From Paraglomus brasilianum (Eukaryota): 64,000 bases of DNA. Shown one piece after another: positions 1 through 64,000 of this stretch. The position numbers and the translations under genes were made by a program. The stretch spans positions 1-64,000 of the forward strand of contig CAJVPI010000032.1 of assembly GCA_910592345.1 (NCBI GenBank), in the 5' to 3' direction. Each line of letters begins with the position of its first letter. Positions within the stretch are counted from its first letter, which is position 1. Under the pieces are notes generated by a model. It saw only the letters and a list, made by a program, of their open reading frames with translations, did not search any database and was not told the origin of the DNA.

Positions 1-335
1 TTATGTATTTGATTGCTACTGGTGAACCACCTTTTAGGGATAGGCAGTTCGATAGAGATTTAGCATGCGATATTATGAGCGGACTACGACCGTCGATGCC
101 CGATTCTGCACCAGAGGAATACAAGAAACTTGCCGAGCGGTGTTGGGATGCTGATCCTGATAAGCGTCCAAATTTATCGAGCCTAGTGCATGATATCGAC
201 CAGCTTCTTGAAGAGGTGAAAAAAGACAATTCTGATGACAACATATGGAATGCCGTTTATCATAATGATATAATACCCTTATCATGTCTCGAAAAGGAAA
301 GTAAATATTCCAGTAAGCTCTTACCTACAGGATGA
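1..335 (+). CDS. C-terminal fragment of a tyrosine-kinase-like (TKL) protein kinase, 5' end outside the window; possibly a pseudogene
   Basis: Kinase subdomains IX-XI: ATGEPPF...IMSGLRP...YKKLAERCWDADPDKRP. TGA at 333-335 is followed in frame by LPKPRNS, which looks like continued coding sequence. Confidence 0.8.
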   Translation, partial: MYLIATGEPPFRDRQFDRDLACDIMSGLRPSMPDSAPEEYKKLAERCWDADPDKRPNLSSLVHDIDQLLEEVKKDNSDDNIWNAVYHNDIIPLSCLEKESKYSSKLLPTG

Positions 336-1587
336 TTACCTAAACCAAGAAATAGCTATGGTTTGGAGTCAGCCGCAGGCATGCAGTTATATGTTGATAC
401 AAATGAAGTCAATTTACAATGTTAACATTGTCCATTTCTTATAATTTAGAGACTCAACCTCTTTTTTAAATAAACTTGTAATTCACGGATTGTTTATACG
501 AGTTTTATTCATTTAACGAAGACACAATTTTGCTTTGCTATTTAAAAGTTCGTTTATATCCAATTTCGAAATTGTAATTGTCGTAAAGTCTGGCATACAC
601 CTCTCTCCACATCAAATGCCAAAGGTGAATTTTATTAAAGAAGACCATAAATTTCCAGAATGCAATTTAATTATAAATAGGTTTCGTTCTTCCCTGGCCA
701 TTGTATTAACGTTTATAGCATTCACTTTAATGTTTCTAAATGCGTGTATTTTGTTCTCTGGGCGCAATGTAGATTATCTTTTTCCTGTAACTTGGAAAAC
801 AATGTACTCGAAAAAAATGAAGGCCGATCAAAAACAATTACAGTGCGCGAAAAAAGTTTTTGGAATGAAATGCATAGACTTTATTTCCTTCCAAAATACG
901 CGTCTAATCAAGTCAACTAATACTAATACGTTTTGTGCGTTCTATTCTTATGCACGTAACAACGACAAAAAACTCAGTCACATAAAATACAACGACAAGG
1001 TTTTGATTGACCGATGTCGCAAGATCATAACAACTCTATGCAAAATGGTGCCTACACTTTATATAAATTAACTTTTATTTTGCCTTCTAAGTATATGATA
1101 TTAAGAAGCTTAAAATAAAAGTCTTGGGAAGAGATTGGAAAACGCACTTATGTGTTATGTTAATTTGATTCAAAGTCAAGATTGAACAAAATAATGGACG
1201 GGAATGTGTGTTGTACGATGAAGAGCATATTTGTAAATTTTCATTCCAAAAACTTTTTTCGCGCACTGTAGATGTTAATGTTAGATTAGTTACTAAATAC
1301 AATCAAAATCCTATAGCTTATGCAATGACGAAACAGATGGGTTTACCCCACTGAATATAGCGCAGAATTAGGGATTTATCTTAATACATTCGCTCTATTT
1401 TAGCGCGTATAACAATCGGCCGGAATAAGGCGTATTTACTGGAAAACAGCTCAAAATACACATCCTTCTCCTTTAATCAACCGTAACCGTAACATCTATG
1501 GCCCGAGGGAATTACCAAGCTCTCATGAAGCTTTATAAATCAAAAGTTCAAAAGTCCAAATTCATCCTTCAATTCACGTATACGCTG

Positions 1588-2049
1588 TCACCAAATTCTG
1601 CACAACACCTCTCCGCCTTGATTACAGGCTATTGCCTCATGGACACTTATGACTCCAAGCGTAGTGCTAATAATAGCGACCTCTCCAATCTTCAAGCCAC
1701 CCACAAAATCCACTCGCTGTCCAGCTAAAAACCTTTGCAATTCCTCCACATTCATATAAACGCGTCTCGATCCCTTACTAACACAGCTCATTCTCCTCAA
1801 GACCGACTCATTCTGCCTGTATTTCAATTCAAGCCATAACCGACGCATAGCTATATTCTCCGGTGTGTTTGGCACAAACTCTTTATCCGGTCCCCGGTGA
1901 TCGCCCCGAGTGACCGAGGATATAAAACCTTCACGGTAAAGAGCGTTGCATATGGCAAGGTTCATTTTTTTATCGGGTACAGATATCGATCTTAATTGTG
2001 CTCGGAATCCGTTCTGAATTCGTGCGCAGAGGTCATGAACTGCCGGCAT
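1588..2049 (-). CDS. MRPS8: Mitochondrial ribosomal protein S8 (uS8m), single exon, 153 aa
   Basis: HDLCARIQNG, LYREGFISSV, RRLWLELKY, SKGSRRVY, GGEVLCRIW are uS8 family motifs. First ATG is at 2049. Confidence 0.93.
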   Translation of the reverse strand: MPAVHDLCARIQNGFRAQLRSISVPDKKMNLAICNALYREGFISSVTRGDHRGPDKEFVPNTPENIAMRRLWLELKYRQNESVLRRMSCVSKGSRRVYMNVEELQRFLAGQRVDFVGGLKIGEVAIISTTLGVISVHEAIACNQGGEVLCRIW

Positions 2050-2995
2050 TTGTTGAAGGAGTGTGATTTCTCTTGTGGCGGAATACAGCAAGCAATAATA
2101 AATAGGAAAGAATGCTATGGCAGCGAAGACAAAATGTTTTAACGTTAAGATTGAAAAATCTAGGTGTCACTAATGTGGACGTGCCCAGAATTTTATTGGT
2201 TGGCATCGTTAAAGGATTTGATTGGATGATAATGCAACACGTTTTAGTATAGTAATAGTTCTAATATTACAAAAAGTCTTTGTTTTTGTTCCGGGGAACT
2301 GTTGGCATTAAGATCATAATGATTTGTTTATTTGAAATAACATTCGCAGTTGGGGGAGAGAAATTTAAGAACATGCTGTATGTAGCATATATTCGGCATC
2401 ACTCAAATTAATGTATTAAAACGGATACCCTGATTCCTCGGTCAGTTTAATTTTTTCATTTGATCAATCACGGTGATGAAAAATTATTAACAGGACGGTT
2501 TTAAACGCTCGGGGAGGGTGACTACACGGTATTGATTAAACCATGATTCTGATAAATTTCCGTTCACTTAAATCTTTCTCGTATCTGCTCACAGAGCGTC
2601 CAATTGCCCGTGAAGTAATAAAGGGAAGTAAAGAATGCACCAGTATTAGACTCTCCGGAACTCTGTGTTCACTTTCCCACATTAATACTTAAGACTATGC
2701 ACCGGAATTATCAAAATGTGTTATTACAAAAGTGTACGATGTGTATGAGATTTCCAACAAAAACATGCAGAAAACCGAAAGGAAGATGAAAAGAATGGGA
2801 TCATGTGATAAGGCATATGAATGCTAGACTATTTGTGAGTGCTTGCAATAATACAAAAGACTCTATAAATGAATGTATAAAACCGATGAATGAGCTGATT
2901 TACTCTACTCTTACATTGGAATCCAAACCAATACAAAGTCACCCCCCCCCCCCAACTCTTCAAAACAAATAACGAAATTTACAAACCGACCAAGT

Positions 2996-3656
2996 TCAAA
3001 CACATATTCCTGGAACGTACTGATATTCAACCAAACTAACGTTCTTATCCATGTTTACACTTTCTGGTCCCTCATCCACTGGTATTATTGCTCCGTTTGC
3101 ATTATTATCTACAATTAATCGCATAAAGCCACGATACATCTCTATACGGGCATTCTCGAGAAGAACGGTTGTTTGAGGGACTAGAAGTGAGATTTGTTCT
3201 TATGAAGGGGTATGATTTACAATGTTAATGGGATATTTGAATCACTGGGTTAAGAAAACGAGCAGGATAAACAAGTGGCAGTCATACCATCAATTGCTTT
3301 TAATATCACGCATCCAGTCGCATCGCCAACCAGAAATTCTGCTACTTTTACTTTTACCCATGCTAGTGACCAAAGAGATAGAAAAGCATGTGTATTAGTG
3401 TATGGTATGGTGAACATACGCCGTTCTCTTTTTGGCGACGTCAAAACCAAACCTACATGCGTTGTCGCTAACTTCACCAAGCATTATCGGCGTAATCACT
3501 TTCACACATAGATTCAATTGACATTGATCTGGTTGAAGTGTCGATACAGGACTAGCTGCCGGATCGCATGGTGAATACTAAGAGTAAGCCAGTATGTATT
3601 AACGAACACCGTCAAATTGGAAAAAGATTCACTCACATACTCTCTTTCTGTGACAT
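2996..3656 (-). CDS. Small single OB-fold nucleic-acid-binding protein (SSB-like / plant At4g28440-like), 4 exons
   Basis: Spliced translation MSQKE..PVSTLQPDQCQLNLCVKV...VKVAEFLVGDATGCVILKAIDEQISLL...LENARIEMYRGFMRLIVD...VNMDKNVSLVEYQ. The GDxTG and 'MxRGFMRL' pattern is typical of this OB family. GT-AG introns, the last ending in AAG. Confidence 0.8.
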
Positions 3657-4950
3657 TTTGTAGAAGAATGGGATGGTAGAAATTAGAAAGACAATTAAGG
3701 TCAAATGATATGTCACGCAGTGTGCAAATCATGCAGATCATCAAGCGGTTGACTTAAGAAGTAGTTTGTTAACAAGTGTCTACTAATTATATATAAACAC
3801 AGTATCATAATACGAAGTTATCCGCTCTTTTGCTTCAATAATTCAGCACTCGGACAATCAAAGTTATAAATTGCGAGGCATACTAACGTTTGTTTTGCTA
3901 ATACGTATTTTTATGTTGGTTTTGCTGTCATATTAAAGAGAATGACATTAAGAAATAAAATATGCAGTTTTCAATTAATTTGACTTTCTTACGACTTGAT
4001 CAATATACCACAGCCAGTACATGGAATTGAGCGGGATACAGATTCACCACATCCCACAAGGTAATGGAGGAGCTTTCTCGCATAACTGTGTCGTCTACAA
4101 TATATTTGAACAGACTTTTTGTCCATCATTTACAACTACCTAATTGCTCATACCGCTACTAGTGTATTGCATCTTCGCACTCGCTCTTTTCCTAAATTTC
4201 CTCCCTCACCTCCTGATAATAAACTACCGTCAACACGCTAAGCTTGATTATCGTTAATAATACGTTCAAACTTCTATCAGAGAAGTGGTGTACCTTTGAT
4301 CGGTGTGTGATATGAAGGCTGCACTAAACACTGATATCATCAGTCGTGTTGGGGATCAAAATTTAGCTCTAGAAGCGGTCTTGTTTACTACCCGCATCGA
4401 TTAAGGCATAGCTCTTGTGTGTTGTATTAAACTAATAAAAGTGAGAGTGTGGAGGGAGAGGAGGAAAATAAGAACCACTTAGTCTCCTGTCGAATTAAGT
4501 TCTTTATGTTAATGAATCCTACGGTATTTATTTAATATACGGTTCAGGCTACATCATCGCAGGCTACGCGTTATTATTATATCGCAGTTGAATTTCCGAC
4601 CAATCAGGAAACTTTAATCGTTTGCCTGCTTTATTTGGAAATGAGTATGAAAGAAACCGTGACCAAATTTACTGCACAATGGTCTTTGATACAAACGATG
4701 TAATAGTAATGAATGCCACTAACGAAAATCAAACCATTTATGACTCCCTTTAGAATCATTAATATTTCTGCCTAAAAATGGAAGGGTACAAATGAAAGGA
4801 CCCTGTATTTTCTGTTATCAAAGCACACAATGCTTTAATCGGAACCGATTACCAAAAAAATTTTAAGTTGTCAGACCCGATAATAATAAAATCTTAATCA
4901 CTGATTTTATCATTTATCAGTTTAATGAGAAATTCTCTGAAGATATTCCA

Positions 4951-6806
<1,856 letters not shown>

Positions 6807-7721
6807 AGTTGGTAAAAAAAAAATAGTGGAAAGCGTGCAAATTGTCGCGTATCTGATTCGTGCGCAATATGACGATTCACTTTAATAGCTGCATCAATAA
6901 ATGCGATGTTAATGCATATTTATTATTTGGGCAAAGAGTGCATCTTTGTATGAGCACAAATAAAAAACTGGAAAAGCGAGGTTAAAAAATTGTATGTCAT
7001 TTAATCTTGCTGTGGAGTGTATGCAGAATTGTTTAAAATTCACTTGTCTACATCTCCCATACGTTCAGATCTTAGAAAGAGGACGTATTTTAAGTCAAAA
7101 AATTTGCTTTTTTTTCCGGCAACGCATGTCCACATTAGTGTAATCAGCACACCGTGGTGTTGAACAGAGAAAAACTACTGTCTAGAGAAAACGAAAACCT
7201 TAACCTCTCTTGTAAGTTGTGGCCAGGATGGCGCCCTCTCATCTGTCGCGACGAATTCATTAAAAGCAATCCTCTCTCTCAGGAGTAATTATAGAGTATT
7301 TGTTACAGCTTATACAAAAGATTGCCAATCATCAACTTGTCAATAAAAAAGCAAGCATATATGGATAAAACGCCAAAATATATTCATCTAGCAATACGAA
7401 TAATTTGATTTCCATTGCTTCAGCAATTTTACAATGGAAAAAGAATGACCTTCATGTCACGCTTCCACAACTTACTCACTTATCCGTTGCTTTATTGCAA
7501 CCTTCTAATGCGAGTAGACGATTCTCCACTTCACTTTGCTAAACGAGGTTAATTGAAACGTGATTATTAGAAAAAATCGGATCGCCTTGTAATGCGCGAG
7601 TCTGTTTGGAATGCCTATATAGTTTCTTGTAATAGTTGTATAGTCGCAATTTCCTGCTTCCTCTTCGCGAGGAAACTACTTGGGTTCTACAAGCTAGAAG
7701 AGGACAGAATAATTCAGTCCC

Positions 7722-8261
7722 ATGGGCTGTGTCACAGCATTGATAATACAAACACCGTCATATCACATGACGACGACTAATAAAACGCTTGCAGTAAATA
7801 AACGACGCGATTTTTTACGCATTTATGTTGTTGTTTATTTACAAAGAAAGTACCCTGTTGTGGGAGCACCGATGGAGAGCGCTCACAAAGGTCCTTTAGG
7901 TCTTGAGGCAGTAGGAAGCAATGATGAAAAGACAAACAATGAACCGCATGATAGGAAAGTGAATGAGAAGAGAAAGGATGAAGATGCAAGGATAAGATCG
8001 AATAGCTTGTATCCTAAGCTCTCGCAATCGACAACGATGGGAACACTTGAAAAAGTCCATGAATGGCTGTCTAAACTTGAAACAACCGCATTAGACTTTG
8101 CATCAGACGCACTTCTCAAGGACGCTAGCATGAATTCTAGCTCCCAAAGACTCAAGCGACTGTCGCGGCAGTCAGGCAACGAGGAATATCGTCGATTTCA
8201 GAGGGTAATTCAAGATCAAAAATGGAGGGCCAAGCGACGCCGTGGTGACTTGAAACGCTGA
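7722..8261 (+). CDS. Hypothetical charged protein or last exon; true start uncertain
   Basis: 179-codon ORF whose 3' two-thirds has protein-like composition (TLEKVHEWLSKLE, basic C-terminus). No recognisable domain. Confidence 0.35.
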   Translation: MGCVTALIIQTPSYHMTTTNKTLAVNKRRDFLRIYVVVYLQRKYPVVGAPMESAHKGPLGLEAVGSNDEKTNNEPHDRKVNEKRKDEDARIRSNSLYPKLSQSTTMGTLEKVHEWLSKLETTALDFASDALLKDASMNSSSQRLKRLSRQSGNEEYRRFQRVIQDQKWRAKRRRGDLKR

Positions 8262-9481
8262 TTGATCTCTTGTATACAAGAGACATGTCTGAGGACACTG
8301 GATCGCAATTGTAAGAGGAAACCCCCACAAATTCACGTGAATTAAATTAATTAATCTATCTATATCATTTAATAACGGTTTTGTAGTTCGTTTTCCTTTA
8401 GGGCGGATCTGCGTCCTGCATGCTAGAGATGACAACCATTCCAGTAACCAGACGGCATCCTCATTTATTCTCGTTCAGAAAAGATGGAGAGATAAGAGTC
8501 GGAGGAAATGGAACCGTGTGAATGATGCAGAGGGGCGTTGATACAACTTATTTGTGTGTGGGCTGTGTGTAAGAGCATGAATGATGCTTTTTAGAAAGTT
8601 GATGGCGTGTAAATAGGCGTAGGTTATTTTAATCTTGTAAAGTACATTTTATTTAATCATGTGTTCCTGAGACAGTTTTCCATATTTTCGAGAACTTTAA
8701 TCCGGCATTTTTCTTATTAGTAAGTATCCTTATAGTAAGCAGCCTTCAAAGCCACTCAAAGTGACACAGCAGCAGAAGACAATTCGTATGCTCATTGTCA
8801 AGGCTGTATTAACTATGCACGTGTTGTTAAAACACTGCCCAATGAATAGTTCAAGTCAAGTTTAAGGAAAGTTATACGACCAAAAAATTGCTAAATATCG
8901 ATATTATATGCATGTACCTAGACGGTGTTACAATACTAGCCTGAATTTAGGTCATGGCAATGATAATAGTGTTGGGTTCCTGTCATTTTCAACACCTTTC
9001 CTTTTTACCTGAGCACTAACCGAATTGGTCTTACCCCAATATACCGCTCGCATTGTTACAATCTACCCCCTTGATTTTGTTTCCCCAATTGAGATGATTA
9101 TCAATTGTCACGTGGTTTAAATATATAAACGTGCGCAGTATTCAGTTTTTTATTGATGATGATCAGGAAAAAATGATTGGATGAAATTTTTATTTTTTTT
9201 TGCGCAGAATTTTCAATGCCCGCTTAGTTTCACAATTAGAAATCATACTCGTTATAATTTGTATAGCCTATAAATAAGCCATTGTGTTTCACCGAACAAA
9301 CGTAACTCTCGGTTACTTAGATTATCGTATATATACCCATAAATACGCAAATATGATTACACCAAATACAGATAAAAGCACGTTTGATACAAATAGATAC
9401 GACAGAAGGTTCTCTGAAGAGTAAAAAGATTGTCTCCTTACCTTGTAGAAAATAACTGTCAGAGGTATTTTTTAGCAGAAT

Positions 9482-11871
9482 ATGACACCACCAAAGATGT
9501 ATCCCAGAACAATATCACCGCAAGTGCCTGCGGATAATGTTCCAAATCAAAAGTGTAAGTACGTGGAAAGAGGGTGGGAGACTACTGCTGTAGATTTGCA
9601 GACATGGGGAAAAGCGACGTTCGTTATTCGTTCAGCTCACTTATTTCTTCTTGTCTCGTAGACGTAATAGGCGTATGTGCTATGAAAAGCAAGGCGACTT
9701 CAAAGCCTATGAAGAGCATACTAAATAGACTAGTTGCATATAATGAAATAGATGTCATAACATTCGATGAAGAACTCATACTGACAAAAGGTATGTACTA
9801 TATACATGGTCTCGCTCATTACAATAGTAATGGTTCTATGCGAAGAAAGACGCTACTTGTAAGAACTTTTATTTTGTGGCCTCTTCCATTCTACCCTTCG
9901 TTCGTACTTTCCTATTTCCGTTTCTTCTCACGCGCATACCCGACAAACAGATGTCCATTCATGGCCTCACTGTCACACCTTGATATCTTTCTTCAGCTCC
10001 GGCTTTCCGTTGGAGAAGGCTGAATCATATGCAAGACTAAAGAAGCCTTTTTGTATCAATGACCTCACTATGCAGCGTCTACTTTGGGATCGAAGACTTG
10101 TTCTTGCACTTCTCGACGCAGTAGGAGTCCCGACTCCCCCAAGAATAATAATCAATAGAGATCGGTGTAAAGTAGATCCGAGCGTTATCGACCAGATCAA
10201 AATCGCAACAGGCGTCGAAATTAATTTGGATGGTTTTTGCGAGATTGAGAATACCCATGTCGAGATGGTTGACGAAGACACTGTAAAGATTGGAGGACAG
10301 ATTTTGAAAAAGCCATTTGTCGAGAAGCCAGTCGATGCGGATGATCACAATGTGTACATATATTATTCAAAAGAGATGGGAGGTGGTGGTAGAAGATTAT
10401 TTAGAAAGGTAAGCTATCGGGTAAACATGGAGCGAATCGCAATACTAATTTTACCAAAACGCATATATAATTTAGACTTTGTTATGGAAAAGGATGCTTG
10501 TATATTGAATCAAGCTTGCTTGTACCGTTCCACATACACTTCTTTATTAGCAGTCTACGCCTCATAGTTATTAATACATTTATTATCAAATTTCATATAT
10601 TCCAACCTTAATTCCAGGTAAACAACAAATCGAGCGATTTCGATCAGGCCCTGACCACTCCGCGTACATCCGGTTCATACATATACGAGGCATATCTTCC
10701 ACCCGATAATTCTTCGGATGTGAAAGTATATACCATTGGCCCTGGATATACTCATGCAGAAGCTCGCAAATCGCCTACTGTTGATGGGCGGGTAGATCGT
10801 TGTAAAGACGGTAAAGAAGTCAGACGTGTCACAGAATTGACGGAAGAGGAGAAAGAAATCTCTGGAAGGATTGTTAAAATCTTTGCACAATGGATTTGTG
10901 GATTTGACTTGTTGAGAGTAAAGGAGAAAAGTTACGTCATTGATGTAAATGGATGGTCGTTTGTCAAAGGATCTGAAAAATATTATGAAGACTGTGCTAG
11001 GTTGATACGAAAGTTGGTCTTGGAAAGAGGGATGAAGGAACAAATGCAAAACCGTGACGATAGGCGTACCGCAGATGCAGCAGACGAGGCTGACGCCATA
11101 ACCCAAAATGGTACTGTCAAAGACTCGGATAAATTGATCGAAGAAGACGCGTCGTCAGCCGAACGTTCCAATTTGTCATTTGCCTCTTTTCTCCCGGACA
11201 CCATCCTGCCTATTTCCAATTTAGTCCATATCGTCACTACCCAAGCGGTTTCCCTTCTTCTCCAAACGAACCAGTCTTTGTCTATTCTATTTAACTTGGC
11301 GGTCCAGGCCGTAAAACGATGGTATGACGATATGAGAAAATTTTTCCATCCCGATGCAGTTATTTCGAAATGGGCGACCACTGCTCATTCAGCGGCTATG
11401 CAGTATGGTGAAACAACAGAGATTACGCCGTTTGAAAATTCTGTCAATCATGGTGAGCATGACAGTGACAGTAATACTTGTCATAAGATGGAGAATGTTG
11501 GGTCGGTTGAAAATGCCGAGATGGATGTGAATGCGCGAACAGCTAGCTCCTTGGAAGAGCGTTTTGACATTGCATTCAGGGACCAGAACGACGCGTCATG
11601 GGACGAAGAAGAAGAAGGATCACATGAACAAGAAAGCATTGCTGATAATAGTGATGACGATGATAGAAGCATTGATAGCAGGGATAGTGCGGACCATGAT
11701 AATAGTAGAGCAGCAGATTCAAATGATGAGTACTGTGATCGTTCCCACTTTGAAATGTATGAATCACAAATTTCAGAGATATCTCAAAAGTCGCCTCACA
11801 TCACTTACTCTGACTATCATTACGACAATTGTCCAATAATCAACAAGCCATGGGAAAAGGGTGCTTTGTAG
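9482..11871 (+). CDS. VIP1: VIP1/PPIP5K-family inositol pyrophosphate kinase: kinase domain plus acidic tail, no phosphatase domain; 4 exons
   Basis: Spliced exons give YVIGVCAMKSKATSKPM, WPHCHTLISFFSSGFPLEKA, LWDRRLVL, KPFVEKPVDADDHNVYIYY, GGGRRLFRK, DVKVYT, HAEARKSP, CGFDLLR and DVNGWSFVK. The gene symbol denotes the family; this is likely a paralogue. Confidence 0.88.
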
Positions 11872-14193
11872 GTTTACTAAAATAAGTCTCTTTAATAAGT
11901 TTCTATTTGGAGTCGATTCGGATACGTCCGCTTTGGAAAGAATTCTCACGGTTTATATGTGATTCTTTGTAGTTTGGTTAATTAGGATCAAGTCGATTGA
12001 GGGATGAATTGGTAAAGTAAAGCAAAAGACTATACTGAATAGAGATATATGTTTATGCGCGCATGATCTTTATTCGGTGATGTTTGCTTTTTGTTCCTTT
12101 GATTCGAGACTATATACACCAAAAAATTCTTATAGAAAAACAATCGGATTACCGTAATTTTGCTTTTTCCATGAAATGTACATAAACATTGTAGAACGTA
12201 GATAATCAAACACTCGACAAAAAAAATGTAACATACATTCCCAAAATAAAAGCGGTTCGGTTTTGCATGTCTAAATTCGTGTTGATTGGTATATTCAAGA
12301 AAAGGTTTTAAATTCTCGGATATCATTTGACAATAAATTCGCCTGAGAGTCTCACATGCTGACGATGAGTTTCACGTTTGTTTGTTTGTTAAATTTTAAA
12401 CTGCTAGTCCCGAATAGATTAGCGCCCAGGTTTTTAGTACTTTTACTGTTGCTTTCCGTTTATCCTCGGGCCTATTTTTGGTCAGAGACCTTCTATACGG
12501 GGAGGGGATCGGGGATCAGTCAGGGGCTTTTAGATGCAAAGTTTGAGAATCTAACAATGCACTCTCTATTTGAGCGGTGATTAACGGTTATATGACACGA
12601 AAGTTTCTTCAACCTTTCAATGTTCTCTGGAAGATAAACAACCCCTTATTATTATCAACGCCGGACCAATGGAATGTATCGATAAGAAAAAGACTAGATT
12701 ATTTATGAGCATAGTAATAGGGAAGGGTTTTACGATTTGCCGGGATTTTCAACAAACGCATTGCAGATACTTTTACAGATTGTTCTATCTACTGTATATT
12801 AATATACTGGCGCAAACAAACACGTCTGGTGACATATTTTTATCGACGATAATTTTATTACATTATATTATAATTACACAGTTACCGTTGATCAGCTCTG
12901 CTCGTTATACAATTCATGCAAACTGATAACGCTTGTAAAATATTTGTTATAACCTTATGAGTAATACATAGATAGCACAATTAAAGCTAACGTGGTAAAT
13001 TTATGCTGTACGTTACGGTGATTGATGATACCGTATTAGTCATTTGTAACCTTACTCTTGCTTAATCTTAGCCAAATAGACAACCAACTGCACATATCTT
13101 TGTTTAACTGGCCTTGTTGGTCTATGATGGCAAACAATCATTGTTACAATGAGAATCGGGAATGCCGTGGGCCTTTAATATTAATACTATTACTATACTC
13201 AATCGCGAGCAAGGCAGAACAACACAGACTTTGACTTTTTGCTAGACTAGATGAAAAATACAGCTTCGTATTACATGTCTTGGCAGTTTTTGTAAAAAGC
13301 CTGTTATACGTATTATGCATGTCTCGCCCATTGTATTGTGATATGCATCATGCGTAAAAGCCTTATTACTATTTTTAATGTTAAAACCCCGCCAATAAAG
13401 GCATGATGGAGGTCACACGAACTAGGTGACAAATTGGATTTTCCACATACAGCACTACTTAGTATTCGATGTTTTTGAAAAAAGATTAGATAAGCTTAGT
13501 CACAGAAAGACTTTGACCGAAGAGTTTCAGTGCGTTGTTGCAAATTACATGCTCAAACTCAAATCGGCGATCACTATTCCCGTTATATCGCTAGATTATG
13601 TTTCCTCCCACGTTTCAGAAACCCTGTAAAGTTTTAAACACAAGTTAATGTAAAAGAATTTAAGCTCTTTCTTGATTCGAGTATCCTGTATAATTCAAAG
13701 GAGGTTTACAATTATGCTATTTATTAATATGTCTTGTTTCGCTATTTTTTAAGTCAGGTCACCCATACTAATACCATTTTTGGGTAATAATCTATAACCG
13801 AGATGCGTTATCACCTTAATATTAATCGAGTATTGTGATCTGTGTAACGATGAACTTGGGATTAGCCCCAAACAAAGTCTATAACGAAAGAACAATAGGA
13901 ACAAAAATGACAAAGAAAACGAATTTCTTATTATCAGAGCTCGGGCAGAGGAAACAAGGAGTTTTGAATTACATCATGCATGGCCACTGCCCAACCGTCA
14001 ATGATAAATAGCACGCGAGAGAATCCACTGTCGACTTTGAACGGAAAACCCCAGATATTCTTTCTTTTTCTCTTCCTTTCCTCTTTCACACGTGCATATA
14101 TCCATCATTATCCCTCGACTAATATAATAATAACCGACTCATCGACTAATATAACCGCCCTCCTCTATCAATTCATACGTTTTTATACACAAC

Positions 14194-15819
14194 ATGCCCG
14201 CTAACCTTAGTATAAAAGCGCTTCCTTTGGAAAGCGTCAATCCAAAGCAAATTCTATCTCCCTCGGCGCTACTACCTTCCGCTCACCTATTCATGTTAAA
14301 AGTAACAACCTCGATATCTCCGCCTGTAAGCAAATTATACAAGATAACCGTAGAACAGTCCAACCATCTCATGCAAAAGTCAATCCTTTTCCATGATTTG
14401 GCTACACAATACGCTAGCGTTGCATCACAGTCAGTTGCTACGGGCGAGCTTTCGGCTGAAGAAGAGCAGCAACTTGTAGAGGAGGCTCAAGGTCTACCCA
14501 TGATTTACGTGGAAGCACCTGTTGAACGCGTTGAGATAATCGATGCATTGTTGGACTGGCTTTTCTCGTCTTGCGATGCTGACGATATCAATGAAACGCT
14601 GTCTTCGTCGCTGGCGTCGAAGATTCAATCTACCCAGGATTTCTTCTCGTTGATCAACTTTGCTACTCTCTTGAACTTGTTCGAGCCTTACTGTAGCGCA
14701 GTCGACGAAATACTCGTTTATTATTACTTTGGCCTATCTACCGAGGACAGAAGAACTACGATTTTGGCGCATGATCAATTCATCGAAGGACTTCTCCCCG
14801 GTAGATTTGCGAGGAGGTTGGTCGAGGTAGTGGCAGAGGATGAAGCAATAGAAATCATTAAAGCGTTCTTTAGAGCAACATGCATTTATTGTGACGAGGA
14901 CGAAAAGGATGCAGAGGGATACTTTGATACATATGTACATGATGAAGAGATGGCGTTTATTAGCGAGTCTGGTTTCGACTTGATGAACTTTCCCAGCCCA
15001 CCCACGTCTACTCACCAAGACCTTATCATGAAAACTATTGGCCGTGAAAATGTTCCTAATACTCCATTCTCCCCATTTGATTATGCTGAGCCACCAACCC
15101 CGCTGGGATCGGCATATATGTGCATACCACCAGGGACTCCAGCAACCCCATCATCTCAGCGTATACGACCGAGATCCATGACAATTGGTGCAGTTACGCC
15201 AAAGAGCCCCATGTTGCAGCATGCTCCTCCTAATACTCCTGCCACACCATTCTCGCTTTTAACTCCAACACCGACTAAAGGAAAATTTGAAGATAACTCT
15301 TCGAAAGTTCCACCGAATACGCCTGCTTCTCCAGCATTCAGTCAATCTGTTGGAAGCCCGACAGGTCGGTCTTTTGATAACGTTTCCAGTGTGCCTCCAA
15401 ACATACTAAACGTACTTGAATCGGCTGGCTTATCTGGTGATCTACCTAATGTCTCAAAGACTCCCATGACGTGTCCAAATATTCTCGAGCATAATGTCAA
15501 GGACAATAATGACGAAAACGATAACAATAATTATAACAACAACAATAACTACAATAATTCTAGTAGTCTCTCACCTAGTATCTGTAATAATCTCCTATCA
15601 CCGTCTTCACCTTATCTTCCTATTGCACCACCAAACTCTCCTGCATCTCCTTCAAAATCGCGGACAGTGTCTGAAAATTATCAATTAAGCGTTCCGTCTA
15701 TTCCTTTAAATAATTCTAAGACTGGTATAGTGCAAGGAATGGACGGCAACAATTCGTCCATTCGTCGCAAGATATTTGAATATGCGCTGAGTAAAATGGG
15801 AACTCGTCGCTTCTTGTAA
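14194..15819 (+). CDS. 541-aa single-exon protein: possible BTB/POZ-like N-terminal fold plus a Pro/Ser/Thr-rich disordered tail
   Basis: Long clean ORF. N-terminal 'LMQKSILFHDL...IIDALLDWLF...FFSLINFATLLNL' resembles the BTB/Skp1 pattern (inference). The tail has repeated PPNTPA[S/T] motifs and an Asn-rich tract. Confidence 0.8.
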   Translation: MPANLSIKALPLESVNPKQILSPSALLPSAHLFMLKVTTSISPPVSKLYKITVEQSNHLMQKSILFHDLATQYASVASQSVATGELSAEEEQQLVEEAQGLPMIYVEAPVERVEIIDALLDWLFSSCDADDINETLSSSLASKIQSTQDFFSLINFATLLNLFEPYCSAVDEILVYYYFGLSTEDRRTTILAHDQFIEGLLPGRFARRLVEVVAEDEAIEIIKAFFRATCIYCDEDEKDAEGYFDTYVHDEEMAFISESGFDLMNFPSPPTSTHQDLIMKTIGRENVPNTPFSPFDYAEPPTPLGSAYMCIPPGTPATPSSQRIRPRSMTIGAVTPKSPMLQHAPPNTPATPFSLLTPTPTKGKFEDNSSKVPPNTPASPAFSQSVGSPTGRSFDNVSSVPPNILNVLESAGLSGDLPNVSKTPMTCPNILEHNVKDNNDENDNNNYNNNNNYNNSSSLSPSICNNLLSPSSPYLPIAPPNSPASPSKSRTVSENYQLSVPSIPLNNSKTGIVQGMDGNNSSIRRKIFEYALSKMGTRRFL

Positions 15820-16499
15820 TATAGTATGTTAAGATGGGTGATAATTATTATTTTTAATAGACATCCAATGTCTCTTCTTAAAATCTGCTGATAGATTGTA
15901 TAGAGCTACCTATTAATAAAGTAATCTTCCGTTTGATAACATGGAATAAGCGGAATTCTTACCACCATTGACATCATCTATGGATAGGGATAGTACATTA
16001 CATATGCCGTGTATGCCATGTCATTTAGTATAGTGTAAAGGTTGATTTAGCAATAAATTTATCATATTCGGACTTACGGACTACCCAAATAGGACTTGTC
16101 CCAATACAAAGATTAACTCATGAAAGGGTTTTTTGCATGTGTCCAGGTTCTCCCAGAGTTGGTTATTTTTGGACTAAGTACGACTGAAGATCTAACATAT
16201 TTATTCATCTTCACTAATAATGACAGCCTACACGACGGCCATATTAATCAATGAATGTCATACGCAATTGAATCTGATCATCGTTAGACAATAAGTTCTT
16301 ATTCGAACAGAAAATATCGTCTTCAGTATATCCCAATTGATTTCATTGTCCCTTAGTAAGTAAGCTCTTGCTTACAGCTGTCGATACATTCTTCCTCTCT
16401 TAATAATAAATCGGGACATTCAATGGCGCCTTTACTCTGTGTAGTAGCGTTCTTTATTAGCGGTATGTTGGACGGACGTTAAAGGCGTTTATGTTGCTT

Positions 16500-18919
16500 T
16501 TACTTGCTCGATCCAGTTTTTATATGTGTCCATAAATGTTGTGGTCGATGTGATTTATATTTAGCATAATACAATCCACATGCTTATTACAATCAAAGTC
16601 AAAAATTAGTAATCATATCACTTTACGGAATTGCATATGCAATTTCTTACCATTACAAAGTTTCTGATCTGATGTTTCCCCCGCTCTCCATCCAGGGGTA
16701 TCACTCGTACCACAATTATAACATGAAAGACCAGCTACATTATGTAGAGATATAATCAGTATGATTAATGATCGTTCAATGACAATATTAACGTGTCATT
16801 TACCCGGATTGTTACCCCATCCGCTTGTCTTCTTTTCGTGAGATTTCTTTGATTTAGGGTATGGTACTACGCTGGTTGGCTCATATTCATTAAGGAAATA
16901 CTGTGTCTCATTCTTCTCTAGAAATCTGCATAAATATATCAGACAGACACCGTTAGAGCATAATATCAAAAATATTTTCTTACAATACGATAAGACTAAA
17001 TTAAATATATCGCTCCTCGAATCCGGGCTTCCCAATCAACCAGAACAGTGATCATCGAAAGGAAATTAGTGATCCTAATCAAAATTATATCACGCTTCTT
17101 TTCACTTTAAGCCAATGCCTACCTTAAAAAATTCACCAGATGTTCAACCAGAGAAACAGCCGTAGCCTCGTCAATATTCGTATGAGCAAGCAGCTGAGGA
17201 AGCTCGACTATAAACAAATAACCGAACAATCAGCTTCTTAAAGCGGCAACAATTTCACCATCCGCATACAAACCCTTACCAAATAATCTTAACAAATGCT
17301 CTGCACCATATATTTCAGAGTAAGTCTTGTCTTCATATTTTGTCTTCATATCAGAGAGCTGCTGTCTCTCAGATGCATAAAGAAGCATGGTAGAAAGGAC
17401 CTTTTCGAAATATACTTTTATACCATTTGCTACCTCGGAGTGAATATCAGATCTAAACAATGGCGAAAATGTTTTTTCGGACGTGAATGCCATGTTGAGG
17501 AAAAGTCGATGATCGCGTAGAAACTTACCTTTCACCCTTGGCTATTGCGGCTTTTGATTTCTCATCGATGTATTGATTCAAAATCTCAATGACCGTAGGT
17601 TGACGGGGCAATGGAACAAGCTACAACATTGGTATATGTTTATAATACTCGTCAGTGGCGAATGAAGTGCATCATTACAGCCAACGAAAACAGGCCACGC
17701 GGTCTCTCCAAACAAATACACTCGTCACTAACCTCTCCACGTAATATAATATGTTCCCAATCGTCAATCAGTTTAGCCTTGAGCGCCTCGGGAATAGACA
17801 CTTGCAACTCTGGCCGGTTCAAAAACTCGGCTTCCTAAAACAAATCCGATATCACAGTTAGGAACTGCTATCATACCGCTTCTCATACAGCCTACTAACG
17901 CACTCTATACACTTACCAGTTCTCTCTCCTCGGGCGTAAGATCAGCTCTTTTGTAATAAACGCCCGAAGGATCTTTTTTCCCTTTGCTATCTTTGGCCAC
18001 TGCATTATTCTCCTTGAATTCGCCAAGATCATCCGTATCTTTCATATTAACGTCGCCATCGTTATCACTTTGACTATTTTTCTTTTCGAGTTTTGTTTTC
18101 TTAGTCTTTCTTTTTGATTCTGATACTGTTGTGTCAGCAGATCTCTTTTGAGTGATTCTTTTTTGTAGCACCTTGACCTCTTCCACCGGCTTGTCATCTA
18201 ATTAAGTATGTAAAGTCAAGAGTGATTATTAATAAATTGATATCAAATAGATCGCTAGCACGTTATGGCGCATTTTACCTTACGAGATACCTTACCGCTT
18301 GTCTTATCAGTGCTTTTCTCAGAAAGCTTTGAAGATGACTTTTTTTTGCCAACCATGCCGGAATTACCACCCGAAGGAGTATACACCGTTTTTAGTTGTC
18401 GTTGCCTTTCAAGATTGGCCTCGTTCAATTTGACAACCCTTGCTTCTGGTACCCATTCATCCCACCTAAAAGGTACAGGATCGACGAATGAGCAGTTAGC
18501 CTCGACAAAAAAACGCGTGAAACGAAGGAACTAGCATAAAAAACAAAAAACCTACGTGCTCTTCCAGCCTTTGTAGTGCACGTAATAATGGGGTCCACTT
18601 TCGTCGGAAGATTCTCTCCCAACCCAATACTCTGCTTTCAACACCTGGAAAGACGCGTTAATTGGTGTGGCGGAATGTAAAAATGGAGGGACTTTGTTAG
18701 ATATATGTCTTTCTTAAGTACTCGCACTATAGCCACACTTTTGATCACACGTCAAATTTTTCACTCTAAAAACATGCGCCGTCCCACGAAATAAGGATTT
18801 CTCAGAACGTCAATACTACGTACTTTAGCTTCATATAATAGTGGTCCGTGAAAGCAAAGAACTTGCTCATTATCAGCAAATGTTAGTTTGCCTCCAGCGG
18901 AATCGGGTGCAGCAGACAT
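16500..18919 (-). CDS. EAF3: Eaf3/MRG15 chromo-barrel + MRG domain protein with a C-terminal GATA zinc finger, multi-exon
   Basis: VLCFHGPLLYEAK, YYVHYKGWKSTWDEWV (chromo barrel); IPEALKAKLIDDWEHI, LPRQPTV, YFEKVLSTMLLYASERQQ, YGAEHLLRLF (MRG). Exons 16651-16734 and 16500-16582 add CYNCGTSDTPGWRAGETSDQKLCNACGLYY. Confidence 0.92.
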
Positions 18920-19091
18920 TGTTTTTGTCGTTCAGTTTAACTAATCTCGAAACAACAACGTTGATTTACAAGAGAATTTGAGATATTTAACCATGTGTCA
19001 TGATTTGGTAACACAAGTAACTGAACAATAATGAATTTTCCAAAATAGCAATTATGTTACTCTAGAATTCCATTTTAAACATGACTAAGTA

Positions 19092-19239
19092 CACAGGCAA
19101 ACTCGATAAGTCGGTCTCGATGATTCAATTTTGGCCTCAGAAGGCCAAAACTTTCCAAGCCCTTTTCTCAGTTTTAATATTTAAAATCTCTCGATAAGTC
19201 GGTCCATCATACATGACCGACTTATCGAGTTTGCCTGTG
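19092..19239. mobile_element. ~150 bp MITE, Tc1/mariner-pogo type
   Basis: Perfect terminal inverted repeats CACAGGCAAACTCGATAAGTCGGTC / GACCGACTTATCGAGTTTGCCTGTG, flanked by TA on both sides. An internal partial copy (CTCGATAAGTCGGTC) lies near 19190. Confidence 0.85.
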
Positions 19240-21194
19240 TACTCTGTGAAAAATTACTATAACGCGAACCCCAATTTATTATGTTTCTAAAAGTTCTTTC
19301 TTGCGGCGCGTTTTACTTTAGAGTATAATTAATTCCATCGATAGAGGGTAGAGTTATAACTGCAGTGTAATTGACAATCGAGAATCTGCGTATAGCGTAA
19401 GAATCGTGAGTATCTAAACCCAATTTAAAGGCCACTAACTGTATCGGCTATTTAAGCAGTAGAGGTTATCCAAGCCTCGATTGGAAGAGCTAAATCCAAG
19501 GCCAATTACTGAACGCTCTCCCGATAGTTGACTCGAAAAATACAATAGCAACTTGCATTTTGATTGGAGTTTGTTGTTTAGACACAGAAGATTGATAAAC
19601 AGGATGGTCAGAAATACAACTAAGAGGTTTGTGAAAAGTAGATTCAGTTATGTGAAGTGAGTTTTGAAACAATAATTAGGACTGTCATTATTGAGATTAT
19701 AGGAAACGCGTTTGTCCATTTGTTTTCGAATTTTTGGCACTTGAATAATATGTCGTGTCAACACTGTGGATTTAGCTTTCTTTCTAGCAGAGCTGTGGTT
19801 TCTCCTACTTAAGTTAAATATGACAGTTGGTGACCTTAAACCAGGCTCACAATCTACAGTGTGTAACAAAAAAAAGGGAAAGTTTGTCGTATGGCTTAAT
19901 AATCACTATCACCCAACTTGCGAGTCAAAACAAACGTAAAGTTCTGCTTTATATATAATAAAAACTTATTTTGACATTGTCATAACTTTTTTTGTGATCT
20001 ATTTTCAAAAGTTGACCAAAAGTGCTCTCGTCAAATCTATTACACTCTGGAACAATGGCAAAGCAATTGCACATTTGTCATTGAAAACTTTGCTGTTAAT
20101 GACATAAACATATTTTAGCAACAGTCCGGATTTAAATTTAATTAGAAATCTCTGCAAGATAAATGTAGAAAAAAGAATTAATTTAGCTAACTCTATGAAA
20201 ACGCGCCGCAAGCTTTTTGTTGAAAAAAAAAATGGTGAAAGGACACTTGCTATATTAACTTGTCGTTAAATAAATCTACGTTTCAAATGAGCTGCTTTGC
20301 TTTTTTTCATCCTTTCTTATAATCCTAGATGGTTATGGTTATTCGCCCTCGAGTTAATCGACTATTCCATCCGATGGAAGCCTATAGGTTGGAGTATACT
20401 GATACTTGTATTTATCTAAAATGCATTTCGTAATGCCATAAGAATATCTACGGACAAGAACGATATTCCTAATCGATATAGGGATAAGTGGTTCACAACT
20501 ATTACTATAGTTATCAGAGAACGAATCTATTTCAAAATACATTAATAAAAGAATTTATGGTAAGCGAACATTATGTGAACACTATGTGACCATTAAAAAA
20601 CGCGCTTCTTATATAACTATCGAACTGTCATTTCTACCTATTATTGGCTGCTTGTGGTGTACCTGTCAAATATATATGGTTTCACGATCAGAGTTATGCA
20701 GAAATTAGGGAAGAAAACGTCATTATTCTCCACAATATCATGTTCAGTATCTAACAGAATAGCCTCTGATTCTAATTGTCTCAGCAACAGTAACAACACA
20801 ATGAGAGTAAAAATGATAACTTTATTATTATTGTCATTATTGAATAACAAATCATGCTATATATTTCTGTTTCTTTATTACAAAATACAAATATGATGTA
20901 TAATAATGCAAGCTCTAGTAACAATGATCTTAATCACTCATGCAATGCAAAAAGGCTGATAGAGGATTCTGGATTACCATTTATATAACACTAGAGATTT
21001 TTACTGGCGTTCATGATACGAGCGTGGATATCTGGTCAGTTGGGTATCTGATTTTGACAAGTTAACTTTCAGCCACATCAGCCTCTCATTTATGTCACAT
21101 AATAAAACGTTCACCTTGTCTGGTTTTGTTACAGCATGCCCCATATATATAATATAGTTATGCTGTCAGAAACAATGCAACTTTTGTTAAAAAT

Positions 21195-21336
21195 GTGCCT
21201 ATAAAGAGGTTGTGACTATATAGAGGGTTTTTTCTATAAGTTCAATAGTAATTGGTTCTCAAACATGGTGTGCTTATAAAGGGGTTTTTTATATGTTGTG
21301 CTTATAGAGGGGTGACTATAAAGAGGGTTGACTGTA
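21195..21336. mobile_element. Solo right end of a pogo/Tc1-like element with subterminal repeats
   Basis: Five degenerate GTG(A/C)(C/T)TATA(A/T)AGAGGG-like units ending in ...GAGGGTTGACTG-TA. No matching left TIR seen. Confidence 0.55.
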
Positions 21337-24076
21337 TATATACAGTACAGTCATATTAAATAAACCAATCAAGATTTCGATATTATCTGCATGCGCGTGC
21401 TAAGATTAACAATTCAAAACAAAAAACCCGGGGTTTCACACTGTATCTCGCGCTATAATACTAAGTAGAAAATTATTTTTACACCCGCTATTTTGTCAGA
21501 TATAGTTGCTGATAAGATTAAATTGCTATGCGAGTACGGCGGCCTCCCAAGTACTTTTTATTCGAATGAGTAACTGCCAAGTCTGTATTCGAGTTACTTC
21601 TTTAGTGACAATAAGTGGAACGTGTTTCACGTGATATCCAATAACTAACATACCTTCGTTCATCACTCGCTGGAGCCATTACTTCAAACATACAAGTCGA
21701 GTAAGTTACTAATCATTCACCGCGAGAAACAATAGTCATTAAGACTTTCATTCCCTCGGCAGAAAAGCTTGTTCTCCATTGAAACGAACAGCAATATCAA
21801 CATAGCATAACAATAAATGATTTAAATAGAAGAAATCGGCTTGACAATTTACATTGAGTGTTAATGCATTTTTGGTGAATCATTAACCGCATTCCGACAA
21901 GCATCACAGTCGTGTCATAAGTTCGGATAAAATCAATTGTGAACAATATTATTTCGACGGTTGGAATTTAATCATGTATTTCATTTGATCTTTCGCATCC
22001 AAATTAGAGAACTTTTCGAACTATTACATTTTGAAACTTGAATACTTTGAACGTTGGAACTCGATTAAATTATATCTGGCAGCTAACCTTTTTATAACAA
22101 TTTCAGTCAATTTGAACATGAAATATTTTCCAAGTTTGAAAGGCACAGAGATTTTCAAAATTAAAAGTCTTACTAGTAAATTTAGAGAAGTAGCTAATAC
22201 CATTTTTATACGTTCTTGGCAAAGGACAAGATCTGGTCTGGACCTGATTCATAATATAATATAAATATAATATAAGATATAGATATAGATATAGTAAATT
22301 TGGAATGACCAGATGTACAGAAAATATACTTGATTAATATCATTCCTTTCAATGAATTTGACAAACTTTATGAAATTAAGCTGGCAGATCTCATTAACCG
22401 TCTTTCCACGCGATTTTATTGAAATTGATGTGCCTACAATCGAAGATATTGCCGCAAAAAGTACAAGAAAAGAAGTCCGAAGATTTGAGACGACTGGAGA
22501 TCACTTGCAACCTATTATTGCATTTGACCAAGTTCTTACTGCTGCGAACAAGAATAGACTTTGAAGTAGACAGTAAAGTGTTTGCGAATACAGAAAGAGC
22601 TTCGTTCAACGAAAAATTGATTCGTTTTTTGTTCGTGAGTAAATAATAATGCGGTGGCTTAAATTACTCGCATACATGTTGTGATGTCGATTTTAAACCT
22701 AGTTGCTGGATAAAACTGACATCTGGATCCTGTCGCTTAACCCGAGTCACTTGTATTAATGGGTTTCTAAAATGGTAAATGTTCTTTGAAATGCTGCTGA
22801 CTCTTGTCTCAAACCCAAGTGTTAATTAGAAAAGCCAAATATTAGCTGCGATAGCTACAATATACACAATAAATTTATTGATTTTAATTGTGTACCCTTA
22901 AAGTATGAAGGGTTAATACTCAATCCAAAGCCTTATACTTACTCATACGTGTGTTGCTCGATAATTATTTGGTATAGAGGCAGCAGCGCATTTGCTTGCC
23001 TAGCTTGCGGGTTGAGTAAATAACTTTGTTAAATAATCTGAGTTTAGCTCAGGTTTTACATTGAACATAGTCTTGAATTCTTCCGCAACATCAATATTAG
23101 TTTTGCTTCATTTTATCTAATTTCAACGGCTTGAATTATTAAGTCAGAAAGCGTGCATCATTATAAAAGCTCGGATGCGATCAGAATTGTGTTTATTAAT
23201 ACATATAATGCAAGAACCAAACTCATTAATTTCATTTCAACACGTTATCCAACTGTTTCTACGACCAATAAGATCACGTTTTGACTAGCTTGGTTTTGTT
23301 TTGCATTATGCATAAAACGTAGCCACTTTGCGCTTGAATATATTCAGTGACATGCCCATATAAACGGTTAATCGGTGACGGCCGAAGGCAACATTGTCCT
23401 GGTTCAAGTCATTCTGTTTCGTTTAAACGAGCTTGTCTTCTGTGGCAATCAAGTAATTAAGTTCTATAATAATACTTGTATTGATAAACAATGATAAGAG
23501 TAACTAAAAATGTCGTGGCTGATTGGTGTGGAAATATCCGAAATCAAGTTTTTTTAAATGGGTCATGAAAGATTCGTCACATTCCCTTACATGACACAAT
23601 GGTCATTGTCGTCATGTCGCCACATGCCATATTAGACGAGATTCGCTGAAAATATGCGAAACGTCAATCTTTGTTATTATTTGCTGTCGACACATCTGAG
23701 ATTCCGTCTCACTCCGACACCCTTTAAATAAATGTCGTGTGAAGACCTATCCATGTCAAAAGTACTCACGGATCCACCTCTCGTCAAAAAAGAAACAATA
23801 AAACGTACTGACACTTGAGCCCCCATTATTACTCGAAGCACTGTGCTATACTTCACAATAGAATTTATATTTCTGGTATGCCTATAACGCCCGCGCGTGG
23901 TGCGATCTGTTGAATTCGTTGCGTCGTTCCCTCATTGTGAGCAATTCTGTAAACGTTACCACCTAGCTGCTTCAGAATCGTAACGCGTCGTGCTTGTTGT
24001 ATGCGCTTCACACGGCTATACTAACCAAGAAACAGCTCCCCTCTGTTTTATTCCAACTCGTAGTTACACATAAAGA

Positions 24077-25480
24077 ATGAAATTTATCCGAGTCGCACCT
24101 TTAGACGTTCCATTCGAAAGGCGACGCCAGACGGCTGTGGTCTTCTTATGGCTGATATCACTACCAGTCACATTATTTATATTCTTCTTCATGTGTACAG
24201 TCCCGTTCTTCTGGCCATTTATTATCACATATTTATTGTTCTTATTATTCGACATTGCGCCTGAGAATGGAGGGAGGCGATTTGAATGGGCACGAAAGGC
24301 ACGATTCTGGAAGTGGTACGCAGATTACTTTCCGATTAGTTTGATCAAGGTGAGAGCAAATAGATTAGTCTTTTCTGGGTGTTTGAATCGTGTGACTGAC
24401 GACGTTGTCTTCATTTGAACAGGAAGCCGATTTAGATCCGTCCAAGAATTACATATTTGGTATTTTGACAAAAGCTCTGCTGTCCCTTGTAAAAGCTTAT
24501 TCTAAACTTAATTTCAATTGTTTAAACAACAAGGTTATCATCCACATGGTGTGATCGCAGTTGGAGCATGGACCAACTTTGCAACCGAAGCAACTGACTT
24601 CTCCAAATTGTTCCCTGGCTTAATTGTTCGTCTCTTGACGCTGACTAGTAATTTTAGCATTCCTTTCTATCGAGATCATGTGATGTTTCAGGGAGTAGCT
24701 TCAGTGTCTCGGGCGTCTTGCCGGAATATATTGAACATGGGTCCAGGACACTCGGTCATGATAGTTGTTGGTGGCGCAGCAGAAAGTTTAAACGCGCGTC
24801 CCGGAGTGTACGATTTGACCCTGAAGAAGAGATTGGGATTCGTCAAACTGGCTGTGCAAAATGGGTACGTATTAGGGATATAATTTCTGTAGTTATTGAC
24901 ATTTGCCTATTGATGACGTGTGGTTCATATGCGATCGTGTAAACGAACCTTTGCTTTAACAGAGCGTGTCTTGTTCCCGTTTTTTCATTCGGTGAAAATG
25001 ACATCTGGGAGCAAGTTGATAACGAGCAAGGTGGCATTGTGTGGAAGTTACAGAAAAATATGCAACGATTACTTGGATTCACTCTTCCACTCTTCCATGG
25101 ACGCGGCGTGTTTAATTGTGAGCAGAGTTTTATCTATATTTGAGACAAGTGACTTGAACGTTTTTTATACTGATTCCGCGCATATACACAACCCGTAGAC
25201 AATGTAGGACTAATGCCACATAGAAGGCCTATTACAACAATTGGTAAGTATGAAATGACCTTGGAAACGTAATCATAGTCAATGCTGTCGTTCCTTACTT
25301 TCAATCGCTGCTTTTCATATAGTCGGGAATCCAATAGAAGTTACACAGAAAGATAACCCAACCGAAGAAGAACTCAGGACAATCCAACAAAAATATATCG
25401 ATGAATTGTTTCGTATATGGGAGACTTACAAAGACACATACGCTGAAAATAGGAAAAAGGAGTTGACTTTAATTGATTGA
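24077..25480 (+). CDS. DGA1: Diacylglycerol O-acyltransferase (DGAT2 family), multi-exon
   Basis: APLDVPFERRRQT, YFPISL, GYHPHG, VVGGAAESL, RLGFVKLA, LVPVFSFGEND, PLFHGRG, GLMPHRRPITTIVGNPI, ending ELTLID*. A likely non-coding 5' exon/intron lies at 23876-24063. Confidence 0.95.
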
Positions 25481-26028
25481 ACAAAATGTAATTAATATAC
25501 CAGTACTCTTACAAATTGAAATGATCCTAACTAGAGTAGTGATGCTAGGTCGGCTGTCAAAAAATGGATTGTAAAACCGTTTAAAACATTTATAAACACA
25601 GAGTATAATCAAATACTTGAATAATTAGATTTGCAGGATCGACAATTAAAGTATTTGCTTGTGCCCAGAGAGTGATTTCCAGATTAAGGTCGGGTCTGTT
25701 TGTTGAACACTACGATCAACTAACTAAAATAGGATTAATCTTCTGCTAATACAACTTCCATTATTCGTGTAACTGATGGCCAGATTTTAATGACACAATT
25801 TTTGTTATCGTTATGTCGATGCCTGTTTGGGAATTACCAGCCAGCATACGCTGTCATAAAACTCACTGATCAAGAAGATTATACATAGTTGATTAATTTA
25901 TTTGTAACATGTACAATAACAACCGTTGTGCAAAATAGTGAATTCTGTTCGCTCTACAAATAAAGAAGCGGTGATGGGGATCATAACACGATTGTAGCGC
26001 TCAACCGTGAAAATAACAAACTCCATCT

Positions 26029-27731
26029 TCACACTTTTTCCGGTATTTCCACTTCAATAAACTCATCTATACTACCCCTTCTCCGGTTTCGTCTCCACAA
26101 CTGTCCAAAATTCGACTTCTTAAGCTTCTCCCCTGCAAATCTAACTGCCCACATAACAAATTCAATCCACAACAACATACAAATACACAACACTGCGAAT
26201 GTCACATAACTCTCCCGATGCAAAACAACTTTTCTTTCCTGACAAAAGCTCCCTCTGAATGAGTACATCCCTCGGCTCTCGTCATAAAAGCTTGACCAGT
26301 AATCAGCCAATTTCATAATCGGAAGAAAAGCATAGTATATCGATCGTTGAGGTGGATAAGATATAAAGCGCGTGCCGGCTGGGTCGAAAAGGAACGATGT
26401 AGATGGGCGGGAATGAAGAGTTTTAAGAAGGGATTCACTGCTGAAAGACGGTGTTGAAAGGAGTGTCCAGGCGTAAGCTGGGGTAGTCGGGTAGTGCAAA
26501 TCCGTTCCTGTTAAAAGAAATAATGGAGGGGAATGCGATAAGGAGGAGACATAGAGATAGGTTTGCATGTCGAATGTTCCGCCGTTGATTATTTCAAATG
26601 CGTCTACCCCCTAGAATTTTCGATTTCAATTGCAAAAGAACGTATTATGACATGACCGCATCGACGAGGAACATACACCAGGTTCAGTCAGTTAACATAT
26701 GGTTGTATAAAAAAATTGTGAAAAAGGGGAAAGAAAGATTATCAGCTTGCCCATTCAATTAACTGTTCGCGCGTCGGATGATTTGGAAGTGTCGCAATTT
26801 CATATCCGGATTCTATGCAATACATAAGACTTAATCACTAATATATTACTACCTCACTTTCATCACATATTTGTGGTCAAAGACTAGACGTCTTCCCAAA
26901 ACTCCAACTTATCTCCAGCTTTCCCTCGCATACCAGTCTTATTACTCCATGGAATGTGATTAACAGATACTAGTCCACCCATTTCGTGCGTTAGATCAAT
27001 AATATGCTTTATATCCTCGTCGGAAGGTTCAGCTGGGCCAATTGGAATGTTTTCCGTTAGGCCGATTAGGTTCATATGGATACGACAAGTGCTGAAAGTT
27101 TGTGAAGATGAATGTTTGTTATAAAACTAGAATAATCTACATAACAATTTGTAAACAAACACCCATACCTGTACTCAATGGCAGGAATGATAATGATAGA
27201 GTCGTTATATTTCTTTTCGGCTATTTCCTTGGCCTCCAGACCGCCTGTGATTGTATTGTGATCACTGGCAATCATCGCATTGTATCCATTAGCTAATATG
27301 CAAATAAAAAAAGCAGATAAAAACGCATCATTTCGCTATCCTCAAGGCTCCTCGCGTTCTTGCTTATCTGCCAACAAAAGATCATCTCCCGAGATATCTC
27401 TTTCTTAATGCTCACCTATTCCCCACTGAATAACCTGTTCGGGACTCATTTTTCCATCTGATCGAGTGGTATGCACATGTCCATCCAACAATATTTCCAC
27501 TCCTCCACTCTCGTTACGCATACCGATCGATCCATTCATCGGGATCAAATATCCTCTTGGATCTATTCTCCAATCAAATTTCGCTTGCGAGTAATCGTAT
27601 TCATCTAGTATCATCTTGTATTTGACTATAGTAACCATAACCAATATCGGTATTAAACAAATACAGAACAACATCAAATGATAGAAAAACACGCTAAGGC
27701 ATTTTGAAAGAGATACACGAGGAAGATGCAT
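26029..27731 (-). CDS. PHP-domain (polymerase/histidinol phosphatase-like) metallo-phosphoesterase with N- and C-terminal transmembrane segments; start uncertain (27731, or 27888 with a frameshift)
   Basis: LDGHVHTTRSDG, ASDHNT, PAIEY, HMNLIG, VNHIPW, GVDAFEIING and TGTDLH are PHP metal-binding motifs. Hydrophobic runs LMLFCICLIPILVMVTIV and VTFAVLCICMLLWIEFVMWAV. Confidence 0.85.
26611..26750 (-). other. GC-AG intron in the PHP-domain gene
   Basis: Exon ends ...GAA TGG, the intron starts GCAAGC and ends TTCTAG, and the next exon GGG GTA GAC restores EQLIEW|GVDAFE. Confidence 0.75.
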
Positions 27732-29242
27732 TAGTATTCTTATCCGTGGGAAGTTGAATGACGATGGATATGTAGGTGAGGCGGGCAAAATCGCGGGGCG
27801 ACAACATAGTCGAGTCCGGAGAAAACGGTTGTATTTGGAGAAAAGGAACTGTTACTGAGTAGTCTGGTGAGCGTGTACGAATAGACATTCGGTTCGAAAA
27901 CTTGTGTGCTGGAAGATTAGATGGAATGATGATCAATTTGTCGCACATGCTTGATAATAAAGTAAACAAAGAGATTGTGCGAAAGAGCAATGCCTATAGG
28001 ACTAGGAACGGTAGATGCTAGATTTAGTTGTGCCTCCGCTTAGAAATATTTAAACATCTTATTTATCTGTCCAATCTGATTCAAACACAAGGAAGATTGT
28101 CTACAGCAAATAGAAGTTAACTTTTGATAAATATGAAATTGTAAAATATTACTGTGCAATAGAAAAGCCCTGAGGAATCGACCTGAATGCCAACAGAATT
28201 TGTTGGTATCTGAGAATGTTGAAGCGTTTAGTGAAACAACATATGAAAGGCATCCTCAACGAAGAAGTTATCAGGAATACACAATTTGTGGTTCTGCTAA
28301 TTATCATGTCAATATGTAATTATCGACTTTGCAAGGCACCTGGCACATTTACGATAACACTGCACCGCCAGCATCAAATGTCGCACGATACATTTGAAAG
28401 CTTGAGACAAGTAGTTTTTATTTATGCATTATTATCGGGGAATTCGATCGCCATTATTTTCTAACACTAGTTTACACGGTCAGTGTTTATTTAAGGAAAT
28501 ATATAATAATAATCAAACCATATTTACACGCTATTAAAAGTTTTCTCTAGCATTCAAAAAGATACGTTCACAATCAAATACGCGGAATTAACAGTTCTGG
28601 GATGATTTTAAATTAGCAATAAAAGGTCAGATTATTCGCACTGCCATGGTGTCAATAGGGAATCACGGAGAGACGAGACAGTCTAACTTTTCTTAGATCT
28701 GCTTAAATTATCTTTAGATTAATTCTCCGTGTCTTACAGTTGGAAATTTAACCTCGGACTTTTCTGTGGTGTGGAAAAGAAAAGATAATTGTTAATAGTA
28801 ATTGTCATGCACGTTATTATGTTCTCGTAGCGCAGAAAGATAAATAATATTAGTCGGCATCTGGATACAAGTACGAATATTATCAGATCGTTAATTTCCC
28901 CGCGATGGAATACTTGACATTGAAGACGTAATCGGAATTGCTTGCCGCTGGAAAGAGAGCGATGTAGTAAGGTAATTAATAAGTTAGTGGATAATATCAT
29001 ATTAATAAAATCAGCACTTTCCGAAGATCCACCGTCCATCATAATAATAAGGGAGTTTCCTGGATCTGAGGCACATGTCGAATTCGAAAGATCATTATTT
29101 GTACTTAATATTATATATTATAATTTTATTTCTGCCGTGCGAGATCAAGCAAACTCAACGAAATCATTATCAAAATTAAAATATGCAAAAAATACAACCG
29201 ATTTCAATGTACAACTTAAGCAATAATTACTGTTGTGTTTGG

Positions 29243-30339
29243 TTAAAAAATACTGTCAAATGTCAATTCATCGTTCTCATCCACTGAATGCCAAAAGGGA
29301 CTTTCAACAGCCTCAGGTGTAGACTTGTTGGTTCCAGCGGATGGTACTCTGATCGGCGTCTTTGTGACGTCTGGCCATTCATCATCACTAGTATCACCAC
29401 TAGCTACTTCACGCAATTTCCGGATAAATGGTGATTCTTTCTTCCCTCTTATTTCCTTCCTACCTCCCCTTTCCATCCTCTCTTCTTTATCTATGACCCC
29501 CTTATCAGTTACAACTCTTTCAACTACCAAATATTCCTTCTTCTCTCCCTTCGTCTCTTTAGTAAAGCTCACTCCTTCCAAGTCAGCGTCATAATATTCC
29601 GATAAGGCCAGCTCCCTAAATACAATTCTCTTTTTTGTAATCGGATCCGCACGAGACGCAAATAACGTCTTTGGTTGACAATAATGTGCTGGCGGGATAT
29701 TTTCTTGATCATCGGCTATGGATGAAATATCTGAGAAATCGTCGAGCAGCTCTGGTAACTCGGATGGTGTTGAGCTCGCTGCTATAGGTGATACATTATT
29801 GTAAGAAAGTGAAGGTCGACGGTGTGCAGGGGGAGTAGGAGATGCGGAATCAGGCAGAAAATTAGAAGGAGGAGGTGTGGTGGTGATACTGGCAGTGGTG
29901 GCTGAAATAGTAGAGTTGGATTCTGTGTCTGAGAGGCCGCACTGCCATGACTGTTTCGCTTGAGGATAAAAACTACTGGCGGTGATGGAAGGCGGTGGTG
30001 GTGACGAGGTGTTGTCTATGGATTTTATGTAATGCTTGAGTGGATTACGTATCGAGCTTCTTAGGGCTTTTGGACTTGGAGATCGCAAAAGCATCTATCG
30101 TTATTGGAGATGAAAATAGAAAACGAGCATGGCATGAGAAAGTGTGGTTAGCATGTAATCGATAAGAAAGACTTCCGGTTCCACACATGCTGTACGAATG
30201 CATATAGCTTAATGTTTCGTTAACTACCCGCAAATGTAGCTCATACCTCTTGGAAATTCAAGCTTAGACCTGGCGTGGCAGGCTCTGGGTTGTGTCGCGA
30301 ATCATATCTTCGTATAGGACTTTGTAAGAATCGTTCCAT
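29243..30339 (-). CDS. Intrinsically disordered Ser/Pro-rich protein with a DQENIPP motif, 2 exons (30247-30339 and 29243-30094)
   Basis: Exon 1 MERFLQSPIRR...NFQE ends at a GTATGA donor and joins in phase 0 through a GATAG acceptor to the 283-aa ORF. Many SP/TP sites. Confidence 0.75.
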
Positions 30340-33300
30340 TATTCTTCGCTTCCCGCTTTCAAAATACTAGAACTTTTTTTTTCTCTTGCTGCTATCTTGC
30401 GGTTTCTATTAATACTAATAGACAAGTTCAAACAGTTTCAACCGAGCATTCGATTTCGAGACAAAAAATACTTTGGTGCGGAGACGCGTCGTGATGCAAG
30501 ATAAATATGGTAATCGCGTTGTGCGTCGGTGATTTTGGGGGGTAAATAAGGTATATCGATGTTGGCCGCAGACGCGAATGTCGAGGTTAAAAAGCAGAGA
30601 TGAAGTTTGTGAAAATGACAACACCGACGCGTACCATTTCTTTATCAATTGACCAACAAAATTTGTGGCTCAGCAATCACACGCATTATAACTTAAAGAC
30701 TTTACGCAAAAGACGACTCGATACGAAAAATTGTGAAAACACGGATTGGGTATATGAAAAAGTTTGCTCGTTCACTTGTTTACTTCAGTCGGAAATTTTG
30801 TAGATCGATTCTAGAATAATCTGCAATCGTACTCGAAATCTGATTGGCGTTCGATAATCTTGACTAGAGAATTTGATGACGCCTTATCACACTTTTTGTG
30901 AGTATTGAGTTAAACTTATGCTTCTTGTTACTAGAAACTGGAAACTAGAAGCTAAAGACTTGCTTTATCTATTCGATTCTCTTGCCAACGAATATCACAA
31001 AAGTCTGTTAGTGCAGCGGTAGAAAAAAGGCCAAGTATTACCCTGAACTATCTGTATGACTCGACTCTAAAGAAGTACTCTTTATATGCGAGTAGATCAC
31101 TGTTAAAGAGCTTTTTATCAAACGACTTACTAAATGAATGACTGCTTTTTAGATTCATAAGCATCAGAGAATAGATTGAACTCTCTCAAATAACAGCTAG
31201 CTCATTTGAAAAAGGGTTTCCTATTATGTCGGATATCCTTACCAGGATGCAGCACATGAAGTGCTTTTGAAAAGGAGTGATGAGTTAAAAAAACTTTAAT
31301 CAGCAATTGTTGTCTGAAAAATGAAGCACAAACTACCAGGTAATTTGTACAATGATTAATTAAAAACAATGAGCGATTCTGTTAGATAGTCTTTCAAATA
31401 GCTTGCTGAGCGAATCTAGTCTTTGTAAAGTCTAGCTTATCTATAATAATAATAAATAAACATGAAGGAAGCGCTGTAGCAGCCGATTGCTATATATACA
31501 GATCAAGAAGCGAAATGAATTAATTACCTTTATCGCCAAAATTTGTGAATCGTATTCCCCATATCCTTGATGAGAGTTCCAATGATGAACGAAGTTTGTC
31601 AAGAGATTATGAGTATTACCATCATTAAGCTTAATCAGAAGTTAAACCTCAGATTCAAGATACTCGCCCCAGCAAAGGGAGAATTATAATAATAAAAAAT
31701 TCACTTCATTTTAATTGGCTGGCTAGCGTATTGTTATATGATTGGCTAGCTTGTGTAATCGTTTTTTCACGTCGAATCTATAATTTTGAAAACAGACACA
31801 ATAGTAATAGTACCAAGCTAACTGTACAAATGCACATAAATGAAGGTGAGGTTGTTTTGATCTCAACAAAGACGTAGTTTATTATATACTTATCCCAGAG
31901 AATGTGCACCAGATAACAGTTGTAGCTATAACTACACAAGGCCTACAACAGGAAATGATAGGTTCGACTTACTGTACGTTGGTTTCGTATCTATTTACGC
32001 TCTCACAGCTCCTTTAATATTACTTTCTTGCCTTTTCCTAATACTGGCTCTCACTTAGTCCTTCTTTCCTTCCTTCCCCCGTATTAATACTACATAGATA
32101 CGAAGGCATATACGGCAAAGTGTGGGCAAGTGAGGAAATGAGGGACCGACGAAATGGTGCGTTTGAGGCTCTGTATGTATGATGGCCTGATTGTCTTAGA
32201 GAACAGAGACAAGGCTAAGATGGGAAGGGTGATAGTGAGGAGATTAGCTGATTAGAATGTATGGAGCAAGTAACGATTAAAATCATTTTATTGAATTATA
32301 GTCACGAACAACTATGCGCAGTAACGGAGGATCATAGCGACACAATTATACGGCCGGTGAGATTTGATAAGTTGTAAGTGGATTTTGGTAGTTTTCCCTC
32401 GCTATTGTGTTATAATGCTCACCTGTCCAATTGGTTTCAATGTTCCATCTTTCGAACGCACATTATCAAGGTACAAATATTGCACAAAAGCTAAACCCAC
32501 GCAAGATCTCTCCGACTCTGATATCGAACACTAATAGTAATATTAATATCCATGATAAATTTCTCTCGGTAATAATTAATGTAATATAATGTTATGCGTG
32601 GATGGTTTTTAGTAGACATAATATGCATTTTCCTTCTCCCATCATTTTTCCATCAAAGGTCAATTGGGTTTTGATAAATTGGATATTGATCCATGCTCAC
32701 GACCGATGTAACAACACCGAAAATGGTAAATGTATCTTATTTTGAAATAAATGATGATTTCCTTATAATTTTCAGACTTTTAAGTTGATGATCTTATATT
32801 CAATGATGTTCTAATACTAAGTTTAGATTCATGACATTAGAGCCCTGAATGTTAGCTTCGAGTTAACACAAAAGAGAAGTATATCATTCTCATCTTACGT
32901 ATTCGCCGTTAACTTGGAGAGTTGACGCCTGCAACTAGAAGCGAGATTAGTTCTACTTTGCGATATTGGACTATAGAAGCGCGTTAGGAATACTTTTTCC
33001 GCAATTAATAATAATTGATGTTAAGAATGTTTTAATCTGTCTATTGGAACTTTGCTCACATCCGACACGGAAGTAAAGACGAATGTCTTTAGTGTTGAAG
33101 AAATAGGGCTAGTTTTTCTTCATTAAAATATTAATATTATAAATCATAGATATTAATGACAATCCCAGAAACTGAACACTGGTACATGACCTGATATACG
33201 GTATATGAGAACGACAATCAATAATATAGTGTTCGCTATAAGGTAGCTTATTTATTGTATGTAGTTACGTAAGCTACAATGGTTTGATGCAGCTTACTTT

Positions 33301-36254
33301 GTAGTACATATTTGTTATTATTTATAATGTCCACTATTATAGTTCAAACTTTAATTCATGTATAATAATAAACTTCCCAACTTAAAATTAAATTCTCCAA
33401 TCGACTTTACTGAAATATTTCCAAACTTGTAAACAATGTACACGATAAATTTGTCAAATCAAAAGACTTGTTTAACAGTGGCAAAAGCTTTGAAGTGATG
33501 TCCCTTTTTATTATGTAGCGTTTCAATATTAACCGTCATATCTGGTTTATTTTCTCTTGGTCCAACGGTCAGGTGGCGTTATTGACTTCGGTCCAGACAA
33601 CTAGTATTTTATCGATAGCTTTTACGTCGACATTCTAAGTAAACGTGTCTCTGGAGTTTAGCCAATTTTTTGGAAGATCGTGTCCAGAGGTTTCTGCAAA
33701 TTTTCACATATAATCCCGCCGTCGCGACGTGAATTTGTTACACGATGTATTAGTATTAGTTTTCACTGATGAGCTAAAGGGCTAAACTCGTTAGTCTAAC
33801 TGGCTAATAGCGTTCGTTATCGTTTTTGTACATTCACAAGGACAAACTATTGGCGAATAAAAGACTTTTACGGAAGGCGTAAGAACTTGAAATATAAGAA
33901 GAAAGGTAAAAAAGGCAGGCAGAAAACCGTTAGGCCAATTATATGTTTAGGTCAAAAAGGAGGTTATTATTACTAGAATTTGAAACAGAGGACCATCAAG
34001 TCACAAGTTGAGTTAGAAGAGAATTCAAAAAAAATAAGGACTAGAAAAAGATTGATTTATTGCTTTGGAACATACCATGTGTTGCAGAAAATTGTTGATA
34101 CAAGTGAATCAGTGTACAGTACACTACAACTATTATGCAACAGATCACAGTTCAATAATGTCATAAGTCTAAATATACAATTCTAAGAGTAATTAAAAAT
34201 ATGTTCCTGCATCTGGAAACTTTGTGTCTGATTGTATTAAATGCAGACACATTGATTATTATACTCGTGTGATAAGTGAGTTTCTATAAAGCTGTTCTAG
34301 GATTGAGTGATAAAGTTACTATTATGCAGAATACAACTTGTTGGTAATCAAATAAACATGTTTACTTTTCAACAGTTAAATTATTTCAAGTTCACTAAAC
34401 TACTAAAATGTCCATTTGAATATTGCACATTGTGAATGCTGATACATTTGTACAAAAATCCAGTTCATGTAATCCATTTTCATGTTAATATCGCGCAACG
34501 TGGAGAGCTAACAGCTTCCTTTAAGTATAACCCCCAAATAAACAAAAATATAATTCTTAGAAAAGTATCCACCCTAGTATATAAATCATCTGTTAATTCT
34601 TCACGTTGCGTGTGATAAACGTATTTACAAATGTATCTTTCCCCTTATAAATAGGTTGTGTTGTTCCGACATTAAGAGTTGACGTTTGCAGTTTCTTGCT
34701 TCGTCGCGCACATTCTCGTTTTATATACCGCCATTACCGCCAATGGTGAGATATTACCGCGTGATAGCGACAGTAATTTATAATATAAAACTACATATTT
34801 TACTTTCAGATATTCCAAACTTGAATTTATTAAAAAATTTTATACTTTAAAATTGTCTTTAATTTGTAAATTTGTATTTTCATGTATTTAATAGATTTAT
34901 GTTGCTCGCTCTGATGCCGATGACATTGTCCGTTAGGGAGGGTTTCAAAATTATGGAAATACATTTGCAGTATATAATGAAGAAAGCGTTGCGCATAGTA
35001 ATAGCACATGGTTGTCAACTCGAACTTTGAGCCAAATGTCCGTAACAATTTGCAAATTTTCTTCAACTCCTCCACGGAAAAAGACCCTCAGTGTGCGCAG
35101 GATATATATATATTATCCAAAATGCCCCCTTTCACATGAAGGAGTCCAGTTTCCGAAGTACCAGTTCTTTTTTTTTTTTTTAGGCTGTGGCGGATGTGGT
35201 ACAAAGATGGGGATTGGCTACCAACGGAAATTGGGAACTGGGAAGAGCATTCTTGGCAAAAAAAAACTCTTTGGGAAAGCGTGCTTGAATTGATATGCCA
35301 GAACAGAGGGAATAGTTGAAAGAGTTGACATTTGTAGTTTGATTCCACATCCCATTATTTAACGACAGATGTGAGAATATTGCGCATAATCATTATCAAC
35401 AACATCAACATCTGTATTTCTGCAACAATATTAACTATTGTCATCCGGGAATCCGAAACTTATATGAACGACAAACACAGTCTTCATTCTTGGTGGCGGG
35501 GAACTGTATTACAATCAAAAATAACGCAAAAAATATGCGTATGGAACGAATCAGCCGACAGGCCCGCCCCAGTGATTCTCGAGTAACAGTGAAATTAATC
35601 CTTGTTCTAACCGTTGTCGTACTACATGAAAGCATTTGATTATGCAGCCACAGTGTTATGTAATCATATCTCATTTAAGATATCGTCAGTCATAATAATA
35701 ATAATAGAACCGTGTAACAGCTTGAATGTGGCAGAGTACGAAGTAAATTTTTGATTTGATTGGTGGCACGAAAAGATTGTGAATTGGATCTCTTGAATCA
35801 TTAGACAAATATAAATAAAGTCTTACACTAATTAGACATCAACTCTTAATAGTAATGCAACAAGAACAGATATAAAGGCTTACTGCTTTTATTATGTCTC
35901 TTTTAATCATCTCCAATGTTAGGTCACTTCTAAAAACCTTGAAGTCAAGTGATAACAGAATAGCCTTTCCCCCTAACTAACATATTCTTTCCAGATAAGA
36001 ATATATACTAACCTCCCAAAAGGTATGGACTGCTCCATTATTACTAATGTGTGCAATTCTTTATTTGATGACAAAATCAAAACAAGCATGGCAAGAGATT
36101 CAGTGATGTACTTATACTATAAAATTTCATATACAGTATGTAACAAAGAAAAAGAAAAAACATCAGTATTATTTAATAACTAGTGTGTCAATGCTGGTTT
36201 GAATAAATGTTTAAACCCCATAGATTTTATTGAATAATAATTAACAGATATGCA

Positions 36255-36650
36255 CTGTTAATTCACATCTTCATTTCATTGAGTCTACTAAATTAATAAG
36301 AGTTGCTTCTGGAATATTCTGCCATTCCTCTTTCATAAATTGTTTTAATATTGACTTCTCACAATTTTTTGGCATCCTTCTCTCAACAATATTTTAACAA
36401 TGCACTGAGATTTTCTATTGGGTTAAATCAGAACTGTTAGATGGCTGATCTATAATTTGTGAAATATTTTTCTTTAGCAACTCTACTTGTATACTTGGAG
36501 CCATTGTTCTGCTGGAACTTCCTCCTTTTACCAAAAATCCATTAATTTCAGGAATATGTTTAGCTGAAATTCAACATAAAAGTTTGCTTCTTCCCTTCAT
36601 GCAAACCCCCCAAGCAAGAAAAAAGTTTTTGATCTTTTGGCACATTTTCA
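36255..36650 (-). pseudogene. Decayed Tc1/mariner (DDE) transposase
   Basis: Frameshifted fragments KFQQNNGSKYTSRVAKE, IIDQPSNSSDL..IENL and FMKEEWQNIPEATLINLVDSMK*RC match the FQQDN..H / WPSNSPDLNPIENLW / EEW..I..LV.SM.RC motifs. Confidence 0.8.
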
Positions 36651-39600
36651 ATGTGTTTTTGTATGATAATAGTTGAAACGCCGTTTTATTCCAATTCTCA
36701 TCAGGATGTCTTGCCCACTGTACTTGTTTTCTTTGTAAGCTTCAGTGAGCATTGGTGTAGCCATTGTAATTGATAAACTCTCTAAACCATTAACAAATTT
36801 TAAGTGGCTATTAGTATTAGCATCCTTTTGTTGTTTTAAACCAGACAAGTGAACATTTGATTACATGATCTAAAAGTGGCCGGAAAATTAACTAATTTAG
36901 CTGATGAAATTTAGGTGAGTCTTTGCTTGATTTATAGCTGTGGCTCAGGAACAAATCCTAGACTAAATTTTAGATTTATTGCTATGTTCTCAGTGAATGC
37001 AACTAGCATGAATTTGTACTCACCAAAACAAAAACATTTACATCAATGTACTTTCAAAGTATACAAAGCAACTAACTGCACATCGTTTTTCCAAAACATT
37101 TGTACTATCTAAAAGCTTTTATTCAATAAAGATGGTTCATCATTTTGATTTCTGACAACAGCCTGCAGCAAATAATGCTAATAGATTTCCATTTGCAGAC
37201 ATTTCTCTACAAATTGCAAAAGCTGTTGTGCAATTTTTACTTTCTTTGTTTGGGTGCTCACAACCAAGAGCAGCTCACATGCAATTTTTGACTATCACAT
37301 GCTTCTTTTCGTACATGTATATTCAGAACCACCAACAAGCTGCTACACACAACATAATGTTTGACAAACTCAATGTTATTGAAAAGAGCCTCTTCGAAAT
37401 ACAAGATAAATTCAACTGATTCAAACCAAACGGCAAAGGTTGCTCTCCAAAACCAACCAAATCATACAAGAGAGACTTCTAAGACTCTGGAACAAGTTTA
37501 AACAGCTCATGGATGTGAAGAGAAGACTCGACGACATTAGCCTGTCCGCAATATATTGCAAGGTTAAGAGCGAGATCGAAGCCTTGGGAAGGGCAGCATT
37601 GTAGTGGAGAATTTTTACAAACGTAAAATAAATCCCAAGCCCAAAACCTTAAAATTGATAGCACCTTGGGTAGAAAATGAAAGGAGAGATCATGGGTAGG
37701 GCGATTGCAAAAATTAATAGTTGTGCAAGCCCAATGAATATGGACAGTTATCGCCTTTCAAGGCAGGTCTAGTACTAGGGGCCCCTTGCAAGCTCGCAAT
37801 TGTTTTTTGGTGTTTATTAATTATTATTTATTATTGATCGCTTACGCAAAACCATTGATCCTTGATACACAGAACACCTCGTTTTGCTGGGGTCATACCC
37901 AAAATCAATTTTTCGTGCGACCCATTATTATTCCGCAATATTATTGATTATCCCCAGTTTTATTGGCTATTTATATGTGATTGAGTCGTATTTTATTAGG
38001 AAAAAGACAGCGATGCTGCGCAAACAATCAAATACTATTACGTGCTACTGCAATATTTTTCTCTTTAGATTTTCTATTATTCAACCGCGTGTTTATTATG
38101 TTCAACATCATCGTCGACGCGGATATTCTTACTAAGCGATTCTTCGACAAATGATGATGGCTTCCAATTTGATCCTTGCTCTAAAAACAAAGTCTCCAGC
38201 GAGAGACGGGCTTCGTACCCCCTTTTTCTCTTTGGTTGGCTCAACAAATTTTCCTTGTCATCACATGAACCAATTGCCTGGCAATAAATGAGCATCAGAG
38301 AAAGCCGCGATAAGACAAATTTCACTAGACATACTATACAACTACCTTTCGTTTACTTCCACGTTTTATATTGCGTATGTGCGTGGTGTAACGCCTTTCA
38401 GTTGATGACTGAATTCTCGGATCGGTGTTTTTCTCGACTAAATTAATTTAATATATCACTTGATTCATAATCAGATATAATATGATATATCAACGTATAC
38501 AATTCCAAAGGGGATTTATTTTACACGAGGCTAAATTCTATATGCAATAACGACCAAAAGCTGCAACGCATATTCAATGCCCATTGAATTAGTCTTTCCC
38601 CGTTGGGACATTGTAATTCGTATATTAGCTCCTCGGCAACAGTATTTAACTTCCCCCACGATATTCATCCGGTGAGAAATTAAAAAAATTGTTTGAGATC
38701 GATTATGACGTTTTTGTTTGGTATACATTGTCGGTTGATCGTAATAGCGACTCTTAGCGTGAAATCAGAAATCGTTATTCAAGGCGGTAATAAAGATTCT
38801 GAGGATGTGGCCGCTGTAGGATCGTAATTGGTGGTAGCAGCAACGTACTGCCATACCATCACAGGGAGCATAAAGTAAATATTATATTCCTAAATTATGC
38901 AGAACAAATTTGCTCTTTGCATCGTCGTTATTGTCCTTATTGTCGTTATCAGCACCCTTTCAAGTACCATTATTAATAATATCCTTCCGAGATGCTTGTC
39001 TCGGTTAAATAACACCCTGTTATTATTGCATGAAAGTGTTAACGTGACAGGCTTTTTTCACCGTAACAATATCACGTCAACCAACAAAATGTACCAGCCA
39101 TCACCTTTTCCAAATCCGCATCAATGTGCCGAAGCACTGACGGCCTAGTATCAGTTGCAATCTGCATTTACTATCGACGTCGCATGATCATCTATGTTAC
39201 GCATCATCTCCACGACATCAGCGCTCGTGCGCGATGGTCATAATCACGGAGGGTCGGTTTTGGAGATATAGCAATGGAAATGGAAATAAGAGATCCAAGC
39301 TGAATGCAATATTTTCTGATATTGCTCGAATATCTTTCGTCCGCCTTTCAGTATCGCTGAAGGATCACCTTGACTGGAAAACTAGATTGTGAAGTATCTA
39401 GTCAAATGCGAAATTTTTTATGGCAGTTTATTAGAGCGCCTATCGAGTGCGGAGTGTGTTCAAAGTTCTTGTCATGGCTGAACGATTAGATATGTAATAA
39501 ATTTGTTAATATTATAATTACTTTTCCTGAAGTAATCCACCCAATAAAGTCTATTGCTCCCTCCACACGTTGGAGTGTAACAAGGCCTGCATTAATTGCC

Positions 39601-40151
39601 TTATTACTTTAGTTCTACTCTGTTTCTTGAGTCGGATGTTCTTCAGGATGTTATGTCTGCATATGTATTCTTCGTAGTATGTGTTAAGAGAGCGCGTAAA
39701 CCATTTTAATTTGGGAATTGGGGGATTAATCAAAATTGTTCAGACCAATAATACTGCGGAATAACAACGGGGTCACATGAAAAATTGATTTTGGGGCATG
39801 ACGTATCAGGATCAATGGTGCGTAATAAAAACACTTGCGACGCGTTCGATTTCCTGGTCATCATACCGACAATCCACCAGACAGAGCTACTGCACAAAAA
39901 CGAACAAAATATCCCTACACTGGCCTTTTATTCATTAGCACACAGCTCTGTGAGTATTAGATCTTTAATTACCTACGGTTGCCGTATGCTCTCTGAACAC
40001 TGCGGTACGTCTTATCGTTCTATTGTTTTGTCAACATTTGTCTTCAAATCCAATTCACTTTGACATTTTTTAATCCTATTTCTTCCAGATTTTCGACTAG
40101 GTCTGTATATATTATCAGAATTTGTGAAATTTGGCGACCCACAGTATCCGG

Positions 40152-40379
40152 CACCCGTGTATGGCCGAGCTAAGTGTCAATGCTTAGCGACCCCTGCGGC
40201 TGTTGTTTGGACCAAGCACAGAGGCTACCCTGTACAATGTCGTTCATCTTATACGATGGATTGCTTGTATGGCCTATGCCTTTCGGCTTGTGTCTAGTAT
40301 ACTGGATGTAATGCTGCCTACACCCGTGTATGGCCGAGCTAAGTGTCAATGCTTAGCAACCCCTGCGGCTGATGTTTGG
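40152..40379 (+). repeat. Direct repeat of ~59 bp (40152-40210 and 40321-40379), period 169 bp
   Basis: CACCCGTGTATGGCCGAGCTAAGTGTCAATGCTTAGC(G/A)ACCCCTGCGGCTG(T/A)TGTTTGG occurs twice with two mismatches. Confidence 0.9.
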
Positions 40380-40749
40380 TAAAGATTACGGGGAATACCC
40401 TCTTTGATGTGGTTCATCCTGGTGGTGGATTGCCTCCTAGAGCCTCACGCCTCCTTTTCTCTGCCAGCAGCATTATATCGAGCCTTTTTTATGCATATTC
40501 ATTAGTATTAGTACTAAGAGACTCTGTTTATCCACTTTGGATATTAATGCCCAGAAACGCAAGCAGGAAATAGACACAGTACACTGATTCCTCTCCCTCC
40601 CCTAATACTAAATGCAAACACAAGCCTGACAGGATGGTCTCTGATATTCTGGATACAACAAATGAAGTAAGCCAATTGTAATTGGATGTAATTGCTTTTT
40701 TGATGTCAGTAATTATGATTAACAATGGCTTTAACAATTTGTACCAATT

Positions 40750-42100
40750 TTTTAGGACCCTGATGAGGATGTCCAGGTAAATTTCAGAACTTCCAAACTA
40801 ATGGTTGATAAAGTTTAGTGACTTTATATTTATCAAGATTGAAGGGAATGTGCAGCCAGAGGGGAATGCAGAGCCCATATTCAACAATATTATTAATGCC
40901 ATCACAACAGTGTCAAAAATGCCAAATGGCCACTACAGGTATATGAAATATCAATATTGTTAGTTTGATAACTTTTAGTATCTTCTCATTTAACTTTAAG
41001 GTTTGCATAATAATAAGTCCCATGTATTAGTATTATTGGATTATTGATCTCTGGTCTCCATCTCAAAGTGGTGAGGGCATTCATGCATCCTATCAAACTA
41101 CCAGATCATATTAATATTGAGAAGCTTTTGGATATCCTGGAACAGGTTTGATATTGAGTGATATTATAATTATGAAATTACATTATGGCAGTAAACCAGT
41201 TTTTAACATGATAATAATTGGCAGCTCCCAAGTAACAAGCTTGTTGAAGCTTCAAGCCATATACAGACAACTGGAACAACTGGTGTTCTTTTGTATCTTG
41301 CTCAAGTGGTTGAGTCTGGAGAGTGTGAAGTTACACAGTCAGTCACATTGGCAGAGCTAATAGGCAAAGAAGGAATGAAAAAGGACTTGGCATCAGAACA
41401 GGCAGCTGTGGTGAAGCAGCTAAATAGTATGTGCACATTTCCAAGTTTTACTTTCTTCTATTCAGCCTTGATTAATTGTCATTTTTACTCCAGTGTTTGA
41501 ATCCTTCAGACTGGCTTTCAAGACACAAACCTCACAGAACGGGATGTGGACATTCACTTCCTCAAACCTTTTTTTGACAATTTATTGACAGAAGTGCATT
41601 TGTGAGTGTAGAGTATGTTGTCAGTGCTTTATGAATCTTCATTTTGCTATTATAATTATTCAAATTAGATTGCTTTAAAATCAGTGACAAGGGAGAGTCA
41701 TAGGCCTCAAGATATCAGCAAGCAATTGATAGTGGCACAGGTGACCATTTTGACTGGCTGATCATAAGCAATTCTTTTTCATTTTTCTCCTGCACTTTAC
41801 TCAAATTGACTTTTTCTAGAGCTATTCTATCAGCCCAGATGATGTGTGTGGACTGGAACTTGGAATGGCTGAAAATTCTGGCCCACAACAACAGGAGTTG
41901 ATGGACAAGGCAAGATTTGAATTTGTTAAAGCATCCAAGGGTGGCTGTGACCAACTTGCTCAAGTGATCTGCATTATGTATGTCATCTCAATGTCTATGT
42001 TGTGTATTTTGTTGGTGGGAACATATTTGCAGTTTCAGAAGTTGGAAGGCAAAGAGAGCATTAGTTACAAGCTAGAGGATGATAATTTAAATATTCTCTC
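40750..42100 (+). pseudogene. Decayed multi-exon gene relic, repeat-family hypothetical protein
   Basis: Broken ORF pieces with intron-like gaps (VVESGECEVTQSV, FLKPFFDNLL, GLELGMAENSGP...EFVKASKG), stop codons and near-total CpG loss. Confidence 0.45.
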
Positions 42101-42149
42101 TTGACAAAAAAAGTTTAGCAATAGCAAAGGCATATGCTGAAAATATAAA

Positions 42150-44900
42150 AAATAATGATATGGCTTTTGATGATGCTAACCTAGATAATATTAGTATCTC
42201 CTCAATTCATTCTACCAAGGCATCATTTATAACGGAAATTTCTGATGCTGATAGCATTTTGTTAGCATCTGATTGCTGCACTGAAGATATGTTGGCTGCT
42301 TGCATCCTTATGGATATAGTAAATGGAGAGATTAGAACATGTGGTAAGCATCAGGAAACACCAGCAATCTTTAGCACAATTGCTAGGTACCTGGGAAATA
42401 GATAAAGCAGTGTTTCAAAAATCCTGTATGGAGGAACAGTCCTTGGCATATGTTCATCTCATTTTGCCCATGATGCTAAGAAACTTCACAATACGAGTAA
42501 GAAAGACAGGCATATTAATATAGACAAAAGTTGGGTACATGTAAACTGATGCTTTTTTGTAACAAGTATAAATCATTCTTCACAATTGTGTTGAAACATG
42601 CTATCCGTGTTACCAATAAGATGATACAAGCTCTTGCTCAGGCTTTAAAGTGTGTCCGGCGTTTTAAGATGGAAGGAATGCCCAAATCATTTTTCGATAA
42701 TGATACGTCAACTAATATTAATGATCGATGCACGCGGTTATTTGTAGTCATTGTTTTATGCAAAATGGTGGACACTTGTACGAACGTCTCGGCTCTGGGC
42801 ACACTTTTTCATGTTACGATAAGCATAGTGATGATATTTCTAATACGCTTCAGATTTTTGGGCAGTGGATAATGAACACTGCTAAGTCGAATGATATTGA
42901 GAACCAAAATAAGCTTTTGACATGACTGTCATCTTCGCTAGCGACATTTACTGAAGAAAAGGAACACGTTACCCCATTAATAAGTCCCATTTAAAGATTT
43001 TTTTAAAACTGATTTCTCTAGACGCCAATAAACTTGAGGATAATAGACTTACACCGGAAGTTGCATCAGTGGCTGGCGAGAATTTAGGTAGCGAATTATG
43101 GAAATCTAGAGAATGGATAAAACAGAACAAAAAAGGACTTGAGTTTCCCACCGGCTTTGTTAAAATTTTTTACATCACTCATTGCTGTCGTATTAAGAAA
43201 GAAAAACCACATAAATAATCTACGCCGAACAAGCAAAGGTTTAAAGGAGCTTCCATATAACGATACAAAAACAAAAAAGATTGTTATATTTCTGTTGTCC
43301 ATCTACCGGCATATGGATGACACGAGTATTAGGAAGTTTGTGTACCAAGCCAAAATTAATTTCTACGCTGTACGCGATACTCTGGACCGCTCACGTCATT
43401 CCTCACAGCTTGCATCATGAGAAAGCGTTAGAACGGCAGAGTTAGAGACACGAAACCGGAGAATAGAATCATAAAAAAAGAAACGATATGGAACGTTTGC
43501 GTTGTAGACAATATTGATTTGGTCGAAAAAACTTTTGCATATGGAAATATTTATGATGCTGCTAGACGTAGCGTTCACGCTACAATTTCAGTTCGATTTA
43601 AGAGAATCAATACAAAGTATCGTAAATGAAAACGAAAGTAATAATAACGATAACCGAAAAACGATACTGTTCGGAGAGACATACTACGCCAAAGGATTAC
43701 TGCTCACATATGCAAAAATTATCGATGAATTTTTTCGAAAAGATCCAAATACCTGGTGCCAAGAAACAGTTTTAGACGCTATTAAAAAACTGTAGTTGAT
43801 GGCTGTAACGTTCCACCACCCAACGTTGTAATTCTGAAACCGGGATAAAATCCAAACTGCAATGCAAACGCGCATAAAGCATGTAAAATGTATTTTGACA
43901 ACGTCGATACGGAGAACAGTGGTTATCTCGATATTGTGTGTGATGAAGCAATCTTTCGTCGTTTAATTCCGTTCGAAGAAGAACATTTATAATGTAGACT
44001 AATGCTCGGTTAATGGCATACGTCAAAAAGTATGTGTTTGGTTTTAATCACAATATTTTCTGGTTACGGCATTTTCAAGTTAGCCGCAAGTCTTGGAGTC
44101 AGATATATTGAAAAACTAGAGAAAGTGGTTGATTACCCGCCACTTGTCGTGTCTTAAAATTAATCTATGTTTCTGTTGCTTGTGCATTGACAACGTACGC
44201 ACAAAGTCTTGGATTGGCACTTTCAGATCTTGAACATACAAACAACATGTAATTAAAGTATGGTATTATTATTTCAAATGGAGTTCTTACTGGCTCGGAC
44301 ACAAGATTGGCATACGAAAAGGCAATTTTCGATATGTAATACGAAAATCTTACTGCATTATCTATCTTGCAAACCAACCACAACTTCGTACACTTCTAAG
44401 ATACGTTGCCTCGGTTAACTTAACTAGTACTGGAAATTACTTTGCATTCGACACGATTTGGCGTGATGTTTATCAAGCAGAATATAGGCGGTAAACCAAT
44501 GACAGCCGACGAGTTAAAGTTACAAATATCGGCAGCCCAATCAGAACGAGACCGTCTAACCATGTTATTTTCGGAATACGTCGGAGATACTGTTCACATT
44601 AGTAAAGAAAAGCGATTAAAGTCGTACCAGGATGCGTTACAAAAACTTATAGGAGACTTAACTACTGCGTTTATGTCGTCTGACTCTTCATCACATGAAT
44701 TGTTCGCAGACAGTGCCGAATTAAAATCTGAAGGATATAAAAGACTTTTTGATTGTTATGAAATTGTAATTGCGCGCATGAACGCAATTCTACGGCAAGA
44801 CGTGTATAAGATAACGGAACCTAGAATTGTGAAAGGCCGACGAGCGAAGGACGTAACAGTTCACAAGTGGGCATCATGCCGTGCTGAGTAAATTCTTCCT
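42150..44900 (+). pseudogene. Large frameshifted, probably transposon-associated gene relic (Cys/His-rich N-terminal part; CDEAIFRRL / WHTSK region)
   Basis: A chain of same-strand ORF fragments in shifting frames: ICSHCFMQNGGHLYER, CDEAIFRRLI, IFSGYGIFKLAASLGVRYIEKLEKVVDY, KQNIGGKPMTADELKLQISAAQSERDRL. Confidence 0.55.
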
Positions 44901-45729
44901 TATTATTAATTAATATTAAGTAATAAATGTTGAATATTTTATTCATTGTCAGTATTAGTATATATTGATTTGGGGCAAGTAATATCTTTAAATTCATCTC
45001 TAACAATGGATGAATATTGTTGCGGTCGGTGTATTCTTTGGGTGTGAGAGCCAATGATCTGTCGCGTAGGTGTGTTCACCGATTAGTTCACCGACAGGGG
45101 ATGTTACCAAATTTAACTCAGATCGCTACCCTGCGATTGTCTTTACGACTGAATCAAATTTATAAGTGACTATATTTAAATGTGCGCGCTTAACTAACTC
45201 CCTAGACAAAGTATAACCTATGCTCGTTTCTAAGTAAGGGGTACCTATGACAATACCGTTACAACTACAATATTGCCACATAATCGAAGGGGAATAATTT
45301 ATATTTAATTCAAAACAGGGCGGTCTTCGATTTAGTGTTTTGACTAGTCGGGTATCTCGTCACTTCTAATTAACTTTATCACTAATTAAACGATAAATGA
45401 GAGAATCGATGTCGAATATTAATATTGACTTGCGTGCACTCTTAAAAGGTGTATCTTGCTTCAACGGATATATCGCTAACCGAAGTATCTGCAAATGGTC
45501 TGTAACAGACTCCAATCCGGATTCAAGTATCAATATTCAACGCTGATAATAGAAAGATAATAAAATATGGATAGTATATGATTAAGTATCAAAAGGAATT
45601 CGTAACAAAATTTATTTCCTTGGATATGTTCAAATCCGTGGATTTAATAGATCAATATTATTCAAACAACGTAAGGAACCAAACAACATGAGGGTTTGAT
45701 GATGAGGGAAGCCCTACTTATATAAGGCT

Positions 45730-45866
45730 TGCCACCAAAAACCGTAACGAAAATTGCTAGTTTGGTTCTGTACTGCCACCGAAAAACGTAACGAAAATTA
45801 CTAAATTTAGCTATTGTTTGTATCTTGTACTGCCACCATTTTCCGTAACGAAAATTACTACATTTG
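45730..45866 (+). repeat. Three spaced copies of a ~34 bp unit, probably TE subterminal repeats
   Basis: TGCCACC-N6-CGTAACGAAAATT(G/A)CTA at about 45730, 45774 and 45831. Confidence 0.8.
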
Positions 45867-47646
45867 AACTCTAGTGTGACAATACTAAAATTAGATCGCT
45901 ATTTCGGCTGCAATATACATATATAACAATCAAAATTTACAAACTCTGTATCATAAAAGTTGTATGACTATGACAGGTTTCTCTGGCCCAGCACATCTTG
46001 CTGTGATTTCTCCTTTTTCTCATCTAGCATGTTGAGTTTCCTTTTTTTCTCTTCATCTTCTTTATGCTCATTCTTGTCACTTACAACTCCATCCTACATG
46101 TAATAAATATGAACAAATGATTACCCTATGAAACTGGTCCCAATGACAATAAACAGAAAGAGAAGCTTGCCTTCTTATAGTAATAGCTGACAGTAATTCC
46201 TGTGGAAAAATACTTGGTGGCAACAAATCTAACATGACTGAAAGGCCCATCCTTTGGATTGTCTTTCATTTGATAATAAAATGATGCAGCTTCTTTGGAT
46301 GTTGTGAAGTGAAGATGTCCAAACCTTGAAAAACATAATACTGTTGGTGTTGGTGAGGGTCATGGTAATCACACATGAATGAAAAAAGCTCTCACCCCTT
46401 AGAAGGTTTCTTGACAATACACACAACTTTACAGAATCTGTAGTTTTTATAAATCTCTCTGTGACATCAGAATAAGATCACCACTATCTAACAGGTATCA
46501 CATAATGAGATTGCCATGAGGATTCTAATTTTTAGTGTATTGTGAAGATGTGCCCACAAGATTTCAGGGATGCATGGAAATTTTACAAAGTTGAACAATC
46601 TGGCAATTTGTTGGTGACATCATGACGAGATGTTTGCAATATTTTCTGATTGTAAATGTCACATGGTTATCAGCACAATGTCATTGAGACATTTTTAAAA
46701 AATGCAAGTTTTTGTAAAGAAATGAGACTGGTGTCAAAGTCCTCAACCATTCATCCAAGTGTTGTGCCTCCACACCTTCTAAACAGCCTGCAAACATGAC
46801 AGATCTTTCAGCTTTCCCACAGCAGTTATTCGAGTACTTCAGCAGAAGTTCTAAAGTCGAAGAGAAAAAAGAAAAACAGAATGATTAGCAGCAGGGGTTA
46901 TAAATCTTCACTTCAGTGAAAGGTGTGGTGCAGTACAGCTCCTCAAGGGAAGGGTGATAAATTACCAGCAGTTTTCGGTGGCATTTTGATGCTTGAGTCA
47001 ATGAATGCAGACCAAAAAGTAAGCATAAAGAGTGAAAAACGCCATAAATACACCCTCTTGATTTTTTGGGGAAGATGGAAGACGGAAGAACAGTGCTATG
47101 CCATGTACATACAATGCTTGGGAATTGCGATTGACTTGCTCGAAAAGCACGTAACGGAGGTTTAGAGAAGACTGGGGATAAGATAGAGTTAGTAAATACG
47201 GAGATAAAAGAGGAAACGCGTCAGAAACGTATAAACAATTAAAAAAAAATTAAATTCAGCAGTCACAAATCTAGCCCCACGTGATGGTCTTTACGGAAGC
47301 AAAAAATAGCGGGTTATACTTTTGACTTGTTTACTGCCATTGTTTTATATGGTGGATATCGAATAATTAAATAAAAGGTTACGGGCAAAGCGAGAACGAA
47401 AATAAATTCTTTAAGCCTGATAATCGAGTGACGTCAAATGTTCACTTTTCACTATATATAATTCCGGGAATTATATTGTGACGCAGATTGTATACAACAT
47501 ATTAATATAAATCAGCAAATTTACCTTTGATCACATGACTATATAATCACATGATTCATATTTGGCACAACTTGTCGCGACTAAGCAGTCCGAGCCAATA
47601 TTTCACGCGGAGACAGGAATGGATTTATAATTATCAGGCTCTCGTT

Positions 47647-50600
47647 ATGCTGACGCACACGTTTAATAAAGGCTGGAAGAGGGTGTTTCCATGTAATTAT
47701 TGGTTTGCGCTTTCAAACAACGCCACATTCCGTACATACGTGAGTACGTCCATAAATGATACACCGAAAACCAAACAAGTAAATGGCGTCGTGAACGAGA
47801 TTAAGACAGCACCGTATGAGAGTGAGTTTCTAGTCGTGAATATGCAAGACGCATGTATGATATGCAAATTTTATATTATTTTGTTCTCAATCACCAAATT
47901 AATGTACAATTTTCAGGAGAATTCAACCACTTTGGCATAGAAACGCTTCCACGTTGGCTTCATGAACAATTATTCCACAACCGTCCGTCCCCATCTCAAA
48001 ATTGCCTTAGAATAGCATCTGATCATCTCTTGAAGAACAATATATTGATCAAGAATGACAATACGCCTGCTCCGATCCCTCAATTCAAGCTGCCCAAAAT
48101 TGTTGGTGCATCAATTGCCCACCACTTTTACAACATAGCAAATCAACAAGCAGAACCGATTAGCCTTGCTCGAGAATTTTCCAAGTCTAACATACCTGAA
48201 GCTCCAAATCGCGGTCAATGGCAATTTAGAGCGGGTTGGACAAAATACTATAATGATAAAAACGAACCAGTTGAATATCCAGATGAAGAAAGTCTATGTT
48301 TTGACGTCGAAACAATGGTTAGAGACAGTAATTTTCCTGTGATCGCATGCGCTGCATCTTCAACTGCATGGTATTCATGGGTCTCACCTCGGCTTATAGA
48401 ATACTTGGAATATAAAACTTCGAATGAATCACTATATCCATCGCGTGGCTGCTCACCCTCTCTTACCGAGCATTTAATTCCGCTTGGTGAAAGCGATCAA
48501 CAGAGAATAATAGTTGGACATTGTGTTGGATATGATAGAGCAAGAGTTAAAGAGATGTATTCTCTAACATCTCCCAATCTTCACTTTCTGGATACGGCTG
48601 CTCTACATATTGCAGTGACTGGATTATGTAAAACATGCCCGTCATGGCTAAAGACAGACAAGCTGTGGGAAACATATGATACCAACCAATCAAAGGAATT
48701 TCATGCGCTATACGATCTTAGCCTTGTTAGCAGTCTTCGTGAAGTATATTCATGTTATTTTTCTGACAAACTAGATAAATTACCACGTAACGTATTTGTT
48801 GAGGGGAGTTTGGATGATCTAATAGTCGAGAAGACCTTTCAGGAGCTTATGTCTTATTGTGCTAAGGACGTAACAGTGACTTATAAGGTATTTCAGAAAT
48901 TATTGCCGAAGCATCTGGTTAAATGCCCGCATCCAGCGTCGTTTGTGGGCATGATGCACATATCAGATGCATTTTTGACAACGAACAGTGATTGGAATAA
49001 ATACATAAACAATGCGGACATTATATACAAGGAACAAATGGACACTATAGAAAGAATGTTCCAGCAGTTAGCAGACGAAGCTGTGAAAGTTGATCCATCC
49101 CATGCAATGAACGATCCATGGTTGCAGCAATTAGATTGGTCGACAGCAGCGCCGTCCACGTCTTCTTCCTCTTTATCATTTGCCTCGTCACCATCGTCAA
49201 CGTTATCATCATCGTCATCTTCTTCAAAGAAATCTTCGTTTCTTCCTCGCTGGTACCGTCAGTCTATGAAAATCACTACCAGGTCAAGGATAGCACCTAT
49301 ACTCCTCCGTCTCAAATGGAAAGGATATCCCGTTTATCATACAAATACTTTCGGATGGACTTATCGAGTTCCTATTAATGATTCAAAATTCAAAGAACTA
49401 GTTCCGCCCTGCACTTGGCCAGCTTCATCGCTGTCACCATCTTACGAGCCAAAATATGGCAAGGACACGACTGGAAGATATTATCCTATTTCTTATGACG
49501 GTAGTGATAGCTTAAAATGTCCATCACCGCTTTCTCGCTATTTTCTACCTGAAATCGAATCAGGAACACTTTCATCTGACTCAACTACAGCTAAATCAAT
49601 TCTCCGAGCTTATGCTTCGTGTTCCTACTGGAAGATGAACGAAGATAGAATAAAGTCAACGGTAATAGTCTACAATACGAAAAGTAACGGAGTGAAGTCT
49701 GGAATGATACTTCCAATGGTTAAACCACTGGCGACAATCACTCGTAGACCGAGGGAGCATCTGTGGATGTCGGCCAATGAGCTACACAAAGAACGCATTG
49801 GGTCAGAATTAAAAGCTCTAATTCAACCGCCGGATGGGTACAAAATTATAGGCACTAGACTATCATCTCTGGAATTATGGATTTATGGTCTTTTGGGAGA
49901 CGCTCAGTTTGGTATACATGGAGCTTCGGCTATGAGTTGGATGTTATTACAAGGAGGCACATCGGTTACCTCGAATCTGCATACACGAGCTGCCAATATC
50001 ATGAAGGTATCTGATAGACAAGCAGAAGTTATCAATAATGCAAGAACACTTGGAAGTGATGAGAATTTTCTTACGCAGATGATTAAGAAATATAATAAAA
50101 ATATTAGTGAAGAAGAAGCTAAATCACTAGCAAAGAAATTTATTAAATGTACGACTGGTTTAAAGTGGAACGCTGCAAATGCCCAGGTGAATGTTCAGTG
50201 GTCAAGCCAACCAAAAAGCCAATCATCCACCAAATTACGATCAACACCAAAGAGTACCAGTCTGTTTGTTGGTGGAAGCGAGAGTTATACAATCAATACA
50301 CTCAATAGCATAAACAGATCCTCCAAGCCATGTACACCATTTTTAGGCTCCTGCCTTACAGAAGCATTGAATCAGGCATGCCTGAAAAAAGAGCATTTGT
50401 CGTTGCGTCTAAACTGGTTAATCCAGTCATCAACTGTTGATTATATTCATTTAATGCTGGTTGCTATGAAATACCTGATAGATACATTTGATATCAAAGC
50501 AAGATTTATGCTACTGTCACAGGATGAATTAAAGTATCTTGTTAAAGAAGAAGACAGTTATAGAGCAGCATTAGCTTTACAAGTGAGTCATTTGTGGACA

Positions 50601-51131
50601 AGGGCGTTCTTTAGCTACATGCTGGGAATTGAGGACTTACCTCTGGTATGTTTATATTGTTAGTTTGGCGTGTTATTTATATTTCAATTTAATCAAAATC
50701 TTTTGTCTATTTTGCAGAATGTAGCATTTTTATCAAGCATAAATTTTGACAATGTTCTTCGCAATGACATTGGTGCAAATTGCAACACACTCTCATATGT
50801 ACCAGTCAACACACCCAATGGAACTAGTGTCTCCATTCATGACATTCTACAACATCAAACTTCTCTTGAATTAGACAAAATGTCTGTTCACAGACAAGAA
50901 AGTAATATTTCAGCTGTCCCAGGCATAAGTGCACAAAATGAGTGCCTGTTGCATCAAAAAAAACCATTGGTGAATGACTTGGTTTTGAAGATACAGTCAC
51001 TGTCTTCTGCACGAGAGATTGAAACTTTTCTGAAGCAGCACAATAAGAAGGCTAATGAGCCTGCACAGGCTTTCATAAATATTGCACCACTCGTGACAAA
51101 GAAATTAAGCTATGATTTTTTAATTAACTAA
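47647..51131 (+). CDS. Mitochondrial DNA polymerase gamma (POLG/MIP1)-like protein with intact exonuclease and degenerate polymerase site; 3 exons (47647-47821, 47917-50645, 50718-51131)
   Basis: POLG-family motifs along the whole length: FNHFGIETLPRWLHEQLF, GWTKY, CFDVET, VGHCVGYDRARV, YCAKDV, CPHPASFVGM, RIAPILLRLKWKGYP, IGSELKA, LGDAQFGIHGASA, GGSES, NWLIQSSTVDYIH, YRAALALQVSHLWTRA. Confidence 0.92.
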
Positions 51132-53269
51132 AAGCGATAGATACATGCAATTTTAATGAGCATTAGACTAATTTTTATTGCAATTTAAAATAATAATAAA
51201 TGAAAAGCACATGGTGCAATACTTTTTGGCACAACCCCAAATTGGATTTTTTTTTTTTAAATCTTCTTTGTGCGTAATTAACAGTGAACTTCGATACAGT
51301 TATTAAATCGTTATAAGCTATAGTAAATCAACAACAAATCAAATTTGATTTACTTGTATGACTAGAGAACGGATAGTAATCAACTTGCTCTTTCAAAAAC
51401 AAGGTTGGCTACTTCTACTTGCCAAATCTAAAACTGGGATTAAATACTCACAGCTCTCGTGTGTTCAATCAGTATGCGTTAATCTTATTGGTGGTGCTGT
51501 ATTTATACAAGTTATAACGTTTCGGTCATTGATTTACCAATATTAGCTGGCATGTGTAGTCAGACGATCTAATAGCAATTGATCATACAATAAGTTTCAA
51601 CTTTTTTAGAATTGGAAGAAGGTCCTTTCATTCTTTTTTTGTCAATTCAGAAATATCAGCAGTGTTCTTTAGTAATTACCAATAAATGTCCATCGATAAA
51701 TTTATTGTTAGTGTTTTAAGAACATATATGTTTCAATATATTACTTCATGAATGAGAAGTTTCTATCGATTCATCACATATCGATCGTATGATTTACCTT
51801 TATCTTTCGTGCTAATTGATAAACTGGTAGAGGCTTACCTGTCACCTAATCGCCATATCAAAATTGGAACCAATTCTTGATGGTTCAAATATGCAATTCA
51901 AACAATGGATACAGCATACATTCACTGTGATGCATATTGGCAAAGTTACTAAGAAATGTAAAAAAAACCCCGTTGTGTTAAAGAGAATACGTATTATATA
52001 ATCTGTGCTATACATGACAATTACAACATGCCAACTTCAATACACTCCGAGAAGGTAGTTGCTGCATTTGTTCATGCATGTAGCATTTGCACAAGTCGAC
52101 GATCCCAGTGCCCATGTAAGTGTTGGGAGATTGTAAGAGAGATTGAGCAGACTTCATGAATTGGAAGACATACCAAAAAGGACTGTCTCACTGACTGAAG
52201 CGGCGAGACGTCTAACAATGAAGAGTCAAACACATGTGGTCGTCAGTCAAACTGTTCAATAAAAAGTGTTCATGTAAGAAACGTTATATTAAATTTCGTC
52301 CGTTTTCTGAAATAAAGGATGTTTTACCACTCTCACAAACGACATCTGTCCAACCGTTGTGCATAATTTATCGGATAAATATCACTCTGAGCTTATTTGA
52401 TTCGAATCAGGTCAGATCGCGATTTGGGTCAGAACATTCTGTATAAATATTAATATAATTTTTTCTCGGTAAAGTAATCAGCATTACAAATAGCACACAC
52501 CATGACTTTTATCAAAGGTTGTATTACAGGATTGTCTCATTTACGTCGTCATTCGAGTGACGACAGGATCACGTCACGTCATCATTTGTCAATCGCTGAG
52601 CGCATGAGCCCCTTTAGAGTCTCATCCCATCGGCGCGCACTAATCAAATGACGACAACTTCACGTTCAAGAACAAAAATCGATTCAAAGCGCGAGGTATC
52701 GTGAAATAAAATTTTACGAATTCCATGGCTTATACAAATATTTCTCCGAGAAATGAATAACAATGCCTTCATATTACGTCGTCATGGTCGAATGGTAACC
52801 TGGCTAAACTTTTAGCCGGGAAGCGTGCCGGAGAACAAGTCTGTCTTCGATTTACGATCTTAGGACACTGTCGTGCCGACTACTGCGGGAGAGCAGAAAG
52901 TAATTGACACTTGGGATTTAACTAGTCTCGACGGAGCGTGGCGCCTCAGCTACTTCTAATATTCTATTAAAAATTTAACTACCCGTACCACACAACGCTG
53001 GTTGTACTTCGAATTCTTTTTGTATTGTCATTCGTTTGTCATTCAAGTACGCGATTGCGTTGTCATTTTGTGGTACCACAGGGAATAATAATAAGCACAT
53101 AAAATCTAAATCAATTGGTTTTCGGATATCTCGTCGAAGTGGTAGGTTTCTCTCATATTTAACATATAATATTACTGAAGTTACCTACCTGGCCGTACGG
53201 CAAAAACACACCTAAAAAAACCATATATTGCGAAAACAATATTTTATATTTACTAAATATCTTTTTCCA

Positions 53270-53940
53270 GATAAAGTGTTGTTATCCAAGAATGTCCGGG
53301 CTGTGATTTAGTAATAGAGTATTGGTTAAGATTGCTAACGCATATCAAAACTTAGTATATCTCAATCTTGTAATAGTAAAAGACTGCATGCAATTATTTA
53401 CGTGTTATTTGTAATGCGATGGACGTTAGGCAGTGTAATAGTTATTTTCGTGTTATTTTCGCGTCATTTACGTGTTATTTGTTTGACATTTACATAGAAT
53501 GTTGTGAATAAATTGCAGAAGCGTGTCCTGCGCAACTGTCGCAACTTGGAAGAACTATATTTTCATAATTCTAACGTAGTTGGGGAAACTCGGAGCAATT
53601 AATACCGTATTCTTTGGAAAATAAGCAACACCCGAAAATAAGCAACACTTTAGAATAAATAATTTACCTTTATAAATGTATCCAATTGATTATTTTATTA
53701 TTACAATAATAATAAAGAAAATTGTCGGAAATGATTAATCCGTGATATGAGTCTCATCAATGATGTCAATGATATCATCCTCGCCAATGACAAAGTCAGT
53801 GGTAATTTCTTTCGTTTATTAAACTACCCGAAAATAAGCAACACTATAACAAAAAAGTGTTGCTTATTTTCCAAAGAATATGGTAATCCATTTGTGACAC
53901 CGTCGCTATTGTATCTTGATATCAAATTCCTGAACTAGGT
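53270..53940 (+). pseudogene. Probable leucine-rich-repeat (F-box/LRR-like) gene relic interrupted by a MITE
   Basis: Fragments SNRVLVKIANAYQNLVYLNL, KIAEACP and LLYLDI, with stops and frameshifts. Confidence 0.35.
53605..53883. mobile_element. ~280 bp pogo/Tc-type MITE
   Basis: TIRs CCGTATTCTTTGGAAAATAAGCAACAC / GTGTTGCTTATTTTCCAAAGAATATGG (one mismatch), TA on both flanks, and internal CCCGAAAATAAGCAACACT subterminal repeats. Confidence 0.88.
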
Positions 53941-54976
53941 ATTCATTCCAGATTAATATCTTTGATATTTCCTGTTGTTCATTCATCACTGAAACCATGT
54001 TACGGTAAGTCTAACGCAACTATCGGAGAAATGTCCGGAATACTGCAAAAATATTAGTAAAAAAGCTCAGTCCAAATATTCGCATTGATTAATCTGATTC
54101 TAAATCAGTCGGGTCTGAGACTAGTGATTTTAGTTGAAATTCTTCCTCGTCCGATAGTTATTATATAATGAAAACTATTTTATGTCTACACTCAATGATC
54201 AAATCAGAGGAAACTCCTACCTAATTGACAGATTATAGCAATAAAAAGCCTTGTAGTAAGGTCGAGTAAACAGCACATGAGTAAGCCATTAATTACCTCA
54301 GCTAAGAGTTTGGGTAATACCAGCGCTATAGTAAATAATAAATATATTTATACAAGTTGACTCAACCCACCAATACAATTCATGCATTTGTATTGCGGAC
54401 TCAAGAGCGTTCGAGTATTATTCGCTGAGGGACACGTAGCCCATGTGATCCTTACGACAGAAATATCAACATTAGACAGAACGTAAAGCTCTGAATGGTT
54501 CTATTTCTTGATGGTGATCACGTTTAGTTCTATCAATGAACGGCCAAGAGGTAGAATGGTAAACGCTTGTAGAAATAAGCCAGCAACTTTCACTGTTGAA
54601 GGTTAAATTAATAAATCTTGATCAGTATTAGGAATGTATTTGCTAGTCGTTGTCCGCTTTGCCGGGACCTAGTGGATAGGATAGATGCTAAGTGTATTTG
54701 CATGATTTGATGAATCGGTTGTATAATGCGTCCACATTTAACTTCGAGATGAACTCTTGTCGCCTTCATAAATACGTCCTTGGATTATTTAAGCTATATT
54801 ATGTATTCATGTGACTGACTCTATTCACGACTAGCACGTGTTATCAGGTAAATTGAGGGCGTAATTCTCACTTTTTCAATACTAATACCCGTATTTCTCC
54901 ACTCACTCGCGACCTCACGTTTATAGATTTTATTATTTATCTCTTACTTAAGTACGCTTTCGATACGGTTTTATAA

Positions 54977-56349
54977 ATGTCTTCGAACGACAAAAAGCCG
55001 ACAGTAGTTGAAGAAGACGACGACTTTGACGACCTTCTCGATGGTTTGATCTTTTATCTCTTTACCCTGCCTTGTCTTGGTTTGATAATCTGAACTTATC
55101 CGTTATACACTATTACAGATATTCTAGATGATTTTACACAAGAGCCACCAGCACAATCAGAAGGTGGCCATGCCTCGTCAAACAAAGATAGCACTCAGAA
55201 ATCTCCTACAGAAGAAGACTTGGAGAGAGAAGTCGAAGAACTATTCAATGATAAATCATTTGAGGATACCTTTCATGCACTATTAAAGGCTTTTGATGAC
55301 GCCAATATAGACGATTCTGCTAATGCTAGTACTGCAAATGAGAGCCAGAGTGGAGAAACGGGTGGAACAAAAGGAGGGTCGTTTCAGGATCACATAAATC
55401 AGACAATGAATATGTTGAAGAACAGCTCTGATCAGCTTGATGTACGTTAACAAGCAACTGTTCATTTGGATTTGGGTGAGAGTGGAGAGGAGAATGTAAC
55501 AAGAATGGTATGGGGTATGGTGTCATGCAGTTTTTTATCATTGCAAATTAGCTCAATCATGCTAATTTCATAACCAAGACTGAAATGACAGACAACGAAG
55601 ACTTGTTATCAGACTTTGTGAAGGCATTGGACAACATTGCTGAAAGCGGTGATTTTACAAATTTGGTCGAGAATATGATGGATAAACTAACGACTAAAGA
55701 CCTCCTCTACGAACCGATGAAGGAACTCGGTATGAAGGTACTCGTATCAATTATTTTCGTTTATTTTCACATTTGGCTACCTCCCGATCAACGCATACGT
55801 CGTGCGATACCCCTTTTGTTACTATGTTATTTGTTGTTCTATAAACACTTTCTTCTCCTTCCCATATAAACTCGCTCTAAATTCTCCAACTGATTAATCA
55901 AGATTTCATCCATGAATCCCATGACACTTTATATGATTGTTATTCTTTTAAGTACCCGCAATGGCTTAAAGATAACAAAGAGAAAGTTTCCAGGGAAGAT
56001 TACGAGAGATACGAGAAGCAATATGGGTGCGTTCAGAAGATTGTTGCGCATTTTGAGGCGCCGGAACCGAGGGCAGATGATGAAGAACAGAAGCAGGCCA
56101 TAGTTGGTCTCATGGAAGAAGTAAGACTGATTACAGAAGCGCTATAACTTTTGCTGCTTTATTTGTACAATTGGGCTTGCATTAATTGTTATCTCTTGTG
56201 CTTTATAGATGCAGAAGCTGGGTCATCCGCCAGAAGACATCCTGTATGAATTTGCACCTGATATGAAGTTTGATGAAAATGGTTTCCCTGAGCTCCCACC
56301 GGATCTGGTTAATCAGTTTGACTTTATGCAGAATTACAGTTGTAAATAA
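54977..56349 (+). CDS. PEX19: Peroxisomal membrane protein import receptor Pex19, 5 exons
   Basis: DDFDDLLDDILDDF (Pex3-binding), SFQDHINQTMNML, MMDKLTTKDLLYEPMKEL, YPQWLKDNK...DYERYEKQY, MEEMQKLGHPPEDIL. Confidence 0.93.
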
Positions 56350-56748
56350 AATTATAATGAAAATAAGCATAAGCATAATTATTTATCTTTTATTGAGCGA
56401 TGCTACAAGTATTTAGAAACCTGTGTCTCTAAACTCAAAAATCATTTTTGTTTGATTAAATCAAGCTGCTTGTCTAATCTTTTGCATTCTGGCCAACGTA
56501 TCCAAATCACAGCGTTCACCTAGTGCAACAGTTCAATCCAATAAATCGTTGTGCATCGCGAAGAAAAAGGGTTTCTTCAAAAAAAAAAAAAATAGTTGGA
56601 AATGGAAAACTTTACCCAGGTGATACTGTCTATAATAGTAAATGCATAGGAGTTGTGAACAAGTTCCAATATTATCTTTTTATTTTGATAAGTGGCTTCC
56701 ATTAATCTACTTTATTTACTGACTAAATTATGTTATGGGATGTACAGA

Positions 56749-57626
56749 TTATTGTAAATGTCGAAACGTATAAGTCCAGGCCGCAGCTGCACTCGCACAA
56801 ACAACGGACGCAACCGACATTGCTCTTATTCCGGCTAAATGGAAATTTAAATGAGAATGATTCTATAGCAAACAAAGAGGAACAGCAACAAATTATGGGT
56901 CTTACCAGTTGATTTGAATATCGCTCCGACTAAAGCCCCAGCTGCTATGTTATTCACAGCATCGTGACGACCTCTTATTGTAGTAATCACACCATTAATG
57001 CCATTATACCCCATTGCTAAAAAACCAGGAGACAGTGAGTATTAATAGTGAGCATATTAAACAGCACCGCAGTGCGTAATTCGATGGGGAGAACTTGAGA
57101 CGTGAATAATATACGAACCTAATATTCCGCATGAATTGCCAATAGAGGGTCCTCGTCTCGTTACTGAATTTAGTACTGTGTTTATTCGTAATTTGAAATT
57201 CGAATTTGGTCCACGGGTACCTTCTACTAAACCCCACAGACCTCCAAAAGATAACCCTATGTCCCGTGTCATACCAATAAATACGCAAAAACTTTACCAT
57301 TTAATTCTTCAATCACGAGATCTCATTGATACTTTCTCTTCCTACTTCATTGATTCTACACACATACCGGCCAAATAAGTCGTTCCGGTTCCATAGCATA
57401 GATCATCCAGCACTCCTCTACTCGCAATAGGTCCGGCTGTCATGGGCACGTCATCGACTTGTACGAACTCTATTTCTCCCAACTTCCCAGTTCCCAGTCC
57501 AGCTAGCTCCCTTATTTGAGCACTTCCAAAATCAACGTTGCCGAGGATATCGGAGACGTTCACTGTGTCTGACTGGGAATAAAAGGATGTGTTGGAGGTT
57601 TGATCTGCTGGTGGGAAGGAGGACAT
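56749..57626 (-). CDS. TIM23: Mitochondrial inner-membrane translocase subunit Tim23, 4 exons
   Basis: SRGVLDDLCYGTGTTYLAG, GGLWGLVEG, KLRINTVLNSVTRRGPSIGNSCG, YNGING..RGRHDAVNNIAAGALVGAIFKST. Confidence 0.95.
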
Positions 57627-58386
57627 GGCAGGAAGAGGGAGATTTAATAGTAAGTTTGCAGAAAGAGTTTGATCGTCGAAAAAAATGGCAAATTGATCGG
57701 CAAGCAATTTATACGTCACGTGAATTAAGTATCGAAGTGCACATATGCTACGTTGTACATGAAAAATTCTCACGATCTTGAAATTGGATATGAATGCTAA
57801 ACGACCTTGTAAAGCGTCATTTAGTCTATTTTCCAGTAAATATGTGGTTTGCTTGCCATTATTTTCTTTCTTTGAAACCGGCGGCGTAAAGCTCTTTCAA
57901 AGTCAAGGTGTGGTACTTTTTCTTCGCGTAGTTGCCGACTTTAGTGCTCGATAATAATAAGCCTGATTAATAATTTACAGATAGCATGCTGTTCGCATTT
58001 TCATTGAGGTTTTTAGATGTCGGTTGATTACTGATTTTAATAGCTTAAAACTCACTTATATATAATAAAGCCACCATACAATTTTGTTGTTGTTCTGAAG
58101 GCTGTTTGTAAATTTGCCAGGATTACAATCGACGGTATCAAAAAACCATACTGACAGTCAGCTTTCTGACAGACCCTAATGTCCGGGGGAATTGTAGATT
58201 CTTAAATTTGTGTTTGTCCATAATGACTCTTCATGTTGATCTTCAACTTCACGGAGATAATAATAATCACAGATATAACTTAATCACAAAAAGTATACTG
58301 ATGTAGCTATAAAATATGTGCGATTGTCTGAACGCAGTGATCTCATAAGTTTCTGACGTGCCACAATGCAAGCGAAGGGAATGAAT

Positions 58387-58412
58387 AAACAAACAAACAA
58401 ACAAACAAACAA
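58387..58412 (+). repeat. (AAAC)6 microsatellite
   Basis: Read directly from the sequence. Confidence 0.9.
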
Positions 58413-59328
58413 TGGTGTAAGATCAGATTATGGGAATTGCATTTCTCGATACAATTGGGCATTTATAAGCATGTTTTATTTTTTCAAAAACCGTCTTGGA
58501 TATGCGTTCGACAGAATGTGTTTCAGACCAGGCAATAAAAGCACCATGAACAACGTTACTTACCGCAATCTGGATTGTTATTATTATTCGCATTTAAGCA
58601 AGCTATAATGCTGTGTGTTCACAGAAACAAATGTCGATCGATAAAATATGAAAATAAGCACAACCAGCAATACAGTATGTCGTGAGTTGTGGTGAAAAAA
58701 ATAAAGTTTTTGACTGAATTATGCAAATGCCTAATTAATTATTTGGTATTTCGAAATGTTATTTTACTGCATATTAATAATCCCTCTTTCTCCATAGCAG
58801 TTACAATATGTTTCTTCTTTGATGTACTTTTTATATTCTCATATTTCTATTGCTTTAAATATCAGATGAGCTCAATCACTCAGGATAATCGGAAACAGCC
58901 AAAGCACAGTCCTGTTATCTTTTTTATAAATTAAAACAATAACTAATATATGTAATTAATCGAATAAAACTAGTACAAACGAAAGATCTTTTAATAGAAT
59001 TAAAGTAAGTAAATTCGTAGCAAACTATCAGTATCACCCGATGCTGCTAATAATAATAATAATAATAACACCAATCAATTCTCATACTGATTTATAACAA
59101 TTCGATCATGTACATTCTCCCGGTTCTCTATCTGCTGTATTAAACTTTTTGCAACGCGCCCCATTTCCTCAATATGGTCAGAAAGGAACCAATGAACAGG
59201 GATAGTTCGTGTTACACGGACAGAATAACAAGGTTCTGCTGCCGGAGTTTCGATCATCATTCACGATAATTTAAAAGAGGTCCGTACACATAGCAAACCG
59301 GCAAATCAGTAACTTTTGACACACATTA

Positions 59329-61738
59329 ATGGCGTCAACTATGGAAGACCATATAAATACTATCACCACAGCCGAACTATTAGAACACTCTGCAACCAAA
59401 CGGTCCCAAGACGAAGTAACAGACTATTCTTCGGAACATATAAATACGTTTACATTGGCTGCTAATGAGAGTATGCTTGCCGGCAAGGTGAGAAGACCGT
59501 CGTGAGAAGCAACCATTTGGTTTGCTTCCTGCTTTCAAACGACGTGCCTCCTCGTTACGCTATGTGTAATTCCTCAACCTTCAAATAGTAGTCAATCGGA
59601 CTAACGTACATGTTCCAAACAAACAGACGATTGATAGGAGTATCATAACTGAAGAAGAAAAGGAAGCTAATAAAGAGTTTTTTGTTGGTAAAGCTTCAAG
59701 GACACCTGAGAATTACATGTGCATAAGAAACTATATACTTGACACCTGGGTTAAGCGACAACCAAATTACGTCAGCAAAACAAGCGTTCGTCCTGCTTTG
59801 AAGGTATATTTTTTAATGCTACGTAACTGCTTACATATGCTCATATTGGGTAGACCTATTACACTACATGTGTACCTAAAGTAATAACCATTCAATAGCA
59901 CTATGGGGACATGAACACAATTGGTCGAGTACATGCTTACCTCGAGAAGATCGGAGCCATCAACAAAGATTGTTCAATTGCTACTGCAGTGAGGACAAGA
60001 AGTCAGTTAAAAAGAAAGCCTAGTGATTGTGAGGACAGAGAAAAACTGAATGACGATGACTTCGAAGAGTATGTATTAACATGCCTCAAGGCGGATTGAA
60101 GGCGGGGGTGTCGGAATTTAGTTCGCATGTCTTTCGAATCCAGCATGATAAGAAAGCGTCGAAGGAGTATAATAGATGAGAGGTAGTTAAGGCTAGGTAG
60201 CCTTTTGGTTCACTACGTGCCAGATCAGACGGAAGTTAATAGGTTTTTTTTAATAGAGATGAGGATATATTTTCAAGAGACTCTCCAATGGCTGACACTG
60301 ATGGTAAAGATCATATCCGTGCGTCGTATACATGGCATTTGTCACCAATGCGATTCAATCGAACATTTTTAAAGACAAAACAGGTCGCCGAAAGGGAAAA
60401 CTTCGACGGAAACGGAGAGCGTCTGAACAAATATCCTTTTCCTTTTTTTTTTTTTTTAAAAAAAAAAAGAATAATAATACAATGTACTTACTTCTCATTA
60501 TGTCTCCTCTTACACACGTTCCTTAATTGGTTTCACACACTGATGATGATCCTCAAGACCCATTCAGGCTGATTTCACCGAATACTTATGACGCGTTCAA
60601 TCCTCCACCATTCCAAATTGAAATAGTATCCAATGCCAAGGTATTAGTTTTGCGCACGATCACAACCGCTACGGAGAAGCAACTAATTTTTGGGCCTTGC
60701 TTTGTAATAGCTTGTGATGGATTTTCATGCACACATGACTTATAATGAGATAATTGGTCTGCTCGGGGGGAAATATGATGACAAACGACGCGTATTGAAA
60801 ATTTTTATGGCCTTTCCCTGTCAAGGCACAAGTACTGGTATTGAGGTAGTTTTCACTGCGATGAAAAGTCGTTGAACGAATTATTCAAATTTACTTATGA
60901 TATTGACGATTACATGTTAACATAGTGCGAAATGGATCCAGTTTCTGAGATGCATGCAAATGAAGCCTTTGCTGCACGTGGATTCGACGTTGTTGGATGG
61001 TATCACTCGCATCCTACCTTTGACCCACAGCCGTCATTGCGAGATATAGAAAATCAAGCTCAGTATCAGGTATGGAAAAAAACAACCAGACTTGATCTTG
61101 GAGATATAATGTAGCATGAGGTTAACCCATTGTTTTAATCAACTGTAGGAACTATTTCGTCATGAGGATGGCGTGGAACCGTTCATTGGTATAATAATAA
61201 CGCCATATGACAAACTGAAACCGTCAAATGTTTCTCAATTCCAATTTATTTTTGTTGGACCGGATCTCGAGCCTCTGGGCTCTCACAGTAAGTTCGTGTT
61301 GGCCACATCTAACGGGTAAACCGTTATCTGATCACAGCTTTCTGGTAGGATTGCCATATACCTGCGATGCCGACACCATTCGTAATGACACTTTATCGGA
61401 CGAAGTGTTTGCACAACTCGTTGAGATAGTGAGAGATTTTCAGGATAGCGCCAAGTGAGTAGTCTTACCAGTTTTATATAGCGCCATTGTTGGGCCTTTT
61501 TATGATACTAAGCTATATTATGTCAATTAGTCGAGTGAATATGTGGGATGTATATCGCGCCAAGGAAAGCACTCTACGACTTGACAAGTTCATAGAATCA
61601 CTGACGGCACATTTGTTTCTCTCACCTGATGAGCAGCAATGTTATCTTGATAGAATCAGGGAGATGGTTGAGATCGAATTCAGTGAGAATGGAGAGAACT
61701 CAAGTGGCAGTAACAGGCAGAGTGATGATAGTAATTGA
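59329..61738 (+). CDS. MYSM1: SWIRM + MPN/JAMM metalloprotease, MYSM1-like histone H2A deubiquitinase, multi-exon
   Basis: [101 protein letters not shown], with the JAMM E/HxH/S/D residues intact. Confidence 0.88.
60431..60538 (+). other. U12-type (minor spliceosome) AT-AC intron in the MYSM1-like gene
   Basis: 5' splice site ATATCCTTT, branch point TTCCTTAAT at 60519-60527, AC acceptor about 12 nt after the branch A. Splicing removes an in-frame TAA and keeps the reading frame. Confidence 0.88.
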
Positions 61739-62759
61739 TACATGTGAACGAGGATAAGTATTATTTGATCACGGATCCTTATTGAATAGATTGTGTATAA
61801 TATTTAACTAATCAATTAATTGGTTTGAACTGGCTAATGCCTGGACTCATCGTTTAATCTTTTTAATGGGATTGTACCTTTTTGACTACAACGATCATTG
61901 CCTGTAGACCCCGCAAACCTTGTGTTTTTTGAAAATTAATTATTGAACAGACTTTGAACTCATTAGAGTTGCTTGATTCAATTTGCCGCGCTGTTTAGCA
62001 GCAGTAGATTCCTTTTCAGAACCTCAATGCCATTACATAACCTCCAAACCTCCTAAGCGTACTATATCTCCAAAGACTATTGATTTGATGAATTACCATA
62101 CCTATACAGTTTTAAGACAGTGATAATCTCTGATGTAGCTGCATTATGACAGAATATCTTCATGCTATTATTGTATTTCGATAGGTAAAGGGGAAAAAGA
62201 TGCTTTTACTCTTCTTTTTATCGTCTTCTCAACATGACGCATGTGTAGAAGCAGTCAGTTCGATTAACTCAGCAGCTGCTGTCATTACGTCATCAAAGAA
62301 TGACTTTCAAAGAATGCTCCCGCCTAGAAGTTAAAATTATGGTAGCCGGAGAGGAAAATTAGGTCTATTTTAATTAATAGACGCGAATTATGATAATTTA
62401 TTGTAAACACGAATTCATGATTAAAGACATTGACCCTCAACCAATAAAGTGCAAGAATCACGATATTTTCCTATTTTGAAGCCTTCACGTGACAAAGTTG
62501 AATCTTCACCTATACATCGAGTTTTCTGATCCCAGTATCGATAGAAACGTTGCGTACGTAGCAACGAGGCCAGTTGATCCGACACTAATTTATGGGCAGG
62601 ATCCGATCGTTATTGGAAGTTTATTTTGTTGCGGTGGCTAATAAACAAAGGAACAACTTCTCTTGTTCTCCTTTGCTCCTCGACAGGACACTCGGACGAC
62701 ATCAGTATTCGGAAATGCACTATCTATATCCACAGATTCAATAATCAGACGAAACATAT

Positions 62760-64000
62760 TAATATGGAAGAATTCAAGCCAATGTCATCAACCTGTCAAT
62801 GTCTGTGGGTCCTCGGTAGTGGTACAAACATAGGAGATAAATTGGCAAGTTACATCGAGATGATTCCTGAGGCTCAAAGTTTATTGATAGATAATATGAA
62901 TGTTAGTGATGTTTTGTTTTGTTTTTTTAATTATGAATTTTTTTTACTTATAGCCTTGCATATTGGAATATACTTGATTTGACTGAGAATAACTCTTTTC
63001 TTGATGAATGATTGGGAAGAAATGGGTGAAAGTTTTGATAATGAAGTTAAATTGATTGAATCAGATTTTCTTAATGTAGAGCATTTTTTGATGAAGTTGA
63101 AAAAGTAAGTTAAAAGAAAATATTTGTTTTATTTCAACACTTTAAAAAATGTTGCTGACTCAATCACAAAAAAAGATGATAGTAATAATAATAAGGATAT
63201 CCTCAACATGATTGATAGATTAACCCCAGAAATTATTGGAATGATTGAAAAGTAGAGCTTAGTGATGAAGAAGAAAAAAGTTATTTCCATTTTGAGATGG
63301 GCTGTTGTCACATAGTGAGTGAAGCAAAATATAATTATCAAAAACTTTATTTTGTTTTTTTATGGTCAATTCTTATGCATATAGTAATAGTGCTGAAAAT
63401 CATGCTGAGCTGACTCTACTACAATTTAATAGATTGGACAAGAAGATGCTGTCATATATATTAGAACTATAGTCTGTTGTAATTAAATGAGCATGCAGAT
63501 GCAGTAGGCATAAGTTCTGATGTGGAAAGAATTGATCTTCCTGTTTCTGAGGCTGACTTTGACAATGCATTTCCTAACATGCTTGCTAAAATATTCTTAA
63601 TATTAAATAGTAAGGAGCTAAAGATGAATGTGTAAGTATAGATAATAATAAGCAATATTAACAGTCTGATTTCATGTAATCTAATTCCATCTTATTATTA
63701 CATAATTTTATAGTGGGGAAATTGTCTGTTGGGCATCAGCTTGCTGCCAAAATGAAGGTCATTCTGTTGGTCTCAGAGCTTGCATTGGACAAAAGTGTGA
63801 TTTTTGAGGAACTTTGAAAAAGAGTATCAACAAGCTTGAGGCTCTCATAGGTCTCAGAAGTGATGGACTCCTGGAGCCTCATCAAAAAAATTTTATGAAG
63901 ACAGTTGATCTGAGTGTGGCAATGTGGGATATCTTATATATGTTTTTTAAAGAGAATTCTAAAGCACCTAACTCTGACATTCATTCCACATTAACATTTG
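62760..64000 (+). pseudogene. Decayed multi-exon repeat-family gene relic, running off the window
   Basis: Fragments LWVLGSGTNIGDKL, GEIVCWASA..RACIGQKCD and KLEALIGLRSDGL, with stops, frameshifts and strong CpG depletion. Confidence 0.5.

What the first reader, a model, noticed from the sequence alone, without database searches (positions are those of the whole stretch)
47647..51131. POLG paralogue that kept its 3'-5' exonuclease but lost the polymerase active site
Seen: an uninterrupted ~1100-aa POLG-like reading frame with good splice sites. Exo I (FDVE), Exo II (GHCVGYDRAR) and Exo III (YCAKD) acidic residues are all present. Pol motif A, normally VGADVDSQELW, reads IGTRLSSLELW (catalytic Asp to Arg, codon 49857-49859). 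Motif B, normally SRxxAKxFNYGRIYG, reads SDRQAEVINNARTLG (R, K and both Y lost, two with charge reversal). Motif C, normally IHDE, reads SQDE. Established: these residues (human POLG D890, R943, K947, Y951, Y955) are required for dNTP binding and catalysis. Inference: damage concentrated on catalytic residues within a preserved ORF suggests a selected pseudo-polymerase. It could be a stand-alone mitochondrial exonuclease (mtDNA degradation, proofreading in trans, heteroplasmy control in coenocytic hyphae) or an accessory partner of the true Mip1.
Basis: partly seen in the sequence, partly recalled or inferred. Interest (0 to 1): 0.88.

Follow-up and report, generated by a model that had tools for sequence, protein, structure and literature searches.

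The report
Polymerase-dead mitochondrial Pol gamma paralogue
A mycorrhizal fungus (Paraglomus) carries an intact extra copy of the mitochondrial DNA polymerase gene whose DNA-copying site is broken while its DNA-trimming site is kept; Ambispora has a similar copy, and the protein likely degrades mitochondrial DNA ends rather than copying them.

Summary
Confirmed. The three-exon model gives 1105 aa without a stop. All 28 near-invariant N-terminal/exonuclease positions are kept, against 49 of 68 polymerase positions (p=0.001). The motif A Asp is Arg and motif B is wrecked; motif C keeps Asp-Glu. Contigs of a separate soil DNA run match across motifs A and B. The window is Paraglomus. The gene is only 44-47% identical to canonical P. 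occultum Pol gamma (exonuclease and polymerase parts), so it is a paralogue. Both Ambispora species hit carry an Exo-intact/Pol-dead copy beside canonical ones; trees join these with the window (94-97% bootstrap; long-branch caveat). An 85%-identical relative shows dN/dS 0.2-0.3 in the dead palm. Glomerales and Diversispora carry the mirror image (Exo-dead/Pol-intact); Varroa and Strigamia carry Pol-dead copies outside the fungal clade. Best reading (0.5): a mitochondrial 3'-5' exonuclease acting on free DNA ends. Proofreading in trans is less likely, because the wedge arginine is lost. Not shown: a canonical copy in this genome, splicing, localisation, activity. Decayed copies also exist. Ten paper searches found no description.

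The parts
47647..47821 (+). Exon 1 (predicted); an in-frame ATG also lies upstream at 47551
   Evidence: ATG, GTGAGT donor; no spliced read seen
47647..47757 (+). Predicted mitochondrial presequence: 4 Lys/Arg and no acidic residue in the first 30 aa, first acidic residue at 38
   Evidence: own charge and hydrophobic-moment count; no dedicated predictor
47822..47916 (+). Intron 1 (GT..AG, phase 1), predicted
47917..50645 (+). Exon 2: exonuclease, spacer/thumb and polymerase domains (protein P0001, 909 aa)
   Evidence: AlphaFold model pLDDT 88, pTM 0.89; Foldseek TM 0.8 to Pol gamma
48300..48311 (+). Exo I, D198/E200 equivalents intact
48516..48545 (+). Exo II, D274 equivalent intact; N270 equivalent is Cys
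48621..48641 (+). Wedge-helix start: Arg309 equivalent absent, one residue shorter
   Evidence: Arg in 109 and Lys in 9 of 124 matched rows; 19 of 143 rows did not match the search motif
48855..48869 (+). Exo III, Y395/D399 equivalents intact
49146..49238 (+). Serine-rich insertion in the spacer, absent from the Ambispora Pol-dead pair, low model confidence
49488..49544 (+). Guide-loop region: present but altered; nine residues are missing here in both Ambispora Pol-dead copies
49731..49751 (+). Sensor loop start: T851/R852/R853 kept, G848 to Ala, A854 to Pro
49848..49880 (+). Pol motif A: catalytic D890 equivalent is Arg (49857-49859); E895 kept
   Evidence: identical in run X4
50010..50054 (+). 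Pol motif B: R943 to Asp, K947 to Glu, Y951 to Asn, Y955 to Leu
50517..50528 (+). Pol motif C: H1134 to Gln, D1135 and E1136 kept; same letters in L002
50646..50717 (+). Intron 2 (GT..AG, phase 0), position and ends conserved in L002
50718..51131 (+). Exon 3: end of palm and C-terminal tail, stop codon; stop at the same place in L002

Best explanation
This is an intact paralogue of mitochondrial DNA polymerase gamma in Paraglomus, kept by selection, that has lost its nucleotide-binding and motif A catalytic residues and likely works as a mitochondrial 3'-5' exonuclease on free DNA ends. Shown: intact frame, Pol gamma fold in the model, Exo I-III acids kept, Pol motifs A and B broken, paralogy, purifying selection on the palm, and a matching copy in Ambispora. 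[quoted passage not shown] The duplication is likely older than the Paraglomus-Ambispora split.
For: Domain-specific loss 28/28 against 49/68, repeated in both Ambispora copies (28/28 against 43/68 and 43/67), while canonical P. occultum scores 27/28 and 68/68. Paralogy: 44/39/47% identity by domain to P. occultum canonical Pol gamma, lower than the 54-76% between canonical Paraglomus and Ambispora, while the window's mitoribosomal S8 lies in a 90% cluster with a P. occultum protein. Selection: L002 has an open frame, in-frame indels only, dN/dS 0.20-0.29 over 123 palm codons, p 0.0003-0.003; the Ambispora Pol-dead pair is 83% identical in both exonuclease and polymerase parts. Trees join window and Ambispora Pol-dead copies at 97/93, 94/94 (N-terminal half only) and 97/98 (full length). 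RNA-library contigs of two studies cover five exon pieces (weak). Known biochemistry: Pol-deficient human POLG variants bind DNA and degrade it more (PMC4773887 section 5); yeast Mip1 exonuclease clears damaged mtDNA (PMC11894172 abstract).
Against: No activity, localisation or spliced transcript is shown. R309A and guide-loop deletion strongly cut exonuclease activity of human Pol gamma on mismatched primer-templates (PMC10752894), and Y951N lowers degradation of a primer-template (PMC12036981 section 7); the window has lost R309 and carries Y951N and N270C, and Ambispora lacks part of the guide loop, so the nuclease may be weak. Decayed copies exist: L001 (21 indels, 3 stops, yet near-identical over its first 790 bases), diverged X4 contigs with frameshifts and a stop, and the P. 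brasilianum fragment P0423. No canonical Pol gamma from the window's own genome was seen (none recognised). No full-length Pol-dead orthologue from P. occultum appeared among the listed hits. The annotated Ambispora Pol-dead proteins begin without a presequence (their canonical copies start late too). A separate origin in each genus is only borderline rejected (AU p 0.012-0.06).
Confidence: 0.5

Rival explanations
1. Non-catalytic regulator or partner: it binds primer-templates or the canonical Pol gamma and throttles, stalls or organises mtDNA replication; the exonuclease acids are kept for folding or DNA binding.
For: Human D890N and D1135A are dominant and stall and deplete mtDNA at about 1:1 expression (PMC1904276 passages). 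The dead polymerase half is under purifying selection. Residues that feed the exonuclease are altered. The mirror-image Exo-dead paralogue could be the same duplicate (AU p=0.28 does not reject), in which case neither activity would be the conserved function.
Against: All five catalytic exonuclease residues are kept in all five Pol-dead rows, whereas the Exo-dead clade shows that these residues can be lost without losing the gene. Pol-dead and Exo-dead clades are not joined in any free tree, and the Ambispora Pol-dead pair shares 0 derived residues with the two Glomerales Exo-dead rows tested.
Confidence: 0.19
2. Proofreader in trans: it binds mismatched primer ends left by the canonical Pol gamma, trims them and leaves.
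For: Exo-minus and Pol-minus Pol gamma complement each other in flies and in vitro (PMC4773887 abstract and section 14). Mismatch-sensing R853 and Q1102 and thumb R807 are kept.
Against: The canonical copies in P. occultum and Ambispora keep their own exonuclease motifs, so there is no obvious need. The wedge Arg that peels off the primer is lost in all three fungal Pol-dead copies. No species among the hits holds both a Pol-dead and an Exo-dead copy.
Confidence: 0.15
3. A duplicate on its way to becoming a pseudogene; the open frame in this strain is a leftover.
For: Long branch (0.9-1.7 changes per site); decayed copies in soil assemblies and in P. brasilianum; dN/dS 0.44-0.60 in the tail; no proven transcript.
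Against: 1105 open codons at under 50% identity to any canonical copy, whereas the decayed part of L001 gathered 21 indels and 3 stops at under 10% nucleotide divergence. Losses spare the exonuclease half entirely. L002 and the Ambispora pair are conserved and open.
Confidence: 0.07
4. It acts outside mitochondria (nucleus or cytosol) as a 3'-5' nuclease, in a lineage that has lost nuclear replication and repair polymerases.
For: [quoted passage not shown] Ambispora Pol-dead gene models lack a presequence.
Against: The window's predicted exon 1 is presequence-like; Ambispora canonical models also start late.
Confidence: 0.05
5. It is still a polymerase by an unusual chemistry, or the only replicase of this fungus.
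For: D1135, E1136, E895 and H932 are kept; no canonical copy was seen for this genome.
Against: D890 is essential (PMC1904276) and is Arg; both triphosphate-binding basic residues are acidic; P. occultum and both Ambispora species have canonical copies.
Confidence: 0.04

Closest known systems
Fungal Mip1 / human POLG (Pol gamma catalytic subunit; PF18136 + PF00476)
   Same: Full domain layout and fold (TM 0.8), Exo I-III acids, PF18136 at 276 bits (cut-off 26.7).
   Different: D890, R943, K947, Y951, Y955, H1134 and wedge R309 equivalents changed; PF00476 at 21 bits, under the 34.3 cut-off, against 61-72 for canonical relatives; exists as an extra copy.
Ambispora Pol-dead copies P0012 (CAG8534276.1) and P0047 (CAG8476501.1), annotated only as Pol gamma
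   Same: Exo acids kept, basic residue at D890, Leu at 894, Ile at 949, H1134 changed, D1135 kept, wedge Arg lost; joined with the window in trees.
   Different: Only 38-47% identical; they keep R943 and Y951, lose E1136 and nine guide-loop residues. Function equally unknown.
Engineered or patient Pol-deficient POLG (D890N, D1135A, H1134A, Q1102A, Y951N)
   Same: Polymerase-defective with exonuclease site intact; show DNA binding, raised or shifted degradation, dominance and complementation in trans.
   Different: Single harmful mutations in the only copy; here several are fixed together in a separate conserved gene.
Trypanosoma brucei POLIB (PMC9731263, abstract only)
   Same: Mitochondrial family A paralogue in which exonuclease prevails over synthesis; division of labour among paralogues.
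   Different: Not Pol gamma; keeps polymerase activity; its nuclease is an insertion in the thumb.
Plant DPD1 organelle exonuclease; the inactive second B-family module of Pol epsilon (both recalled, no call)
   Same: Nuclease related to a polymerase proofreading domain that degrades organelle DNA; a dead polymerase module kept for structure.
   Different: Different families; neither is a full-length Pol gamma with one site dead.

Membership tests
Pol gamma (POLG/Mip1) family by descent | Mitochondrial polymerase exonuclease domain PF18136 and full-length similarity to POLG/Mip1 | tested here: met
   (E 6e-148 to mouse POLG; 276 bits)
Pol gamma (POLG/Mip1) family by descent | Pol gamma fold | tested here: met
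   the model was guided by an alignment of mostly canonical relatives
Pol gamma (POLG/Mip1) family by descent | Groups inside the Glomeromycota Pol gamma clade | tested here: met
   100/100, 100/100, 100/99
Active replicative Pol gamma | Motif A catalytic Asp (D890) | tested here: not met
   Arg at 49857-49859
Active replicative Pol gamma | Motif B Arg, Lys, Tyr, Tyr | tested here: not met
   Asp, Glu, Asn, Leu
Active replicative Pol gamma | Motif C catalytic Asp (D1135) | tested here: met
   SQDE; His changed
Active replicative Pol gamma | DNA synthesis | not testable with these tools
   needs an assay
Active replicative Pol gamma | Mitochondrial matrix location | tested here: inconclusive
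   presequence-like charge pattern on a predicted exon
DEDDy 3'-5' exonuclease of Pol gamma | Exo I D/E, Exo II D, Exo III Y/D | tested here: met
DEDDy 3'-5' exonuclease of Pol gamma | Proofreading hand-over elements (wedge R309, N270, guide loop, R807) | tested here: not met
   R309 lost, N270 is Cys; guide loop altered; R807 kept
DEDDy 3'-5' exonuclease of Pol gamma | Nuclease activity | not testable with these tools
   needs an assay
Paralogue beside a canonical Pol gamma | Canonical copy in the same genome | not testable with these tools
   no genome held; shown for P. occultum (canonical copy only) and both Ambispora species (both kinds)
Pseudogene | Frameshifts, stops, dN/dS near 1 | tested here: not met
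   dN/dS measured on 237 of 1105 codons only

The most novel reading that the evidence does not exclude
Pol gamma repeatedly gives rise to a dedicated mtDNA-destroying nuclease. Arbuscular mycorrhizal fungi split its two activities by gene duplication in mirror image (exonuclease-only in Paraglomus and Ambispora, proofreading-dead polymerase in Rhizophagus, Glomus, Funneliformis and Diversispora), and mites and centipedes evolved Pol-dead copies separately with some of the same substitutions (D890 to Arg/Lys, 894 to Leu, F949 to Ile, A854 to Pro). The Pol-dead copy is the enzyme that purges one mtDNA type and restores homoplasmy in a shared cytoplasm.
Probability: 0.2. Interest if true: 0.92.

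Novelty: new variant of a known kind. Interest (0 to 1): 0.78.

Why it matters
Pol gamma is normally treated as a single-copy gene with both activities in one chain. A natural, conserved copy with only the exonuclease site would show that its destructive role (clearing damaged or unwanted mtDNA) can be selected on its own, although Pol-dead alleles are dominant poisons in human cells. It gives a testable candidate for how coenocytic mycorrhizal fungi return to one mtDNA type after hyphal fusion (open question: PMC4724407 abstract). That question was posed in Rhizophagus, where the hits show the Exo-dead type instead, so the link is indirect. The Exo-dead copy in Rhizophagus, a lineage reported to lack Pol epsilon and translesion polymerases, can be tested with existing transcriptomes.

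Tried and rejected
No whole genome is held, so a canonical copy could not be sought directly. First structure job on a 3-row alignment failed (pLDDT 30) and is not used. Counting shared derived residues does not prove common origin: the window shares 9 with the Ambispora Pol-dead pair but also 9 with Varroa and 6 with Strigamia, so such counts reflect convergence or long branches. Without the Ambispora Pol-dead rows the window is unresolved at the base of Glomeromycota and is not drawn to canonical Paraglomus. The 43-row tree is a quick tree with a long-branch warning. The wedge count was off by one column and was redone. Short matches at 49185-49226 in the read-laying come from the serine-rich repeat and were ignored. 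Lack of RNA cover on the introns is no evidence (167 of 3801 bases, sparse cover), and no splice joint was seen. Only 4 of 24 listed runs were laid; the possible source runs were not, so it is open whether the decayed copy sits in the same genome. The Atlas search gave only family A polymerase clusters. The search of shorter proteins (43 hits) found no intact Paraglomus fragment besides P0423. Rows flagged other than the five discussed were truncated models or distant sequences that keep the motif A Asp where covered. Three look-ups of earlier findings returned nothing. No complex prediction was run. Neighbouring reading frames gave no functional link.
Full report
Observation. The reading frame is as described. 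Exons 47647-47821, 47917-50645 and 50718-51131 with GT..AG introns give 1105 codons and one stop, and all six motifs lie at the stated places. Exon 2 alone (P0001, 909 aa) aligns over its length with solved mouse, human and yeast Pol gamma (14 sequences, E to 6e-148). Pfam gives the exonuclease domain 276 bits but the polymerase domain 21 bits, under its cut-off; canonical relatives score 61-72. Human residue numbers are used below.

Is it more than chance or error? The motif A Asp is intact in 118 of the 120 listed hits. In a 148-row alignment, 143 rows have both catalytic Asp (this defines the set); among them R943, K947 and Y955 are 143/143, Y951 141/143 and H1134 142/143, and the window has Asp, Glu, Leu, Asn and Gln. 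Of positions at least 95% invariant in 135 canonical rows, the window keeps 28/28 in the N-terminal/exonuclease part, 9/11 in spacer/thumb and 49/68 in the polymerase part (p=0.0012). D1135, E1136, E895, H932, R852, R853, N1098 and Q1102 are kept, so this is a fold-preserving loss of nucleotide binding and of one metal ligand. Run X4 (soil DNA, another study code) has contigs with 0 differences over 49605-49951 and 1 over 49922-50401 (4 of 24 listed runs were laid). AlphaFold on a 111-row alignment gives pLDDT 88 and pTM 0.89, and Foldseek returns Pol gamma at TM 0.8; the model leans on canonical relatives.

Lineage and paralogy. The window's mitoribosomal S8 is in a 90% cluster with a Paraglomus occultum protein, and a P. 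brasilianum fragment is 88% identical to P0001, so the genus is Paraglomus. P. occultum has a canonical Pol gamma (P0283), but the window's gene is only 44/39/47% identical to it by domain, less than canonical Paraglomus to canonical Ambispora (54-76%). It is therefore a paralogue. A canonical copy in this genome is inferred, not seen: no genome is held and none was recognised among the listed hits.

Relatives with the same pattern. Ambispora gerdemannii and A. leptoticha each have canonical copies and one copy with all Exo acids, Lys at D890, Tyr at H1134 and changed motif B (P0012, P0047). The pair is 83% identical in both exonuclease and polymerase parts, against 82-87% and 92-96% for canonical pairs. 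Trees join them with the window: 97/93 and 94/94 using only the N-terminal half, where no long branch was flagged, and 97/98 at full length. Tests of separate origins are borderline: window plus canonical Paraglomus p=0.06 (N-half) and 0.012 (full); Ambispora dead plus canonical p=0.047 and 0.06. One old duplication is favoured, not proven. That Paraglomerales and Archaeosporales are early-branching orders is recalled. Among 159 rows screened, two more full-length Exo-intact/Pol-dead proteins appeared: Strigamia maritima (both catalytic Asp to Asn) and a Varroa cluster (D890 to Arg). They fall outside the fungal clade; no canonical animal rows were in that tree, and canonical copies in those animals were not checked. 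At 894 Leu, 949 Ile and 854 Pro the window shares with Ambispora, Varroa or Strigamia residues that are rare or absent in canonical rows. Eight rows from Rhizophagus, Glomus, Funneliformis and Diversispora form a clade with the opposite pattern: Exo I and III lost, polymerase motifs kept; four species show it beside a full canonical copy. Whether it is the same duplicate is open (AU p=0.28).

Selection and expression. The metagenome scan gave 2 loci from 67 candidate stretches. L002 (85% DNA identity, 237 codons) is open, has coding indels of 12, 6 and 3 bases, the same intron 2, motif C and stop, and dN/dS 0.20-0.29 over 123 palm codons (p 0.0003-0.003) and 0.44-0.60 in the tail; it does not cover motifs A, B or the exonuclease. 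RNA-library contigs of two studies (X18, X20) cover five exon pieces at depth 2-4, one spanning motif A, with no splice joint; this is a hint only.

Results against. L001 matches the window almost exactly over 47839-48629 (3 changed codons of 236), then carries 21 indels and 3 stops and ends before the polymerase domain. X4 holds contigs with the same indels and another with a stop at codon 994, alongside contigs of the intact form. P0423 leaves the frame after about 85 residues. These are decayed extra copies, assembly chimeras or null alleles; the last would mean the gene is dispensable in some strains. They also show how fast a free copy decays, unlike the window's. The exonuclease feed is altered: the wedge position is Arg in 109 and Lys in 9 of 124 matched rows (19 of 143 unmatched) but neither in the three fungal Pol-dead copies; N270 is Cys; Ambispora lacks nine guide-loop residues. 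In human Pol gamma R309A and guide-loop deletion impair proofreading (PMC10752894, passages and section 8) and Y951N lowers primer-template degradation (PMC12036981, abstract and section 7).

Mechanism. Shown: intact, selected, Pol-site-dead, Exo-acid-intact paralogue. Inferred: import by a presequence-like N-terminus (4 Lys/Arg, no acid before residue 38); DNA grip by the dead polymerase half; direct loading and degradation of free 3' ends rather than hand-over from the polymerase site. Support from known enzymes: Pol-deficient variants bind DNA and degrade more, and complement Exo-deficient ones in trans (PMC4773887, abstract, sections 5 and 14); Mip1 exonuclease clears damaged mtDNA (PMC11894172, abstract); D890N is dominant and depletes mtDNA (PMC1904276, passages), so such a copy must bind primer-templates poorly, be tightly regulated, or be meant to deplete. 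Odds: exonuclease on free ends 0.5, non-catalytic regulator 0.19, proofreader in trans 0.15, decaying duplicate 0.07, non-mitochondrial 0.05, still a polymerase 0.04.

What is known. Ten searches of the held library listed no paper describing duplicated or half-dead Pol gamma in these fungi or arthropods; most subscription papers are not searched. The survey of Glomeromycotina polymerases (bioRxiv 10.1101/2025.09.02.673565: part 1 of 4, section 6 and a term search) has no occurrence of 'duplicat', 'paralog', 'exonuclease' or 'MIP1' in its main text; its supplementary tables are closed and may list two copies. The metazoan replicase study (PMC4419789, term search only) has no 'paralog' or 'Strigamia'. 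PMC4724407 (abstract, section 7, supplement search) reports return to one mtDNA type in R. irregularis and does not list Pol gamma in the parts seen; PMC3787672 was seen as passages; PMC9731263 as abstract.

Verdict. A real feature: a member of the Pol gamma family by descent that fails membership as an active replicase. New variant of a known kind; interest 0.78, raised by the recurrence and the mirror-image paralogue, held down by the lack of functional data.

Noticed in passing
P0286, P0287, P0285, P0288, P0289, P0281, P0122, P0291: A conserved second Pol gamma in Rhizophagus, Glomus, Funneliformis and Diversispora has lost Exo I D/E and Exo III Y/D but keeps the polymerase motifs (E1136 to Asp) and presequence-like N-termini: a likely natural proofreading-dead or translesion polymerase, in families reported to have lost translesion polymerases and (Glomeraceae) Pol epsilon. 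Present in many R. irregularis strains.
   Followed up: partly
P0181 (Strigamia maritima); P0182, P0269-P0272 (Varroa): Animal POLG-like proteins with intact Exo acids and a dead polymerase site, sharing several substitutions with the window; candidates for sperm or damaged mtDNA elimination. Canonical copies not checked.
   Followed up: partly
P0292 (Entrophospora candida 12899_t) and its cluster: A second, fast-evolving Entrophospora Pol gamma: both catalytic Asp and Exo acids kept, H1134 to Tyr, altered guide loop.
   Followed up: no
P0002, P0275 (Ambispora gerdemannii): Two canonical-looking copies (82% identical) besides the Pol-dead one, so three in one species.
   Followed up: no
P0281, P0122 (Diversispora): Only the Exo-dead type was among the listed hits for Diversispora; a canonical copy was not seen.
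   Followed up: no
L001:1-1523; run X4 contigs over window 48633-49163 and 50534-50962; P0423: Decayed copies of this gene; L001 switches sharply at window 48630 from near-identical to heavily broken, as does an X4 contig (gene conversion, chimera or allele).
   Followed up: partly
window 9559-11871 (+): Multi-exon gene with a RimK-like ATP-grasp hit that looks like the kinase half of Vip1/PPIP5K (recalled), followed by an acidic tail rather than an evident phosphatase domain.
   Followed up: no
window 1588-2049 (-): Mitoribosomal S8-like gene; the P. occultum model P0374 fuses it to a downstream Vps52-like reading frame (name recalled), probably an annotation error.
   Followed up: partly
window 3-335 (+), 24077-24418 (+), 55094-56147 (+): Fragment of a tyrosine-kinase-like protein and a diacylglycerol acyltransferase exon (Pfam); exons resembling Pex19 (by eye, recalled).
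   Followed up: no
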